Of a stretch of DNA of 64,000 nucleotides, positions 1 through 64,000 are shown piece by piece. Every line of letters begins with the position of its first letter. The stretch's first letter is position 1. Source of the DNA: Eledone cirrhosa (lineage: Eukaryota). The notes under the pieces were generated by a model. It saw nothing but the letters and a program-made list of their open reading frames with translations, did no database searches and was not told where the DNA came from. A program made the position numbers and the translations under genes. The DNA is taken from positions 317,936,001 to 318,000,000 of the forward strand of contig OZ024742.1 in the NCBI GenBank assembly GCA_964016885.1. The letters run 5' to 3'.

Positions 1-770
1 GACTGAGGTAGGAAAGGATGATTACGTCGACGGGGGCAGGAAGGGTGATTACGTCGACTGAGGCAGGAAGGGGTGATTACGTCGACTGAGGTAGGAAAGG
101 ATAAGAATGTCGACTGGGGCAGGAAAGGATGATTACGTCGACTGAGGCAGGAAGGGGTGATTACGTCGACTGGGGCAGGAAGGGTGATTACGTCGACTGA
201 GGTAGGAAAGGATGATTACGTCGACTGAGGCAGGAAAGGATGATTACGTCGACTGGGGCAGGAAGGGGTGATTACGTCGACTGGGGCAGGAAGGGTGATT
301 ACGTCGACTGAGGCAGGAAAGGATGATTACGTCGACTGGGGCAGGAAGGGGTGATTACGTCGACTGGGGCAGGAAGGGTGATTACGTCGACTGGGGCAGG
401 AAGGGTGATTACGTCGACTGAGGCAGGAAGGGGTGATTACGTCGACTGACGCAGGAAGGGTGATTACGTCGACTGAGGCAGGAAGGGTGATTACGTCGAC
501 TGAGGCAGGAAGGGGTGATTACGTTGATTGAGGCAAGAAGGGGTGATTACGTCGACTGAGGCAGGAAGGGGTGATTACGTCGACTGAGGCAGGAAGGGGT
601 GATTACGTTGATTGAGGCAAGAAGGGGTGATTACGTCGACAGACGAAGGAAGGAGTGATTACGTCTACTGAGGCAGGTAGTGGTGATGACGTCGCCTGAG
701 GCAGGAAAGGGTGATTACATCCACTGAGGCAGGAAGGGGGATGACCTCGACTGAGGAAGGAAGGGGTGGC
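1..770. repeat. Minisatellite, 27-28 bp unit GTGATTACGTCGACTGAGGCAGGAAGG(G)
   Basis: Many tandem copies visible from the window start; they degenerate toward ~770. Confidence 0.95.
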
Positions 771-846
771 AGCGTTTAACATTCGTTCCATCTGTGTGTG
801 TATATATGTATAGCGAATTGACTATACACATTGGCTTTTATGATTA

Positions 847-1004
<158 letters not shown>

Positions 1005-1671
1005 ATATTTATATATAATAGTGTGTGAGTGTATATATGTTTGTGTGTGTTTATTTAGAAAGATACATAGACAATAGAATTACAAACACACACGAATCTA
1101 CACATACATATATATATACAGACACATTTAGAAAAAATAATTATTACATCCACACAAATCTATGTCATGTGAGAAACTATAGAAGTCCAGCTTTCTAAGA
1201 TTCGTCACAGCTGTGAGTTTGTTTGCTTGTATCACTTGTGTGAGTAAACACGAAGCAACCAACCAACAAACAAACATTTCTTTTTTATATTATGTATAGA
1301 TATTATAATTAACCGTCATTTTTTACGGCACAGGGCCAGCTAGTGCGAATTAATTTTCTCATGTTACATTTCCGATCATTTCAAACGTGGTGAATGGTTC
1401 AATTATATAATTTCTTGACATAAAGCTGTTTACAACCCGATTTTTGAAGTAACATCAACTACATGAAATAAGGGACTCCGAATTGAAGTTGTTGGGGCGT
1501 TGGATAGAATGCTTTGCTGTATTTTTTCTGACTCTGCTCTGAGTTTAAACACCATCGATGTCAACGTTGCCATCACTCTTTCTATCTATCTATCTGTCGA
1601 TCTATCTAGCTTGTCTCTCTTTCTCTCTCATCATTCTCCATCTATCTATATCTATGTTTATGTATATAGTA

Positions 1672-1771
<100 letters not shown>

Positions 1772-2646
1772 TTCTTTCTCTCTCTCTGGAAGAAATTGGC
1801 TGTAGTCAAACCTGAGGAGGAATACGGACTGCCAAATTTAAAATAACCCTGTCCATGGCGGCGCCCCTACAACTCGGATAGGAGTTAAGTGCTCTGCGAT
1901 TAGTGATCATTTTTTTGCTTCATTGTTTCCTCCAAAATGTCTTCAATATTGAATAAAGACCTCCATCGGTTGCGACAATGGTTATCCCATTTGTTCGTCC
2001 AATGGAACAGCCTGTGCTTGTGAAATATACGTGCTTGTTGCTCAGTATTCCACAGACACGTGTAAATTTAACATAATTCTCTCGAAGATACATCGGAACA
2101 CACTGTGTGACAAGATTGACCCTTTGAATTACTGACAATTTATTAGACTGGCTTCCAAAACGATTCTGTTTGCACGATTTCGTAAATGACATTTGTCCGA
2201 GATACCACATAATTCGATTGAATCAGAGACTTTATGATTGCTAAGTGAACTACTTAACCATTATGTCATACCGGGATACACGGCGTTGAATATAAAGTTT
2301 AATTGAAAATGTTAAAATGTTCTCATAATTTTCGGTAAAATCCCTTTCTATCAATCTCCCCTCTCCTACCTACCACAAGAAGATATATGTATGTATATTG
2401 CTTCCACCCCCTCATTGACCAGCAGCTGGCCATCTGGCCATTGCTAAATTTGACCTTTATAAAATATCCCACACCCCCAAATAACTTCTCATTCACTACC
2501 AGAAAGGCACCCAGCAGTCAACGAGCTGCTAAACGAGCTGCTACCAAGATGAAAACTACTGTGAAATCCCACAATGAATTTTATACTTGAATTTTCAAAT
2601 CTCAAATTTTAACTCTTCTTATTATTAATTTTTCTTAACATTAATC

Positions 2647-2694
2647 AACATTTGAAAAGATGGCTTTTGGAGACCCATCGAAACCGGTCATTTT
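2647..2694 (+). ncRNA. Type I hammerhead ribozyme-like motif, U3-A8 core variant
   Basis: TTGAAAA-GATGG..CCATC-GAAA-CCGG-TC; stem I is imperfect. Confidence 0.55.
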
Positions 2695-2832
2695 TTATAC
2701 TCTTTATTATTTCCTTACCTTATAAAATTATATGTTTTTTCACAAAAAAGTATTCTGTCTCTTATATATTCCATGTGCCATTACCAACCTCAATTTTCTC
2801 TATAACCTTCGTTTTGTGTAGTAAATTACACT

Positions 2833-2886
<54 letters not shown>

Positions 2887-2926
2887 GAAAACGAAAAATC
2901 AGCGATACATCGGAACTCAATTTATT

Positions 2927-3018
2927 ACGTGTTACAATTGTTTCCTCGGGGAACAGCTCGAGGTGCGATCTGTGTGTGGATCGACCTGACTCTAGATTCA
3001 CAGGTTCCTCGAACACGT
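2927..3018 (-). ncRNA. Degenerate hammerhead with long stem II, in a TA-flanked repeat (related copy at ~51004-51105)
   Basis: ACGTGT-TCGAGGA...GAAA-CAATTG-TA-ACACGT; the core is mutated. Confidence 0.4.
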
Positions 3019-3144
3019 CTATTGATTTCGGAGCATATCCTCTTTCAACTGATTTTTCCTTTTCCATTCTATCATACTCTGCTCCGTAGGATCATAGAGT
3101 GCTCAACCGGCATACCGCCTAAGGAAGTATCTTAGCTACCATTA

Positions 3145-3219
<75 letters not shown>

Positions 3220-3871
3220 GAAAGTATAGAAATTATTGTGAGCGTGAAGCCAACAGTATTTCATAATATATAAGTGACTATAACGTCAAAATGGAAAAAA
3301 TATAAATATACATATATAGGAAAAGGTTTTTTATATATAGGCAGAACTCAACCCGTTTCGACGGGTATTTCTGGAATACCCTAAATATTAAGTACACTGG
3401 TGCGTTATGGTCCATCTGGTTCCTTACCACACTTCCTTCGTTATATATATATATATATATATATCCTAAACGGACGTTAGTCCGTTTAGTAATATTGTTG
3501 TGGTCGTGTTTTCGTTGGCAATCGTCTGTTTACGACAGTACAGCGCGGCTCTACTTTATTTAACTGAGATAAAACTTATATGAGCATGAACAGTAGATCA
3601 TTACGCATCTTTTGGCTTAAAAATCTAGAAATTTGGTCCAGCGGGAAAAAGTTTATAATCAAAGTTTGCTGATAAATCTTGTGTTCAAGTGAGTGAGTAG
3701 TAAGCGTGACGCTAGGGGAGGTAATCCAGAAATGACGTAGCTTTGTCATTAAGCCAGTTGCCTCAATTAGATTGCAATTATACTCAAAAGAACTTTAAAA
3801 TGTCAATCACTTGTCAGTAATTCACTATGATCATTTAATTATTAGATAGTTGTTGCCTTAAAAAATAGTAG

Positions 3872-5002
3872 ACCAGATAGAAAAATGCGTACAGCAAAAA
3901 AAAGTAATATTGTTGGAATATAAACCTTTAAAAATACAGGACAAGAAACTAAAATAAAACTTTAAAAGAATAGGACAAGAAACTAAGGTAAAACTTTAAA
4001 AGAATAGGACAAGAAACTAAGATAAAACTTTAAAGAATTGGACAAGAAATAAAAAAATGTTACAATAATATTAGTGGCAAAATTTTTTTATTCGTTTCCT
4101 GTGCTATGCCCCAGTATCTTCTTGATTGGTGCATAATAATTGTCATGCTCTCATTGTGCGTTGCCCCTGAGCGGTTGGTTCTGGTTGGGGTTGGTTGGCT
4201 GAGCAGTTCTGCTCCGTCAGAATAACCATTGCAAGAAGAATTGGCCGATGCAGCTGCAGATCTCCTCCAAGAATGCACTTCTGGTCCCGCAACACCAGAC
4301 GAAGATGGAGAAGACGACCGGGATAAGACGTCGACTCTGACCACCGACTACGGAACCTCCCTCAACCACCGGTCCTCCCTCCCTCTGTCCCGTCATCCCT
4401 CCAGTCCTCCTGCTCCCCCTTCCTGTACCAGAAAGCTGTGGCACGCATTCATCTGAACTGCCGGACTTGAACTCAAGGACAAGATGCAAGGAGAAGATGG
4501 ACGGGTTGGTCAAGATCAAGGATGAGCGGGACGACAAGACCGTCCGCTGCTGCTCAAGATCTGTGTTCATGGGCCCATGGGTCCATTCACATTATGCATG
4601 ACACATGAGGCGTGTCGCCGAATGATGAAATATGGGTATGGTTATGGCCCAATTGGTGTTCAAACCAGGATCAAATGATCCCCCCGGTCTGATGACGACC
4701 TCTGAATGTGGAACCCAGAGCCTATGAATGTGGAACTCGATTTTTTTACAAATAAAAATTTTGCCACTAATATTATTGTAAAATTTTTTATTTCTTGTCC
4801 AATTCTTTAAAGTTTTATCTTAGTTTCTTGTCCTATTCTTTTAAAGTTTTATCTTAGTTTCTTGTCCTATTCTTTTAAAGTTTTATCTTAGTTTCTTGTC
4901 CTATTCTTTTAAAGTTTTATTTTAGTTTCTTGTCCTGTATTTTTAAAGGTTTATATTCCAACAATATTACTTTTTTTTGCTGTACGCATTTTTCTATCTG
5001 GT
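3872..5002. mobile_element. Foldback-like element: ~220-250 bp inverted arms containing ~34 bp tandem units, around a GC-richer core
   Basis: 3872-4093 is the reverse complement of ~4751-5002; unit TAGGACAAGAAACTAAGATAAAACTTTAAAAGAA. Confidence 0.75.
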
Positions 5003-5055
5003 ATATATATATAAATAATATAAAATCAAAAGATGGTTAAAAGAGTTCCATGCAA

Positions 5056-5120
5056 TTTATTATGCGCATTTCAAAAACAAATATCATCATGGATGATATT
5101 TGCGTTCTCATCAGATAATA
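5056..5120 (-). ncRNA. Type I hammerhead ribozyme
   Basis: CTGATGA-GAACGCAAATATCATC..GATGATATTTGTTTTT-GAAA-TGCGCA-TA on the minus strand. Confidence 0.8.
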
Positions 5121-5240
5121 GGGAGACATGATATGAAGCTTAAAAAACACTTGCGAGCAATGAAGTGTTAAATCAACATATAAAGTGAAATCAACACTTC
5201 ACTGCTCGCAAGTGTTTTTTAAGTTCATATCATGTCTCCC

Positions 5241-5311
5241 TATTTTATCTGATGAGAATGCAAATATCATCCCATGATGATATTTGTTTTTGAAATGCTC
5301 ATAATAAAATA
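5241..5311 (+). ncRNA. Type I hammerhead ribozyme
   Basis: TATTTTAT-CTGATGA-stem II-GAAA-TGCTCA-TA-ATAAAATA; stem I is a perfect 8 bp. Confidence 0.85.
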
Positions 5312-5435
5312 CATGGAACTCTTTTAACCATCTTTTGATTTTATATTATTTATATTCCAGTCCTATAAACTGTTGAGTGCTACTTATCCGATATTTGCAT
5401 CGCTTTATTGTGCTACAATAAAACTCACCTCCTAC

Positions 5436-5515
<80 letters not shown>

Positions 5516-6000
5516 CAAACATAAATTATCGAGATTCGCATTTCGGCCCACGAAATAACGAAAAACAACCTCCGAGATGTGCGGCAAGTGCTCAATGATT
5601 CAGAAGAACCAGAGCTATAACAAACGTTAAAGGCCAAACACACTGAGACGATGGGTAAACAATCATTCACATAGCCAAAAAAACGATCAAGTAATTCGGG
5701 TATTGAAAATTTACCCGGACCCCTGGAAGGTTGGTAAAATCCAGTATATGGGTTTCTGCGGCTTCTAAATCAAGTACCGTCCGCTTACATAAATAATGTC
5801 AGGCTTCTGGTAAGATGATTGAACACAGAAGCCACTTTCTCAACAGGTTTTAGTTCAATGTTAATACAAGGACTGACTATTGCTGACCCCACGTGGGGAT
5901 CGGCAAGGGAGGCAACCCCTATATCTGGCGAATGAATTCAGTTGTGTATATTCTTGCAAGAATGCAAAAACATCACAAATCGAATAGAGTTCTCAACGTT

Positions 6001-6041
<41 letters not shown>

Positions 6042-6561
6042 TATGTTTGTTAAACTATATTTGAAACATCAAAAGCATATTTACACGAATATATTGAATG
6101 AGTTATTTACAATCAATATTTAACCAGATGGAAAGTAATGAGTTAGCGGAAACGGAAGAACACTTGACTGTGGAGTTTTTTTGTTAGTCAAGCCGACTTT
6201 GCTTTTCATCCATCAGTGATGTACTCAATCAATAATAGAATTCACGTATAGAAGGTTATACCTTCAGTCTAGTAAAACAAAAATCATTATTAAACGAAAT
6301 GGAAAAGGAAAATAAATTAATATTCACACAACAAATCTATATTTCTCAAAATGTCTCTTAATAAGCTATCATAAGGTGGCGAATTGGAGTCGTTAGAATT
6401 TCGGGTACTTTGCGGTATTTGTTCAGGCCTTACGTGGTAGAGCGCCGAACAAAATGTTTTGCAGCATTTAATCACAACTTTCTGTGTACTAAGTTCAAAT
6501 CCCACCGAAATCGACATTCTTTCCAGGTCTTTAGTAAAGTACCAGATCAGTACTGGGACTG

Positions 6562-6681
<120 letters not shown>

Positions 6682-8924
6682 TCGCTCCATCTATCTATCT
6701 CTTTCACTGGATGAAATCGACTGTGTTCAAACACGGAGATGGGTGTGCTCTGACATGTTTAAAAACTCAAAACACACCGCATGTCATCATGATATTCCTG
6801 GGCCTATGCTATTACTAATACTTGTGGAAAAGCTCTTTTAGTTCTGCTAGCTAACTATTTTGGCTGAAGAAGAAAAGCGTACAATTGTATTTACATGAAG
6901 ATTTAATAAGTTTTCCCGATAGGTTTATCAGTGTTAGAGAAGTTTCACACCTTCAATTGTCATCCAGAAGCAGGCCCTGAACTTTACAACTAGATAGTAT
7001 AAAATATTCATATCTACTAACACCGCCATCTTTCTCCACAGAAATAACACCAAAAGTCACAAATTAGTCTGGGATAGATAAATAATGAGAGTAGAATGAA
7101 AGCTCACAACAGATAATAAGTTTGTAGAAGCAAAGAAAAATGATTAAGCCAAAACATGCTAGATAGTTAACAAGAACATCACGTCTTATCCCGATTGTTG
7201 GTGGTGGTGTTGCTGCTGCTTCTGCTGCTGCTGTTGTTGTTGATGGGTATGGTGATTAGCTTTTGATCAAACCTGATCGATCAAACCTATTATCAATGGC
7301 ATACCAGCCGTGATCACCCAATCTTTGGAAGAAGTAGGAATATCTAGGACCAGATTATTTAATGTTATTCACTCTTTAAAGACGTTGGCATATGTTTTGA
7401 AAGAGAGAGAGTTTTAACTACTATTTCTTGCAAACTTGTGATCTATTAGCCAACTGTCCAGAATGGTAGACACCCTATGCCAATGATCTCCAAACTGGAT
7501 TCATACGATCCCAAAGAGTTCACTAAAATATTTTGGAGATTCATAAAAAAAGGGATTCCTCCTTGTCAGTAAAGTTTAACAGCTCTTCGTGATATTTTTC
7601 ATGACATTCTAAATATTCTACTTATGAACTGGTATAATATATATTGGAAATCGATATATATCGGCGATCGACGTTTTCGAATATTCACAGTATAAAAGCA
7701 TAAAATCAAAAGAGAAATTGCAGTTTTGGACTGCATTTTGTCATTGGGTTTTTCCAGTATTCTTATTTGCGCAGGCTTATTGGCTTTTTGTTTATTTATT
7801 AAATATTAGTCATAACCCGTCATATCGGATGAAGTTCCTTCTCTTCGAACCCTTGGCATAACGTAGAGTCATACTTCAACCTGGGAGTCCCTCTGCTGGG
7901 GAGAATGTGTCAATTATAGAATGCTATCCCTCTTTTGTGTCTGATAGAGAAAGAGTCAACTACTATTGCTCTTTGAGACTCAAATATGTCTACGTTAAAT
8001 GAAATTATCACATGATCCATATGACAGGTGCAATGTGTCCGAACACGGAAGAACCGAACTCCCACCGTCATCGAACCCATCTCTCTCACCCTCCCCATCT
8101 CTCTGTATAGTGAGCAAATGGGGTCCCATGTGCTGGCCTCCCCTCAGCCCAGGCGGACAGAATGGAGAAGGCGTTTCCCCGGAGGATGGTAAGGGAGATG
8201 CGCTGGAAGAGCCATTCCGTCTCGCGAGGCTCACACCTGCGGCTGGCCAGCTCAGCGCCTTTGGTGGTGAATAGGGAGGTAGTCCTAGGACCAATGATAA
8301 CAGAAGTCTCCACTGCCAAGGGCATGACCACAAACCTGTCACAGAGCGACCGGTACTTGGAGAGTGCTACATGTATTTAGTGGAAGTCCCGTATTGTTTA
8401 TTGGCTGGTCTCCATGTGATAAAAATACGAGTCACTGATTTTCATTTGTTTTAGTTGCCGTTAGTGCTTGTCTTGTATCCGTATTTTTTGTTTAGTTTTT
8501 GTTGTTGTGTTTTTTGTATTTTGTTGTTGATTTTTATTACAAACCTTTCGGTTATTTTAATTATCTTGTGTTTGGTTTGGTTTGGTTTTTGTTACCACCA
8601 CTGTTTTTGAAAAAAGAACACTTCAAATCACCATCCTTTCCGCAATGAAGCATCACTTTCTGCTCATCACACCCAATTTCTTATTCCTTCTTTCTTTGCC
8701 ATTGAGCCTCACCTGAATTATTTGGTCATTACCATAATTTCGAAAACAAATTCACTCTAGAGCAATCCTCGCATGTATTTATTGCTTACACTGAAATATT
8801 TCACAAAGGCCACACTATACCAGGGATCTATTTCTGTAGATACCACCAGTATACTATCCCGCGAAAATCTATAAATGTCTATCAAGGCTGTGGTAGTACT
8901 TTATGCATTCATTATTGAGGGTGA

Positions 8925-9095
8925 TTGTTTGGCAGAATCAGTTTGGAGCATCAGACACCATGCTTTGCAACATAGAGTTATGGCCCTTTGCGTTCTGAGT
9001 TCAAATCCGCCTATGTTAACTTTGCCTTTCATCCTTACGAGGTCGATCAAATAAAGCACTAGTAATGCACTGGGGTAATTGCTGGTCTTGTGCCA
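8925..9095 (+). mobile_element. tRNA-derived SINE (Nin/Sauria-like core)
   Basis: B box GAGTTCAAATCC followed by GCCTTTCATCCTTACGAGGTCGA; same family as 58381-59300. Confidence 0.8.
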
Positions 9096-9194
9096 AAAGT
9101 AAAAACAATATTGATGGTGAAAACACGAATTGGCAGTCGTTAGAAGGTTGGGTGGAAGGTTGGCGGTATTTTGTCTTGCATTCTTCTGGAGTCG

Positions 9195-9521
9195 ATTCTT
9201 CTTCTTCTTCTTCTTCTTCTTCTTCTTCTTCTTCTTCTTCTCCTCCCCCTTCTTCTTCTTTTCCTTCTTTTCCTTCTTTTCCTTCTTCTTCTTCTTCTCC
9301 TCCTCTTCCTTCTTTTTCTTTTTCTTTTCCTTCTTTTCCTTCTTCTTTTTCGCCTTTTTCGCCTTTTTCTTCTTTTTCTTCTTTTTCTTTTCTTCGTCAT
9401 CTTTCTTTTTTTCTTTTTCTTTTACTTCTTCTTTTCTTCTCCTCCTTCTCCCTCCCTCCCTTTCCCTCTCTCACTCTCTCCCTCCCTCCCTCTCTCTCTT
9501 TCCCCCTCTCTCTCTCTCTCT
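9195..9521. repeat. Pyrimidine-rich low-complexity tract, (TTC)n/(CT)n
   Basis: Direct inspection. Confidence 0.95.
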
Positions 9522-9961
9522 CAATCTCGGCTAGGATTAAAGCTGAAAAGGGATAAATATGCCACTAGGCTTTAAAATGTCGCGACAATACCCCCAACCC
9601 CTCCCCAAACCCACAACTCCATTACGAATTTAACATGTTTTATGTTTGATCTCATATTACTAATTGCAAGCCCAAAGTCTCTATTCGTCTACTTTTCTAA
9701 CTTCCTTGTTTCTTGAGAGACACAACGTTATATTAACGAGCATTTCTTAGTTTTCATTTATCCACCATCAATTTCTTCAATTACTATATCTTTTGAGTCA
9801 TGATAATGAGCTCTGGCGCAATTTTCACTGTAATTGTACATCAGAGTATATATATATATATTTTGTTGTGGTTTCTTCTACCTCGTCATTGCAGTCATTT
9901 GCCTTTGCATTATTAATATTAGACTGTAAATCTATTCCTACCTCCGTTGTTATTTATGTCT

Positions 9962-10643
<682 letters not shown>

Positions 10644-11030
10644 ATTGTTGTTTTTGTCGTTGTTGTTGTCAATGATGCTATTGTTGTTGCTGCTGCTGTT
10701 TAGCCTTATGTCATCTTCATTAGGCAGACCTATGATTGTGTGTCTTCTTGCTGTGACTATCCAGTCTTTAGCGGGATGAAGGTGGGAGTAATATCAAAGA
10801 TCACATAATCCAGTGTTTTTTCATTTAAAAAGAGAAACAGTTGGCTGCTATTTCTAGCCCATCCAGCGACTACATAAAGGCGCCCTGGTTCGCCATTGTT
10901 GTTGAATTTAATTTAAATGTTACTGATGTTACTTTGTTAAATTTTAATGATTTATACTATTGTAATTACCATCGCATTTTTTTTTTCCTTTTTCCTTTCT
11001 TTAGTAAACACTAGCAGAATGGCCCGGCGT

Positions 11031-11723
11031 TGCTCGGGATTCTAAACATAGATTGGCATGTTTATCCCTCCTTTCTGAAACAGTTCAGAGAAGTACGGAA
11101 TACCTCGGCCTGGGGATGGTGTCTACATTTTGTGCTTATAAAAAAAATTCGTCGTAGATTAATTGGGTGCCTGAGAGTAAAATGTTCAACCACGAAAACC
11201 AAGACGATAGGGTTAAGTAAAAAGGCATTCGACAAACCGAACATGTATTTGTTGTGCTATGGTACAATGAAAGCAATAGTTACAGAGCAGTAAGCATGTG
11301 GGACTGCAGTGGTGGGGGGTGTTGTTTTACTCCTTTCAATGTGTTGTCGTATGTTCACCAATTGATGCAGAAGTCCTAATAAAAATTGAAGTCGCCTTGG
11401 GTGAATAGGCAAATAATTTTACATTACGATTTTTCAAAATCATGTAATTGCGTTCCCTCTCTTTTTTGTTGTTGTTTTTGCTGCTGTTGGTGTGATATCA
11501 GCTGTTGGTCGTACTACTAACACAGTCTCATCCTTCCTCAGCCAATCGTGTATATCCACTTCTGCCTCGTCTACCTAAAAACTGATTGTAGCACCTCTTT
11601 GTACACAATGTTAGATTAAAGTTTAAGCAAAGAATCGCTGCTTTCACCCTTAACGTGATCTTCTGAAACTAAAAAAGTCAATCTGTGAACGCAGAAGTAA
11701 ATATTTTGAAAAACGTTACACAC

Positions 11724-11756
<33 letters not shown>

Positions 11757-11845
11757 TATATATACATATATACACACACACACAGATAGCGAAGAATGTC
11801 GTAAGTACGGAATACCTCGACCTGGGGATTGTGTCTACATTTTGT

Positions 11846-11855
<10 letters not shown>
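11031..11855 (-). mobile_element. Non-autonomous Helitron-like element
   Basis: Minus-strand 3' end has hairpin CCCGAGC-AAC-GCCGGG then CTAG|T; internal pieces recur at 15515-15625 and ~54100. Confidence 0.5.
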
Positions 11856-11926
<71 letters not shown>

Positions 11927-11960
11927 TATTAATAAAATAGATGTTCTTTTGATCAATTAC

Positions 11961-12012
11961 ATTTTATTATACATATTTCGGATGTACAACAGTACGTCCT
12001 CATCAGACAAAT
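11961..12012 (-). ncRNA. Type I hammerhead ribozyme
   Basis: TTTGT-CTGATGA-GGACGTAC-TGTT-GTACATCC-GAAA-TATGTA-TA-ATAAA. Confidence 0.85.
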
Positions 12013-15000
12013 AATGATACATGACATACCCTGAGATGTTAAATGGTTAAGATTTAATCAAGGTAGTGATTACCCGATAGAAAATTTTACTTATATAATA
12101 TCTGTGTGAGAGTGCGAAAACGTAATGAATTCATTAGAGAGTGTGTGAGTAAGAAAAAACGTTGCAGACTTAAAGTGTTCTAAAATTTTAAATTGTATGA
12201 TACTACATTCAATATATCTAGGGAAACGTCTCGTGAATCATAACAGCTAGTGATAACCACTGGAAAAAGATTTATAAGGAGGGAAAGATAAAGTGTGTGT
12301 GGGGGGGGGGGGGGTCGAAAGTTAAACGTTCGACTTTGAAAATATTTAATTTATAATATTAATGTGAAGACTCCAGATTTCAGGATTATTTGCTATTTAT
12401 TTATATATTATTTATATAAATTCGATAAGTGTGTTATCATTTCTAAACTTCTGAATTGTGAGAATAACATTTTAAAGGATTTAGCTGGCACGTAAAGAAT
12501 GAAATATTATACTGTTGATTAATTACCTAAATCTAAACTTTAACAACTATCTCAACATATTAGGTATGTAAAGCTTTTAAAGTACTTATTGTTATAAATA
12601 TTTGAATAACTATTATGTATATAGGTATATATTAATGAGTCAGTATGTATAAGGTAAATAATACCGACGAAGATAAAAATAAAATAAAATAAAATAATAT
12701 GTTACGGATAAAATTTATACATATGTATAATTGGGTGTAAATGTACTAATTATTCTTCAACCAAGATATCAACATATTATTAGATATAGGGATGTATATA
12801 TATAGATAGATATTAAGTATTATTAATGTAGTATACTTTAGGTAAATGATAACATTTATACTCTTAATAACGTGTTACATTTAAATATATATATACATAC
12901 ATATAAAAAAACGAATAATGAGTACATGTATAAAATTCAAAATAATGTCTATAATAATTTTTAGTTTGGATATTTTCTCTATATTTGAATCATGTATATA
13001 GAAGTATGGTAGGTATATTTAAAAATATTTAAAAATATAAAAAAATATATAAAATACAATATATAACTACATATATATTATAAAACATTATATTATAAAT
13101 AAATAAATAAGAGATCGAAAGTACAGCGAAAAATTCACATTTATATATAAGTTTGAATCCGTCTCAAATTTAGATTTTATAGTGCAGTAAGTATATTTAA
13201 AAGAAATATATGCTATATTATACTATAAATAATAGATCAAAAAGTCATTAAACATTTGGAGTTATGGATAAGTTTCATAAAAAATTTTGGATTGGGTATT
13301 AAAACTAAATTTTAAAAGAGATTACAAATGTATTAAAAATTCACAGTTAAATAAATTCAATAGATATGTAAGGATTATGTAATGTACTAAATTATAGATA
13401 AATGATGGTGTTGATCAAAGTTAACAAATAAAGTTGTGTGTATCAATGTTTAGGCATGCTAATTGAAATATTGTCATTCATTCTAACGTTGTTTTTTCTA
13501 TAGATATTTATAAAATAAAGCAATATTAAAGGCCATTGATGTTTTTTTACTGTTGATTATATATTCCTGGTAACCGAGTTATTATTGGTTCTTTCTTTCT
13601 CGTTTTATGTGAGGCTAAAAAAAGTGGACATGGCTTTATGGAGGCAACTAGAGAATAATTCACTTTTTTTGTTAATTAAGGTCTCATAATTATCAATAAT
13701 CAACCAAAGAATATTATATATCTATTGAATTTATTTAACTGTGAATTCTTAATACATTTGTAATCTCTTTTAAATTTTAGTTTTAATACCCAATCCAAAA
13801 TTTTTTATGAAACTTATCCATAACTCCAAATGTTTAATGACTTTTTGATCTATTATTTATAATATAATATAGCATATATTTCTTTTAAATATACTTACTG
13901 CACTATAAAATCTAAATTTGAGACGGATTCAAACTTATATATAAATGTGAATTTTTCGCTGTACTTTCGATCTCTTATTTATTTATTTATAATATAATGT
14001 TTTATAATATATATGTAGTTATATATTGTATTTTATATATTTTTTTATATTTTTAAATATTTTTAAATATACCTACCATACTTCTATATACATGATTCAA
14101 ATATAGAGAAAATATCCAAACTAAAAATTATTATAGACATTATTTTGAATTTTATACATGTACTCATTATTCGTTTTTTTATATGTATGTATATATATAT
14201 TTAAATGTAACACGTTGTTAAGAGTATAAATGTTATCATTTACCTAAAGTATACTACATTAATAATACTTAATATATATCTATATATATACATCCCTATA
14301 TCTAATAATATGTTGATATCTTGGTTGAAGAATAATTAGTACATTTACACCCAATTATACATATGTATAAATTTTATCCGTAACATATTATTTTATTTTA
14401 TTTTATTTTTATCTTCGTCGGTATTATTTACCTTATACATACTGACTCATTAATATATACCTATATACATAATAGTTATTCAAATATTTATAACAATAAG
14501 TACTTTAAAAGCTTTACATACCTAATATGTTGAGATAGTTGTTAAAGTTTAGATTTAGGTAATTAATCAACAGTATAATATTTCATTCTTTACGTGCCAG
14601 CTAAATCCTTTAAAATGTTATTCTCACAATTCAGAAGTTTAGAAATGATAACACACTTATCGAATTTATATAAATAATATATAAATAAATAGCAAATAAT
14701 CCTGAAATCTGGAGTCTTCACATTAATATTATAAATTAAATATTTTCAAAGTCTAACGTTTAACTTTCGACCCCCCCCCCCACCCCCCACCCCCCACACA
14801 CACACACTTTATCTTTCCCTCCTTATAAATCTTTTTCCAGTGGTTATCACTGGCTGTTATGATTCATGAGACGTTTCCCTAGATATATTGAATGTCGTAT
14901 CATACAATTTAAAATTTTAGAACACTTTAAGTCTGCGACGTTTTTTCTTACTCACACACTCTCTAATGAATTCATTACGTTTTCGCACTCTCACACAGAT

Positions 15001-15089
15001 ATTATATAAGTAAAATTTTCTATCGGATAATCACTACCTTGATTAAATCTTAACCATTTAACATCTCAGGGTATGTCATGTATCATTAT

Positions 15090-15136
15090 ATTTTGTCTGA
15101 TGAGGACGTACTGTTGTACATCCGAAATATGTATAA
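15090..15136 (+). ncRNA. Type I hammerhead ribozyme, 3' strand of stem I disrupted by a SINE
   Basis: ATTTTGT-CTGATGA-GGACGTACTGTTGTACATCC-GAAA-TATGTA-TA. Confidence 0.75.
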
Positions 15137-15222
15137 TTGTTTCTACTTTAGGCACAAGGCCAGCAATTACCAGTGCATTACTGGTACTTTATTTTATCGA
15201 CCCCGTAAGGATGAAAGGCAAA
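15137..15222 (-). mobile_element. 5'-truncated SINE
   Basis: Reverse complement of the SINE 3' half; absent from the left arm of the inverted repeat. Confidence 0.85.
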
Positions 15223-15272
15223 ATGTAATTGATCAAAAGAACATCTATTTTATTAATACTTATATATTAATA

Positions 15273-15463
15273 ACTCCTGAAAATTAATTACCGTTGAGTG
15301 CTTCCAATCTATTGTAAAACTCATTCTTTGACATAATCATCGAATATTGTTTAACAACTTAATACTTATATACTCCTGAAAATTAATTACCGTTGAGTGC
15401 TTCCAATCTATTGTAAAACTCATTCTTTGACATAATCATCGAATATTGTTTAACAACTTAATA

Positions 15464-15470
<7 letters not shown>
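15273..15470. repeat. Direct tandem duplication, 99 bp x2
   Basis: ACTCCTGAAAATTAATTACC... starts at 15273 and at 15372. Confidence 0.9.
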
Positions 15471-15515
<45 letters not shown>

Positions 15516-16319
15516 TAACAGATTAAAGTTGAAGCAAAGAATCGCTGCTTTCACCCTTAACAGGATCTTCTGAAACTAAAAAATCAATCTGTGAACGCAG
15601 AAGTAAATATTTCGAAAAACGTTGCAACCGAAGGAAAACAGGATGGCGATACTTTGGTTCATGAAGACGTTCCCTAGCAACGAACGGAAAAAAGCGAAGA
15701 TAATACGTCATCAATGAGAACCATGTTTGTCATAATGTCGTAATGCAGACACCATGTGTGTGTGTGTGTGTGTGTGCGTGTATATGTGTCTGCTTGTGCT
15801 TACGTTAACTGTTCGTGTATGTCCAGTAACTCAATGGTTCTACAAAAAGAAATGATAAAATTAGTATGAGTCTTGAAAAAATAGGTCATGGGGTGACTCG
15901 ATCGACTAAAATCCCTCACGACAGTGCCCAGCATGACAACAGTCTAATGACTGAAACCAGCAAAAGAATAGAGTAAAAAGGTTATTATTTTCGTATTCGC
16001 AGCAGAAACAGATAATAAATAACAATATATTCCCCTGAAATATAGAAAGTATACGATAAGTTAAGTTTTTTCCTCGATATATTAATAAAATACTATGGCA
16101 GGATGTTTTTCAAATAACTTGATACAACTGTTATCATGTAACTTAAGATGTAACGGACTCCATTTTATGTTTTTATTAAAAGTTCACGAAATTCATTTCA
16201 CGTGAATTATTACTTCCATCGTTTTACTATGCTATTATTTATTTTTATATTTTTGTCAATGTGTTCACTTAAAAAGGTTTTTATATTGTAATATCCACAC
16301 ATTAACAACATTAATAATG

Positions 16320-16610
16320 CTTTCTACTTTTGGCACAAGGCCAGCAATTACCCAGTGCATTACTGGTACTTTATTTTATCGACCCCGTAAGGATGAAAGG
16401 CAAAGTTAACCTCGGCGGGATTTGAACTCAGACCGAAAAGTGCCATAACTCTATGCTACTAAACATGGCGCCCTACCCTCTGCCACTACTGCTAATTTAG
16501 GCACAAAGGCAGCAATTTGGGCAAGAGGAAAATCAATTATATCGACCCCAGTACTCGACTGGTCTTTATTTCATCGACACCGGAGAGATGAGAGGTAAAT
16601 TTCACCGATG
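16320..16610 (-). mobile_element. Two adjacent SINE copies
   Basis: TATCGACCCCGTAAGGATGAAAGGC...GGATTTGAACTC. Confidence 0.8.
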
Positions 16611-16662
16611 GAATGAAAATAACTGCTGTAGTAGAGAAATTATTTATATAACTATATATATA

Positions 16663-16762
<100 letters not shown>

Positions 16763-16789
16763 TGTGTGTGTGTAAATGTTTATTTGGAG

Positions 16790-17190
16790 GATGGTGGATT
16801 CGTCGGGACGCTGTTGACATGGCATACTAATCGTGTCCATCTATCGCAGTTACGTGCAGTTACGTGCCAGGTCTGTGATCTCCGCCAAAGATTTACCAAT
16901 TTTCTTCTTCTACACAGTTCTTTGTAGAATGATCTTTGCAAAGCCTCTGGATCTTATTACATGGCCATACAATCTCAACTTCTTTTCGCTGTTTTGAATA
17001 GGTATTCATACTGGATGGCTTTGTGAACCTGCTAGTTTGTGATGTGATCTACTTATGAGATGCCTAAGATGTTGCGATAGCATCTCATTCCCAGTGCTTG
17101 TAATTTTCTCTGTAGTGAGAGTGTGTCTCCCATATACACAGGAGGGTGGGGAGCACCTGTGCATACAGGTGTCTGATCTTCTTCATGATG
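16790..17190 (-). mobile_element. Degenerate RTE-type LINE 3' fragment
   Basis: Minus-strand translation QALGMRCYRNIL resembles the RTE C-terminal FEMxCYRRxL motif. Confidence 0.5.
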
Positions 17191-17596
17191 ACATTCCTAA
17201 ATATTTGATATTAGATATGTGCATATAATTGCAAGCATATGGGATAAAAGGCAGTGTCAATTGTTATTAGTGTATACTGAAACTACATGGTCATACTTGC
17301 ATGAAATTTTATATATAGGAAAATTCTGATCTTCTTTAAATATATATTGCTTCCATAGCTTTGTTGTCGTATTTCAGGGAATTGTAGATTAGAACGGTGG
17401 GCACTGACATGAGTAAGGGTTGAAGCAGTTCATTTCGAAATCATGACCGATTAAAATAAGAAAAATCAAACCCAAAACAAACGAAGTATTACAGCAAAAA
17501 ATAAATACCAGTAACAACAACAACACGAATAAAAGCACAAAAAAAATAGCTTCAAATCAATCACAAGAGAAAATGAGACAGGCAACAACAATAATG

Positions 17597-17812
17597 GTTT
17601 CTTATATAAGCACAAGGCTATCAATTGTGGGGGAGGGGAAAGTCGATTATTTCGACCCCAGTGCGTGACTGGTACTTTATTTTATCGACCTCGTAAGGAT
17701 GAAAGGCAAAGTTATCTTCGGCGGGATTTGAACTCAGACCGTAAAGGGCTGTAACTCTATGCTGCAAAGCATGGAGTCCGAATCTCTACCGATACTGCCA
17801 ATCCACCGCCCT
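17597..17812 (-). mobile_element. Full-length tRNA-derived SINE
   Basis: Reverse complement of the family consensus, including A and B boxes. Confidence 0.85.
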
Positions 17813-18461
17813 AAGACAACTGCAATAATGACAACAAATTGTAACATCAACACCATTCTTATTCACGAAAAAAAAGCAAACAAAAAAATAAATAAATAAA
17901 TAAAAAACGAAATAATAACAAAAAAAAAAACGTAATGAAGAAATTCAAAAATTTAAATGGCGCTGATTCAAAAGATAGATTTTTATTACTTCGTTGTCCA
18001 TTGGAAGGAAACATTGGTGTACACGTTTCCGCCCTTTTCACCATTACAAAACAATGTTTTTATGTTCAGTTTGATTACACTATTAATTCACAAGTGTAAT
18101 TGAATTATGAATTATATTATTTGAAATACGTATCAATTCTATTCCCTGATGAATATTCAATGGATAGAAAAACTGAGTGACTTACTAGGTGAAGAAACTA
18201 CTAAACGGCTAAGTATTCTACAGACATGTACCCTTTACATTATTCTCAGGCAATGTAGCATAATATGTGATGCAGTTGGACCTTAGAATTACAGGTACAG
18301 TTCGTGCGAAAAGCTCTTACACTGTTACTGTCTATACAATTTCACTCATAGGCTTGTAGTGGTGACGAAACCCAAAACAAACGAATTATTACAGCAAAAA
18401 ATAAATACCAGTAACAACAACAACATATATATATTTTTACATTATATATATATATATATAC

Positions 18462-18534
<73 letters not shown>

Positions 18535-18551
18535 TATATATATATATTATA

Positions 18552-18616
<65 letters not shown>

Positions 18617-18666
18617 GTGTGTGTGTGTGTATGTGTGTATATATATATATATATATACATACATAT

Positions 18667-18852
18667 AGAGAATTAGTATATCTACCAACATATGAGTACA
18701 GATGTACACCCATGCTAGCAAATATATATGTTATGTCTTAGTACCTTTGTGGTTCTATGCAGGGGGATGCAGAACAATTATATGAAAGACGTAAAATAAG
18801 AAAAATTTTAAAATTTTAAAATTTTAAAATTTTTCTTATTTTACGTCTTTCA
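18667..18852. mobile_element. TA-flanked repeat with short terminal palindrome (family of 27211-27748 and 55165-55955)
   Basis: GAAAGACGTAAAATAAGAAAAATTTT...TTTTTCTTATTTTACGTCTTTC. Confidence 0.7.
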
Positions 18853-18873
18853 TATATATACATACATATATAT

Positions 18874-18931
<58 letters not shown>

Positions 18932-18934
18932 GCG

Positions 18935-18977
<43 letters not shown>

Positions 18978-18981
18978 CGTT

Positions 18982-19035
<54 letters not shown>

Positions 19036-19338
19036 GTAGAACACTGGAAGGTAATATCTGTAGTGGTAGAGCACTCAGTCCATGGGACGAGTTAGGTAGA
19101 AGTGGTTACACAACAGTTAGTTCACCATACCGAGAACAATTGTTTCACGTTAGCGGATCCTCAGCACGTAATGGACATGGTTATACGGAACAAGAAGGAC
19201 AACCGTACGAATGCGCATGCGCAGAAACGATCGCTTCACACAGGCAATACTAAAATGCGTGTGAGAGGTGTAATGGAGATAACTCCGAAAGTACGAAAAG
19301 TTTCTAGTTGATAAGAAAATTAGGATGTTGTTGTAATT

Positions 19339-20325
19339 CAATCCGGAGCTTTGTAGTTATGTAAGAGGTGTTTCCAGACGTGTGGACAACGTGTGAAGAA
19401 TTCATTTCTCGTGTTTAGGCAATCACTATTGCGTAATCTCTTTCGAATATTTATTCGTTCATCAATACATAGTCCACACGACAGATTTCCCCTTGCGTAT
19501 GGCTTGGACTTAGTGATGGCTTTCCATTGAATGGAGTAGTCTATACTTGAGTCCTTGAGGGACCATACGTGGCTCGCGAGTTTCGTGGATGAACGTCTGT
19601 CCGGGTACCTAAAGGTCTACTGGTGGTTCAGGAAGCGTTCCTTAAATCGGCCCTCCGCCATACCCACATAAGATTTGACCTCTTGTGGTTGATTTGATCG
19701 GTTAGAAGTGACCAAAGTTTCATAAACTACAGCGGGTGTGTTGCATTGCTATTGAAGGCGACAAGTTTCGGGCTTACGGCAAGAGCACCTTGGTGGGGTG
19801 TTTCTCTTAGGGCTGTTGGTGATGTGGGCCTTCATGTTCTTAGCGCAGGAGTATCCTAGTTTTACTTTGTGTCGGTTAAAGATGAAGCGGTATTTATGAC
19901 CTATGGGAAAGTGTCTATCTAAGAGGGCTAGAAATGTTTTGCCTACATTGGCTTTAACATTGAGTGAGAAGGGAGGATAGAACCAGATAGTTTGTCTATT
20001 GTTACGCTTGCTTTTCTTATTGCTGTGGTTGATAGTGGGAGAGTAAGTGATAGGTTGCGAGAAACCGCTGTCAGCTAACGCCGTGTTATAGTAGGGTGCC
20101 GCCCTGTCAAAGATAGCCTTATTAGAGGAGAGGTTTGAGATTCTAGTACTGATATTATTTACGAAGTTTCTAAAAACAGTGGGAGGGTGGCATGAAACCT
20201 TGTGAATGTAATTGAGTTTTTCGCTTAGCTTATGGAAGGGTCTGTAGGTGTGTGTGCGAAGGTCTAAATTGATGTCTAAGAAATCTACGCTAGAGAGGTT
20301 GGTAGCTACTGTTATCCTAAGTCCT
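19339..20325 (-). pseudogene. 5'-truncated Penelope-like element: RT C-terminus, Cys linker and GIY-YIG endonuclease, with two internal stops
   Basis: Manual translation: VDFLDINLDL..HPPTVF..WFYPPFS..CSCRKPETC..AVVY..YVGMAEGRFKERFLNH..CGLCIDE..LNTRNE. Confidence 0.85.
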
Positions 20326-20590
20326 GAGGTAATGAGCGTTGTTTAGTATACTGCAATATAGTGTAGAGAAATGCTCGGATGATTTAAAATGTTTCATACT
20401 TCAATGGATATTAAATTATGTTTCCATATATCAGTTCAGTGCTTCACTCTGTAGCACCACTTGGGAGTAGAAATATTGCCAAGCTGCGATTGATGCTGTT
20501 ATAGTGGTGATTTTGGTGATTATTCTTGAAAATGATTTTGAGTCATGTATATATATATACATATATATACATATATTTATATATATATAC

Positions 20591-20621
<31 letters not shown>

Positions 20622-20878
20622 CATATATATATATCAAGTAAAAAGAAATTCAAACACTCATATATGAAAAAAACAACCTGTGACAACCCCCCCCCCCCCT
20701 CTTATTTGAAGAACTATTGTAACACGAACTGGCGCGAAATTTATTATAATTATTGACAAACCAATCAAATTACTTCTCGAAAAACCTGGCATTTCGAGCC
20801 ACTTTTTCCATATAAAACAAGTAACATTCAGAGACCAACCAGATGTGAGAAAAACCACAGACCCTCCATCTCAACTCA

Positions 20879-20916
20879 CCTTTTGAAAAGCAGAAGAACT
20901 GCGAAACCGGTAAAGG
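20879..20916 (+). ncRNA. Minimal type I hammerhead, U3-A8 variant
   Basis: CCTT-TTGAAAA-GCAG-AAGAA-CTGC-GAAA-CCGG-TA-AAGG; second copy on the minus strand at 46246-46282. Confidence 0.75.
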
Positions 20917-21313
20917 AACCAAATAAATATATATATTTAAAAAAAAAAAAAAAAAAAAAAGTAAGACTCCAGTTGCATTTTCGATTTCATCTCTTTTTCT
21001 TTATACTTTCACTCGTGTAGGACACCTCGGTTATTTTTCATTTTGCAAAAAAAAAAAAAAAAAAAAAAAAACCTTACTTTCTAATATATATATATAGATT
21101 TCTTTATTTACCATAAAGGCATAAAAAGAAGGGACAAATACAAAGGGGGAGTTTACATATAATCGAGTAAAAAGGGTGTAACATGAAAATAATCGAAAAT
21201 AACCTCAAAAGGGAGGGGACGTGATGGGGGTTGCACACACCCCCGAAAAAGTGTGCAATCCTTTGCCCGGGGAGCACATGGAGAAGGTGCTCCCCTCTCC
21301 TTTACTTCTTTAC

Positions 21314-24300
21314 CTACAGGATGGTATACAGAGAAGGCCCATTTACACGAGCCATTCTCGCCACTATCACCCACCTTTCATAAAACTGCCTGTGGCCAAG
21401 CACCTCTCTCTCCATTCTTATCCTTCTTCCGAAGTGATATCGGAAGAAGTAGACCAGACTATGGCCAGAGAGGAAGTTGCCTGACCTCAGACCTTTCAAT
21501 CGTGTCCACCAAACAACCTCTTTCAACATGGCTATTACGCACAGAAAAACCGCCTTTGCTTCCTTTGTGAAGAGGGGAGGCGGTTTGATTGTCATCACGG
21601 ACTCGGCGGTCAATTTAATCGGCGCCACCCGCGACAGCAGTTGTTCGGCGTAGCCCCACAGATCAGCCACGCCCGGACATTGCACCAATGCGTGCGCTAC
21701 GGTTTCTTCGTGACGCACGCATCTAGGGCAAATCTTTTTTGAGGGATCCCTGCCCGGGCGCCCGTGTCTGTAGAGCCTCTCTCGAACGGGTAGAGCCCCC
21801 CGGTAGCACTGCCAGGCCAGTGACTTCTGGAAGTTGTCCATTGGTCCTGGGCCGAAAGTCCTACCGAACAGGCTGGCCAGTTCGTCTTCTTCCATGTCCA
21901 GCGTCTCTCCAAGGGTGTCATCGCCCCTGCTAGCCACCAGCCCTCTATAGAATGATGAGGTGGATTCTCCACCGATGGCCTGGCCCGCTTGCCAGAGAGC
22001 CCTGAGCGCCTGAGCACACTCAGTGTGCCAGTCTCCCAGTTTTCCGGATCTTTGCTTGACCCAGGACTGTAGCTCGGTGAGTGAGACGAGTCTCGGAAAG
22101 GCTCGTTTCACGAACGAAGCCCACACCGGTTGACCAGTGAGGAATACCTGTAGGTGCCGTAGCCTTAATGCGTGCCTACGCATCATCAACCACGGCATCC
22201 CCAGCCCTCCTTTCGAAGGTTGTTGGCAGCAGATGGATCTTCTCACCATAGGAGGACGCTTCTTCCAAAGAAATTGGAAGAGCATGCGTTCCATGGTGGT
22301 GAGTGTTTCCTTAGGGCAAGGCACGACAGTCAGGCGGTAGTAAGTGACGGACGCTATGTAAATATTCGCCACCTCCGCCCGGCCTTTTAGGGACAGCTTA
22401 CACTTGGCCCATTTCTGGGTTAGTGCAAACACCTTGTTCGTAACCTCGTTCCAGTTCTTTTCCACCTGGAGGTCCGGTCCAAACCAGACCCCAAGCAACT
22501 TTACCGGGCCCTCCGTCCAGTGTCCGACGACACCGTCAGGAGGCATCGGCTTGCCTCTCCACGTTCCGAGTTGCAGCCCGATGGATTTTTCCCGGTTCAG
22601 TTTCGCTCCTGACAACCTTTCGTACTCCTCCAGTAAGGTACCGATCGCCTCGATCTCCGAGTCGGTTGATACCATTACTGTTACGTCATCGGCGTAGGCC
22701 GACACCGCTTTGCTCAATCCTGGTTCCAGGGGGATACCCTGCAACAACTCCAACTTCCTCAGTAAAGGCTCGAGAGTCAATACGTACAGAAGGGAGGAGA
22801 GAGGGCACCCCTGTCGAATGGATCGTGTGATTTCGAACGGCTTCGAAAGGTAGCCGTTCACCTTGATCCTAGAACAGATGTGGTTGCTATGTAGGGCAGT
22901 GATCCAGCCTCTGAAAACAGGACCGAACCCAACCGCCGCTAGCACCGCATCCAGGTAACCATGGTCGACCCTATCGAAGGCCTTAGACTGATCCAAGTTG
23001 ATCAGGGCCCCACCGAAGCCGGGTTTGTTGCCAACCCTCTCTATGATGTATCGCATGAGGTGGAGGTTATCGTGAATGGACCTGGATGGGATAGCACATG
23101 TCTGCGCATCTCCCACCAGGCCACCCACGACAAGCGCCAACCTCTTTGCTAACACCTTGGCCAAAATCTTTAACTCTGTGTTTAGCAGGGTTATGGGCCG
23201 AAAATTATTTATACTATCCCCCTTGTTCTCGTCCTTCCTCACCAGCGTGACTACGCCCTTGGCTACAGAACAAGGAATTCTCCCGTTCTGCTGCCAATTG
23301 CAGTAGACCGCTTCGAGGAGTTCGGAGAAGAAGACCGTCATTACTAAATAAAGTTCGTAAGGTATACCATCGAGACCTGGAGATTTGCGTCTGCTGCATT
23401 GGCTCAGCGCATCTCCGATCTCATCAGCCGAGATTGGTCCCTCGCAGGACTCTGCCTCTTTGTTCGAGAGACGCGGCAGGCCGTCGAGGTATGGACCGAA
23501 ATCCACGCCCCCGCCCGGACCCTCGCCTCCCCCGAACAATCGGGCAAAGTGCTTTTGAAAGGCCTCGCACATCTGCTTAGGCTCCCGGATCACTCGTCCA
23601 TCTTCGTCTTGCAACGACCGGATGGTGGATCGATTTCCACTCTTAGCTTCTGTCACGCGGGCCCATCCAACGACTTTGGCCCCCTCATTAACTAGAGCAC
23701 GTATTTTACTTCGAATGACGCAGCCTTCATGCTTTGCATCGAAAAACTGGTTCAAGGCCGTCCTCGATGCCAGCACTCTGGCCACATCTTCGCTCTTGAT
23801 TGCCTCTTCTAATTTACCTGTTAATTCTTTCTCGTTTCTATTCCTATTGGCAGCTAACATCTTGCTATAACTTATTGATTCTGTTCTAATCTCTCTTTTG
23901 AGAGATGCCCACCATCGGTTGTTGACGATTGCACCCGTCAACCTCTCCTTAACTAATCTGCTAATCCGGTTTCTGTAAGTCTCTTTTGCCGGTAAAGACA
24001 AATTAAGTTTCCAGTAACCGGGACCCTGTCTATGTGTTTTCTCGAGATTGACCACGCAGGTCACTAATTTGTGATCCGTGTAGCCAACCGTGCGCATTTC
24101 TGGACAGCTTAATATGTCCCTATCCTTACTTCTAACTAAGAATCTATCTAAGTACGATCTAGATTGACCACTGTGGTTTCTCCAAGTCCAGGTAGGCACA
24201 GTTGGAAAATCTAGTCGATATCTATCGACCAAGTTAAAACGGTCGAGTAACCCCTTGAGGCTGTTACACCCCCCTCTATTAGGACATGCTCCTGCATAGT

Positions 24301-24751
24301 CCCAACATGCATCCAGGATGTCATTCCAATCCCCCGCTAGAAGCAGGGAACGCGACGTTCCCAGAAAAGTCTCCAAACGCTGGAAGAAGTCGGGCCGTTC
24401 AGCTCCGAAAGGGGAGTAGACGGCGACCAGTCTCAAGGCCGCACTTTCACTACTGCCAACGTCTAGCACCAACAAACGACCCTCCGGGTCCGAGTGCACA
24501 ACCTGTACGGCAAGACCCAGGTGTTTTTGCAGCAGCACGACAACCCCACCCCCACCTCCAGGTTGACAGAGAGATGCATGCACCTCAAAGTCATCGAAGG
24601 TGGGGGCCAGCTGCCGCATGACGCTGATTCGAGTCTCACAGATAACCATTACATTTATACTACATGACCTGAGGTCATTTAGAAGCTTTGCTTGCTTCCA
24701 AGTTGAGCCCAGGCCACGTGCATTCAAACATCCTACTCTTAACACATCCAT
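21314..24751 (-). CDS. Tx1-type ORF2: AP endonuclease, reverse transcriptase and C-terminal zinc-binding domain (1145 aa, uninterrupted)
   Basis: LNARGL, ICET, SYLDRF, TDH; KSPGLDG, RPITLLN, KAFD, RQGCPLS, YADD; CPRC..ETVAHALVQC. Confidence 0.95.
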   Translation of the reverse strand: MDVLRVGCLNARGLGSTWKQAKLLNDLRSCSINVMVICETRISVMRQLAPTFDDFEVHASLCQPGGGGGVVVLLQKHLGLAVQVVHSDPEGRLLVLDVGSSESAALRLVAVYSPFGAERPDFFQRLETFLGTSRSLLLAGDWNDILDACWDYAGACPNRGGCNSLKGLLDRFNLVDRYRLDFPTVPTWTWRNHSGQSRSYLDRFLVRSKDRDILSCPEMRTVGYTDHKLVTCVVNLEKTHRQGPGYWKLNLSLPAKETYRNRISRLVKERLTGAIVNNRWWASLKREIRTESISYSKMLAANRNRNEKELTGKLEEAIKSEDVARVLASRTALNQFFDAKHEGCVIRSKIRALVNEGAKVVGWARVTEAKSGNRSTIRSLQDEDGRVIREPKQMCEAFQKHFARLFGGGEGPGGGVDFGPYLDGLPRLSNKEAESCEGPISADEIGDALSQCSRRKSPGLDGIPYELYLVMTVFFSELLEAVYCNWQQNGRIPCSVAKGVVTLVRKDENKGDSINNFRPITLLNTELKILAKVLAKRLALVVGGLVGDAQTCAIPSRSIHDNLHLMRYIIERVGNKPGFGGALINLDQSKAFDRVDHGYLDAVLAAVGFGPVFRGWITALHSNHICSRIKVNGYLSKPFEITRSIRQGCPLSSLLYVLTLEPLLRKLELLQGIPLEPGLSKAVSAYADDVTVMVSTDSEIEAIGTLLEEYERLSGAKLNREKSIGLQLGTWRGKPMPPDGVVGHWTEGPVKLLGVWFGPDLQVEKNWNEVTNKVFALTQKWAKCKLSLKGRAEVANIYIASVTYYRLTVVPCPKETLTTMERMLFQFLWKKRPPMVRRSICCQQPSKGGLGMPWLMMRRHALRLRHLQVFLTGQPVWASFVKRAFPRLVSLTELQSWVKQRSGKLGDWHTECAQALRALWQAGQAIGGESTSSFYRGLVASRGDDTLGETLDMEEDELASLFGRTFGPGPMDNFQKSLAWQCYRGALPVRERLYRHGRPGRDPSKKICPRCVRHEETVAHALVQCPGVADLWGYAEQLLSRVAPIKLTAESVMTIKPPPLFTKEAKAVFLCVIAMLKEVVWWTRLKGLRSGNFLSGHSLVYFFRYHFGRRIRMEREVLGHRQFYERWVIVARMARVNGPSLYTIL

Positions 24752-24784
24752 GTGGGCGGCAGAGCCAAAGGAGAGTGTAGAGAC

Positions 24785-26248
24785 CTACCTTTCCGCTTCC
24801 CGGGGTTCGGGTTGCACGACTTCCATGGGGTCGGGGGTGTTGGGTGAAGGGGTGTCTTGTGGTGGTGTGGGGTCGTCAGTGTGTGGTGGGGTTGGGGTGT
24901 TTGGAGTTGTGTTGGGGAGGGGAAGGGGAGGGGGAAAGCTTTTTAGTAGGACGCGGTTTATGGGTTTGACAGAGGGTGGTCCTACGTCCTCCTTAAAATC
25001 CTTTTTTAGTTTTTGGTAGAGGTTCATTGGGATTTTTATTAGTTTTAAATGTGGGTGGTTTTCTGACGAAACAAAGTTTACACCTTCGGTTTGTACCGAA
25101 GGATTATTGTATATGAGTTCATTTAATTTATTATTGTTTCTGTTGATGTAAGTATAGTGTAATGTCTTTTTTTCCGATGGTGTGAGTGTTTCGAAGAGGG
25201 GAGGGGCAGGTTTGGTTTTGTTTGTTGCTGGAGGGGTGTTTTCTGTTTTGTTGGATTGTGTTGCGATTTGGGTGGGGGTTGTTTGTCCTTGTGTGTTTTG
25301 CACATGTTTTCTTTTTTTCCTTTTAATCTGTCTGAAGGACTCCGTTTCTTCCTCCGAATTCGTTGAGTTATCTTCAGTGTTGGAGGGAAGAGGTATGTTT
25401 GCTGGTAATGTTTCCGTGTTGGTTTTCTTTGTGGGGGAGATGGATGTCACTATGTTAGACTGTGTTGTGTGTTGTGTCTGCGGTGGTTGTGTTGTTTTAT
25501 TGAGTGAGAGGTTGGGTGGGCCTGTATTTTGTTTTGGGGTAATGTGTTGTGACTGTTTGTGTTGTGGTGGTGTTGTGGTGTTACTGAGGGACGGGTTGGG
25601 TGGGACTGAGTTTTGTTGTTTGTTTATCTGTTGTGGTGGTGGTGGTGGAGCTGGTGTTGGTAGCAGGGTTTTCTTTTTGTTGAGTTGGGGACAAGCGGCC
25701 TTCATGTGCCCTCTGCCTGCACAGATATGGCAGGACGGCCTTCTCCCCTCCACGCTAATGTTTATATACCCGTGGTCCTCTAATAGGATTCTGTCGGGTA
25801 TTTGGGCGATGCGTTCAGGCTTCATTTGTACTACCAGCTCTATACCTGTTCCACTGAACGCATTGCCTGTGGTTTTCCCAATGGAAATCACGTTGTCATT
25901 CACTGGATCGATGAAGCCAGCTATGAGCCAGCAGTAGTCCACATCTGGCATCATTGCATCCAGCCATATGCGTTGAGTTTTTTTTCCCATATAAGATGGA
26001 TAAAAGGTGAAATTTTTCGAACGAATCGGTGACAAAGCACATTTTTTTGCCGCCGATTCGTTCTTCATGATAATTGCTAGGCTTCCATACAGTCTGTCTT
26101 TTCTTATGAAAGTTGTTTCATTCAGTACTTCTGTGAGTACTGTTTTGATATCTGCTTGAGAAGGCTGTTCAGGTTTTTTTGTACTGTTGTTGATGGTCCG
26201 AAACTTGACCGTTCGGCTTTCAATGTCTTTCGTGAATTCTTGAGGCAT
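24785..26248 (-). CDS. Tx1-type ORF1 (gag-like, CCHC zinc knuckle, Pro/Thr-rich tail)
   Basis: CHICAGRGHMKAAC; lies directly upstream of ORF2. Confidence 0.85.
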   Translation of the reverse strand: MPQEFTKDIESRTVKFRTINNSTKKPEQPSQADIKTVLTEVLNETTFIRKDRLYGSLAIIMKNESAAKKCALSPIRSKNFTFYPSYMGKKTQRIWLDAMMPDVDYCWLIAGFIDPVNDNVISIGKTTGNAFSGTGIELVVQMKPERIAQIPDRILLEDHGYINISVEGRRPSCHICAGRGHMKAACPQLNKKKTLLPTPAPPPPPQQINKQQNSVPPNPSLSNTTTPPQHKQSQHITPKQNTGPPNLSLNKTTQPPQTQHTTQSNIVTSISPTKKTNTETLPANIPLPSNTEDNSTNSEEETESFRQIKRKKRKHVQNTQGQTTPTQIATQSNKTENTPPATNKTKPAPPLFETLTPSEKKTLHYTYINRNNNKLNELIYNNPSVQTEGVNFVSSENHPHLKLIKIPMNLYQKLKKDFKEDVGPPSVKPINRVLLKSFPPPLPLPNTTPNTPTPPHTDDPTPPQDTPSPNTPDPMEVVQPEPREAER

Positions 26249-26670
26249 TTTTCCAATAAAATACCATTCTCACCTTCACTTATGTATTGTTTTGCGTCCG
26301 TGATCCTTCGTACCACATCTGAAATGTTTTCCGCTATATAAGTCAAAGATTTCTTTGTTTTCTGTGCAAATGAAATCTTGTCGTCTGCTTTGTTTTCTGA
26401 TATGGTGTTATTTTCAACTGTTATTTTTGTGTTTGTTGTGTCTTTGTTTGTGTTATTAGTATTGTCATGCAATTTTTCAAATTTTTTTTTTTCGTTGTTG
26501 GAATCCAAGTCCAGATTTATGTTTTCGTCATTTAATTTTTTCTCCGCAGATTCGTCCGTTTTTATTTTCATTTTTCCTTCCTTCTCTATGACGTTAGTTG
26601 GGAAGGAAGGGAGGACTAAAGCGTGCGAGCTTACAACTCTTACCGCTGTCCCCCCCCCCCCCCCCACCAC
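26122..26670 (-). CDS. Probable N-terminal part of ORF1, frameshifted or overlapping
   Basis: Lys/Asn-rich ORF containing SFAQK; overlaps the start of ORF1. Confidence 0.5.
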   Translation of the reverse strand: MVGGGGGTAVRVVSSHALVLPSFPTNVIEKEGKMKIKTDESAEKKLNDENINLDLDSNNEKKKFEKLHDNTNNTNKDTTNTKITVENNTISENKADDKISFAQKTKKSLTYIAENISDVVRRITDAKQYISEGENGILLEKCLKNSRKTLKAERSSFGPSTTVQKNLNSLLKQISKQYSQKY

Positions 26671-26936
26671 TATTTTCGTTCGCTGCGTTTAACATTTCTG
26701 TTAGACGATTGAAATTTTTTACACAAAATTTTTTAAAACAGGTTTTTCACCTCTAGGAGGGGTAAAGATGAGCTGACCCACCGCCTGACAGTTCAGACGG
26801 AGGGTCAAGCTACACAATTGTATCAAAATTAAGTTTGAACTCACAAAATTTCCTCAATAAATTTGAACAAAACTTCTGTGCGAAGTGAATGACATCCACA
26901 CTGTAGAACAGACGACAGCTAGATTATAATATATAT

Positions 26937-26967
<31 letters not shown>

Positions 26968-26996
26968 TATACATATATATATATATGTATATATAC

Positions 26997-27163
<167 letters not shown>

Positions 27164-27164
27164 C

Positions 27165-27195
<31 letters not shown>

Positions 27196-27210
27196 CATAT
27201 ATATATACAT

Positions 27211-27746
27211 AGAGAATTTAGTATATCTACTAACATATGCGTACAGATGTACGCTAATGCTAGCAAATACATAAGTTATGTCATAGTACCTAGGTGGTTC
27301 AATGCAGGAGGATACAGAACAATAATATGAAGGACGTAAAATAAGAACATTTTTAAAAAGATTTAAAATTAACTTACTTACTAAAATTTTCACTCCAACT
27401 AATTAGTTTCTGCAATGGGATAAAGACAGTTACGTAATATAACCGTCGAGAATTCATTGCGTCATCAGGGAGTATATTCTCAGCTAAGTCTCCAGGCAAT
27501 GCGCGGACACTGGGGACTCATATAAAAATAATAATAATTCGGTAGATGGAACAGCTAGCGGGGACTGGATTCCATGCACTGAAAAGCTCGCTGTCTCTGT
27601 TCAAATGGCAGATTCTAAAGAATCAATCACGTGACACTGAGGCTAGTCTTTATCCCATTGCAGAAACTAATTAGTTGGAGTGAAAATTTTAGTAAGTAAG
27701 TTAATTTTTTAAATCTTTTTAAAAATGTTCTTATTTTACGTCCTTC

Positions 27747-27748
<2 letters not shown>
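27211..27748. mobile_element. TA-embedded inverted-repeat unit carrying a hammerhead
   Basis: ~27325-27427 is the reverse complement of ~27646-27748. Confidence 0.8.
27392..27473 (-). ncRNA. Type I hammerhead with extended stem II
   Basis: ACTCC-CTGATGA-CGCAATG...CATTGCA-GAAA-CTAATTAG-TT-GGAGT. Confidence 0.8.
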
Positions 27749-27780
<32 letters not shown>

Positions 27781-27945
27781 GTATATATGTGTATATATAT
27801 GTATATATATATATATATATATATAAATCTTAGCTAAGTGTGTGACAACAGTTACAGGTGGCGTGCCTGTCGAAACACTCGATGCTGATATGAAGTCCGT
27901 TTCCTTTGAGTTGTATTCCAGTGTCACGGCTGTAGTATGCAGAGT

Positions 27946-28205
27946 ATAAATTGATTTAAAAGAATCAAAGTTAGTGTTGAAGTATTTGTGCAAACTTTAT
28001 TTGCATATTACAATTGTTTCGATATCGATCAGCTCATGGTACAATGAAGGTGACGAAGCCCTACTCTTTTTCGACATCTCATCAGATATGCGAGCCTTTG
28101 TCACCTTCATTGTACCATGAGCTGATCGATATTGAAAAAGTTGTAATATGCAAATAAAGTTTGTACATATCCTGCAACACTAACTTTGACTCTTTTAAAT
28201 CTATA
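27946..28205. mobile_element. Palindromic unit carrying a hammerhead
   Basis: Arms are reverse complements around ~28060-28092. Confidence 0.8.
28003..28091 (-). ncRNA. Type I hammerhead with extended stem II
   Basis: GCATAT-CTGATGA-GATGTCGA...TCGATATC-GAAA-CAATTG-TA-ATATGC. Confidence 0.85.
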
Positions 28206-28216
28206 TCAAATATGTA

Positions 28217-28278
<62 letters not shown>

Positions 28279-28427
28279 TGTGTGTGTGTGTGCCTGTGTG
28301 TATGTATTTGTGTGTGTGTGTGCGTGTTTGTGCGTGTGTTTGTGTGTGTGTGAGTATATATATATATATATATGTATATATATCAATGATATTAAATAAA
28401 TGGAAACTATATTTATAAAACCATATT

Positions 28428-28488
28428 TATTCTATTATATATATTTCAAGGGTACCAAAACTTTGGTACGCCCTCATCAGATAAAATA
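28428..28488 (-). ncRNA. Type I hammerhead ribozyme (family copy at 52397-52461)
   Basis: TATTTTAT-CTGATGA-GGGCGTACCAA..TTGGTACCCTT-GAAA-TATATA-TA-ATAGAATA. Confidence 0.8.
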
Positions 28489-28519
28489 CAAAGTTTGTTT
28501 TATAAATATTGACATATCC

Positions 28520-28581
28520 AGGAAGAAGATCTTAACGGTTTAAGTTTTTCCAGGAAAAACTTGAACCGTTAAGATCTTCTT

Positions 28582-28584
<3 letters not shown>
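28520..28584. repeat. Short near-perfect palindrome
   Basis: AGGAAGAAGATCTTAACGGTT...AACCGTTAAGATCTTCTTCCT. Confidence 0.85.
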
Positions 28585-28640
<56 letters not shown>

Positions 28641-28642
<2 letters not shown>

Positions 28643-28748
28643 GTGCTCGAGCTGAAGAAAACTTTGTAAATGAAATCTGGTAGACGGAATATATATATAT
28701 TCCGTCTACCAGATTTCATTTACAAAGTTTTCTTCAGCTCGAGCACAT
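28641..28748. repeat. Perfect palindrome centred on (AT)n
   Basis: ATGTGCTCGAGC...GACGGA-(AT)n-TCCGTC...GCTCGAGCACAT. Confidence 0.9.
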
Positions 28749-29067
28749 TATAGCCGACTGGTTGGGAAAGTATCTTTGTCGAATCGAACTAAGAAATATG
28801 TCTGCGTATATTTGAGTGAGGGTGAAAATATTTAAAACACAAATATTGTTACGAAAATTACGTTAAAATATGAAAAAAAAAGCAGACAGGACAAAAGAAT
28901 TCTTAAAAGTTAAATATTTATATCTCCATTTATCAAGCACATTTTTATTTATCCTTTTATACTTCTAATACCGGCTTAATATTAAATACTCCAGTACTTT
29001 TGTAAGATCATGTTTCACATTTATTTAACACACATACTGTATATTACTGAATTTACTCCTTTATAAT

Positions 29068-29285
29068 GATTTCTACTAGAGGCACAAGGCTAGCAATTTT
29101 GCAGGGAGGGGAAAGTCGATTCAATCAACCCCAGTGTATTACTGGTACTTTATTTTATCGACCCCGTAAAGATGAAAATCAAAACTAACCTCAGCAGGAT
29201 TTGAACTGAAAACGTAAAGGGCTGTAACTCTATACTGTGAAGCAGGTTGTCCGACGCTCTAACGATATTGCCAATCCACCGCCCC
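29068..29285 (-). mobile_element. tRNA-derived SINE
   Basis: Matches the family consensus. Confidence 0.8.
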
Positions 29286-29344
29286 TCACTCCTTTATAAT
29301 GATAAAGGAGTGAATTCAGTAATACATGAGTATTGATTAAGGGG

Positions 29345-29600
29345 ACACAGCGTGGCTGAGTAGTTAAGAAATTTTTTATTCGTAATTCTGAGGTTCCAAG
29401 TTTGGTCGTACATCGTCTCTTTACCATTGCATCGAGTCGTCACGAGCCTAGTGAGTGAAATTGGGTAGACGGACACAGCGTGGAAGCCCGTCGAATGGAT
29501 TGTACCTGTAAATCCAGCCTCGTCACATTTTGAGTCATGCTGGTTCGGGTTGGGAATAACGTGTCTGTGGAATACTCAACCACATAAACGTTAGTTCATT
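29345..29600 (+). mobile_element. Second SINE-like repeat family (related copies ~46990-47290 and ~57240-57490)
   Basis: Shared GAAATTGGGTAGACGGA..GGAAGCCCGTC..TGTACCTG segments. Confidence 0.55.
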
Positions 29601-31039
29601 AATTGAAGAGTATTCATTAAAAATTAAAAATAAAATCATAAACAAATCTATTTCAAATAACAACAACACTACAGATATTAAAAAACGGAAAATGAAGGGA
29701 AAAGAAAGAACCCTAGGGTCACAGAAGAATGGGAGAGGGGAGGGTGATGGGCTCTAGGCCTAGGGCGCAAACGTATATTTAATTGAACAACTGAATACTC
29801 ATCGTCGAAACCGACGGAAAATCCATTACTATCTGATAAAAATGGAGTTTATATTATTACATGTAAAAACTAAAGAATGATGGGAGTTAATCAATAGTGT
29901 GTAAATTAAATAGTCTTTCTAACTAAAAGAAAAAATAAATATTATTATATTTATTTTTGTAACATTTTTTTAAACAGGAAGTCGAATAGAATCCCCTCAG
30001 TAGTAGTTTTAACCATGATTAAAACTTAAGTAACTCGTTATTGTGTATGGATTTTTCTCCTTCGTATTTTGCTTATATTTTATGTAATATAATTTGGATA
30101 ATGTATTTTGTTATATTTGTTGGGGATTTCATACTTAAAAACATACAAAACTATAACATAGTGTAAAATACAAATTATAAAGCCTTACAAAATGAAACAA
30201 TATCGTTTTCAACAAACAATATTTCAGAGTAAATACTTTGGCAAATATAATGAAAAAAATACAATGAGACAATAATTGAATATCGGAAACTAAGCCTCAA
30301 ATTGATTATTAATAGAAAGTTGTAGCGCTTCAACTTAGCGATGTCCACATGAAAAAAAAACGTAAGATAAATTTACACGCAATTGTTGATTGTATCATTT
30401 TGTTATATTTTCTGAATAAAGATTTTTAAAGAGAAACAGGAAATTTCTATGGTTCCTTTTTTTTTTTAACCACGTTAAACAGTCGATTTGAGAACGGCTA
30501 TAATGAAACTTTTGTTTGTTCTTGTACGCAAACGGGAAATTTCAGGAAGAAGTTGTTTTTATTATTGTTTTATGTTGCTGTGGTTAATGATAAGATCTAT
30601 GTCTGCCTCTGGTCGGACATACCTCTGATCAAAGATGTTCCATTTGTGATTTACTCATCTTTTTTTTTTTGTATATTCAGAACTACATAAAAGAATGTAT
30701 CTTTCCTTTCTTTAAGACTGCAATGTATAGTATTAGGTAGATTTAGCTGCTATTTCTAGCAAGTTGCGTGGCCATCTAGAGATTCCTTCGTTGGCTTAAA
30801 GAGTTTAATGTTAGATAGTTAGATAATATAATGTGCATGTCTTTCCCAATCCAACTAAGTGAGGCCCTTTTAATTTGACATTGAAAATGTTTCTTGAACT
30901 CAATTTGCCGAAGAGCAGCAGCTTCAGTAATAATAATAATTTCTCACATTTAAAAGAAAGAAGTAATAGGTGCTATGACTTTCTTTAAAGCTATTCAGTT
31001 GATTAATCCTGTTTAGATTAACCTCGAAAATGTTGACAA

Positions 31040-31335
31040 CTTACGCTGTTCCTATTGTCCACCTATGTCAGTGGAACTTCTGTCATATATAGAATGCACT
31101 GAGTTTCATTCCAGCCGTGCGGCACTCGGCACCAAACCTATCAAGTGAAGATCCTCTTCTGACTAATTAAGTAATACCATGTCGTCTGCAAATTCCAACC
31201 GACTGATTCTACACCCGCCAATCGTGATACCACTTCCAACCCTGGTTGCACATGTCAATCCTGTTCATGAAGATTATGAACAGAAGTGACTCCCTCATTC
31301 AATGGTTTCTATTTAGCACCATTTGTCCGAACACA
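31040..31335 (-). mobile_element. Degenerate LINE RT fragment
   Basis: Minus-strand translation RLEFADDM (RT catalytic motif). Confidence 0.5.
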
Positions 31336-32494
31336 AATATTAGGGCATTCGTATTGGGACATCAGGACAATAACCCTTTGAGCTACAATAAAATTGTGGA
31401 ACTGGAGATGGATAACGTAACTTTTGTTGAGGGTTTTGTCTCTTATCATCTTCAGTATGAGTTGTCCCCTTGAGGACTCTTTCTTTCTCCTTCCTCCGCC
31501 ATATTCTTACTTTTACCCAAGTGTTTCTTACCCTTCTCTTTGTCTTGCGACGATAGCTCAAAGACATTGCTTGGAGCTGACTGACTTTTTGTTTGTGTAT
31601 GTTTTTGTTGTTGTTGTTTTTTGCTGGGAGGTCTTATTAAACATTGATTACCTAAATTATGACCATTGATGTTTATGAAGAGAATTAGATGACTTTCTTT
31701 TCTTTCATTCACTCTCGGGGTGCTTTAACAACAGAAAACGCTGGTTGGTTGTCAGGTACTTGCTGATGCGGTTGCTTCCCCTCGTATCTGCTATTTTCCT
31801 CTAATTTCTTTTTTTTTCTTTTTTCTAAACAGAAATGTTCAAATGTTTTTTTCTTACCAGCTATTTAGTATTTAAACTTTCTCACCACCACCATCCCCAA
31901 ATCCCCCCCCCCCCACACCCTTCCCCTATTTAGTTACTGAGCTCCCTGGGTGGCCATATGGTTCACAGGGGTCAGGTATCATTAATATTTGACGATCAGG
32001 TTTTCTGTCCTCGACCTGACTGGTTTCATCATTAAACCCTCTGAAATGGCCCTACGGTTCTCAAGGATCGATACTTATCACAACCGATCATTTTTACATG
32101 TCGTTTGTCTTTTCCCGATCGTCAAAATTCTTTTCGTGAAAATTTGCTATCCAAGTTTCTTTCATCGTCCTCGTGCTTACCTAACAACCTATGGGCCAGT
32201 CTGAAACACGAGCACCGACTGTCTGTCCCTTCACTTTCTATTTTGTTTTAAGGAGTAGGGTTATAATTCAAAACTCTTGTGTCATCAATACAGAAGAATT
32301 CTTGATGCACATTTATCGTGTTCCGGTCGAGCTTTCTACCTTTCCGATCATCTCTCTACCTTCATATTGAAAATATTTATAATATGGGAATCACATTAAA
32401 AATATTTATAAGCGCCAAATCAGAATTTTCGAAATAATATTCTACAGAAACACCAAGGTTGATGTTGTTGCTGCGGCTGTTGTTGCTGTTGTTG

Positions 32495-32529
<35 letters not shown>

Positions 32530-32599
32530 TCTTTTGTTGTTGACATTGAGGCTGTTGTTTCTTATGGTATTGTATTTGTTGAATACAACTAGAAAACTA

Positions 32600-33620
32600 T
32601 TATAAAAAGATCCAATGTACGACTACATAAATATCAAGTAAAGAATAATTTATACAAATAGCTACAAAACATGAACAAAACAAACTGCTTTCTGTTATGA
32701 GGGAAGCCAACAAAGATAAACCAGAGGCTCAGGTAACATATAGATTTAAGTGGGATGGAGAAACGACATGGGAAATTGTGAACATAATAAACAAAGCCGA
32801 ACATACGACAACGGAATAACATGCTAAAATGGTGACAAAACCTCCTCTGCAAAGTCAATACCTGAAGAGAAAAGAAATCAACAAAAATAAGAAAATAGTG
32901 AAAGAAAATTCGCAATACTTGCTCTAAGAAGCACAGAAGTCAAAGCTGTGATGGAAATAATGTTGAATTCATCAGAAGGATCAATGCCTTGCCACCAGAA
33001 GCTGTCAAATATACGTTACGAAGTAGATTGCATTACATAACTCCAGAATACATGGAGGATGGGGAAACACTATTAACCTTATTGTCCCTGGTTTCCCATT
33101 CCTAGCCAAGAGTTAATACTTCTCCTAACGTGACACTGTTGGGGTTTTTTTATATACTGGAAATTGTGCCCACAGAAAAAAGGTGGCATAGACTTACACC
33201 AGAAACGATCTGAAATAATGACAAAGTGACCATAATCTGGGATACACTATTGCGCATAGACAGTAGGATCGCTGCTAATCCACTGAATATCGTTCTTAAG
33301 ATTCCACAGGAAAAGAAATGCCTCCTGATCGAAGTATCAATCTGAAAATACGATGAAAGAAACGGAGAAATTATCCAAATATAAAGAACTGGGAATATAG
33401 ATAAGCAGAATATGGTGACAGAAACTGAAATAAATCAATAAATGCCGAATGAAAGATTTTTTTTTTAATAGAGATGTAAGCAATATACAACTAAACCCCT
33501 TGGAATTGCACATATAGACATGTACACAACACAGCAAATAGCACTAGTAGGCTTCGCACACAAATTACGTCCAAAACTTTCAATATAATAGAAAACCGTG
33601 GCAAAACATTGCACATACCA
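32600..33620 (+). mobile_element. Degenerate RLE-type (NeSL/R4/Hero-like) non-LTR relic
   Basis: NDKVTIIWDTLLRIDSRIAANPLNIV resembles the lWD..TD..NRPDIv restriction-like endonuclease motif. Confidence 0.55.
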
Positions 33621-33834
33621 ATGACATACAGAGCTGCGTTCGGTTGTAGAGTAAAGACACAATATAATATAACAATACTGAATAATAAAAGAGAGTAACA
33701 ATACTGAATAATGATAACAATAGCGATAATGGCAGTTTCAACAATTGATGCACTCAAAACGAATTAAGTTGAATTTAGTGTAGCACGGATAGCAATGAAT
33801 TTAAATGAAGATGAGTAGGACGAGAAGGAGGCGA

Positions 33835-34290
33835 GTGGTGGTGGTGGTGGTGACGGTGGCGGTGGTGGTGATGGTAGTGGTGGTGGCGGTCGTGGTAATG
33901 GTGGTGGTCGTCGTGGTGGTTGTCGTCGTCATCGCCATCGTGGTAATCTGGTGGTGGTGGTGGTGGTGGTGATCGTGATGGTGGTGTTGGTGGTGGTGAT
34001 TTTGGTGGTGGCGGTGGTGGTTGTGGTGGTGATGGTGCTGGTGGTAGTGGCGGTGGTGGCGGTGGTGGTTGTGGTGGTGATGGTGCTGGTGGTAGTGGCG
34101 GTGGTGGCGGTCGTGGTTTTGGTGGAGGTGGTGGTGGTGGATGTGGTGGTGATGGTAGTGGTGGTGGGGGTGGGGGTGATGATGTCGGTGGAGGTTGTAG
34201 TGGTTGTGGACCTGGTGGTAATGGTGGTGGTACTGCTGTTGCTACTGATGGTGATAATGATGTCGATGACGACAACGACGACAACAACTA
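33835..34290. repeat. (GGT)n-rich low-complexity tract
   Basis: Direct inspection. Confidence 0.9.
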
Positions 34291-34819
34291 CAACATACAA
34301 AAATGTAATAAAATTATAATTATCTCCCCCTATCATCAACACACTCATCGACATTATTGTCATCTTTCAAATACAATCCTCGCTACTGAAAATATTATTT
34401 ATACAATTTCAATCGTTCCTCTTTCACTAAAATTTATTCGTTTTCATTCAATTTATTTTGTTGCTTTTAAATATTTTTTATTTTTTTATTTTATACATTA
34501 TTATTATTAATATTATTAATTTTATGCCATTTTGTAGTTTTTCCGTTTTATTTTTATGCTGTTGCTGTTTTGTATAAAAATGATATTTGAAAATTAGAAA
34601 GAGAATTGAAATATATAGCTAAAAATAAAATAATTATAATAGTAATAATAATCTTTTTATTATTGGTTACAAGCAATAGGAAATGTGTCGTACAAAGGAG
34701 GTTGAAAAACGTGTGGACACACACACACACACACACACACATACACATATATATTTATGTGTGTGTGTGTATATATATATATATAATAAATATATATATA
34801 CGTATATATATAAATATAT

Positions 34820-35442
34820 AGTTAAAGAATGAAGAGTAACATGGTTAACTGTGCAATAAGGGCTTTATTTAAAGTACTGACAATTGTTTCGTTGATCAGG
34901 TGAGTCTAGAGTTCGCTAATCGCTTGAGGTTGTATCATTTGTACATCTCGAATCTGGTTTCACATGTTAGCACTAAACCCACCAACGAATCCTTATAAGA
35001 ACACTTACTCAAAAACTACTACTATGTACTTACCCGCTCTCACTTATTTATTTCTTTATATTTTCCATTTTCTCATTTTCTTATTTTGTAATGTAACCTA
35101 TCTTATATTTTACTTTTTACTGTTTACATCTGTAACTTCTCTACCTATTTACCATACATATTTTATTATTGATGTTATTGTTTTGATTATACACTATTTT
35201 ATTATTGATGTTATTGTTTTGATTATATGCTATTTTTCTATATAAGTCTTGCTTCGAGTGAATTATTTTCATATCTACGTACTCTGATGTGTTGACCAGA
35301 GGTAAATAATGTATTGGAGATCGAATGACGCAACCTCAAGCGATTAGCGAACTCTAGACTCACCTGATCAACGAAACAATTGTCAATACCTGAAATAAAG
35401 CCCTTATTGTACAGCCAACCATGTTACTCTTCATTCTTTAAC
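34820..35442. mobile_element. Inverted-repeat unit (~110 bp arms) with an extended-stem-II hammerhead at 35279-35389 (+)
   Basis: 34820-34932 is the reverse complement of 35330-35442; GTACT-CTGATGT-GTTGACCAG...CTGATCAAC-GAAA-CAATTG-TC. Confidence 0.7.
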
Positions 35443-35605
35443 TGTTATTACTCCAAGTATAACCTGCATAGAAATTACCGCGAACTCGCTGCATAACTAT
35501 GGAAGCATCTTGTTGAGTCAAACAAAGCCGTACGTTAAAACTATCCACGACGCAGAGTACTCACAACCTCTAACTGGATTACCTATAACGATAACGTGTT
35601 ATCCC

Positions 35606-35728
<123 letters not shown>

Positions 35729-35790
35729 GGGTTCAGTTGGGGGTAAGTACAGTAAGTAAGGTACTCAATACATTAGTAGAGTATATACAA

Positions 35791-35932
35791 CAAAATTTAA
35801 TACAGAAATGGCTTCTACAGGACTAGAACTGTTTCATTCGAAGGAAATCATCAGAAGAGCCTGCATTCCTGGTAATTTCCTTTGAGTGAAATAGTTCTAG
35901 TCCTGTAGAAGCCATTTCTATATTAAATTTTG
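35791..35932. mobile_element. Palindromic unit with degenerate hammerheads (family of 51452-52008)
   Basis: CTACAGGACTAGAACTGTTTC...GAAATAGTTCTAGTCCTGTAG. Confidence 0.75.
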
Positions 35933-36196
35933 TTTTATATATATATATATAGATATATATATATATATATACAGAAGAAGGGGATCAGTTTTCCTCATCA
36001 GTTGTCTACTGGGGGTCTCGGTTATTTCCACGCTTTAAAGACAAGATATCTACCGCCCAGAGCATTCAATAACTGGGTAAGTTATTGGGAAAACGGAGGA
36101 GGGAGGGAAGGAAAATAGAAGGGAAAAGGGAAGAGAAAGAGAAAACAGCGAAAAAAAACCAACAGACCAAGCAATGTGCGAGCAACTTAAGGTAAG

Positions 36197-36237
<41 letters not shown>

Positions 36238-36698
36238 GGGGGGAGTAAAAAATGATTATGTGATTAGCTTTGCCTTTCATCCTTACGGAGTCGACAAAAT
36301 AAAGTACCAGTAATGCACTGGGTCGATTTAATCCTCCCCAAAAATTGCTGGCCATGTGTCTATAGTAGAAATCGGGCAGCTGTCTTTGGCCTGAAGATAG
36401 GAAACCCATTGTGGTGGTGGTGGTGTTATTGATGGGGGTGGGTTATTGGGAGTGATGGTGATGATGATGATGATGGGGGAGAGGAGGAGGAGGGGGGTGA
36501 GGGGGAGTAGGAGGATTGAAAAAGGATAATCATCAAGCGTGGGCTAAAAGAGGAAGAAATGTAACGGAAGGAGAGAATGGATAAGAGGAATTGTGGGCGT
36601 TCTGTTGATGACTGGTGCTTGGGGAATGGCTTCGATTTAGGAGAGAGCAAAACAGTAAATGATAGTGGGTGGTAAAGTAGTAGAGAGACAGAATGAGA

Positions 36699-36787
<89 letters not shown>

Positions 36788-37588
36788 AGAGAGAGGGGAG
36801 AGAGAAGAAGAGAGAGAGATTTCGGTGATATATGAAACAGAAAACGATGAAAATACATTTTGATCTCAAACCACCTGAAACAAGTTAAAACTATTCATTC
36901 TAAAGTATTTATATTTATCTAAAACTTTGTCCATCATAATTCTATGTAAAAACCTTTGTTCCGTTATTCTCCAAATGAATAATGAGAAAGATATATTACT
37001 GCTACCTTCAAATTCTTTATTGTTTAAAAAATATTATAAAATCATGAGCAGCGCCTTTCATGATGGAATTTGAAACAGATATATTTGTAAGTGAGATAAA
37101 AACGTGGATTTCGTCAGTGAGAAGGTGAAGTTATATCAATGCTATTTATGGCAAATATAGAGATATAATTTATGTAACAAAATAATAGGAAGAGTCGTAA
37201 TTTATATAAGAATCGATTGAATGAGAACAAATAGGAAGAGGGGGAGAGAGGGAGAGAAATATTGCTATGTAAAAGGTGAAGCTGAAAACAAACAGGCATT
37301 AGATAGAAAAAGATTATATTCTGAGTTCAAATCATACCGAGGTCAACTTTGTTTTTCATTCTTCCATGGTCGATAAAATGAAGTACCAGTCAAATACTGG
37401 TTCGATATAATTGACTTAACCGCTTCTGCTACTTGCTGGTTTTGTGCCTGAATTAGAAACCAGTATTAACAACTAATATTTAATGCGATGATATCATGGG
37501 GCTGTTTTATACTTTTTAAGAATGTCTTGTTAATTCAGTTTTGTATAGTACAGGATATAAAGAGTTAAACATTCCTTTTGTCTTTCAG

Positions 37589-37831
37589 AACCAGATACCT
37601 GTGGAACTAGATTTATAATCCCGTACCTCAGCGAGTCGATCAAGTGTGAGGTCAGTATTGAAGTTGTACCGCAGCTTCTCAACACCACCCATATCAATCT
37701 CACATCCACCCACATGAATTCATACCTCAATGCCAGTTATGAAATCGCCCCAAACAGTTCTCTTGTAATAGAACTGAATTTTCCCAGAATCCGTCTGCAG
37801 GATGCCATGTTGGAGGAAGATAAAGCTGTAG
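37589..37831 (+). CDS. Host gene exon, IgGFc-binding (FCGBP N-terminal)-like protein
   Basis: Acceptor tttgtctttcAG, donor GTAAGT; 243 nt open, phase 1-1: PDTCGTRFIIPYL...EEDKAV; joins in frame to 57841. Confidence 0.75.
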
Positions 37832-38481
37832 GTAAGTAGACTTTTACTTTCCTTTGTTCTCATTTTGCTTTTAGCCCCTGGCGGCGAATTAACAGTGCTA
37901 TTAGAGTATTGGATAGAAGAACTTGCGGTCCGGCTCTCTCTCTGCACTGAGTTCAAATCCCGACAAAGTCATGTTTATATTGTAACAATCCTGAACATAC
38001 ACACATACATACATAATGGCTGCATCTCGGTTTCAAGAATTGCCATCTCTTGACCTTTTTCTCATACATGGGTGGCGCGGACAGGACTTTTTAGACTTGC
38101 CAAGGACTTAGATTCCTTTCTGAGTATACTGCTTTAATAGATAAAATAAAATGCCATGCTCACGCAACACATGTGAAAGTCATTTAGATCAAGTGATGTC
38201 TGTGCTTGGAGCTTTTTTAGGTGAATAAAATCCTTGACTGGACCATTCCCATTCACTGAACAACGGTGACCAATAAGAAGATCAAGTCAATATCATTGGC
38301 TGCCATCGAGTCGCAGGTTTTACATCAGAATTTTTCTACTCCTAGAATGATGTCCTAACAAGAACTAGGTGTCTCACGCTCGGTGGGCTAACTGCGTGCT
38401 CATGCATTCATACATACATACATACATACATACATACATACATACATACATACATACATACATACATACATACATACATAC

Positions 38482-39080
38482 ATGGTGGCTGCCAACTCGT
38501 TTTCGAGTACGGCCACTACTTTATATCCATGTAGGAGGACCCCTACCGATGCGCTGAACGAGTGTTACTTTTCAGTCCGGCCAGCGACTTGAAAACTTTG
38601 GTACAAACACTACACATGTGACAATTATTGACACATAGTGCTGGGCCCATGGTACCATGTGACGACAAGTGCAGAGAGATCTCCAGATATAAAGCAATGC
38701 CTGTGCCGTGAAGTTTTTATAGTGAGCAAAGGCACTGCACAAAGCCAGTCCCACTCTCTTAACCAGGATGATATTTACCAAAAAGAAGAACAAGTCAACA
38801 TCATTGGATATCATCAGGGTTGCAGGTGTGATATCAGAGTTTTCCTTCTCCTAGAATTCTGCCTTGACAAAGGCTAAGGGGTCATCTCTCCCGGTGATTT
38901 TGGATGGCCATTGACTCTTAAGAGCTCCTTTGCCCTTTGACAGGTTTTGTTTTTAGTCCTGCAGGATGTCCAAAGTCACCCTCCTCACCAAGAAACCTTG
39001 GTGGGGTTGCCAGTTTAGTCGCCAACGACCCGACCATTGTACAGGTTGTACTGGGATACATGTTACCAGTAGCACCAACT
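38482..39080 (-). mobile_element. ~590 bp repeat, copy 1 (RTE-like 5' region)
   Basis: Near-identical to 41311-41896; CCTTCTCCTAG..GCCTTGACAAAGGCT resembles RTE 5' UTR motifs. Confidence 0.55.
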
Positions 39081-39089
39081 GGTGACCTG

Positions 39090-39407
39090 ACATATATATA
39101 TACATACATACATACATACATACACATGTATGTATATATATATATATATATATATATACATACATACACATATATATACATACACATGTATGTATATATA
39201 TATATATATGTGTGTATGTATATATATATATATGTGTATGTATATATATATATATATATATGTGTATGTATATATATATGTATATATATGTGTATGTATA
39301 TATATATATATATATATGTGTATGTATATATATATATGTGTATGTATATATATATGTGTGTATGTATATTTCTATGTGTATATATATATATATATATATA
39401 CATACAT

Positions 39408-39444
<37 letters not shown>

Positions 39445-39447
39445 CAT

Positions 39448-39508
<61 letters not shown>

Positions 39509-39511
39509 CAT

Positions 39512-39548
<37 letters not shown>

Positions 39549-39866
39549 GAAATATACATACACATATATATATATACATACACATATATATATATACATA
39601 CACATATATATATATATATATATATACATACACATATATATACATATATATATACATACACATATATATATATATATATATACATACACATATATATATA
39701 TATACATACACATATATATATATATATACATACACATATATATATATATATATACATACACATATATATATATATATACATACACATATATATATATATA
39801 TACATACACATATATATATATATATATATACATACACACATATATATATATATATATATATATGTG

Positions 39867-39908
<42 letters not shown>

Positions 39909-39931
39909 CACATATTTATATATATATACAT

Positions 39932-39966
<35 letters not shown>

Positions 39967-40056
39967 CACATATATATATATATATATATACATACACATA
40001 TATATATATATACATACACATATATATATACATACACATATATATATATATACATA

Positions 40057-40087
<31 letters not shown>

Positions 40088-40251
40088 ACACATATATATA
40101 TAAATATATACATACACATATATATATATATATATACATACACATATATATATATATATACATACACATATATATATACATACATATATATATATATATA
40201 CATACACATATATATATATATATACATACACATATATATATACATATACAT

Positions 40252-40288
<37 letters not shown>

Positions 40289-40813
40289 CACATATATATA
40301 TATACATACATACACATATATATATATATATACATACACATATATATATATATATACATACATACACATATATATATATATATACATACATACACATATA
40401 TATATATACATACATACACACATATATATATATATATACATACATACACATATATATATATACATACACATATATATATATATACATACATACACATATA
40501 TATATACATACACATATATATATATACATACATACACATATATATATACATACACATATATATATATATACATACACACATATATATATATACGTACACA
40601 TATATACATACATACACATATATATATATACATACATACACATATATATATATACATACATACACATATATATATATACATACATACACATATATATATA
40701 TATACATACATACACATATATATATACATACATACACATATATATATATATACATACATACACATATATATATATATATATATATACATACATACACACA
40801 TACATACACATAT

Positions 40814-40848
<35 letters not shown>

Positions 40849-40918
40849 CATACATACACATATATATATATATATATATACATACATACACATATATATA
40901 TATACACATACATACATA

Positions 40919-40992
<74 letters not shown>

Positions 40993-41310
40993 CATACACA
41001 TATATATATACACACACATATATATATATACATACATACACATATATATATATATACATACATACATACATACATACATAAACATACATACATAAACATA
41101 CATATACATACATATATATATATATACATACATACATAAACATATATATACATACATAATCATACATATATAAACATACATATACATACATATATATATA
41201 TATACATACATACATAAACATACATATACATACATATATAAACATACATATACATACATATATATATACATACATACACATATATACATATATACATACA
41301 TACACATATA
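39090..41310. repeat. Compound (TA)n/CATACA satellite, ~2.2 kb
   Basis: Direct inspection. Confidence 0.95.
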
Positions 41311-41896
41311 TGGTGGCTGCCAACTCGTTTTCGAGTACGGCCACTACTTTATATCCATGTAGGAGGACCCCTACCGATGCGCTGAACGAGTGTGACTTTT
41401 TAGTCCAGCCAGCGACTTGAAAACTCTGGTACAAACACTACACTTGTGACATAGTGCTGGGCCCATGGTACCATGTGACGACAAGTGCAGAGAGATCTCC
41501 AGATATAAAGCAATGCCTGTGCCATGAAGCTTTTATAGTGAGCAAAGGCACTGCACAAAGCCAGTCCCACTCTCTTAACCAAGATGATATTTACCAAAAA
41601 GAAGAACAAGTCAACATCATTGGATACCATCAGAGTTGCAGGTGTTATATCAGAGTTTTCCTTCTCCTAGAATTCTGCCTTGACAAAGGCTAAGGGGTCA
41701 TCTCTCCCGGTGATTTTGGATGGCCATTGACTCTTAAGAGCTCCTTTGCCCTTTGACAGGTTTTGTTTTTAGTCCTGCAGGATGTCCAAAGTCACCCTCC
41801 TCACCGAGAAACCTTGGTGGGGTTGCCAGTTTAGTCACCAATGACCCGACCATGAGACAGGTTGTACTGGGATACATGTTACCAGTAGCACCAACT
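41311..41896 (-). mobile_element. ~590 bp repeat, copy 2
   Basis: Direct repeat of 38482-39080. Confidence 0.6.
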
Positions 41897-42023
41897 ATAT
41901 ATACATACATAAATATACACATATACATACATACATACATACATACACATATACATATACATACATATATATATACATACATACATACACATATATATAT
42001 ACATACATATATATGTGTGTATG

Positions 42024-42108
<85 letters not shown>

Positions 42109-42596
42109 ATGTATATATATATATATATATGTGTGTATATATATATGTGTATATATGTATATATTTGTATATATATATGTATGTATGTACATATATTTAT
42201 ATATGTACATATGTATGTATGTATATATGTGTATGTATGTATGTATGTATATATATATATATATGTATGTATATATATATATATATGTATGTATGTATGT
42301 ATATATATACATACATACATACATACATACATACATACATACATACATACATACATACATACATACATACATACAACGTAAAGAAGAAATAATGATTTAA
42401 TCTCTAAACTTCCTTTTCACTGCCGCAACCGCGGGAACGAGCCCCTACGTGGTCGCTGGAGCTGCGAGAAATAGAGACTAATCACCTGCAACTCATACAC
42501 TGTTGTTTTATTGATGTCATTTATATAACTCTAGATACACTATACCTTCATACAAAAACATGATGTCGCTCCTTCACTATGTTAGTTGCCTTAACA

Positions 42597-42654
<58 letters not shown>

Positions 42655-42656
<2 letters not shown>

Positions 42657-42841
42657 CGAAGGAAATGTGGTAAGGAACCAGGTGGACCATAACGCACCAA
42701 AGTACTCAATACTTGAGGTAGTAGAGTGGGGTAATAGGAACCAGTAAGACCCCGACAGCTGAGCTCAAGCCGTTTCGACGGCTATAGTCCAGAATTAGCC
42801 GTCGAAACGGCTTGAGCTCAGCTGTCGGGGTCTTACTGGTT

Positions 42842-42845
<4 letters not shown>
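42655..42845. mobile_element. TA-embedded palindromic unit carrying the 3' half of a hammerhead (family also at 3338-3442, 43731-43922, 47763-47902, 56002-56130, 56181-56385)
   Basis: GCCGTC-GAAA-CGGCT-TGAGCTC-AGCYG-TC-GGGGTC occurs in both orientations. Confidence 0.75.
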
Positions 42846-42901
<56 letters not shown>

Positions 42902-43639
42902 ATATATGTATATAGTAATTCTCCCGGCTCTTTACTGCTGACACTAAATCCCACTGAAGCCAAATTTCATCCTTCCTGGATCGATATATAAAGTTCCAGT
43001 AAAGTAGTAGGCTGGAGTGATTCTTCTCTCTCTCTCTCCCTCTCTCTCCCTCTCTCTCCCTCCCTCTCTCTCCCTCTCTCCCTCTCTCTCTCTCTCTCTA
43101 TCAGTCTCTTCTTTTCTCTATTTTACGCCCACTATCTCAGAATCGGTTTGCATTGCACAGTGAGAGAACCGTAAAGGCTGACCACTCATAGCAACCTTTG
43201 CCTCTTTGAAATCGAGATGGCTTCAGCAAGAATCTCATACCCTCTTTTCATATAACATTTTACAAAAGCTGTCCAAACCCATCAGCGATGGTAAGCGTAG
43301 ACTGAACGGTGAGATGTATAAGACGGAACAGTCTAACAGATATATGTATGTCTGTCTCTGTCTCTACTTTTATGACGAAAACGCATACTGAGTGATACGA
43401 TAAACAGAAATCTATAACTACAATTGTGAAATAGGTACTGGGACCAATATGTTAGACTACAGCCCTTGAAGGCGGTGCCTCAGCATCACTGCAGTACAAT
43501 AAATGAAACCAGTAAAAGAGTAAAAGAATATATATTTAGAAAAGTGAAATCTCTCTTCTGTATATATATATATATATATATATAAGTGTGTATGTATTAT
43601 ATATATATATACTTACATATATATACATATATACACATG

Positions 43640-43730
<91 letters not shown>

Positions 43731-43733
<3 letters not shown>

Positions 43734-43920
43734 AACGAGTAGGACCCCGACGGCTGAGCTCAAGCCGTTTCGACGGCTAATTCTGGAGTCCAGAATTAGC
43801 CGTTGAAACGGCTTGAGCTCAGCCGTCGGGGTCCTACTCGTTCCTATTACCTACTCTACTACCCTAAGTATTGAGTACTTTGGTGCGTTATGGGCCATCT
43901 GGTTCCTTACATTTCCTTCG

Positions 43921-43922
<2 letters not shown>
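43731..43922. mobile_element. Palindromic copy of the same half-hammerhead family
   Basis: Centre GGCTAATTCTGGA-G-TCCAGAATTAGCC. Confidence 0.75.
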
Positions 43923-43984
<62 letters not shown>

Positions 43985-45507
43985 GAGATTAGAGTGAAAT
44001 GTCTTAGTTAAGAACTTAATATTTCATTATTCATGAGTTTGTATTGTATATGCTTCATATATTAGCTGTAGAGAATAAGAACTAGCTCATCTGAAAATAT
44101 TACAAGATACACTAGTATCCTCACCAGAAATAAAATTAAAAAAACTAATGTCTCATCAGCTTAACGAAACACAATTGTTAGCTAAACACATATTAGCCCA
44201 TGTTGTTTGCGGAGCCATTTATCATTATCATATAAATAATCTGCGGTCTTGTGGCTATATAAGAAATCAATATCTACTGAAGTATATTACTGATCATAAT
44301 ACAATGAATACAATAATAAACTGATAGTCAGCGTTCTGAGACATGCAACAAGACAGAAAAATACATGCAAATATTTTTTCTCTCTTTGATTACTCAATCA
44401 GAAATAAAATAAAATAAAATACATCAAAAGCCTTGAATAGTATGTTGCATCAGCAACAATAATTTACACAGGCAATACAATGGCATCCATACACAAACCG
44501 GTGTAAAGTTTGTCTCCTGTGTAATCGACTGTAAATGTCCTCAATGAATTGTTGAAAGATGAATCTGAAGTCTTCAATAATAAAGATATTGATGTATAGT
44601 TTAAATATTAGAGAATTGCAGCACCAGCCTATGTATATCTTAAATTTGTATCTTGTTACTGCTATTGTACTGTGTTTATCACTAGAACAGTTATCATGGG
44701 ATGTTAGACTTGTCAACTCTACCCGTCCGACGGGGGATCTCCCACCCACTTTGGGGAGGGTGAGAGATGTCTTTTGTGAAAATGGGTATAGCTTTCATTA
44801 TGTAAAATCTCCCCCACTTTGCCTCATTTCTCCCCGTTTCGGGACCCTTCTTTTTATGGTACTCCCCGTTTGGAGTTTTAAAGGTTGGCAGGTCTGGGAT
44901 GATGTAGTTTAATTTGTCTTAAGGTACAAAACAGAGTTTACCGCAGTGAGCAGCAAGGTCACTGTATATTGAGAGCCCTAAATTTCCCATCACCAAACCT
45001 TGCGATTAATTGTAGAGATACTTCTTCACCAAATTGTTACTATATTTCCAATGGAAAACACTGCCTTATTTTCAAATAATTTTGAAAATAATCAAGAATT
45101 TGGAGAAATTAATTTCTCGCTATTAAGCTGATGTATGAGGAAAAACTTAACAAATTATGATGAAGGGGTTTTAGATAAATATAAACACTTTAAAACAGGT
45201 TTCTATCGTAGAACTGGGACGGTTTCTGGTGGTTTTCTATCAATATATAGTTAACGCAATACCACCTTGAAAACAATGATGAGCCTTGATACCATGCAAT
45301 AATTGCGAGGGATTAAACATATAGATTCTAAACATTATTATATTCAAACTTTAGATGGCTACCGGGTGTTGCCCGAGAAAAAGAGGAAATGTTCACAATT
45401 TCATTTTTTTTTTTTTAATGCAAATAATACATACATATGGTTTCGTGGGTGTTCTGAGTACAAAGTAGACACACACAGAGACAATTGACATATATATATA
45501 TATATAT

Positions 45508-46152
45508 AAAGAATCATCTGTACTCCACCAACATGCTAAAATAGAACATAAGGGTAAATTAGAGAATATAGAAATAAAAATAGAATCTACACACAGAAAA
45601 GACGCAATGTTTAGACAAATCACAGAGGCAATAAACATAAATGAACTCCAACCAAAATTAAATAGAAAACATGAATGGAACAGCAACATCACAACTTACA
45701 ATTAAGGACAAAATGAAAACACACACACACATAGAACAAACAACCAACCAGTAACATGTAAATAAACAAATAAATAAACAAATATAAACACACACAGACA
45801 CCCGGATGTAACACATGCGCAAACTAAGCACACAACACACACAAAAACAAGATGGCGTAGGACAGAACAAAGGAGAAGCACAAAAACAAAGAAAAGAATC
45901 CTCAGTCACTGAAGAGGTCACAGAATGTGTGACGAAAGAACTTTGACAATATATAAACAATCGTCTGGTTGTGGAACCAACCAACTGGAAATTTATAAAT
46001 TCCTAAATTTATAAATTTAATTTATAATAAATTGAAGCGAAAGCAACTGGTGCGTGTTTGTTATTGGCAACATGACCCTCCCAAAGCATAACAATATCGG
46101 TTTCAACACACGTTTTCAGATAAAGAATCTTGCTAAAAAAATTCAGAAACGA
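45508..46152 (+). mobile_element. Penelope-like 3' fragment and pLTR (unedited sister of 52723-54077) with a hammerhead at 45905-45947
   Basis: Encodes ..QITEAINI..PKLNRKHEW; GTCA-CTGAAGA-GGTCACA..TGTGAC-GAAA-GAAC-TT-TGAC. Confidence 0.85.
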
Positions 46153-46245
46153 AATATATATATATATAGAGAGAGAGAAAAAAAGATGAAATCGAAAATG
46201 CAACTGGAGTCTTATTTTTTTTTAAATATATATATTTATTTGGTT

Positions 46246-46282
46246 CCTTTACCGGTTTCGCAGTTCTTCTGCTTTTCAAAAG
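46246..46282 (-). ncRNA. Minimal hammerhead, U3-A8 variant (copy of 20879)
   Basis: Reverse complement of TTGAAAAGCAGAAGAACTGCGAAACCGGTAAAG. Confidence 0.7.
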
Positions 46283-47347
46283 TAGAGTTGAGATGGAGGG
46301 TCTGTGGGTTTTTTTTACATAGACATAGACAATTCTCTCGCTAACACAATGTATGAAAACCTCATGACGACAATGAAGGCTATAGATATTATTGTATAAA
46401 TATTCGATCAGCAGCTATTCTCACTTTTACACATTTTTCATTAATGCTAAGAATTATCAAAAACAAGTGAACACGTCAGCTCTTGTGTGGAATAAGAGCA
46501 CGGCTTAAGTCGTTTACTTCTTGCCTAAAAGCATATGATCAATTTTTTATCAGTTTTCAAGGGGGAGTTGAAACCTGTTAAAAAAAAAATTAACCTTTAT
46601 CATGATGATCCAATTACTACCACACTACTCATACATTCATTTATGCAAGAGTAAATAGAATATAGAAATATAAAAATGGAAATAATGAAATTTTGCCTTA
46701 AGAGCTCATATCCATGACTCACACTGTCATTTCGATTGTAATTGAATTACTTTCACTGCATATTTCATATTAACACAATTATTGGAGTAAAAAGCTATTT
46801 ATAAACATAGTATTACGAACACATACATATACATACACATACATAAAAAATTAGTTCGTACAACGGTTCGATTCTGGTTTGTTAATTTCGTCAATATTTA
46901 TAGACTATAACGATATAAAATTATAGCATTCTTACAACATGGATTTTTAGAAGTAACACACTTAATAAATATGCGAGGTGGAGGTAGATACAGCCTGAAT
47001 GAACGGTTAAGAACTTTACTTTGCAACCATAAGATTCCGGTTTCTATCCGAGTGTGTGGCATCTCGGGCAAGTTTCATCTACTAGGGTCTTGGGTTGACC
47101 CATGTATTATGAAGGAAATTGAATAGACGAAAGTTGTTTGGAAGCTCATCGGATGGAATGTACCTGAAATTCAAATAAACACCCTTGTCATACAATATGT
47201 CATACTGAATCTCCCTGAGAATTACGTAAAGGGTACACGTGTCTGCGGAATGCTCAATATCACGGGCAGGCTATTGATAGGACATCTGGACTGACGGAAA
47301 TCTGTTCCATATATATGATATGATATATATATATATATATATAAACA

Positions 47348-47422
<75 letters not shown>

Positions 47423-47900
47423 TAGGAACGATCGACTTTCGTCAAATCGGACCGAGGAAACAGTGTTTCCGTTGGTCTTTCCAATTGCTAATACTATCTA
47501 TCGGTCGCAACTCCAGGTAGAAGGAGCAACGTGAAATAAAATGTCTTGCTCAAGGACATAACGCATTGCCTGGTCCAGGAATGAACTCACAACCTTTTGA
47601 TTGCGAATCAAACATATATATATATATATATGGTTTAGCCACCATCTCCACTACTAATTTGCAACCACAGAATTACTACTGATTTTTGACAATCACTTTG
47701 ACCATATATGGAATTACCCCTTGAGAAGATCGGCTATTTAAATACCAGGATAAATTTTCATTTAGTCCAGAATTAGCCGTCGAAACGGCTTGAGCTCAGC
47801 TGTCGGGGTCTTACTGGTTCCTATTACCCACTCTACTACCTCAAGTATTGAGTACTTTGGTGCGTTATGGTCCACCTGGTTCCTTACCACATTTCTTTCG

Positions 47901-47964
<64 letters not shown>

Positions 47965-47975
47965 GTATATATGTA

Positions 47976-48068
<93 letters not shown>

Positions 48069-48085
48069 ATATATATATATATGTA

Positions 48086-48122
<37 letters not shown>

Positions 48123-48161
48123 TGTTTATATATCATATATATGGAACAGATAGATAGATAT

Positions 48162-48197
<36 letters not shown>

Positions 48198-48237
48198 CTG
48201 TTTATATATCATATATATGGAACAGATAGATAGATAT

Positions 48238-48273
<36 letters not shown>

Positions 48274-48322
48274 CTGTTTATATATATATATATATATATA
48301 TATCATATCATATATATGGAAC

Positions 48323-48401
<79 letters not shown>

Positions 48402-48499
48402 ATTGGAAGCACTCTACAGATAAATATTTTCCAGATTAATATTAAAATATTTTCCAGATTAATATTAAAATACTCTACAGATAAATATTTTCCAAATTA

Positions 48500-48929
48500 A
48501 TATTAAAATACAAATATTAATAAAATAGATGTTCGTTTGATCAATTTAATTGTATTATACATATTTGTCATCGTTGCCTTCATAAACTGTAATAAAATTA
48601 TAATTCCAGAGACGTCTTCCTCGATAATCATAATTTGTAGTATCCCACATTTTAAAATCTCTATAACTGTTACATTAAAGCAACGTTTTCCTTACTCATA
48701 CCTTCTCTATTGAATTTATTATGTTTTCGCATTTTCTCATTATTAGGGTATAAATGTTGAGTTTTCTCATAGGTTAATCACTACCTTGATTAAATCTTAA
48801 CCATTTAACATCTCAGGGTATGTCATGTATCACTATATTTTGTCTGATGAGGACGTACTGTTGTACCTCTGAAATATGTATAATAAAATTTAATTGATCA
48901 AAAGAACATCTATTTTATTAATATTTATA

Positions 48930-48936
<7 letters not shown>
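48500..48936. mobile_element. Short inverted-repeat unit of the 11922-15262 family, with a hammerhead at 48837-48889 (+)
   Basis: Same terminus and CTGATGAGGACGTACTGTTGTAC..GAAATATGTATAATAAAAT. Confidence 0.8.
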
Positions 48937-49000
<64 letters not shown>

Positions 49001-49002
<2 letters not shown>

Positions 49003-49519
49003 TTTCTGAATTTGTTTAGCAAGATTCTTTATCTGAAAACATGTGTTGAAACCAATATTGTTATTCTTTGGGAGGGTCATGTTGCCAATAAGAAACACAT
49101 GCACCAGTTGCTTTCACTTCAATTTATTATAATAAATTTATAAATTTCTGGTTGGTTGGTTGGTTGGTTCCACAACCAGATGATTGTTTATATATTGTCA
49201 ATGTTCTTTCGTCACACATTCTGTAACCTCTTCAGTGACTGGGGATTCTTTTCTTTGTTTTTGTGCCTCTCCTTTGTTCTGTCCTACGCCATCTTGTTTT
49301 TTGGCACAAAAACAAAGAAAAGAATCCCCAGTCACTGAAGAGGTCACAGAATGTGTGACGAAAGAACTTTGAAAATATATAAACAATCATCTGGTTGTGG
49401 AACCAACCAACCAACCAGAAATTTATAAATTCTTAAATTTATAAATTTATTATAATAAATTGAAGTGAAAGCAACTGGTGCGTGTGTTTCTTATTGGCAA
49501 CATGACCCTCCCAAAGTAT

Positions 49520-49527
<8 letters not shown>
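49001..49527. mobile_element. Inverted (head-to-head) Penelope pLTR pair, with hammerheads at 49197-49239 (-) and 49331-49372 (+)
   Basis: Both arms match 45845-46152; flanked by (TA)n. Confidence 0.85.
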
Positions 49528-49563
<36 letters not shown>

Positions 49564-49567
<4 letters not shown>

Positions 49568-50848
49568 GGAAAAGGGTGAAACGAAATTTCATTTCTCACT
49601 CTTAGTATGGCTGGTACTTAAATGTAAGTATGTATGTATACGTACATCCATATATGTATACAGACGTACAGTAGTATGTATATATATACATGCATGCACA
49701 CATATATATATGTACGTATGGGTTTACCGAACATTTATTATAATGCTCGGTTTGTTTGTAAACAATCAGCCCGTATTACGCCGTACAGTGTTCAGGCAAC
49801 CATCGTCACCTTTTTTGTTCAACACTGACACAGGAACGATGTACTAGTTTCAAGCTTATTAGCTATCGTCAGCATCGTATACCTTTCTGTCAGATGGTTG
49901 AACGTCTGAAAGTATTTACTTTCCTTATGCATATTAACCGCTGAGCAGCCTAATTTGCATATCGAGTGAGTTAGTCAGCCGGGCGCACCGAAAACGATAA
50001 ATGGAAAAGAATGAAACGAAATTTCATTTCCCACTCTTAGTACAGCTGGTACTTAAATGTAAGTATGTATGTATACGTACATACATATATGTATACAGAC
50101 GTACAGTAGTATGTATATATATACATACATGCACACATATATATAGGTACGTATGGGTTTACAGAACATTTATTATAATACTCGGTTTGTTTGTAAACAA
50201 ACAGCCCGAATTACGCCGTACAGTGTTTAGCAACCATCGTTGCCCTTTTGTTCAACACTGACACAGGAACGATATACTAGTTTGAAGCTTATTAGCTATC
50301 GTCAGCATCGTATACCTTCTTGCCAGATGGTTGAACGTCTGTCAGATGGTTGAACGGGCTGTTTGTTTACAAACAAACCGAGCATTATAATAAATGTTCG
50401 GTAAACCCATACGTACATATATATATATGTGTATGTATGTATATATATACATACTACTGTACGTCTGTATACATCTATGTATGTACGTATACATACATAC
50501 TTGTATTTATATATATATATATATAAATGTAAGTATGTATTCGTACATACATATATATGTATACAGACGTACAGTAGTATGTATATATATACATACATAC
50601 ACACATATATATATATGTACGTATGGGTTTACCGAACATTTATTATAATATTCAGTTTGTTTGTAAACAAACAGCATAAATGTCCGGTAAACCCATACGT
50701 ACATATATATATATGTGTGCATGTTTGTATATATATATACATACTACTGTACGTCTGTATACATATATGTATGTACGTATACATACTTGTATTTAAGTAT
50801 CAGCCGTACTAAGAGTGAGAAATGAAATTTCGTTTCATTCTTTTCCAT
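49564..50848. mobile_element. Tandem (433 bp period) and inverted copies of a hammerhead-bearing repeat, retrozyme/pLTR-like
   Basis: 49564-49908 is repeated at 49998-50340, and inverted copies run to 50848. Confidence 0.75.
49836..49878 (-). ncRNA. Type I hammerhead ribozyme (mutated copy at 50269-50311)
   Basis: ACGATG-CTGACGA-TAGCT-AATA-AGCTT-GAAA-CTAG-TA-CATCGT. Confidence 0.8.
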
Positions 50849-51105
50849 ATATATATATATATATTCTTCTTCACCTACTTATTCCTAAGAGGGTCGTGGG
50901 GGAAGAGTTCTCAAACACTCCTTCCAGTTGTACCTGTCAGAAGCAACCGTATCCAACTATTTTACTTTTGTCTATATTATATTTATATAGAGAGAGAGAA
51001 TCAGTCAGATCCACACAATGATCGCGTCTCGAGCTGTCCGCCGGGGAAACAATTGTAACACACAGTAAATTGAGTTCAGATGCATCACTGATTTTTCGTT
51101 TTCTA

Positions 51106-51144
<39 letters not shown>

Positions 51145-51241
51145 CAGTATATATATATATATATATATACAGTATATATATATATATATATAATACTGTA
51201 TATATATATATATACAGTATATATATATATATATATATACA

Positions 51242-51368
<127 letters not shown>

Positions 51369-51449
51369 TATATATATATATATACGTTATTCCGGGTTGA
51401 ATCGGAGGTAACCACAGTAAGTAAGGTACTCAATACATAGCAGAGTATA

Positions 51450-52009
51450 ACAGTTTTAATATAGATGAGATTCTACAGGACTAGAACTGTTTCATTAATT
51501 TGAAATCATCAGGAATCTGGGTATCAAAAAATAAATATGGTATTTATAGGTCTCTACAAGTGGTAGGAGAGGGTGGGGAGTGGGATGGGTGCAGGTCATT
51601 GGTTGATAGAAAAGGGAATTCATTAAAAGCTAATTCTACAAAGCTATAGTTTATTTTTATTTTTATTTTTATTTTTATTTATTTATGTTTTTAGAGTAAC
51701 AAGGGCAGACAGAATTCTATAAACAGGTTCCGGATGGCCTACCATTCCTTGTCAATAAGTTTACTCTAAAAACATAAATAAATAAAAATTAAAATAAAAA
51801 TAAAAATAAACTATAGCTTTGTAGAATTAGCTTTTAATGAATTCCCTTTTCTATCAACCAATGACCTGCACCCATCCCACTCCCCACCCTCTCCTACCAC
51901 TTGTAGAGACCTATAAATACCATATTTATTTTTTGATACCCAGATTCCTGATGATTTCAAATGAATGAAACAGTTCTAGTCCTGTAGAATCTCATCTATA
52001 TTAAAACTA
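51450..52009. mobile_element. Inverted repeat (~245 bp arms) with hammerheads at both outer ends
   Basis: 51450-51700 is the reverse complement of 51760-52009; AGATTC-CTGATGA-TTTCAAATGAAT-GAAA-CAG..CTG-TA-GAATCT at 51942-51992. Confidence 0.85.
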
Positions 52010-52031
52010 TATATATATATATATATATACA

Positions 52032-52069
<38 letters not shown>

Positions 52070-52085
52070 TGTATATATATATACA

Positions 52086-52179
<94 letters not shown>

Positions 52180-52396
52180 TATATATATATATATATATAT
52201 AATTAATAGATATATATAATTGATATATATAAATTATTATATATATATATATACTGTATATATATATAGAGAGAGAGAGAGCGTGAAATTAATAAACATT
52301 CGTTGTACTGCCTCTCTGTTTTGTCCCTGTTCAAATTTTTCCATTATATATATACACGATATTAATAAATGGAAACTATATTTATAAAACCATATT

Positions 52397-52461
52397 TATT
52401 TCATTATACATATTTCAGGGATACCAAATTAAATTATGGTATGCCTTCATCAGACAAAATA
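52397..52461 (-). ncRNA. Type I hammerhead ribozyme
   Basis: TATTTTGT-CTGATGA-AGGCATACCA..TGGTATCCCT-GAAA-TATGTA-TA-ATGAAATA. Confidence 0.8.
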
Positions 52462-52628
52462 CAATATATAACAGTTTTACAAATAAGCTTTGACGTACCC
52501 TTTTAAAATGCAACCATTATTAATATCGATATTAATATCGTATATCTACTCCAAATACTTGTCGAGTGCTTTATATCAGTTATAAAAATATTTACTTGTT
52601 GTATCCCAACAATTTTAAATAGAACTTT

Positions 52629-52675
<47 letters not shown>

Positions 52676-52722
52676 TAGATATATATATAATTGATATATA
52701 TAAATGATTATATCTATATATA

Positions 52723-54077
52723 TAGAGAGCTCTGGTTGGATACCGTTGGCAATAAAAGGCGGGTCCTCCATTCCCATTGTGCCAGACCCATGACTTCCAG
52801 GCATCTGATCCACCGAGGCTCGGCCGTTTCGGACCATGCCGGAATCAACATACTGATTGCGGATTTGGTACGGGTGATGGGAGACGTGTCCCGCATGTGC
52901 GGCCCCGGGGGGCTGGAGAGACACGTGCAGCACTTCATCCACCGTGTGCAGTTCTCTGGCTGCAGTCGGAGAGATGGGGTCAGAGTGTATGGAGGGGCCA
53001 GAATCAGGTGGGGAGGGGTGGTAAATGGTGACATAGATGGGACCTGCCCCTTGTGTGGGAGCAGGTTTTGGAATGGAGTAGAGAGAACTGGGAGCAAGGC
53101 TGGTGGAGTGGACTCATGGTATGGTGGCAATGGGTGCCAGAGTGTGGTGTTCGTCGATACAGCCCCTGGAGGGGAATTGGCTTACAAATTTGGAGGGGCC
53201 CTGAGCAAACATGGACTCGGTATTAAGATGGTGGAGGGGCCAGATGCCTCCGTGGGGGCACTTGTTGGCAGGACATGCCCTTTTCGGGGGCCCTCATGTA
53301 TGGATGGGAAATGTGTGGCCTGTAAAATGAGCCCCCATGTTGACTGCAAGGCTGGAAATGTGGTGTATGGCATGGGATGTGCTGAGGGACAGTGTGGAGA
53401 CAAAAATGTAGTGTACGTGGGTGAGACGGCTCGTAGTGCGGGGGAACGGGTGGGTGAACACTGGCGGGACCTTCGGGATAGTAAAGAATCATCTGTACTC
53501 TGCCAACATGCTAAGATAGAACACAAGGGTAAATTAGAGAACATAGAGGTAAAAATAGAATCTACACACGGAGAGGACGCAATGTTTAGACAAATTACAG
53601 AGGCAATGGACATAAAAGAATTACAACCAAAGTTAAATAGAAGGTGTGGGTGGAACAGCAACATCACAACTTGCAGTTAGGGACAAGGGGGAGACACACA
53701 CACACGGAGCAGGCGGCCAGCCGGTGGCATGTAAATAAACAAATAAATAAATGAACATAGGCACACACAGACACCCGGATGTGGCGCATGCGCAGACTGA
53801 GCACACAACACACACACAGAAACAAAATGGCGTAGGACAGAACAAAGGAGAGGCACAGAAACAAGGAAAGGAATCCCCAGTCACTGAAGAGGTCACAGAG
53901 TGTGTGACGAAAGAACTATGACAATATATAAACAACTATCTGGTTGTGGAACCAACCAACCAACCAGAAATTTATAAATTTATAAATTTATTATAAATTT
54001 ATTATAATAAATTGAAGTGAAAGCAACTGGTGCGTGTGTTTCTTATTGGCAACATGACCCTCCCAAAGTATAACAAT
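52723..54077 (+). mobile_element. 5'-truncated Penelope-like retroelement (RT thumb, GIY-YIG, pLTR), A-to-G hypermutated
   Basis: ORF 52691-53680: CVACK..DCKAGNVVY..YVGETARS..ERVGEH..QITEA..PKLN; (TA)n on both sides. Confidence 0.9.
53880..53922 (+). ncRNA. Type I hammerhead in the Penelope pLTR
   Basis: GTCA-CTGAAGA-GGTCACA-GAGTG-TGTGAC-GAAA-GAAC-TA-TGAC. Confidence 0.8.
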
Positions 54078-54195
54078 ATATATATATATATTTATTAAAA
54101 TAACAGATTAAAGTTTAAGCAAAGAATCGCTGCTTTTGATATATATTTATCCTTATCGAGCCCTCTTTGGATTTTATTCTTCAAATTTATATTAT

Positions 54196-54274
<79 letters not shown>

Positions 54275-54469
54275 CATTTCATCAGATAAGAATAGGGCTA
54301 GCTCTATAACAGGTTCAGCTAGTATGGGGAGTATTAAGGATAATTTGCTACTGACGTAATTCTTTGTTATGGCTGTTTCTTCTCTATAGAAAACACTATA
54401 GAATTAACATTTCAAACACAGCTCTGCGTTGACCAGTATCGAAAACAACATAGACTGACGATTGAATAA

Positions 54470-54602
54470 TTGTTTCTACGTTTGGCACAAGGCCAGCAAT
54501 TACCCAGAGCATTACTGGTACTTTATTTTATCGACCCCGTAAGGATGAAAGGCAAAGTTAACCTCGGCGGGATTTGAACTCAGAATGGCAAGGGCCGTAA
54601 CT
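54470..54602 (-). mobile_element. SINE, 5'-truncated
   Basis: Matches the family consensus. Confidence 0.8.
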
Positions 54603-54698
54603 CTTCAATAATATCCAGTAGATAGATTGAGAAATACATATTCAGTAAGTTACATAGATATCCATCGCATAATATACATATTTATAATATACACACAC

Positions 54699-54835
<137 letters not shown>

Positions 54836-54913
54836 AAGTATTGAAGTTTCCGTTGAAAATTGAAAAAGTCATAGGAGTGAAGAGTGCTCTATGTAAGTTA
54901 CAGAGCTAAATGT

Positions 54914-55122
54914 AATGTATAATAAACAATACAATATAATTACCTCATTACCAGAGGTTTCTCGAATAAGACGAATACAAGAAACGTCCGCATTCGTTCG
55001 TCAGACAAGGCAATTATAAGGTGAATTGCCTTGTCTGGCGAACGAATGCAGACGTTTCTTGTATCCGTCTTATTCGGGAAACCTCTGGTAATGAGGTAAT
55101 TATATTGTATTGTTTATTATAC

Positions 55123-55125
<3 letters not shown>
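54914..55125. mobile_element. Palindrome with a hammerhead in each arm (54943-55010 -, and ~55029-55096 +)
   Basis: CCTTGT-CTGACGA-ACGAAT...ATTCGA-GAAA-CCTCTGG-TA-ATGAGG; the + arm core is mutated to CTGGCGA. Confidence 0.75.
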
Positions 55126-55164
<39 letters not shown>

Positions 55165-55167
<3 letters not shown>

Positions 55168-55952
55168 AAGAATTCATATCTAGTAACATATATATACATA
55201 CAGATGCATATCAATGCTAGCAAATATATAGGTTTTGTCTTAATAACAGTGTGGTTCAATGCATGGGGTTGCAGAACAATAATATAAGAGACGTAAAATA
55301 AGAAAATTATAAAATTAACTTACTTACTAAAATATCACTTCCAACTAATTAGTTTCTGGAATGGAGTAAATATATTTTCCGAAGAATAATATAGAGAAGT
55401 TAATTTTATAATTTTCTTATTTTACGTCTCTTATATTATTGTTCTGCAACCCCATGCATTGAACCACACTGTTATTAAGACAAAACCTATATATTTGCTA
55501 GCATTGATATGCATCTGTATGTATATATATGTTACTAGATATGAATTCTTTATTATTATCTCCAAATTATTTGTCGAGCAATATTGGCCATAACTGCTAC
55601 TACGGTTGTAGGCAGGCCGCTGTCTTATTAGCAAACCACTTTCCACTGATTGACCTCGATGTCACGTGTTCGATTCTTTTTGAATTTGCCACAGACGTAG
55701 AGGCAGTGATTTTCTCAGTGGCTTGGAATTCAGTCCACGCTTCGCTATTTCCTATCCACTGTATTATTTTTTAATAAGTTTCCAGTGTCCTCGCTTTGCC
55801 TGGAAACTTACATGAGAATAGACTTTCCTGACGACGGAATGCTTCTCAATATTATTCTTCGGAAAATATATTTACTCCATTCCAGAAACTAATTAGTTGG
55901 AAGTGATATTTTAGTAAGTAAGTTAATTTTATAATTTTCTTATTTTACGTCT

Positions 55953-55955
<3 letters not shown>
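55165..55955. mobile_element. Multiply inverted unit with an extended-stem-II hammerhead at 55822-55904 (+)
   Basis: ACTTTC-CTGACGA-CGGAATG...CATTCCA-GAAA-CTAATTAG-TT-GGAAGT; 55165-55320 is inverted at 55398-55555. Confidence 0.8.
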
Positions 55956-56003
<48 letters not shown>

Positions 56004-56127
56004 CAAAGGAATTGTGGTAAGAAACCAGATGGACCATAACGCACCAGAGTATTCAATACTTAGGGTAGTAGAGTCCAGAAATAGCCGTCGAAACGGCTAG
56101 AGCTCTGCCGTAGGGGTCATACTTTTT

Positions 56128-56182
<55 letters not shown>

Positions 56183-56392
56183 CGAAGGAATTGTGGTAAG
56201 GAACCAGATGGACCATAACGCACCAGAGTACTCAATACTTAGGGTAGTAGAGTGGGTAATAGGAAAAAGTATGACCCCGACGGCAGAGCTCAAGCCGTTT
56301 CGACGGCTATTTCTGAACTCTATTTCAGTCCAGAAATAGCCGTCGAAACGGCTTGAGCTCTGCCGTCGGGGTCATACTTTTTCCTATATATA

Positions 56393-56452
<60 letters not shown>

Positions 56453-56538
56453 TAATGTGTGAATGTATATGTGTGGGTGTTTATATATGTATAATGTATG
56501 TACATAAATATACAAACATTATATATTATATATTATAC

Positions 56539-56573
<35 letters not shown>

Positions 56574-56585
56574 CGTGGCTGTGTG

Positions 56586-56655
<70 letters not shown>

Positions 56656-56773
56656 CACACAGCCACGCACACACACACATATATATATATATATATAAAT
56701 ACATACATACACACGCACACACACATATATATAAATACATAGATAAATACATACATAGATACCCCCATGTATG

Positions 56774-56811
<38 letters not shown>

Positions 56812-57649
56812 CATGGGGTATCTATGCTACTTACTGTGTAACTATTTCTCAATCTATTTACTTGATATATTGATTTCTAACGTCGAGGACAAAACTGCGT
56901 TCAATCACCGTTGTTTTCTATACATTTTCAATTTACATAACTTTAGCCTGCCAAAGCTGTGTTTGTTGGAAGGGTAGATAAGGTGGAGTGAAATGTGAAT
57001 TTTTTAACATTTTCTATAGATGAGAAATGAATGGCATGAAATGGACTTCCGTCAGTTTCGATGATGATTTGTTTTATCAAATGAACAGCCTAATCATGAA
57101 ATTAATTTGTAAGTGACTGGCCATTTCACAGACACGTGAATCGTTAACATAATTCCCAGGTAGATTTAGCTTGACACAATGCTGGTCATTTGATTTGAAG
57201 ATATGTTTTGTTGGACCTCCACTGGTTTCGACGACGAATGTTCCAGTTGATACGATCAACGAATCAGCCTGCTCGTGAAATTAACTTGAGAATAATTGAG
57301 CATCTCACATAAGTACGTGTACACTTAACATAGTTCTCAGGGAGATTCAATGTGACACATTCTATGACAATGCTGGCTCTTTGAATTACAGATACAACTC
57401 ATTTTTGCCAACTGCGTGAACTGGTGTAACGGTAAATAAAGTATCTTGCTCAAGGAGCCAACGTACCACTAGGAATCGAACTCAAAACCTTATTTTTCTC
57501 AATACCTCTCTCATTCTCTCTCTCACTCTCTCTCTCTCTCTCACCCTCAATCTCTCTCTCTCACTCTCTCTCTCTTTCTCTCTCTCACTCTCAATCTCTC
57601 TCTCATTCTCACTCTTCACTCTCAATCTCTCACTCAATCTCTACCTCAC

Positions 57650-57712
<63 letters not shown>

Positions 57713-57840
57713 GATACGCGCACACGTCAGATTTTTATGTAACACTCCTTATTTTATGTAACCTATCTTTGCAATGCCCCACCACCACTCTCGTTCTGCT
57801 TTGTAGCAAATTTTAAAAATCATTATTATTTGTTTTACAG

Positions 57841-58350
57841 CTTTGTTGCTAATGGCCACAGGAGATGTGTGTGTTATGTACGGCCGACAGAAGGGAGACA
57901 GAAGCCAGCTGTATCCTACAGACACTTTTGGAACTGACTATGTCATTATGACTCCCAGCACGTCTATAAATATATCTTCAACGGTTTACATCTTACCACA
58001 AGGTATTCCAAAAACTTTGACCAATGTCACATTGACTGTCAACAGTAACAGTTCTCTGTGCGACTTACTTATCTGCGGATTTGGAGATACCGAGTTCAAT
58101 TACACCATTAAACCAAATGAGGTTCTAGCCTTAGACGATGGCAATTTGATGGACGGTGTGAAAATAAGCGCCAGTCGACCAATCGGAGTTCTTGTTGCTG
58201 GTATATCATCTTATGATCCACGAAATGGCACTGTGTGTTTGGAACCTCCAATATCCACTTCGGAAATGTTGCCACCAGTTAATACGTGGGGTAAAATGTT
58301 CGTTGCTGTACCATTGACGCCAGAAATCCGTGTCACTCTGAAAATTACAG
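57841..58350 (+). CDS. Host gene exon, IgGFc-binding protein N-terminal domain (FCGBP-like)
   Basis: Acceptor tgttttacAG, donor GTAAGG; 510 nt, phase 1-1; QLYPTDTFGTDYV, ISASRPIGVL, EMLPPVNTWGKMF. Confidence 0.85.
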
Positions 58351-58380
58351 GTAAGGATGTCATTATTATAATTATACATA

Positions 58381-59300
58381 GGGCGTGGATTGGCAGTATC
58401 GTTAGAGAGGCGGACGCTATGCTTTGCAGCATAGAGTTACGGCCCTTTATGATCTGAGTTCAAATCCCGCCGAGGTTTACTTTGCCTTTTATCCTTACGG
58501 GGTCGATAAAATAAAGTACCAGTCACGCACTGGGGTCGATTTAATCGACTTTCCTCTCCCCAAAAATTGCTGGCCTTGTGCCTATATAAGAAACAATTAT
58601 TATAATTATACATAGGGCGGTGGATTGGCAGTATTAGTAGAGGGTCGGGCGTCATGCTTTGCAGCATTGAGTTACGGCCCTTTATGATCTGAGTTCAATT
58701 CCTGCCAAGGTTAACTTTGCCTTTCATCCTTACGAGGTCGATAAAATAAAGTACTAGTCACGCATTGGGGTCGATCTAATCGACTTTCCCCTCCCCCAAA
58801 ATTGATGGCCTTGTGCCTATATAAGAAACTATTATTATAATTATATGCGGTGGATTGGCAGTATCGGTAGAGGGTCAGACGCCATGCTTTGACGTATAGA
58901 GTTACGGCCCCTTCCATTCTGAGTTCAAATCCCGCCGAGGTCAACTTTGCTTTCATCCTTACGGGGTCGATAAAATAAAGTACCAGTAATGTACTGGGTA
59001 ATTGCTGGCCTTGTGCCAAAAGTAGAAACAATTATAATTATACACACAATGTATAAACATTGTATTATTACTAAGAGCATTAAAGGTGGGTGAATGGCAG
59101 CATCGGTAGAACATCGAACACCTTGCTTCATGGCATAGGGTTACGGCCCTTTACGTTCTGATTTCTAAGCCCGCTGATGGTAGATTTGTCTTTCATCCTT
59201 ACGGAGTCGATAAAGTAAAGTACCAGTAATGCTCTAAGCTCGATTTAATCGACTTTCCTCTCCCCCAAAATTGTTGGCTTGTGTGTAAATCTGAAACCAT
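58381..59300 (+). mobile_element. Tandem array of four tRNA-derived SINEs
   Basis: A box TGGCAGTATCG, B box GAGTTCAAATCC and (ATT)-rich tails; copies start at ~58381, 58614, 58847 and 59084. Confidence 0.9.
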
Positions 59301-59941
59301 TATATACATAAACAAAGGGCGTTTAACACAAATAAAAATATTTTCATAGGGAATAGAAAACTACTACTAGTAGTAGTAGTAGTAGTAGATGTTGTTTAGA
59401 CCTGAGTCAACCCTTATCAAGCAAACCTATGATCAAAGACATTCCTACTAACAGATTTTTACGAGTTGTCTAAGACTAATGTATACTTTCTTTACCTAAA
59501 ACTGTTAGAAGTGAGAGTAATTTGTTTGCCATTTCGAGTTGTCTGGAACAGAGATCCCGAACAGTTTTAGACCATCAACTCTTTTGTGGAATCCTTAACC
59601 TCTCATACACCCCAGGCATGTACAAACATAAATAAATTTAAAACATAAATCAGTATTCAGAATATAAAATAAATAACAAATAAAGACTCTCTTTTTCGTT
59701 AAACTCCGCCCGTTGCAGACTGCGCATCAACATGAGATATTTTTCTCCATGTTCGATCACCAGCAGCAGAGTTTAAAGAGCAAAGATCAAGTCCAGTCCA
59801 TAAGACTAATTGTACATAAATATGAAATCTGTTTTAACCGCTGTTCTAACGATGAGTTTTCTCATTTTTATATGTATTCAAATACACTCTTGCTTCGTCT
59901 CGATATATATATATATATATATATATATGATCAAAGACAAC

Positions 59942-60005
<64 letters not shown>

Positions 60006-60904
60006 ACCCGCATAGGTTCTGAACATTTCCCTCACAAATCACTGGTCAACTCTTAGTTATAGGAGAAAACACTTTCCCAGTCTACCACGCACTGTAATTG
60101 AACCTGAAACCACGTGGTTAAGAAGCAAATGAGTTAACCCCACCGCCATATCTGTATTTGAGGCACAAACTGGAGTAAAAGTCTACAACGTATACGAGTA
60201 GTAGTAACCAAGTTTCAAACTCTGTATCCTGACGATTCTTTTAATCATTCAGATATCGAAATTAATTGTTTTAATAGTGATGAGTTGAAGAGTTATTTCA
60301 TCGGAAGATTGAAGAATGTTATTACATAGACCTACAAAATACTAACTTTATCCCAAATTACTTTTAAGAGGAAGTTCCAAGTTTTATATAATCAGAAATA
60401 TTCTTTATATAGAAAAACATTTATGATGAGAATGAGACCTAAGTTTGCCAGAAAACCAAATGCAATTATCTATAGCATTAAAATATCTGTACAATCCAAC
60501 ATGTTTGCGAGAATGAGTGTATTTCGGGAACCGTCTTGGCAATTCGATTATTGTTGGTTTTATGATTATCAAATTAACGTTACAAAATTATTTGGAAGAC
60601 CACATCTTTCAGGATTTAATTACGACTACGTGAATCATCTGCTTTGTGTTTTTTTTTTTTTTTTCTTGTTTTTTTTTGTTTTTTTTTGTTTTTTTTTTGT
60701 TTTGTTTTGTTTTGTTTTGTTTTGTTTTTGTTTTGTTTTGTTTTTTTTTGTTTTTGTTTTGGGGGGGGGATATTGGCTACATAATAAAATTGTTGATTTA
60801 TTTACTTCCCCGAAAAAAAAACGATAATAAATATCGTTTCTTATTACACAATGTTAATGTGTAAATGTGTGTAGTTAATTATACAACTAGTGTTATCTTA
60901 ATGC

Positions 60905-61100
60905 TGCTCGTTAGAGCGTCGGACAAATTGCTTTCAAGCTGTTATTCCGAGTCTTTACGTTCTTGGTTTAAATCCCGCCAAGGTCAATCTTGCCTTTCAT
61001 CCTTCCAGTGTCGATAAAATAAAATAGCAGTCAAGTACTGGGGTCGATATAATCCACTTTCTCCACTATATAATTAACTAGCCTTGTGCCTAAATTAGAA
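60905..61100 (+). mobile_element. SINE
   Basis: Matches the family consensus. Confidence 0.75.
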
Positions 61101-62287
61101 GCTCTTATTTTAGTGCTACAACAAAGGACACGCATATCTTCGAAATTCTCGTGATGTTGTTCCCGGTAAATCGATAGAGGTTTTTATCAACACCTTAATT
61201 GAATCGACTGTCGGAGAGATCTCTACTTCATGAATGTGTCAGCAAATTATTTTGGCAGTTATTCATTGTAATATTCTATCGGGGCTATGCTGAACGGGGT
61301 TAAAGTTTAAAGTCTGTCCAAAACACAGAAGTTCATTAGAACTGAGATTATCCCAGTTTATTTGACGTTAAGTCAAATTAGAGTTATCAATCTCTTTGTT
61401 ACTACTTTGATCAAAATATTGAACTTGTTTTACTGAAATAGGTCTGAACAGATGAGATTTGTTACATCTATTTTATTTCTATCGATCCTTGCCAATTGAT
61501 CTCTGCTTTATCACTGTTCGAGTTAACCTTTTCGTTACCATATTTATAAAAAAATTCATTGCCTATAATTTTCAAGTTTCGTTTTTAAATAATCAAGAAT
61601 TTAACCCCAATAAAGTTTATTTAGAACTATATAAGCCAGTGTGATGTGAGAGACACTGGACTACCATTTCTAGTAGCTCGATTAACCACGTGGTTTCCCT
61701 CGTAGGCTCATTGCTTTGTTGAAGTTAATTCTGCAGGTGTAATTCTCTAGTGGATTGACATTCGATTCAGTATATATTTATTAAAGTACAGAGCAAAAAC
61801 TATAAAAATTCATACACTATAATTAAAATTATAATTACACAGATTATAACACTATAATACACGTGTGTGTATTCTTTTCAATTCAATACAGCTTATTATT
61901 CAAATTTCTTTGACATTAATGCTGAGTTTTAAGTAAAATCTGTTAGACACAATAAATTAGATACTCTTTGTTGAATCAATATTTTATCGACGTAATGTGT
62001 TAATACGACATCATACGTTTTCCGTCGGTTTAGTTTAGTGATTCCAAAAATAGACACTAGGAGACACAACAAGGACACTGGAAGACACAACAAGGACACT
62101 AAAAGGCAAGAACGTGGTCACAGACATAAGAAGGTGACGGAGCAAAGAGGAAAATACCTTTCGTTATTCAATAAATACTTGAACTTCATTTTTTAACTGT
62201 TAAAATTTAAAATACAATGTATATGTTTTTATCAACTTTACAGTGAGAGACGCTATTGAAATATATTCCCTAGAAGGGATCGAATAC

Positions 62288-62570
62288 AAGGTCGGATTTA
62301 ACGGGAGGGGAAGGGGGCAATTACCCCGAGTCCCCTGCAGTGGGGGCCCCACCAGCGATGGCGTAGCAATTTAATTGTGTCCTCAGCTGGGATTTTTAGT
62401 TTTAGGATGGTTAGAATTTTTGAATTTAATACTGAATGTATAACTTTTCAATTCCAATTACTTGCACCAAGCTAAATTTGATGTTAAATTGTTTGAGGGG
62501 GTGCTGTGTATTCTAATTTTTGTGTAAGAGGGAATCCCCCCTCCCTTCCCCAAGGTCTAGATCCAACCCT
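62288..62570. mobile_element. hAT-like MITE
   Basis: Imperfect TIRs CAAGGTCGGATTTA / TAGATCCAACCCTG; 8 bp TSD-like ATCGAATA / GTCGGATA. Confidence 0.5.
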
Positions 62571-63109
62571 GGTCGGATAGTCAAAGAAGGTTAGGGAAAC
62601 CCTGATCTACAATTTACGCGACAAATAGATCTGATTAAATGTTTAAGGACTTTTCTCGATTTTTTCTTAAATCGTGTACTCTAAACGGAATTCTCAGACA
62701 GAATCAATGTAACACAGTGGCAAGACCGGACATTTAAATTATACATACAATTTGTTTGATGAGCTTCCATGCTGCTTCTGTCAACCCAATTTCACTCATA
62801 GGTTTGGGTCGACCCTTGTTATTTCACTCTAAGCTGGTCTTGATTGAGCAGACTTAACATTAAAGGCACTCCTTCTGTCACATATGACTCAAGGGAACCT
62901 TTAGGTGGTCCTCCAACATGTTTATAAAACTAATGTTTATCGGTGAAAATATCTGTCATTGAAGAAGGGTCCTTAACTCCTGCTCCTGTTGGCATGTCAT
63001 AGGCGTGTCTTGGGCATATCAAACCTGGCAGGGCCCATACCTTCAGATTTCTTCCGGAGAAAGAGAGAGAAAATACGAGAGGGTGTGAGAAAGAGAGAAT
63101 AGAAGAAGA

Positions 63110-63262
63110 GTCGACCCCGCTATTAAACTGATACTTTATTGACCTCGAAAGAATAAAACGTAAAGTTGACCTCGGTGGGATTTGAACACAGGGCGCAGAA
63201 AACCGGAACGAATACTGCTAATCATTATATATGACGTCCTAACGACTTTACCAATTTGCCGC
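63110..63262 (-). mobile_element. SINE
   Basis: Reverse family match, GTTGACCTCGGTGGGATTTGAAC. Confidence 0.7.
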
Positions 63263-63570
63263 TTACGAATATACTCCACTTAATGAAAATTATGTGGAGT
63301 ATATTCACTTTATGGTGAAGGGATTTTGCAGTTTCTTTCTACTAAATTTCCCTGATAAAGTATTTGTCACACTTCTAAATGCTACGCAGCGGGTTTGGAC
63401 TCGAATGCGTTTGAGTCATTGAACAGGAACCAACCTGTTGCACTGTCATCAAAAGTATAATCGATTATATCAACTTAAGTACTTATTTTATCAACCTTTA
63501 TTTGTCAGACCACCGGGTTAAGGGTAATATAAAAACTGGCTTATAGCGGTGTCAAATGTAAACACACACA

Positions 63571-63603
<33 letters not shown>

Positions 63604-63657
63604 TAACGTACATCTTATTACTCTTTACTTTCTATTTATCTTCAATTTCTAACTCTA

Positions 63658-63693
63658 TCTTTTGATAAAGGACTAGTGTCCGAAATGTTAAGA
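63658..63693 (+). ncRNA. Minimal hammerhead-like motif, U3-A8 variant
   Basis: TCTT-TTGATAA-A-GGAC-TAGT-GTCC-GAAA-TG-TT-AAGA. Confidence 0.55.
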
Positions 63694-63796
63694 CTCTCTT
63701 CCTGTTATTTCAAGCGTTAAACTAATATATTTCTTCCGTGTACTGTGCCGTTTATTATTCTTGTTATTTCTGTTTACCTTTTACATACGTACAGAC

Positions 63797-63874
<78 letters not shown>

Positions 63875-63988
63875 CTTTAAAAAAATTTCGCTCATGTCTA
63901 AATACAATAAATGTAATCTGAGTTTTTCGAATGTTAAAAATAACATTCGATTCGTTTGCAATTATACAAACAAGCCTCATTTTTACAG

Positions 63989-64000
63989 CTATGTCAGGTG
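63989..64000 (+). CDS. Possible start of the next host-gene exon
   Basis: Acceptor catttttacAG; in phase 1 it continues KIT-A-M-S-G; only 12 nt are visible. Confidence 0.35.

What the first reader, a model, noticed from the sequence alone, without database searches (positions are those of the whole stretch)
52723..53900. Penelope copy with massive one-way A-to-G hypermutation: probable genomic fossil of ADAR hyper-edited RNA
Seen: manual alignment of 53483-53900 with the sister copy 45508-45925 gives roughly 40-45 A>G differences against about 1 G>A and a handful of others, in clusters (e.g. AGAACAAACAACCAACCAGTAAC vs GGAGCAGGCGGCCAGCCGGTGGC). The third copy at 49303-49527 mostly has the A state where it overlaps. 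The ORF is Gly-rich, and odd residues revert to typical ones by G>A (HCARP from HYTKP, inferred; NRRCGW vs NRKHEW, seen), so A is ancestral. Known: ADAR converts A to I in dsRNA, RT reads I as G, and coleoid cephalopods have very high editing. Inference: the RNA was hyper-edited and then reverse-transcribed into the germline genome, i.e. ADAR acting as a heritable mutator or restriction factor on retroelements.
Basis: partly seen in the sequence, partly recalled or inferred. Interest (0 to 1): 0.92.

Follow-up and report, generated by a model that had tools for sequence, protein, structure and literature searches.

The report
ADAR-edited Penelope retrotransposon copies in genome
A young jumping-gene copy carries 170 one-way A-to-G changes in the pattern of the RNA-editing enzyme ADAR, and eight more copies in the same genome do too, so edited RNA was most likely copied back into the genome.

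Summary
Confirmed, and larger than reported. Window 52726-54079 is a 5'-truncated Penelope-like retrotransposon copy. Against 78 sister segments it has 170 sense-strand A>G changes, 1 G>A and 3 T>C; at every site at least 80% of sisters have A. Other divergence from the nearest sister is 0.9%.

Neighbour bias is 5' T>A>C≥G and 3' G, as published for ADARs. Eight more independently edited insertions were found, in a family with about 4,850 motif matches. The nine pool to 964 A>G versus 12 T>C.

In four insertions the two head-to-head arms share 218 of 226 edits, all in sense polarity. The changes therefore predate arm duplication, which argues against mutation after insertion and suggests one RNA molecule supplied both arms.

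Best reading: ADAR hyper-edited RNA was reverse-transcribed into the genome (0.88). Not shown: raw-read or PCR confirmation, inosine, ADAR dependence, any restriction role, the cephalopod identity.

Precedents are edited exogenous proviruses and APOBEC-edited ERVs. Ten paper searches found no report for inherited transposon copies. This scan noted the same pattern earlier in L1 and ERV copies of other genomes.

The parts
52726..54079 (+). 5'-truncated Penelope-like retrotransposon copy (end of RT region, linker Zn finger, GIY-YIG endonuclease, 3' repeat), inserted between (TA)n tracts
   Evidence: BLAST to sisters ends at 54079; sisters continue 5' of the junction while the window turns into (TA)n; sister ORFs of 690-780 aa
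52738..53865 (+). Hypermutated span: 170 sense-strand A>G; 32-60% of A's per 100 bp in 52700-53499, 13-25% in 53500-53799
52727..53680 (+). Still-open reading frame; 101 of 317 residues differ from sister L060; edits fall at codon positions 1/2/3 as 62/147, 42/127, 48/119
53880..53923 (+). Hammerhead-like motif (two stems flanking conserved core-like words; motif recalled), unedited in this copy
   Evidence: centroid fold has the expected topology but z -0.9; Rfam did not report it
53866..54079 (+). Unedited 3' part of the element
   Evidence: 0 edits after 53865
45508..46097 (+).
49045..49527 (.). Head-to-head pair of short unedited 3'-end copies. They match only the 3' end of the edited copy (about 53825-54079), which holds one edit, so they cannot be the local duplex partner for the edited span

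Best explanation
A sense transcript of this Penelope-like family became double-stranded. The partner could be a read-through head-to-head locus or an antisense transcript (inferred). A host ADAR turned about a third of its adenosines into inosines. The element's reverse transcriptase then copied the RNA into a TA-rich site, reading I as G, and stopped early. The result is a truncated, missense-laden copy. This happened at least nine independent times in the family. Where an insertion has an inverted second arm, both arms come from the same edited molecule. Shown: direction, strand, context, recurrence, arm sharing, host ADAR-type genes. Inferred: the duplex, inosine, which ADAR acted, and germline timing.
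For: 170 A>G versus 1 G>A and 3 T>C. Pooled over 9 insertions, one arm each: 964 A>G, 12 T>C, 18 G>A, 23 C>T, 55 transversions. Pooled 5' neighbour: T 321/716, A 451/1357, C 113/791, G 62/620 (p 5e-64). Pooled 3' neighbour: G 261/664 versus 0.24-0.25 for the others (p 3e-13). Human ADAR1/2 order is 5' U>A>C>G with 3' G first (PMC3113232, passages). Arms share 37/37, 48/51, 103/107 and 30/31 edits, all A>G in element-sense. Different insertions overlap only partly, e.g. window versus L098: 64 shared, 100 and 69 private. They sit at different loci and in two subfamilies. Edits are spread over all three codon positions (33-42%), with no excess at third positions. Edited tracts are bounded blocks, e.g. 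L144 1930-2268 and L143 2598-2742 in the L060 frame. 18 of 57 position-ordered loci hold both orientations within 3 kb, so antisense sources are common. The host has A_deamin domains at four places; one exon carries all three catalytic-type motifs (motif names recalled).
Against: No raw reads or PCR confirm the locus. No RNA was examined. The duplex partner is not identified, and four copies (L096, L099, L130, L131) have edit blocks ending well before the 3' end, which a simple head-to-head hairpin does not predict. PMC5625713 (passages) says invertebrate hyper-edits favour A downstream, with reduced 3' G in octopus. Here raw counts also have A commonest (332 versus 261 G), but G is enriched after normalising. 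Background A>G in other copies also leans 5' A/T over C/G about two-fold (that control still contained L101's 61 edits). Most edited copies were found with A>G-biased queries, and the antisense control had low power (0 matches, about 1 expected). Gene conversion or a later DNA duplication could also make the arms alike.
Confidence: 0.88

Rival explanations
1. An unknown adenine deaminase acted on the sense DNA strand while it was single-stranded during integration, before arm duplication.
For: It would give the same polarity and could also give shared arms. Sequence alone cannot tell RNA from sense DNA.
Against: Both neighbour preferences match ADARs. Recalled TadA-type DNA editors prefer a 5' pyrimidine, but 5' C is disfavoured here (0.14). 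No natural animal enzyme of this kind is known to me (recall).
Confidence: 0.05
2. The reverse transcriptase itself mis-copied adenosines, through nucleotide-pool imbalance or a DGR-like adenine-specific error.
For: It predicts sense polarity, one-step origin and shared arms.
Against: The change is A>G only (964 versus 13 A>T and 6 A>C), whereas DGR errors are A-to-any (recalled). Unedited copies show A>G at about 0.01 per site. Edits come in bounded blocks and follow ADAR context.
Confidence: 0.03
3. The copies were mutated after insertion, for example by ADAR acting on the DNA strand of an R-loop (recalled activity) or by biased gene conversion.
For: ADAR context would be expected in the R-loop version.
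Against: One transcript crossing head-to-head arms would mark them independently and with opposite polarity. Instead 218 of 226 edits are shared, in the same element polarity. GC-biased conversion would also raise T>C, which is only 12.
Confidence: 0.02
4. Assembly or sequencing artefact, for example edited cDNA entering the assembly.
For: No raw-read alignment is available. The known trace artefact produces mismatch clusters (PMC2873906, passages).
Against: Nine loci, each with a different edit set, lie in ordinary genomic flanks, and six have inverted arms. That artefact concerns G>A. Run X1 holds 0.50 of 161 sampled words while only 0.32 of words are edit-free and 0.36 have at most one edit. 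This is weak: the run's kind is unknown, it may be the assembly's own sample, and the excess vanishes if two-edit words are allowed (p 0.19).
Confidence: 0.02

Closest known systems
ADAR-type A-to-G hypermutation recorded in exogenous proviruses (RAV-1, avian leukosis virus, HTLV-2/STLV-3 per review PMC8586724, passages; BLV per PMC8025556, passages)
   Same: Edited RNA is reverse-transcribed and the A>G cluster is fixed in integrated DNA.
   Different: Those are infections or cell culture; the BLV clusters are about 70 bp in U3. Here the element is a non-viral transposon in an assembled genome, with tracts up to 1.4 kb, found nine times. The 1994 and 1995 primary papers were not held.
APOBEC 'DNA editing' footprints in vertebrate LTR elements (PMC4866542, passages)
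   Same: A host deaminase leaves a strand-biased, context-biased hypermutation in inherited retroelement copies.
   Different: APOBEC gives G>A from C-to-U on cDNA. That screen covered LTR elements, filtered for G>A rather than A>G, and found its 19 invertebrates devoid of editing. Here the change is A>G in a Penelope-like element.
ADAR hyper-edited RNA in repeats across animals (PMC5625713, passages)
   Same: Dense A>G with 5' G depleted, in repeats able to form duplexes; strongest in octopus and frog.
   Different: Those are RNA-versus-genome mismatches and are not inherited. Here the edits are in the genome sequence itself.
Endonuclease-bearing Penelope-like elements, Neptune/Nematis-type linker (PMC8557442, PMC11167929, passages)
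   Same: RT plus C-terminal GIY-YIG, CCHH and linker Zn-finger motifs, 5' truncation, adjacent inverted copy, AT-rich targets.
   Different: No edited copies are described in the passages seen, and a Penelope + ADAR + A-to-G + retrotranspos search found 0 papers. The clade was not placed by tree.

Membership tests
EN+ Penelope-like element | Single ORF with RT and C-terminal GIY-YIG endonuclease | tested here: met
   Sister ORFs of 690-780 aa. Pfam RVT_1 is weak, E 0.0035, under cut-off, and no GIY-YIG hit. Atlas neighbours at 0.95-0.98 carry RVT_1, HTH_animal and GIY-YIG.
EN+ Penelope-like element | [quoted passage not shown] | tested here: met
   Read by eye in sister translations; definition from PMC8557442
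EN+ Penelope-like element | 5' truncation, adjacent inverted 5'-truncated copy, partial tandem repeats | tested here: met
EN+ Penelope-like element | Hammerhead ribozyme in the terminal repeat | tested here: inconclusive
   Topology in the centroid fold, z -0.9; no Rfam hammerhead hit
EN+ Penelope-like element | RT phylogeny within a named PLE clade | not tested
   No reference PLE proteins were fetched
ADAR hyper-editing | A>G only, on the transcribed (sense) strand | tested here: met
ADAR hyper-editing | 5' neighbour U>A>C>G | tested here: met
   0.45/0.33/0.14/0.10 pooled; in the window copy alone C and G tie at 0.14; reference order
ADAR hyper-editing | 3' neighbour preference | tested here: met
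   3' G 0.39 versus 0.24-0.25, as in human ADARs; differs in emphasis from the invertebrate group of PMC5625713
ADAR hyper-editing | Long double-stranded RNA substrate | tested here: inconclusive
   Inverted arms are common in the family, but no partner is identified for any edited copy
ADAR hyper-editing | Host encodes ADAR-type deaminases | tested here: met
   PF02137 at four places; catalytic-type motifs; dsRNA-binding domains were not located
ADAR hyper-editing | Inosine in the RNA and dependence on ADAR activity | not testable with these tools
   Needs RNA data or loss-of-function
APOBEC DNA editing | G>A on the sense strand | tested here: not met
   1 G>A in the window copy, 18 pooled
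Diversity-generating retroelement mutagenesis | A to any base (recalled) | tested here: not met
   964 A>G versus 13 A>T and 6 A>C

The most novel reading that the evidence does not exclude
In this animal ADAR acts as a germline anti-retroelement mutator, filling the role APOBEC3 has in mammals. Most edited Penelope RNAs fail to integrate, and the 0.2-2% of copies seen are crippled survivors. Their edits serve as single-molecule barcodes showing that Penelope's inverted double insertions are built from one RNA molecule.
Probability: 0.2. Interest if true: 0.9.

Novelty: new variant of a known kind. Interest (0 to 1): 0.76.

Why it matters
It is direct sequence evidence that RNA edits can become inherited DNA changes through retrotransposition. 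A 2016 review says a role for ADAR in mutating retroelements 'has not yet been determined' (PMC4982230, passage, said of Alu). The copies record ADAR activity and site preference in the cells that transmit the genome. They make the question countable genome-wide. The barcode observation also constrains how Penelope elements build inverted insertions, a step PMC11167929 leaves among those not yet validated.

Tried and rejected
Family state G with G>A in the sisters: rejected. Inherited subfamily variants: the two subfamilies differ by 10 A>G columns, so copies were re-scored against their own subfamily, and 91-145 edits remained in the long ones. Local duplex with the inverted copies at 49045-49527: they cover only the nearly unedited 3' end. 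Fine-scale clustering: not above context-matched permutations. Pfam found nothing in the edited ORF. Rfam found no hammerhead, only hairpin-type chance hits. Antisense double T>C motif: 0 matches, too little power to count. Among 170 screened segments none had a T>C-only excess; the top one had 11 T>C with 10 G>A. Sequencing runs: no RNA holder listed; small-share rows were not used. No near-identical second copy of the window insertion was among the best 40 scored. Earlier scan notes for this genome or sequence: none. Three look-ups for the two primary retrovirus papers failed. No supplements were read; those of PMC4866542 may hold A>G cluster counts that bear on novelty.

Full report
Observation. 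Two searches of the own genome (3.0 Gb, 1796 contigs) gave 58 other loci with 78 distinct sister segments (only the best 40 of 926 and 1499 candidates were scored, and 30 loci were returned each time). Against these the copy has 170 A>G between 52738 and 53865, 1 G>A, 3 T>C, 3 C>T and 5 transversions. Columns with fewer than 10 sisters were skipped, and 3 columns without a 70% majority were set aside. At each edited site 80-100% of sisters have A. Apart from A>G, the nearest sister differs at 12 of 1361 sites, so the copy is young and the A>G load is not age.

What the element is. [quoted passage not shown] Pfam support is weak. Atlas neighbours carry RT, HTH_animal and GIY-YIG. The 3' repeat has a hammerhead-like fold that Rfam does not confirm. 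The family is large: 3349 exact matches to an unedited 18-mer and 4849 to an editing-neutral 23-mer. The window copy is 5'-truncated and sits between (TA)n tracts, so no target duplication can be read. Its frame stays open, as A>G cannot create a stop from a sense codon, but 101 of 317 residues differ from sister L060.

Context. In the window copy the edited fraction by 5' neighbour is T 56/100, A 86/191, C 16/111, G 12/87. By 3' neighbour it is G 42/89 against 0.27-0.35 for the others. Pooled over nine insertions: 0.45, 0.33, 0.14, 0.10 and 3' G 0.39 versus 0.24-0.25. This is the order measured for human ADAR1 and ADAR2 (PMC3113232). Against this: background A>G leans the same way at 5' about two-fold, in a control that still held L101, though it is flat at 3'. 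PMC5625713 reports downstream A rather than G for invertebrates; raw counts here agree with that (332 A, 261 G) while normalised rates favour G.

Recurrence. Eight further edited insertions were found. L096 (91/905 A's), L098 (138/551) and L099 (39/293) came from the similarity searches. L097 (133/460) came from a triple-edit motif (5 matches, 4 insertions). L130 (92/410) and L131 (126/512) came from a double-edit motif (2 matches). L114 (145/399) and L101 (30/172) came from 30 position-ordered loci picked with an editing-neutral pattern. Each was scored against its own subfamily. Edit sets overlap only partly, with odds ratios of about 2-11 for most pairs, as expected of independent events sharing site preferences. 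Frequency is rough: at least 9 insertions; 1 of 100 and 0 of 100 listed neutral-pattern matches had two G's in the motif; 2 of 30 fetched loci were edited somewhere. The two edit motifs caught no insertion in common, so the list is incomplete. I estimate tens of insertions, 0.2-2% of copies, more if short blocks count.

Timing. Four insertions have an inverted arm that overlaps the edited block. The arms share 37/37, 48/51, 103/107 and 30/31 edits, all A>G in element-sense. In two others (L130, L131) the arm lies outside the block and is unedited. A hairpin transcript edited on both arms, or damage after insertion, would give independent patterns of opposite polarity. So the edits were in a sense-strand template before the second arm was made, and both arms trace to one molecule. 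The data do not separate copying one RNA twice, cDNA fold-back, or later conversion. PMC11167929 shows a PLE protein cleaving and extending both target strands in vitro, which fits the first option.

Mechanism. The host has A_deamin domains at four places, one exon with all three catalytic-type motifs. 18 of 57 position-ordered loci hold both orientations within 3 kb, so duplex RNA should be plentiful (inference). Edits come in bounded blocks that differ between copies, as a variable partner length or a template switch would give. No edit in any of the nine lies beyond position 2779 of about 2852 (L060 frame). Two copies have edits in the hammerhead-like core yet were inserted. ADAR editing followed by reverse transcription explains all the tested features; rivals are scored separately.

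Limits. Raw-read or PCR confirmation is open. Run X1's share of 0.50 exceeds the 0.32-0.36 of words with at most one edit, but this is weak and possibly the assembly's own sample. The host taxon was not determined. Nothing here shows that editing lowers transposition.

Novelty. Ten full-text searches (listings and abstract starts seen) found no report of ADAR-type hypermutated transposon copies fixed in a genome; two searches returned 0 papers. I read passages only, and no supplements, of PMC4866542, PMC2873906, PMC11167929, PMC8557442, PMC5625713, PMC3113232, PMC8586724, PMC8025556 and PMC4982230. Subscription papers are not covered. The principle is known from exogenous proviruses, and its G>A counterpart from APOBEC. 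Three earlier notes of this scan describe the pattern in L1 and ERV copies of other genomes (unchecked). Verdict: real, a new variant of a known kind, interest 0.76.

Noticed in passing
window 21314-26269 (-): Apparently intact LINE: a 494-aa frame followed by a 1156-aa frame with endonuclease, RT and zf-RVT Pfam hits. A candidate family for the same A>G screen.
   Followed up: partly
window 57807-58457 (+): Frame with an IgGFc_binding domain, E 1e-16; probably an exon of a host gene near the element.
   Followed up: partly
window 19749-20342 (-): 197-aa frame that looks by eye like a piece of another Penelope-like family; no Pfam hit.
   Followed up: no
L142 and L143 (L060 frame 2657-2690): Edits change the hammerhead-like core words in both arms of two insertions. 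An intact core in the final template was not needed, or cleavage came before editing.
   Followed up: partly
all nine edited insertions, L060 frame 2780-2852: The last ~70 nt of the element are never edited although rich in A and T; possibly protein-bound, unpaired or not RNA-templated.
   Followed up: no
L145:1455-1711: A separate short segment with 17 of 92 A>G and 3 T>C beside an edited insertion; a tenth edited copy or another subfamily. Not counted.
   Followed up: no
L109, L112, L116, L125, L126, L128, L129, L143: Many subfamily-2 copies share a tandem repeat of about 60-90 bp near the 3' end (frame about 2453-2542), marking a sub-lineage.
   Followed up: no
window 49560-50850 and 51400-52010: Several local inverted duplications of non-Penelope sequence between (TA)n tracts.
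   Followed up: no
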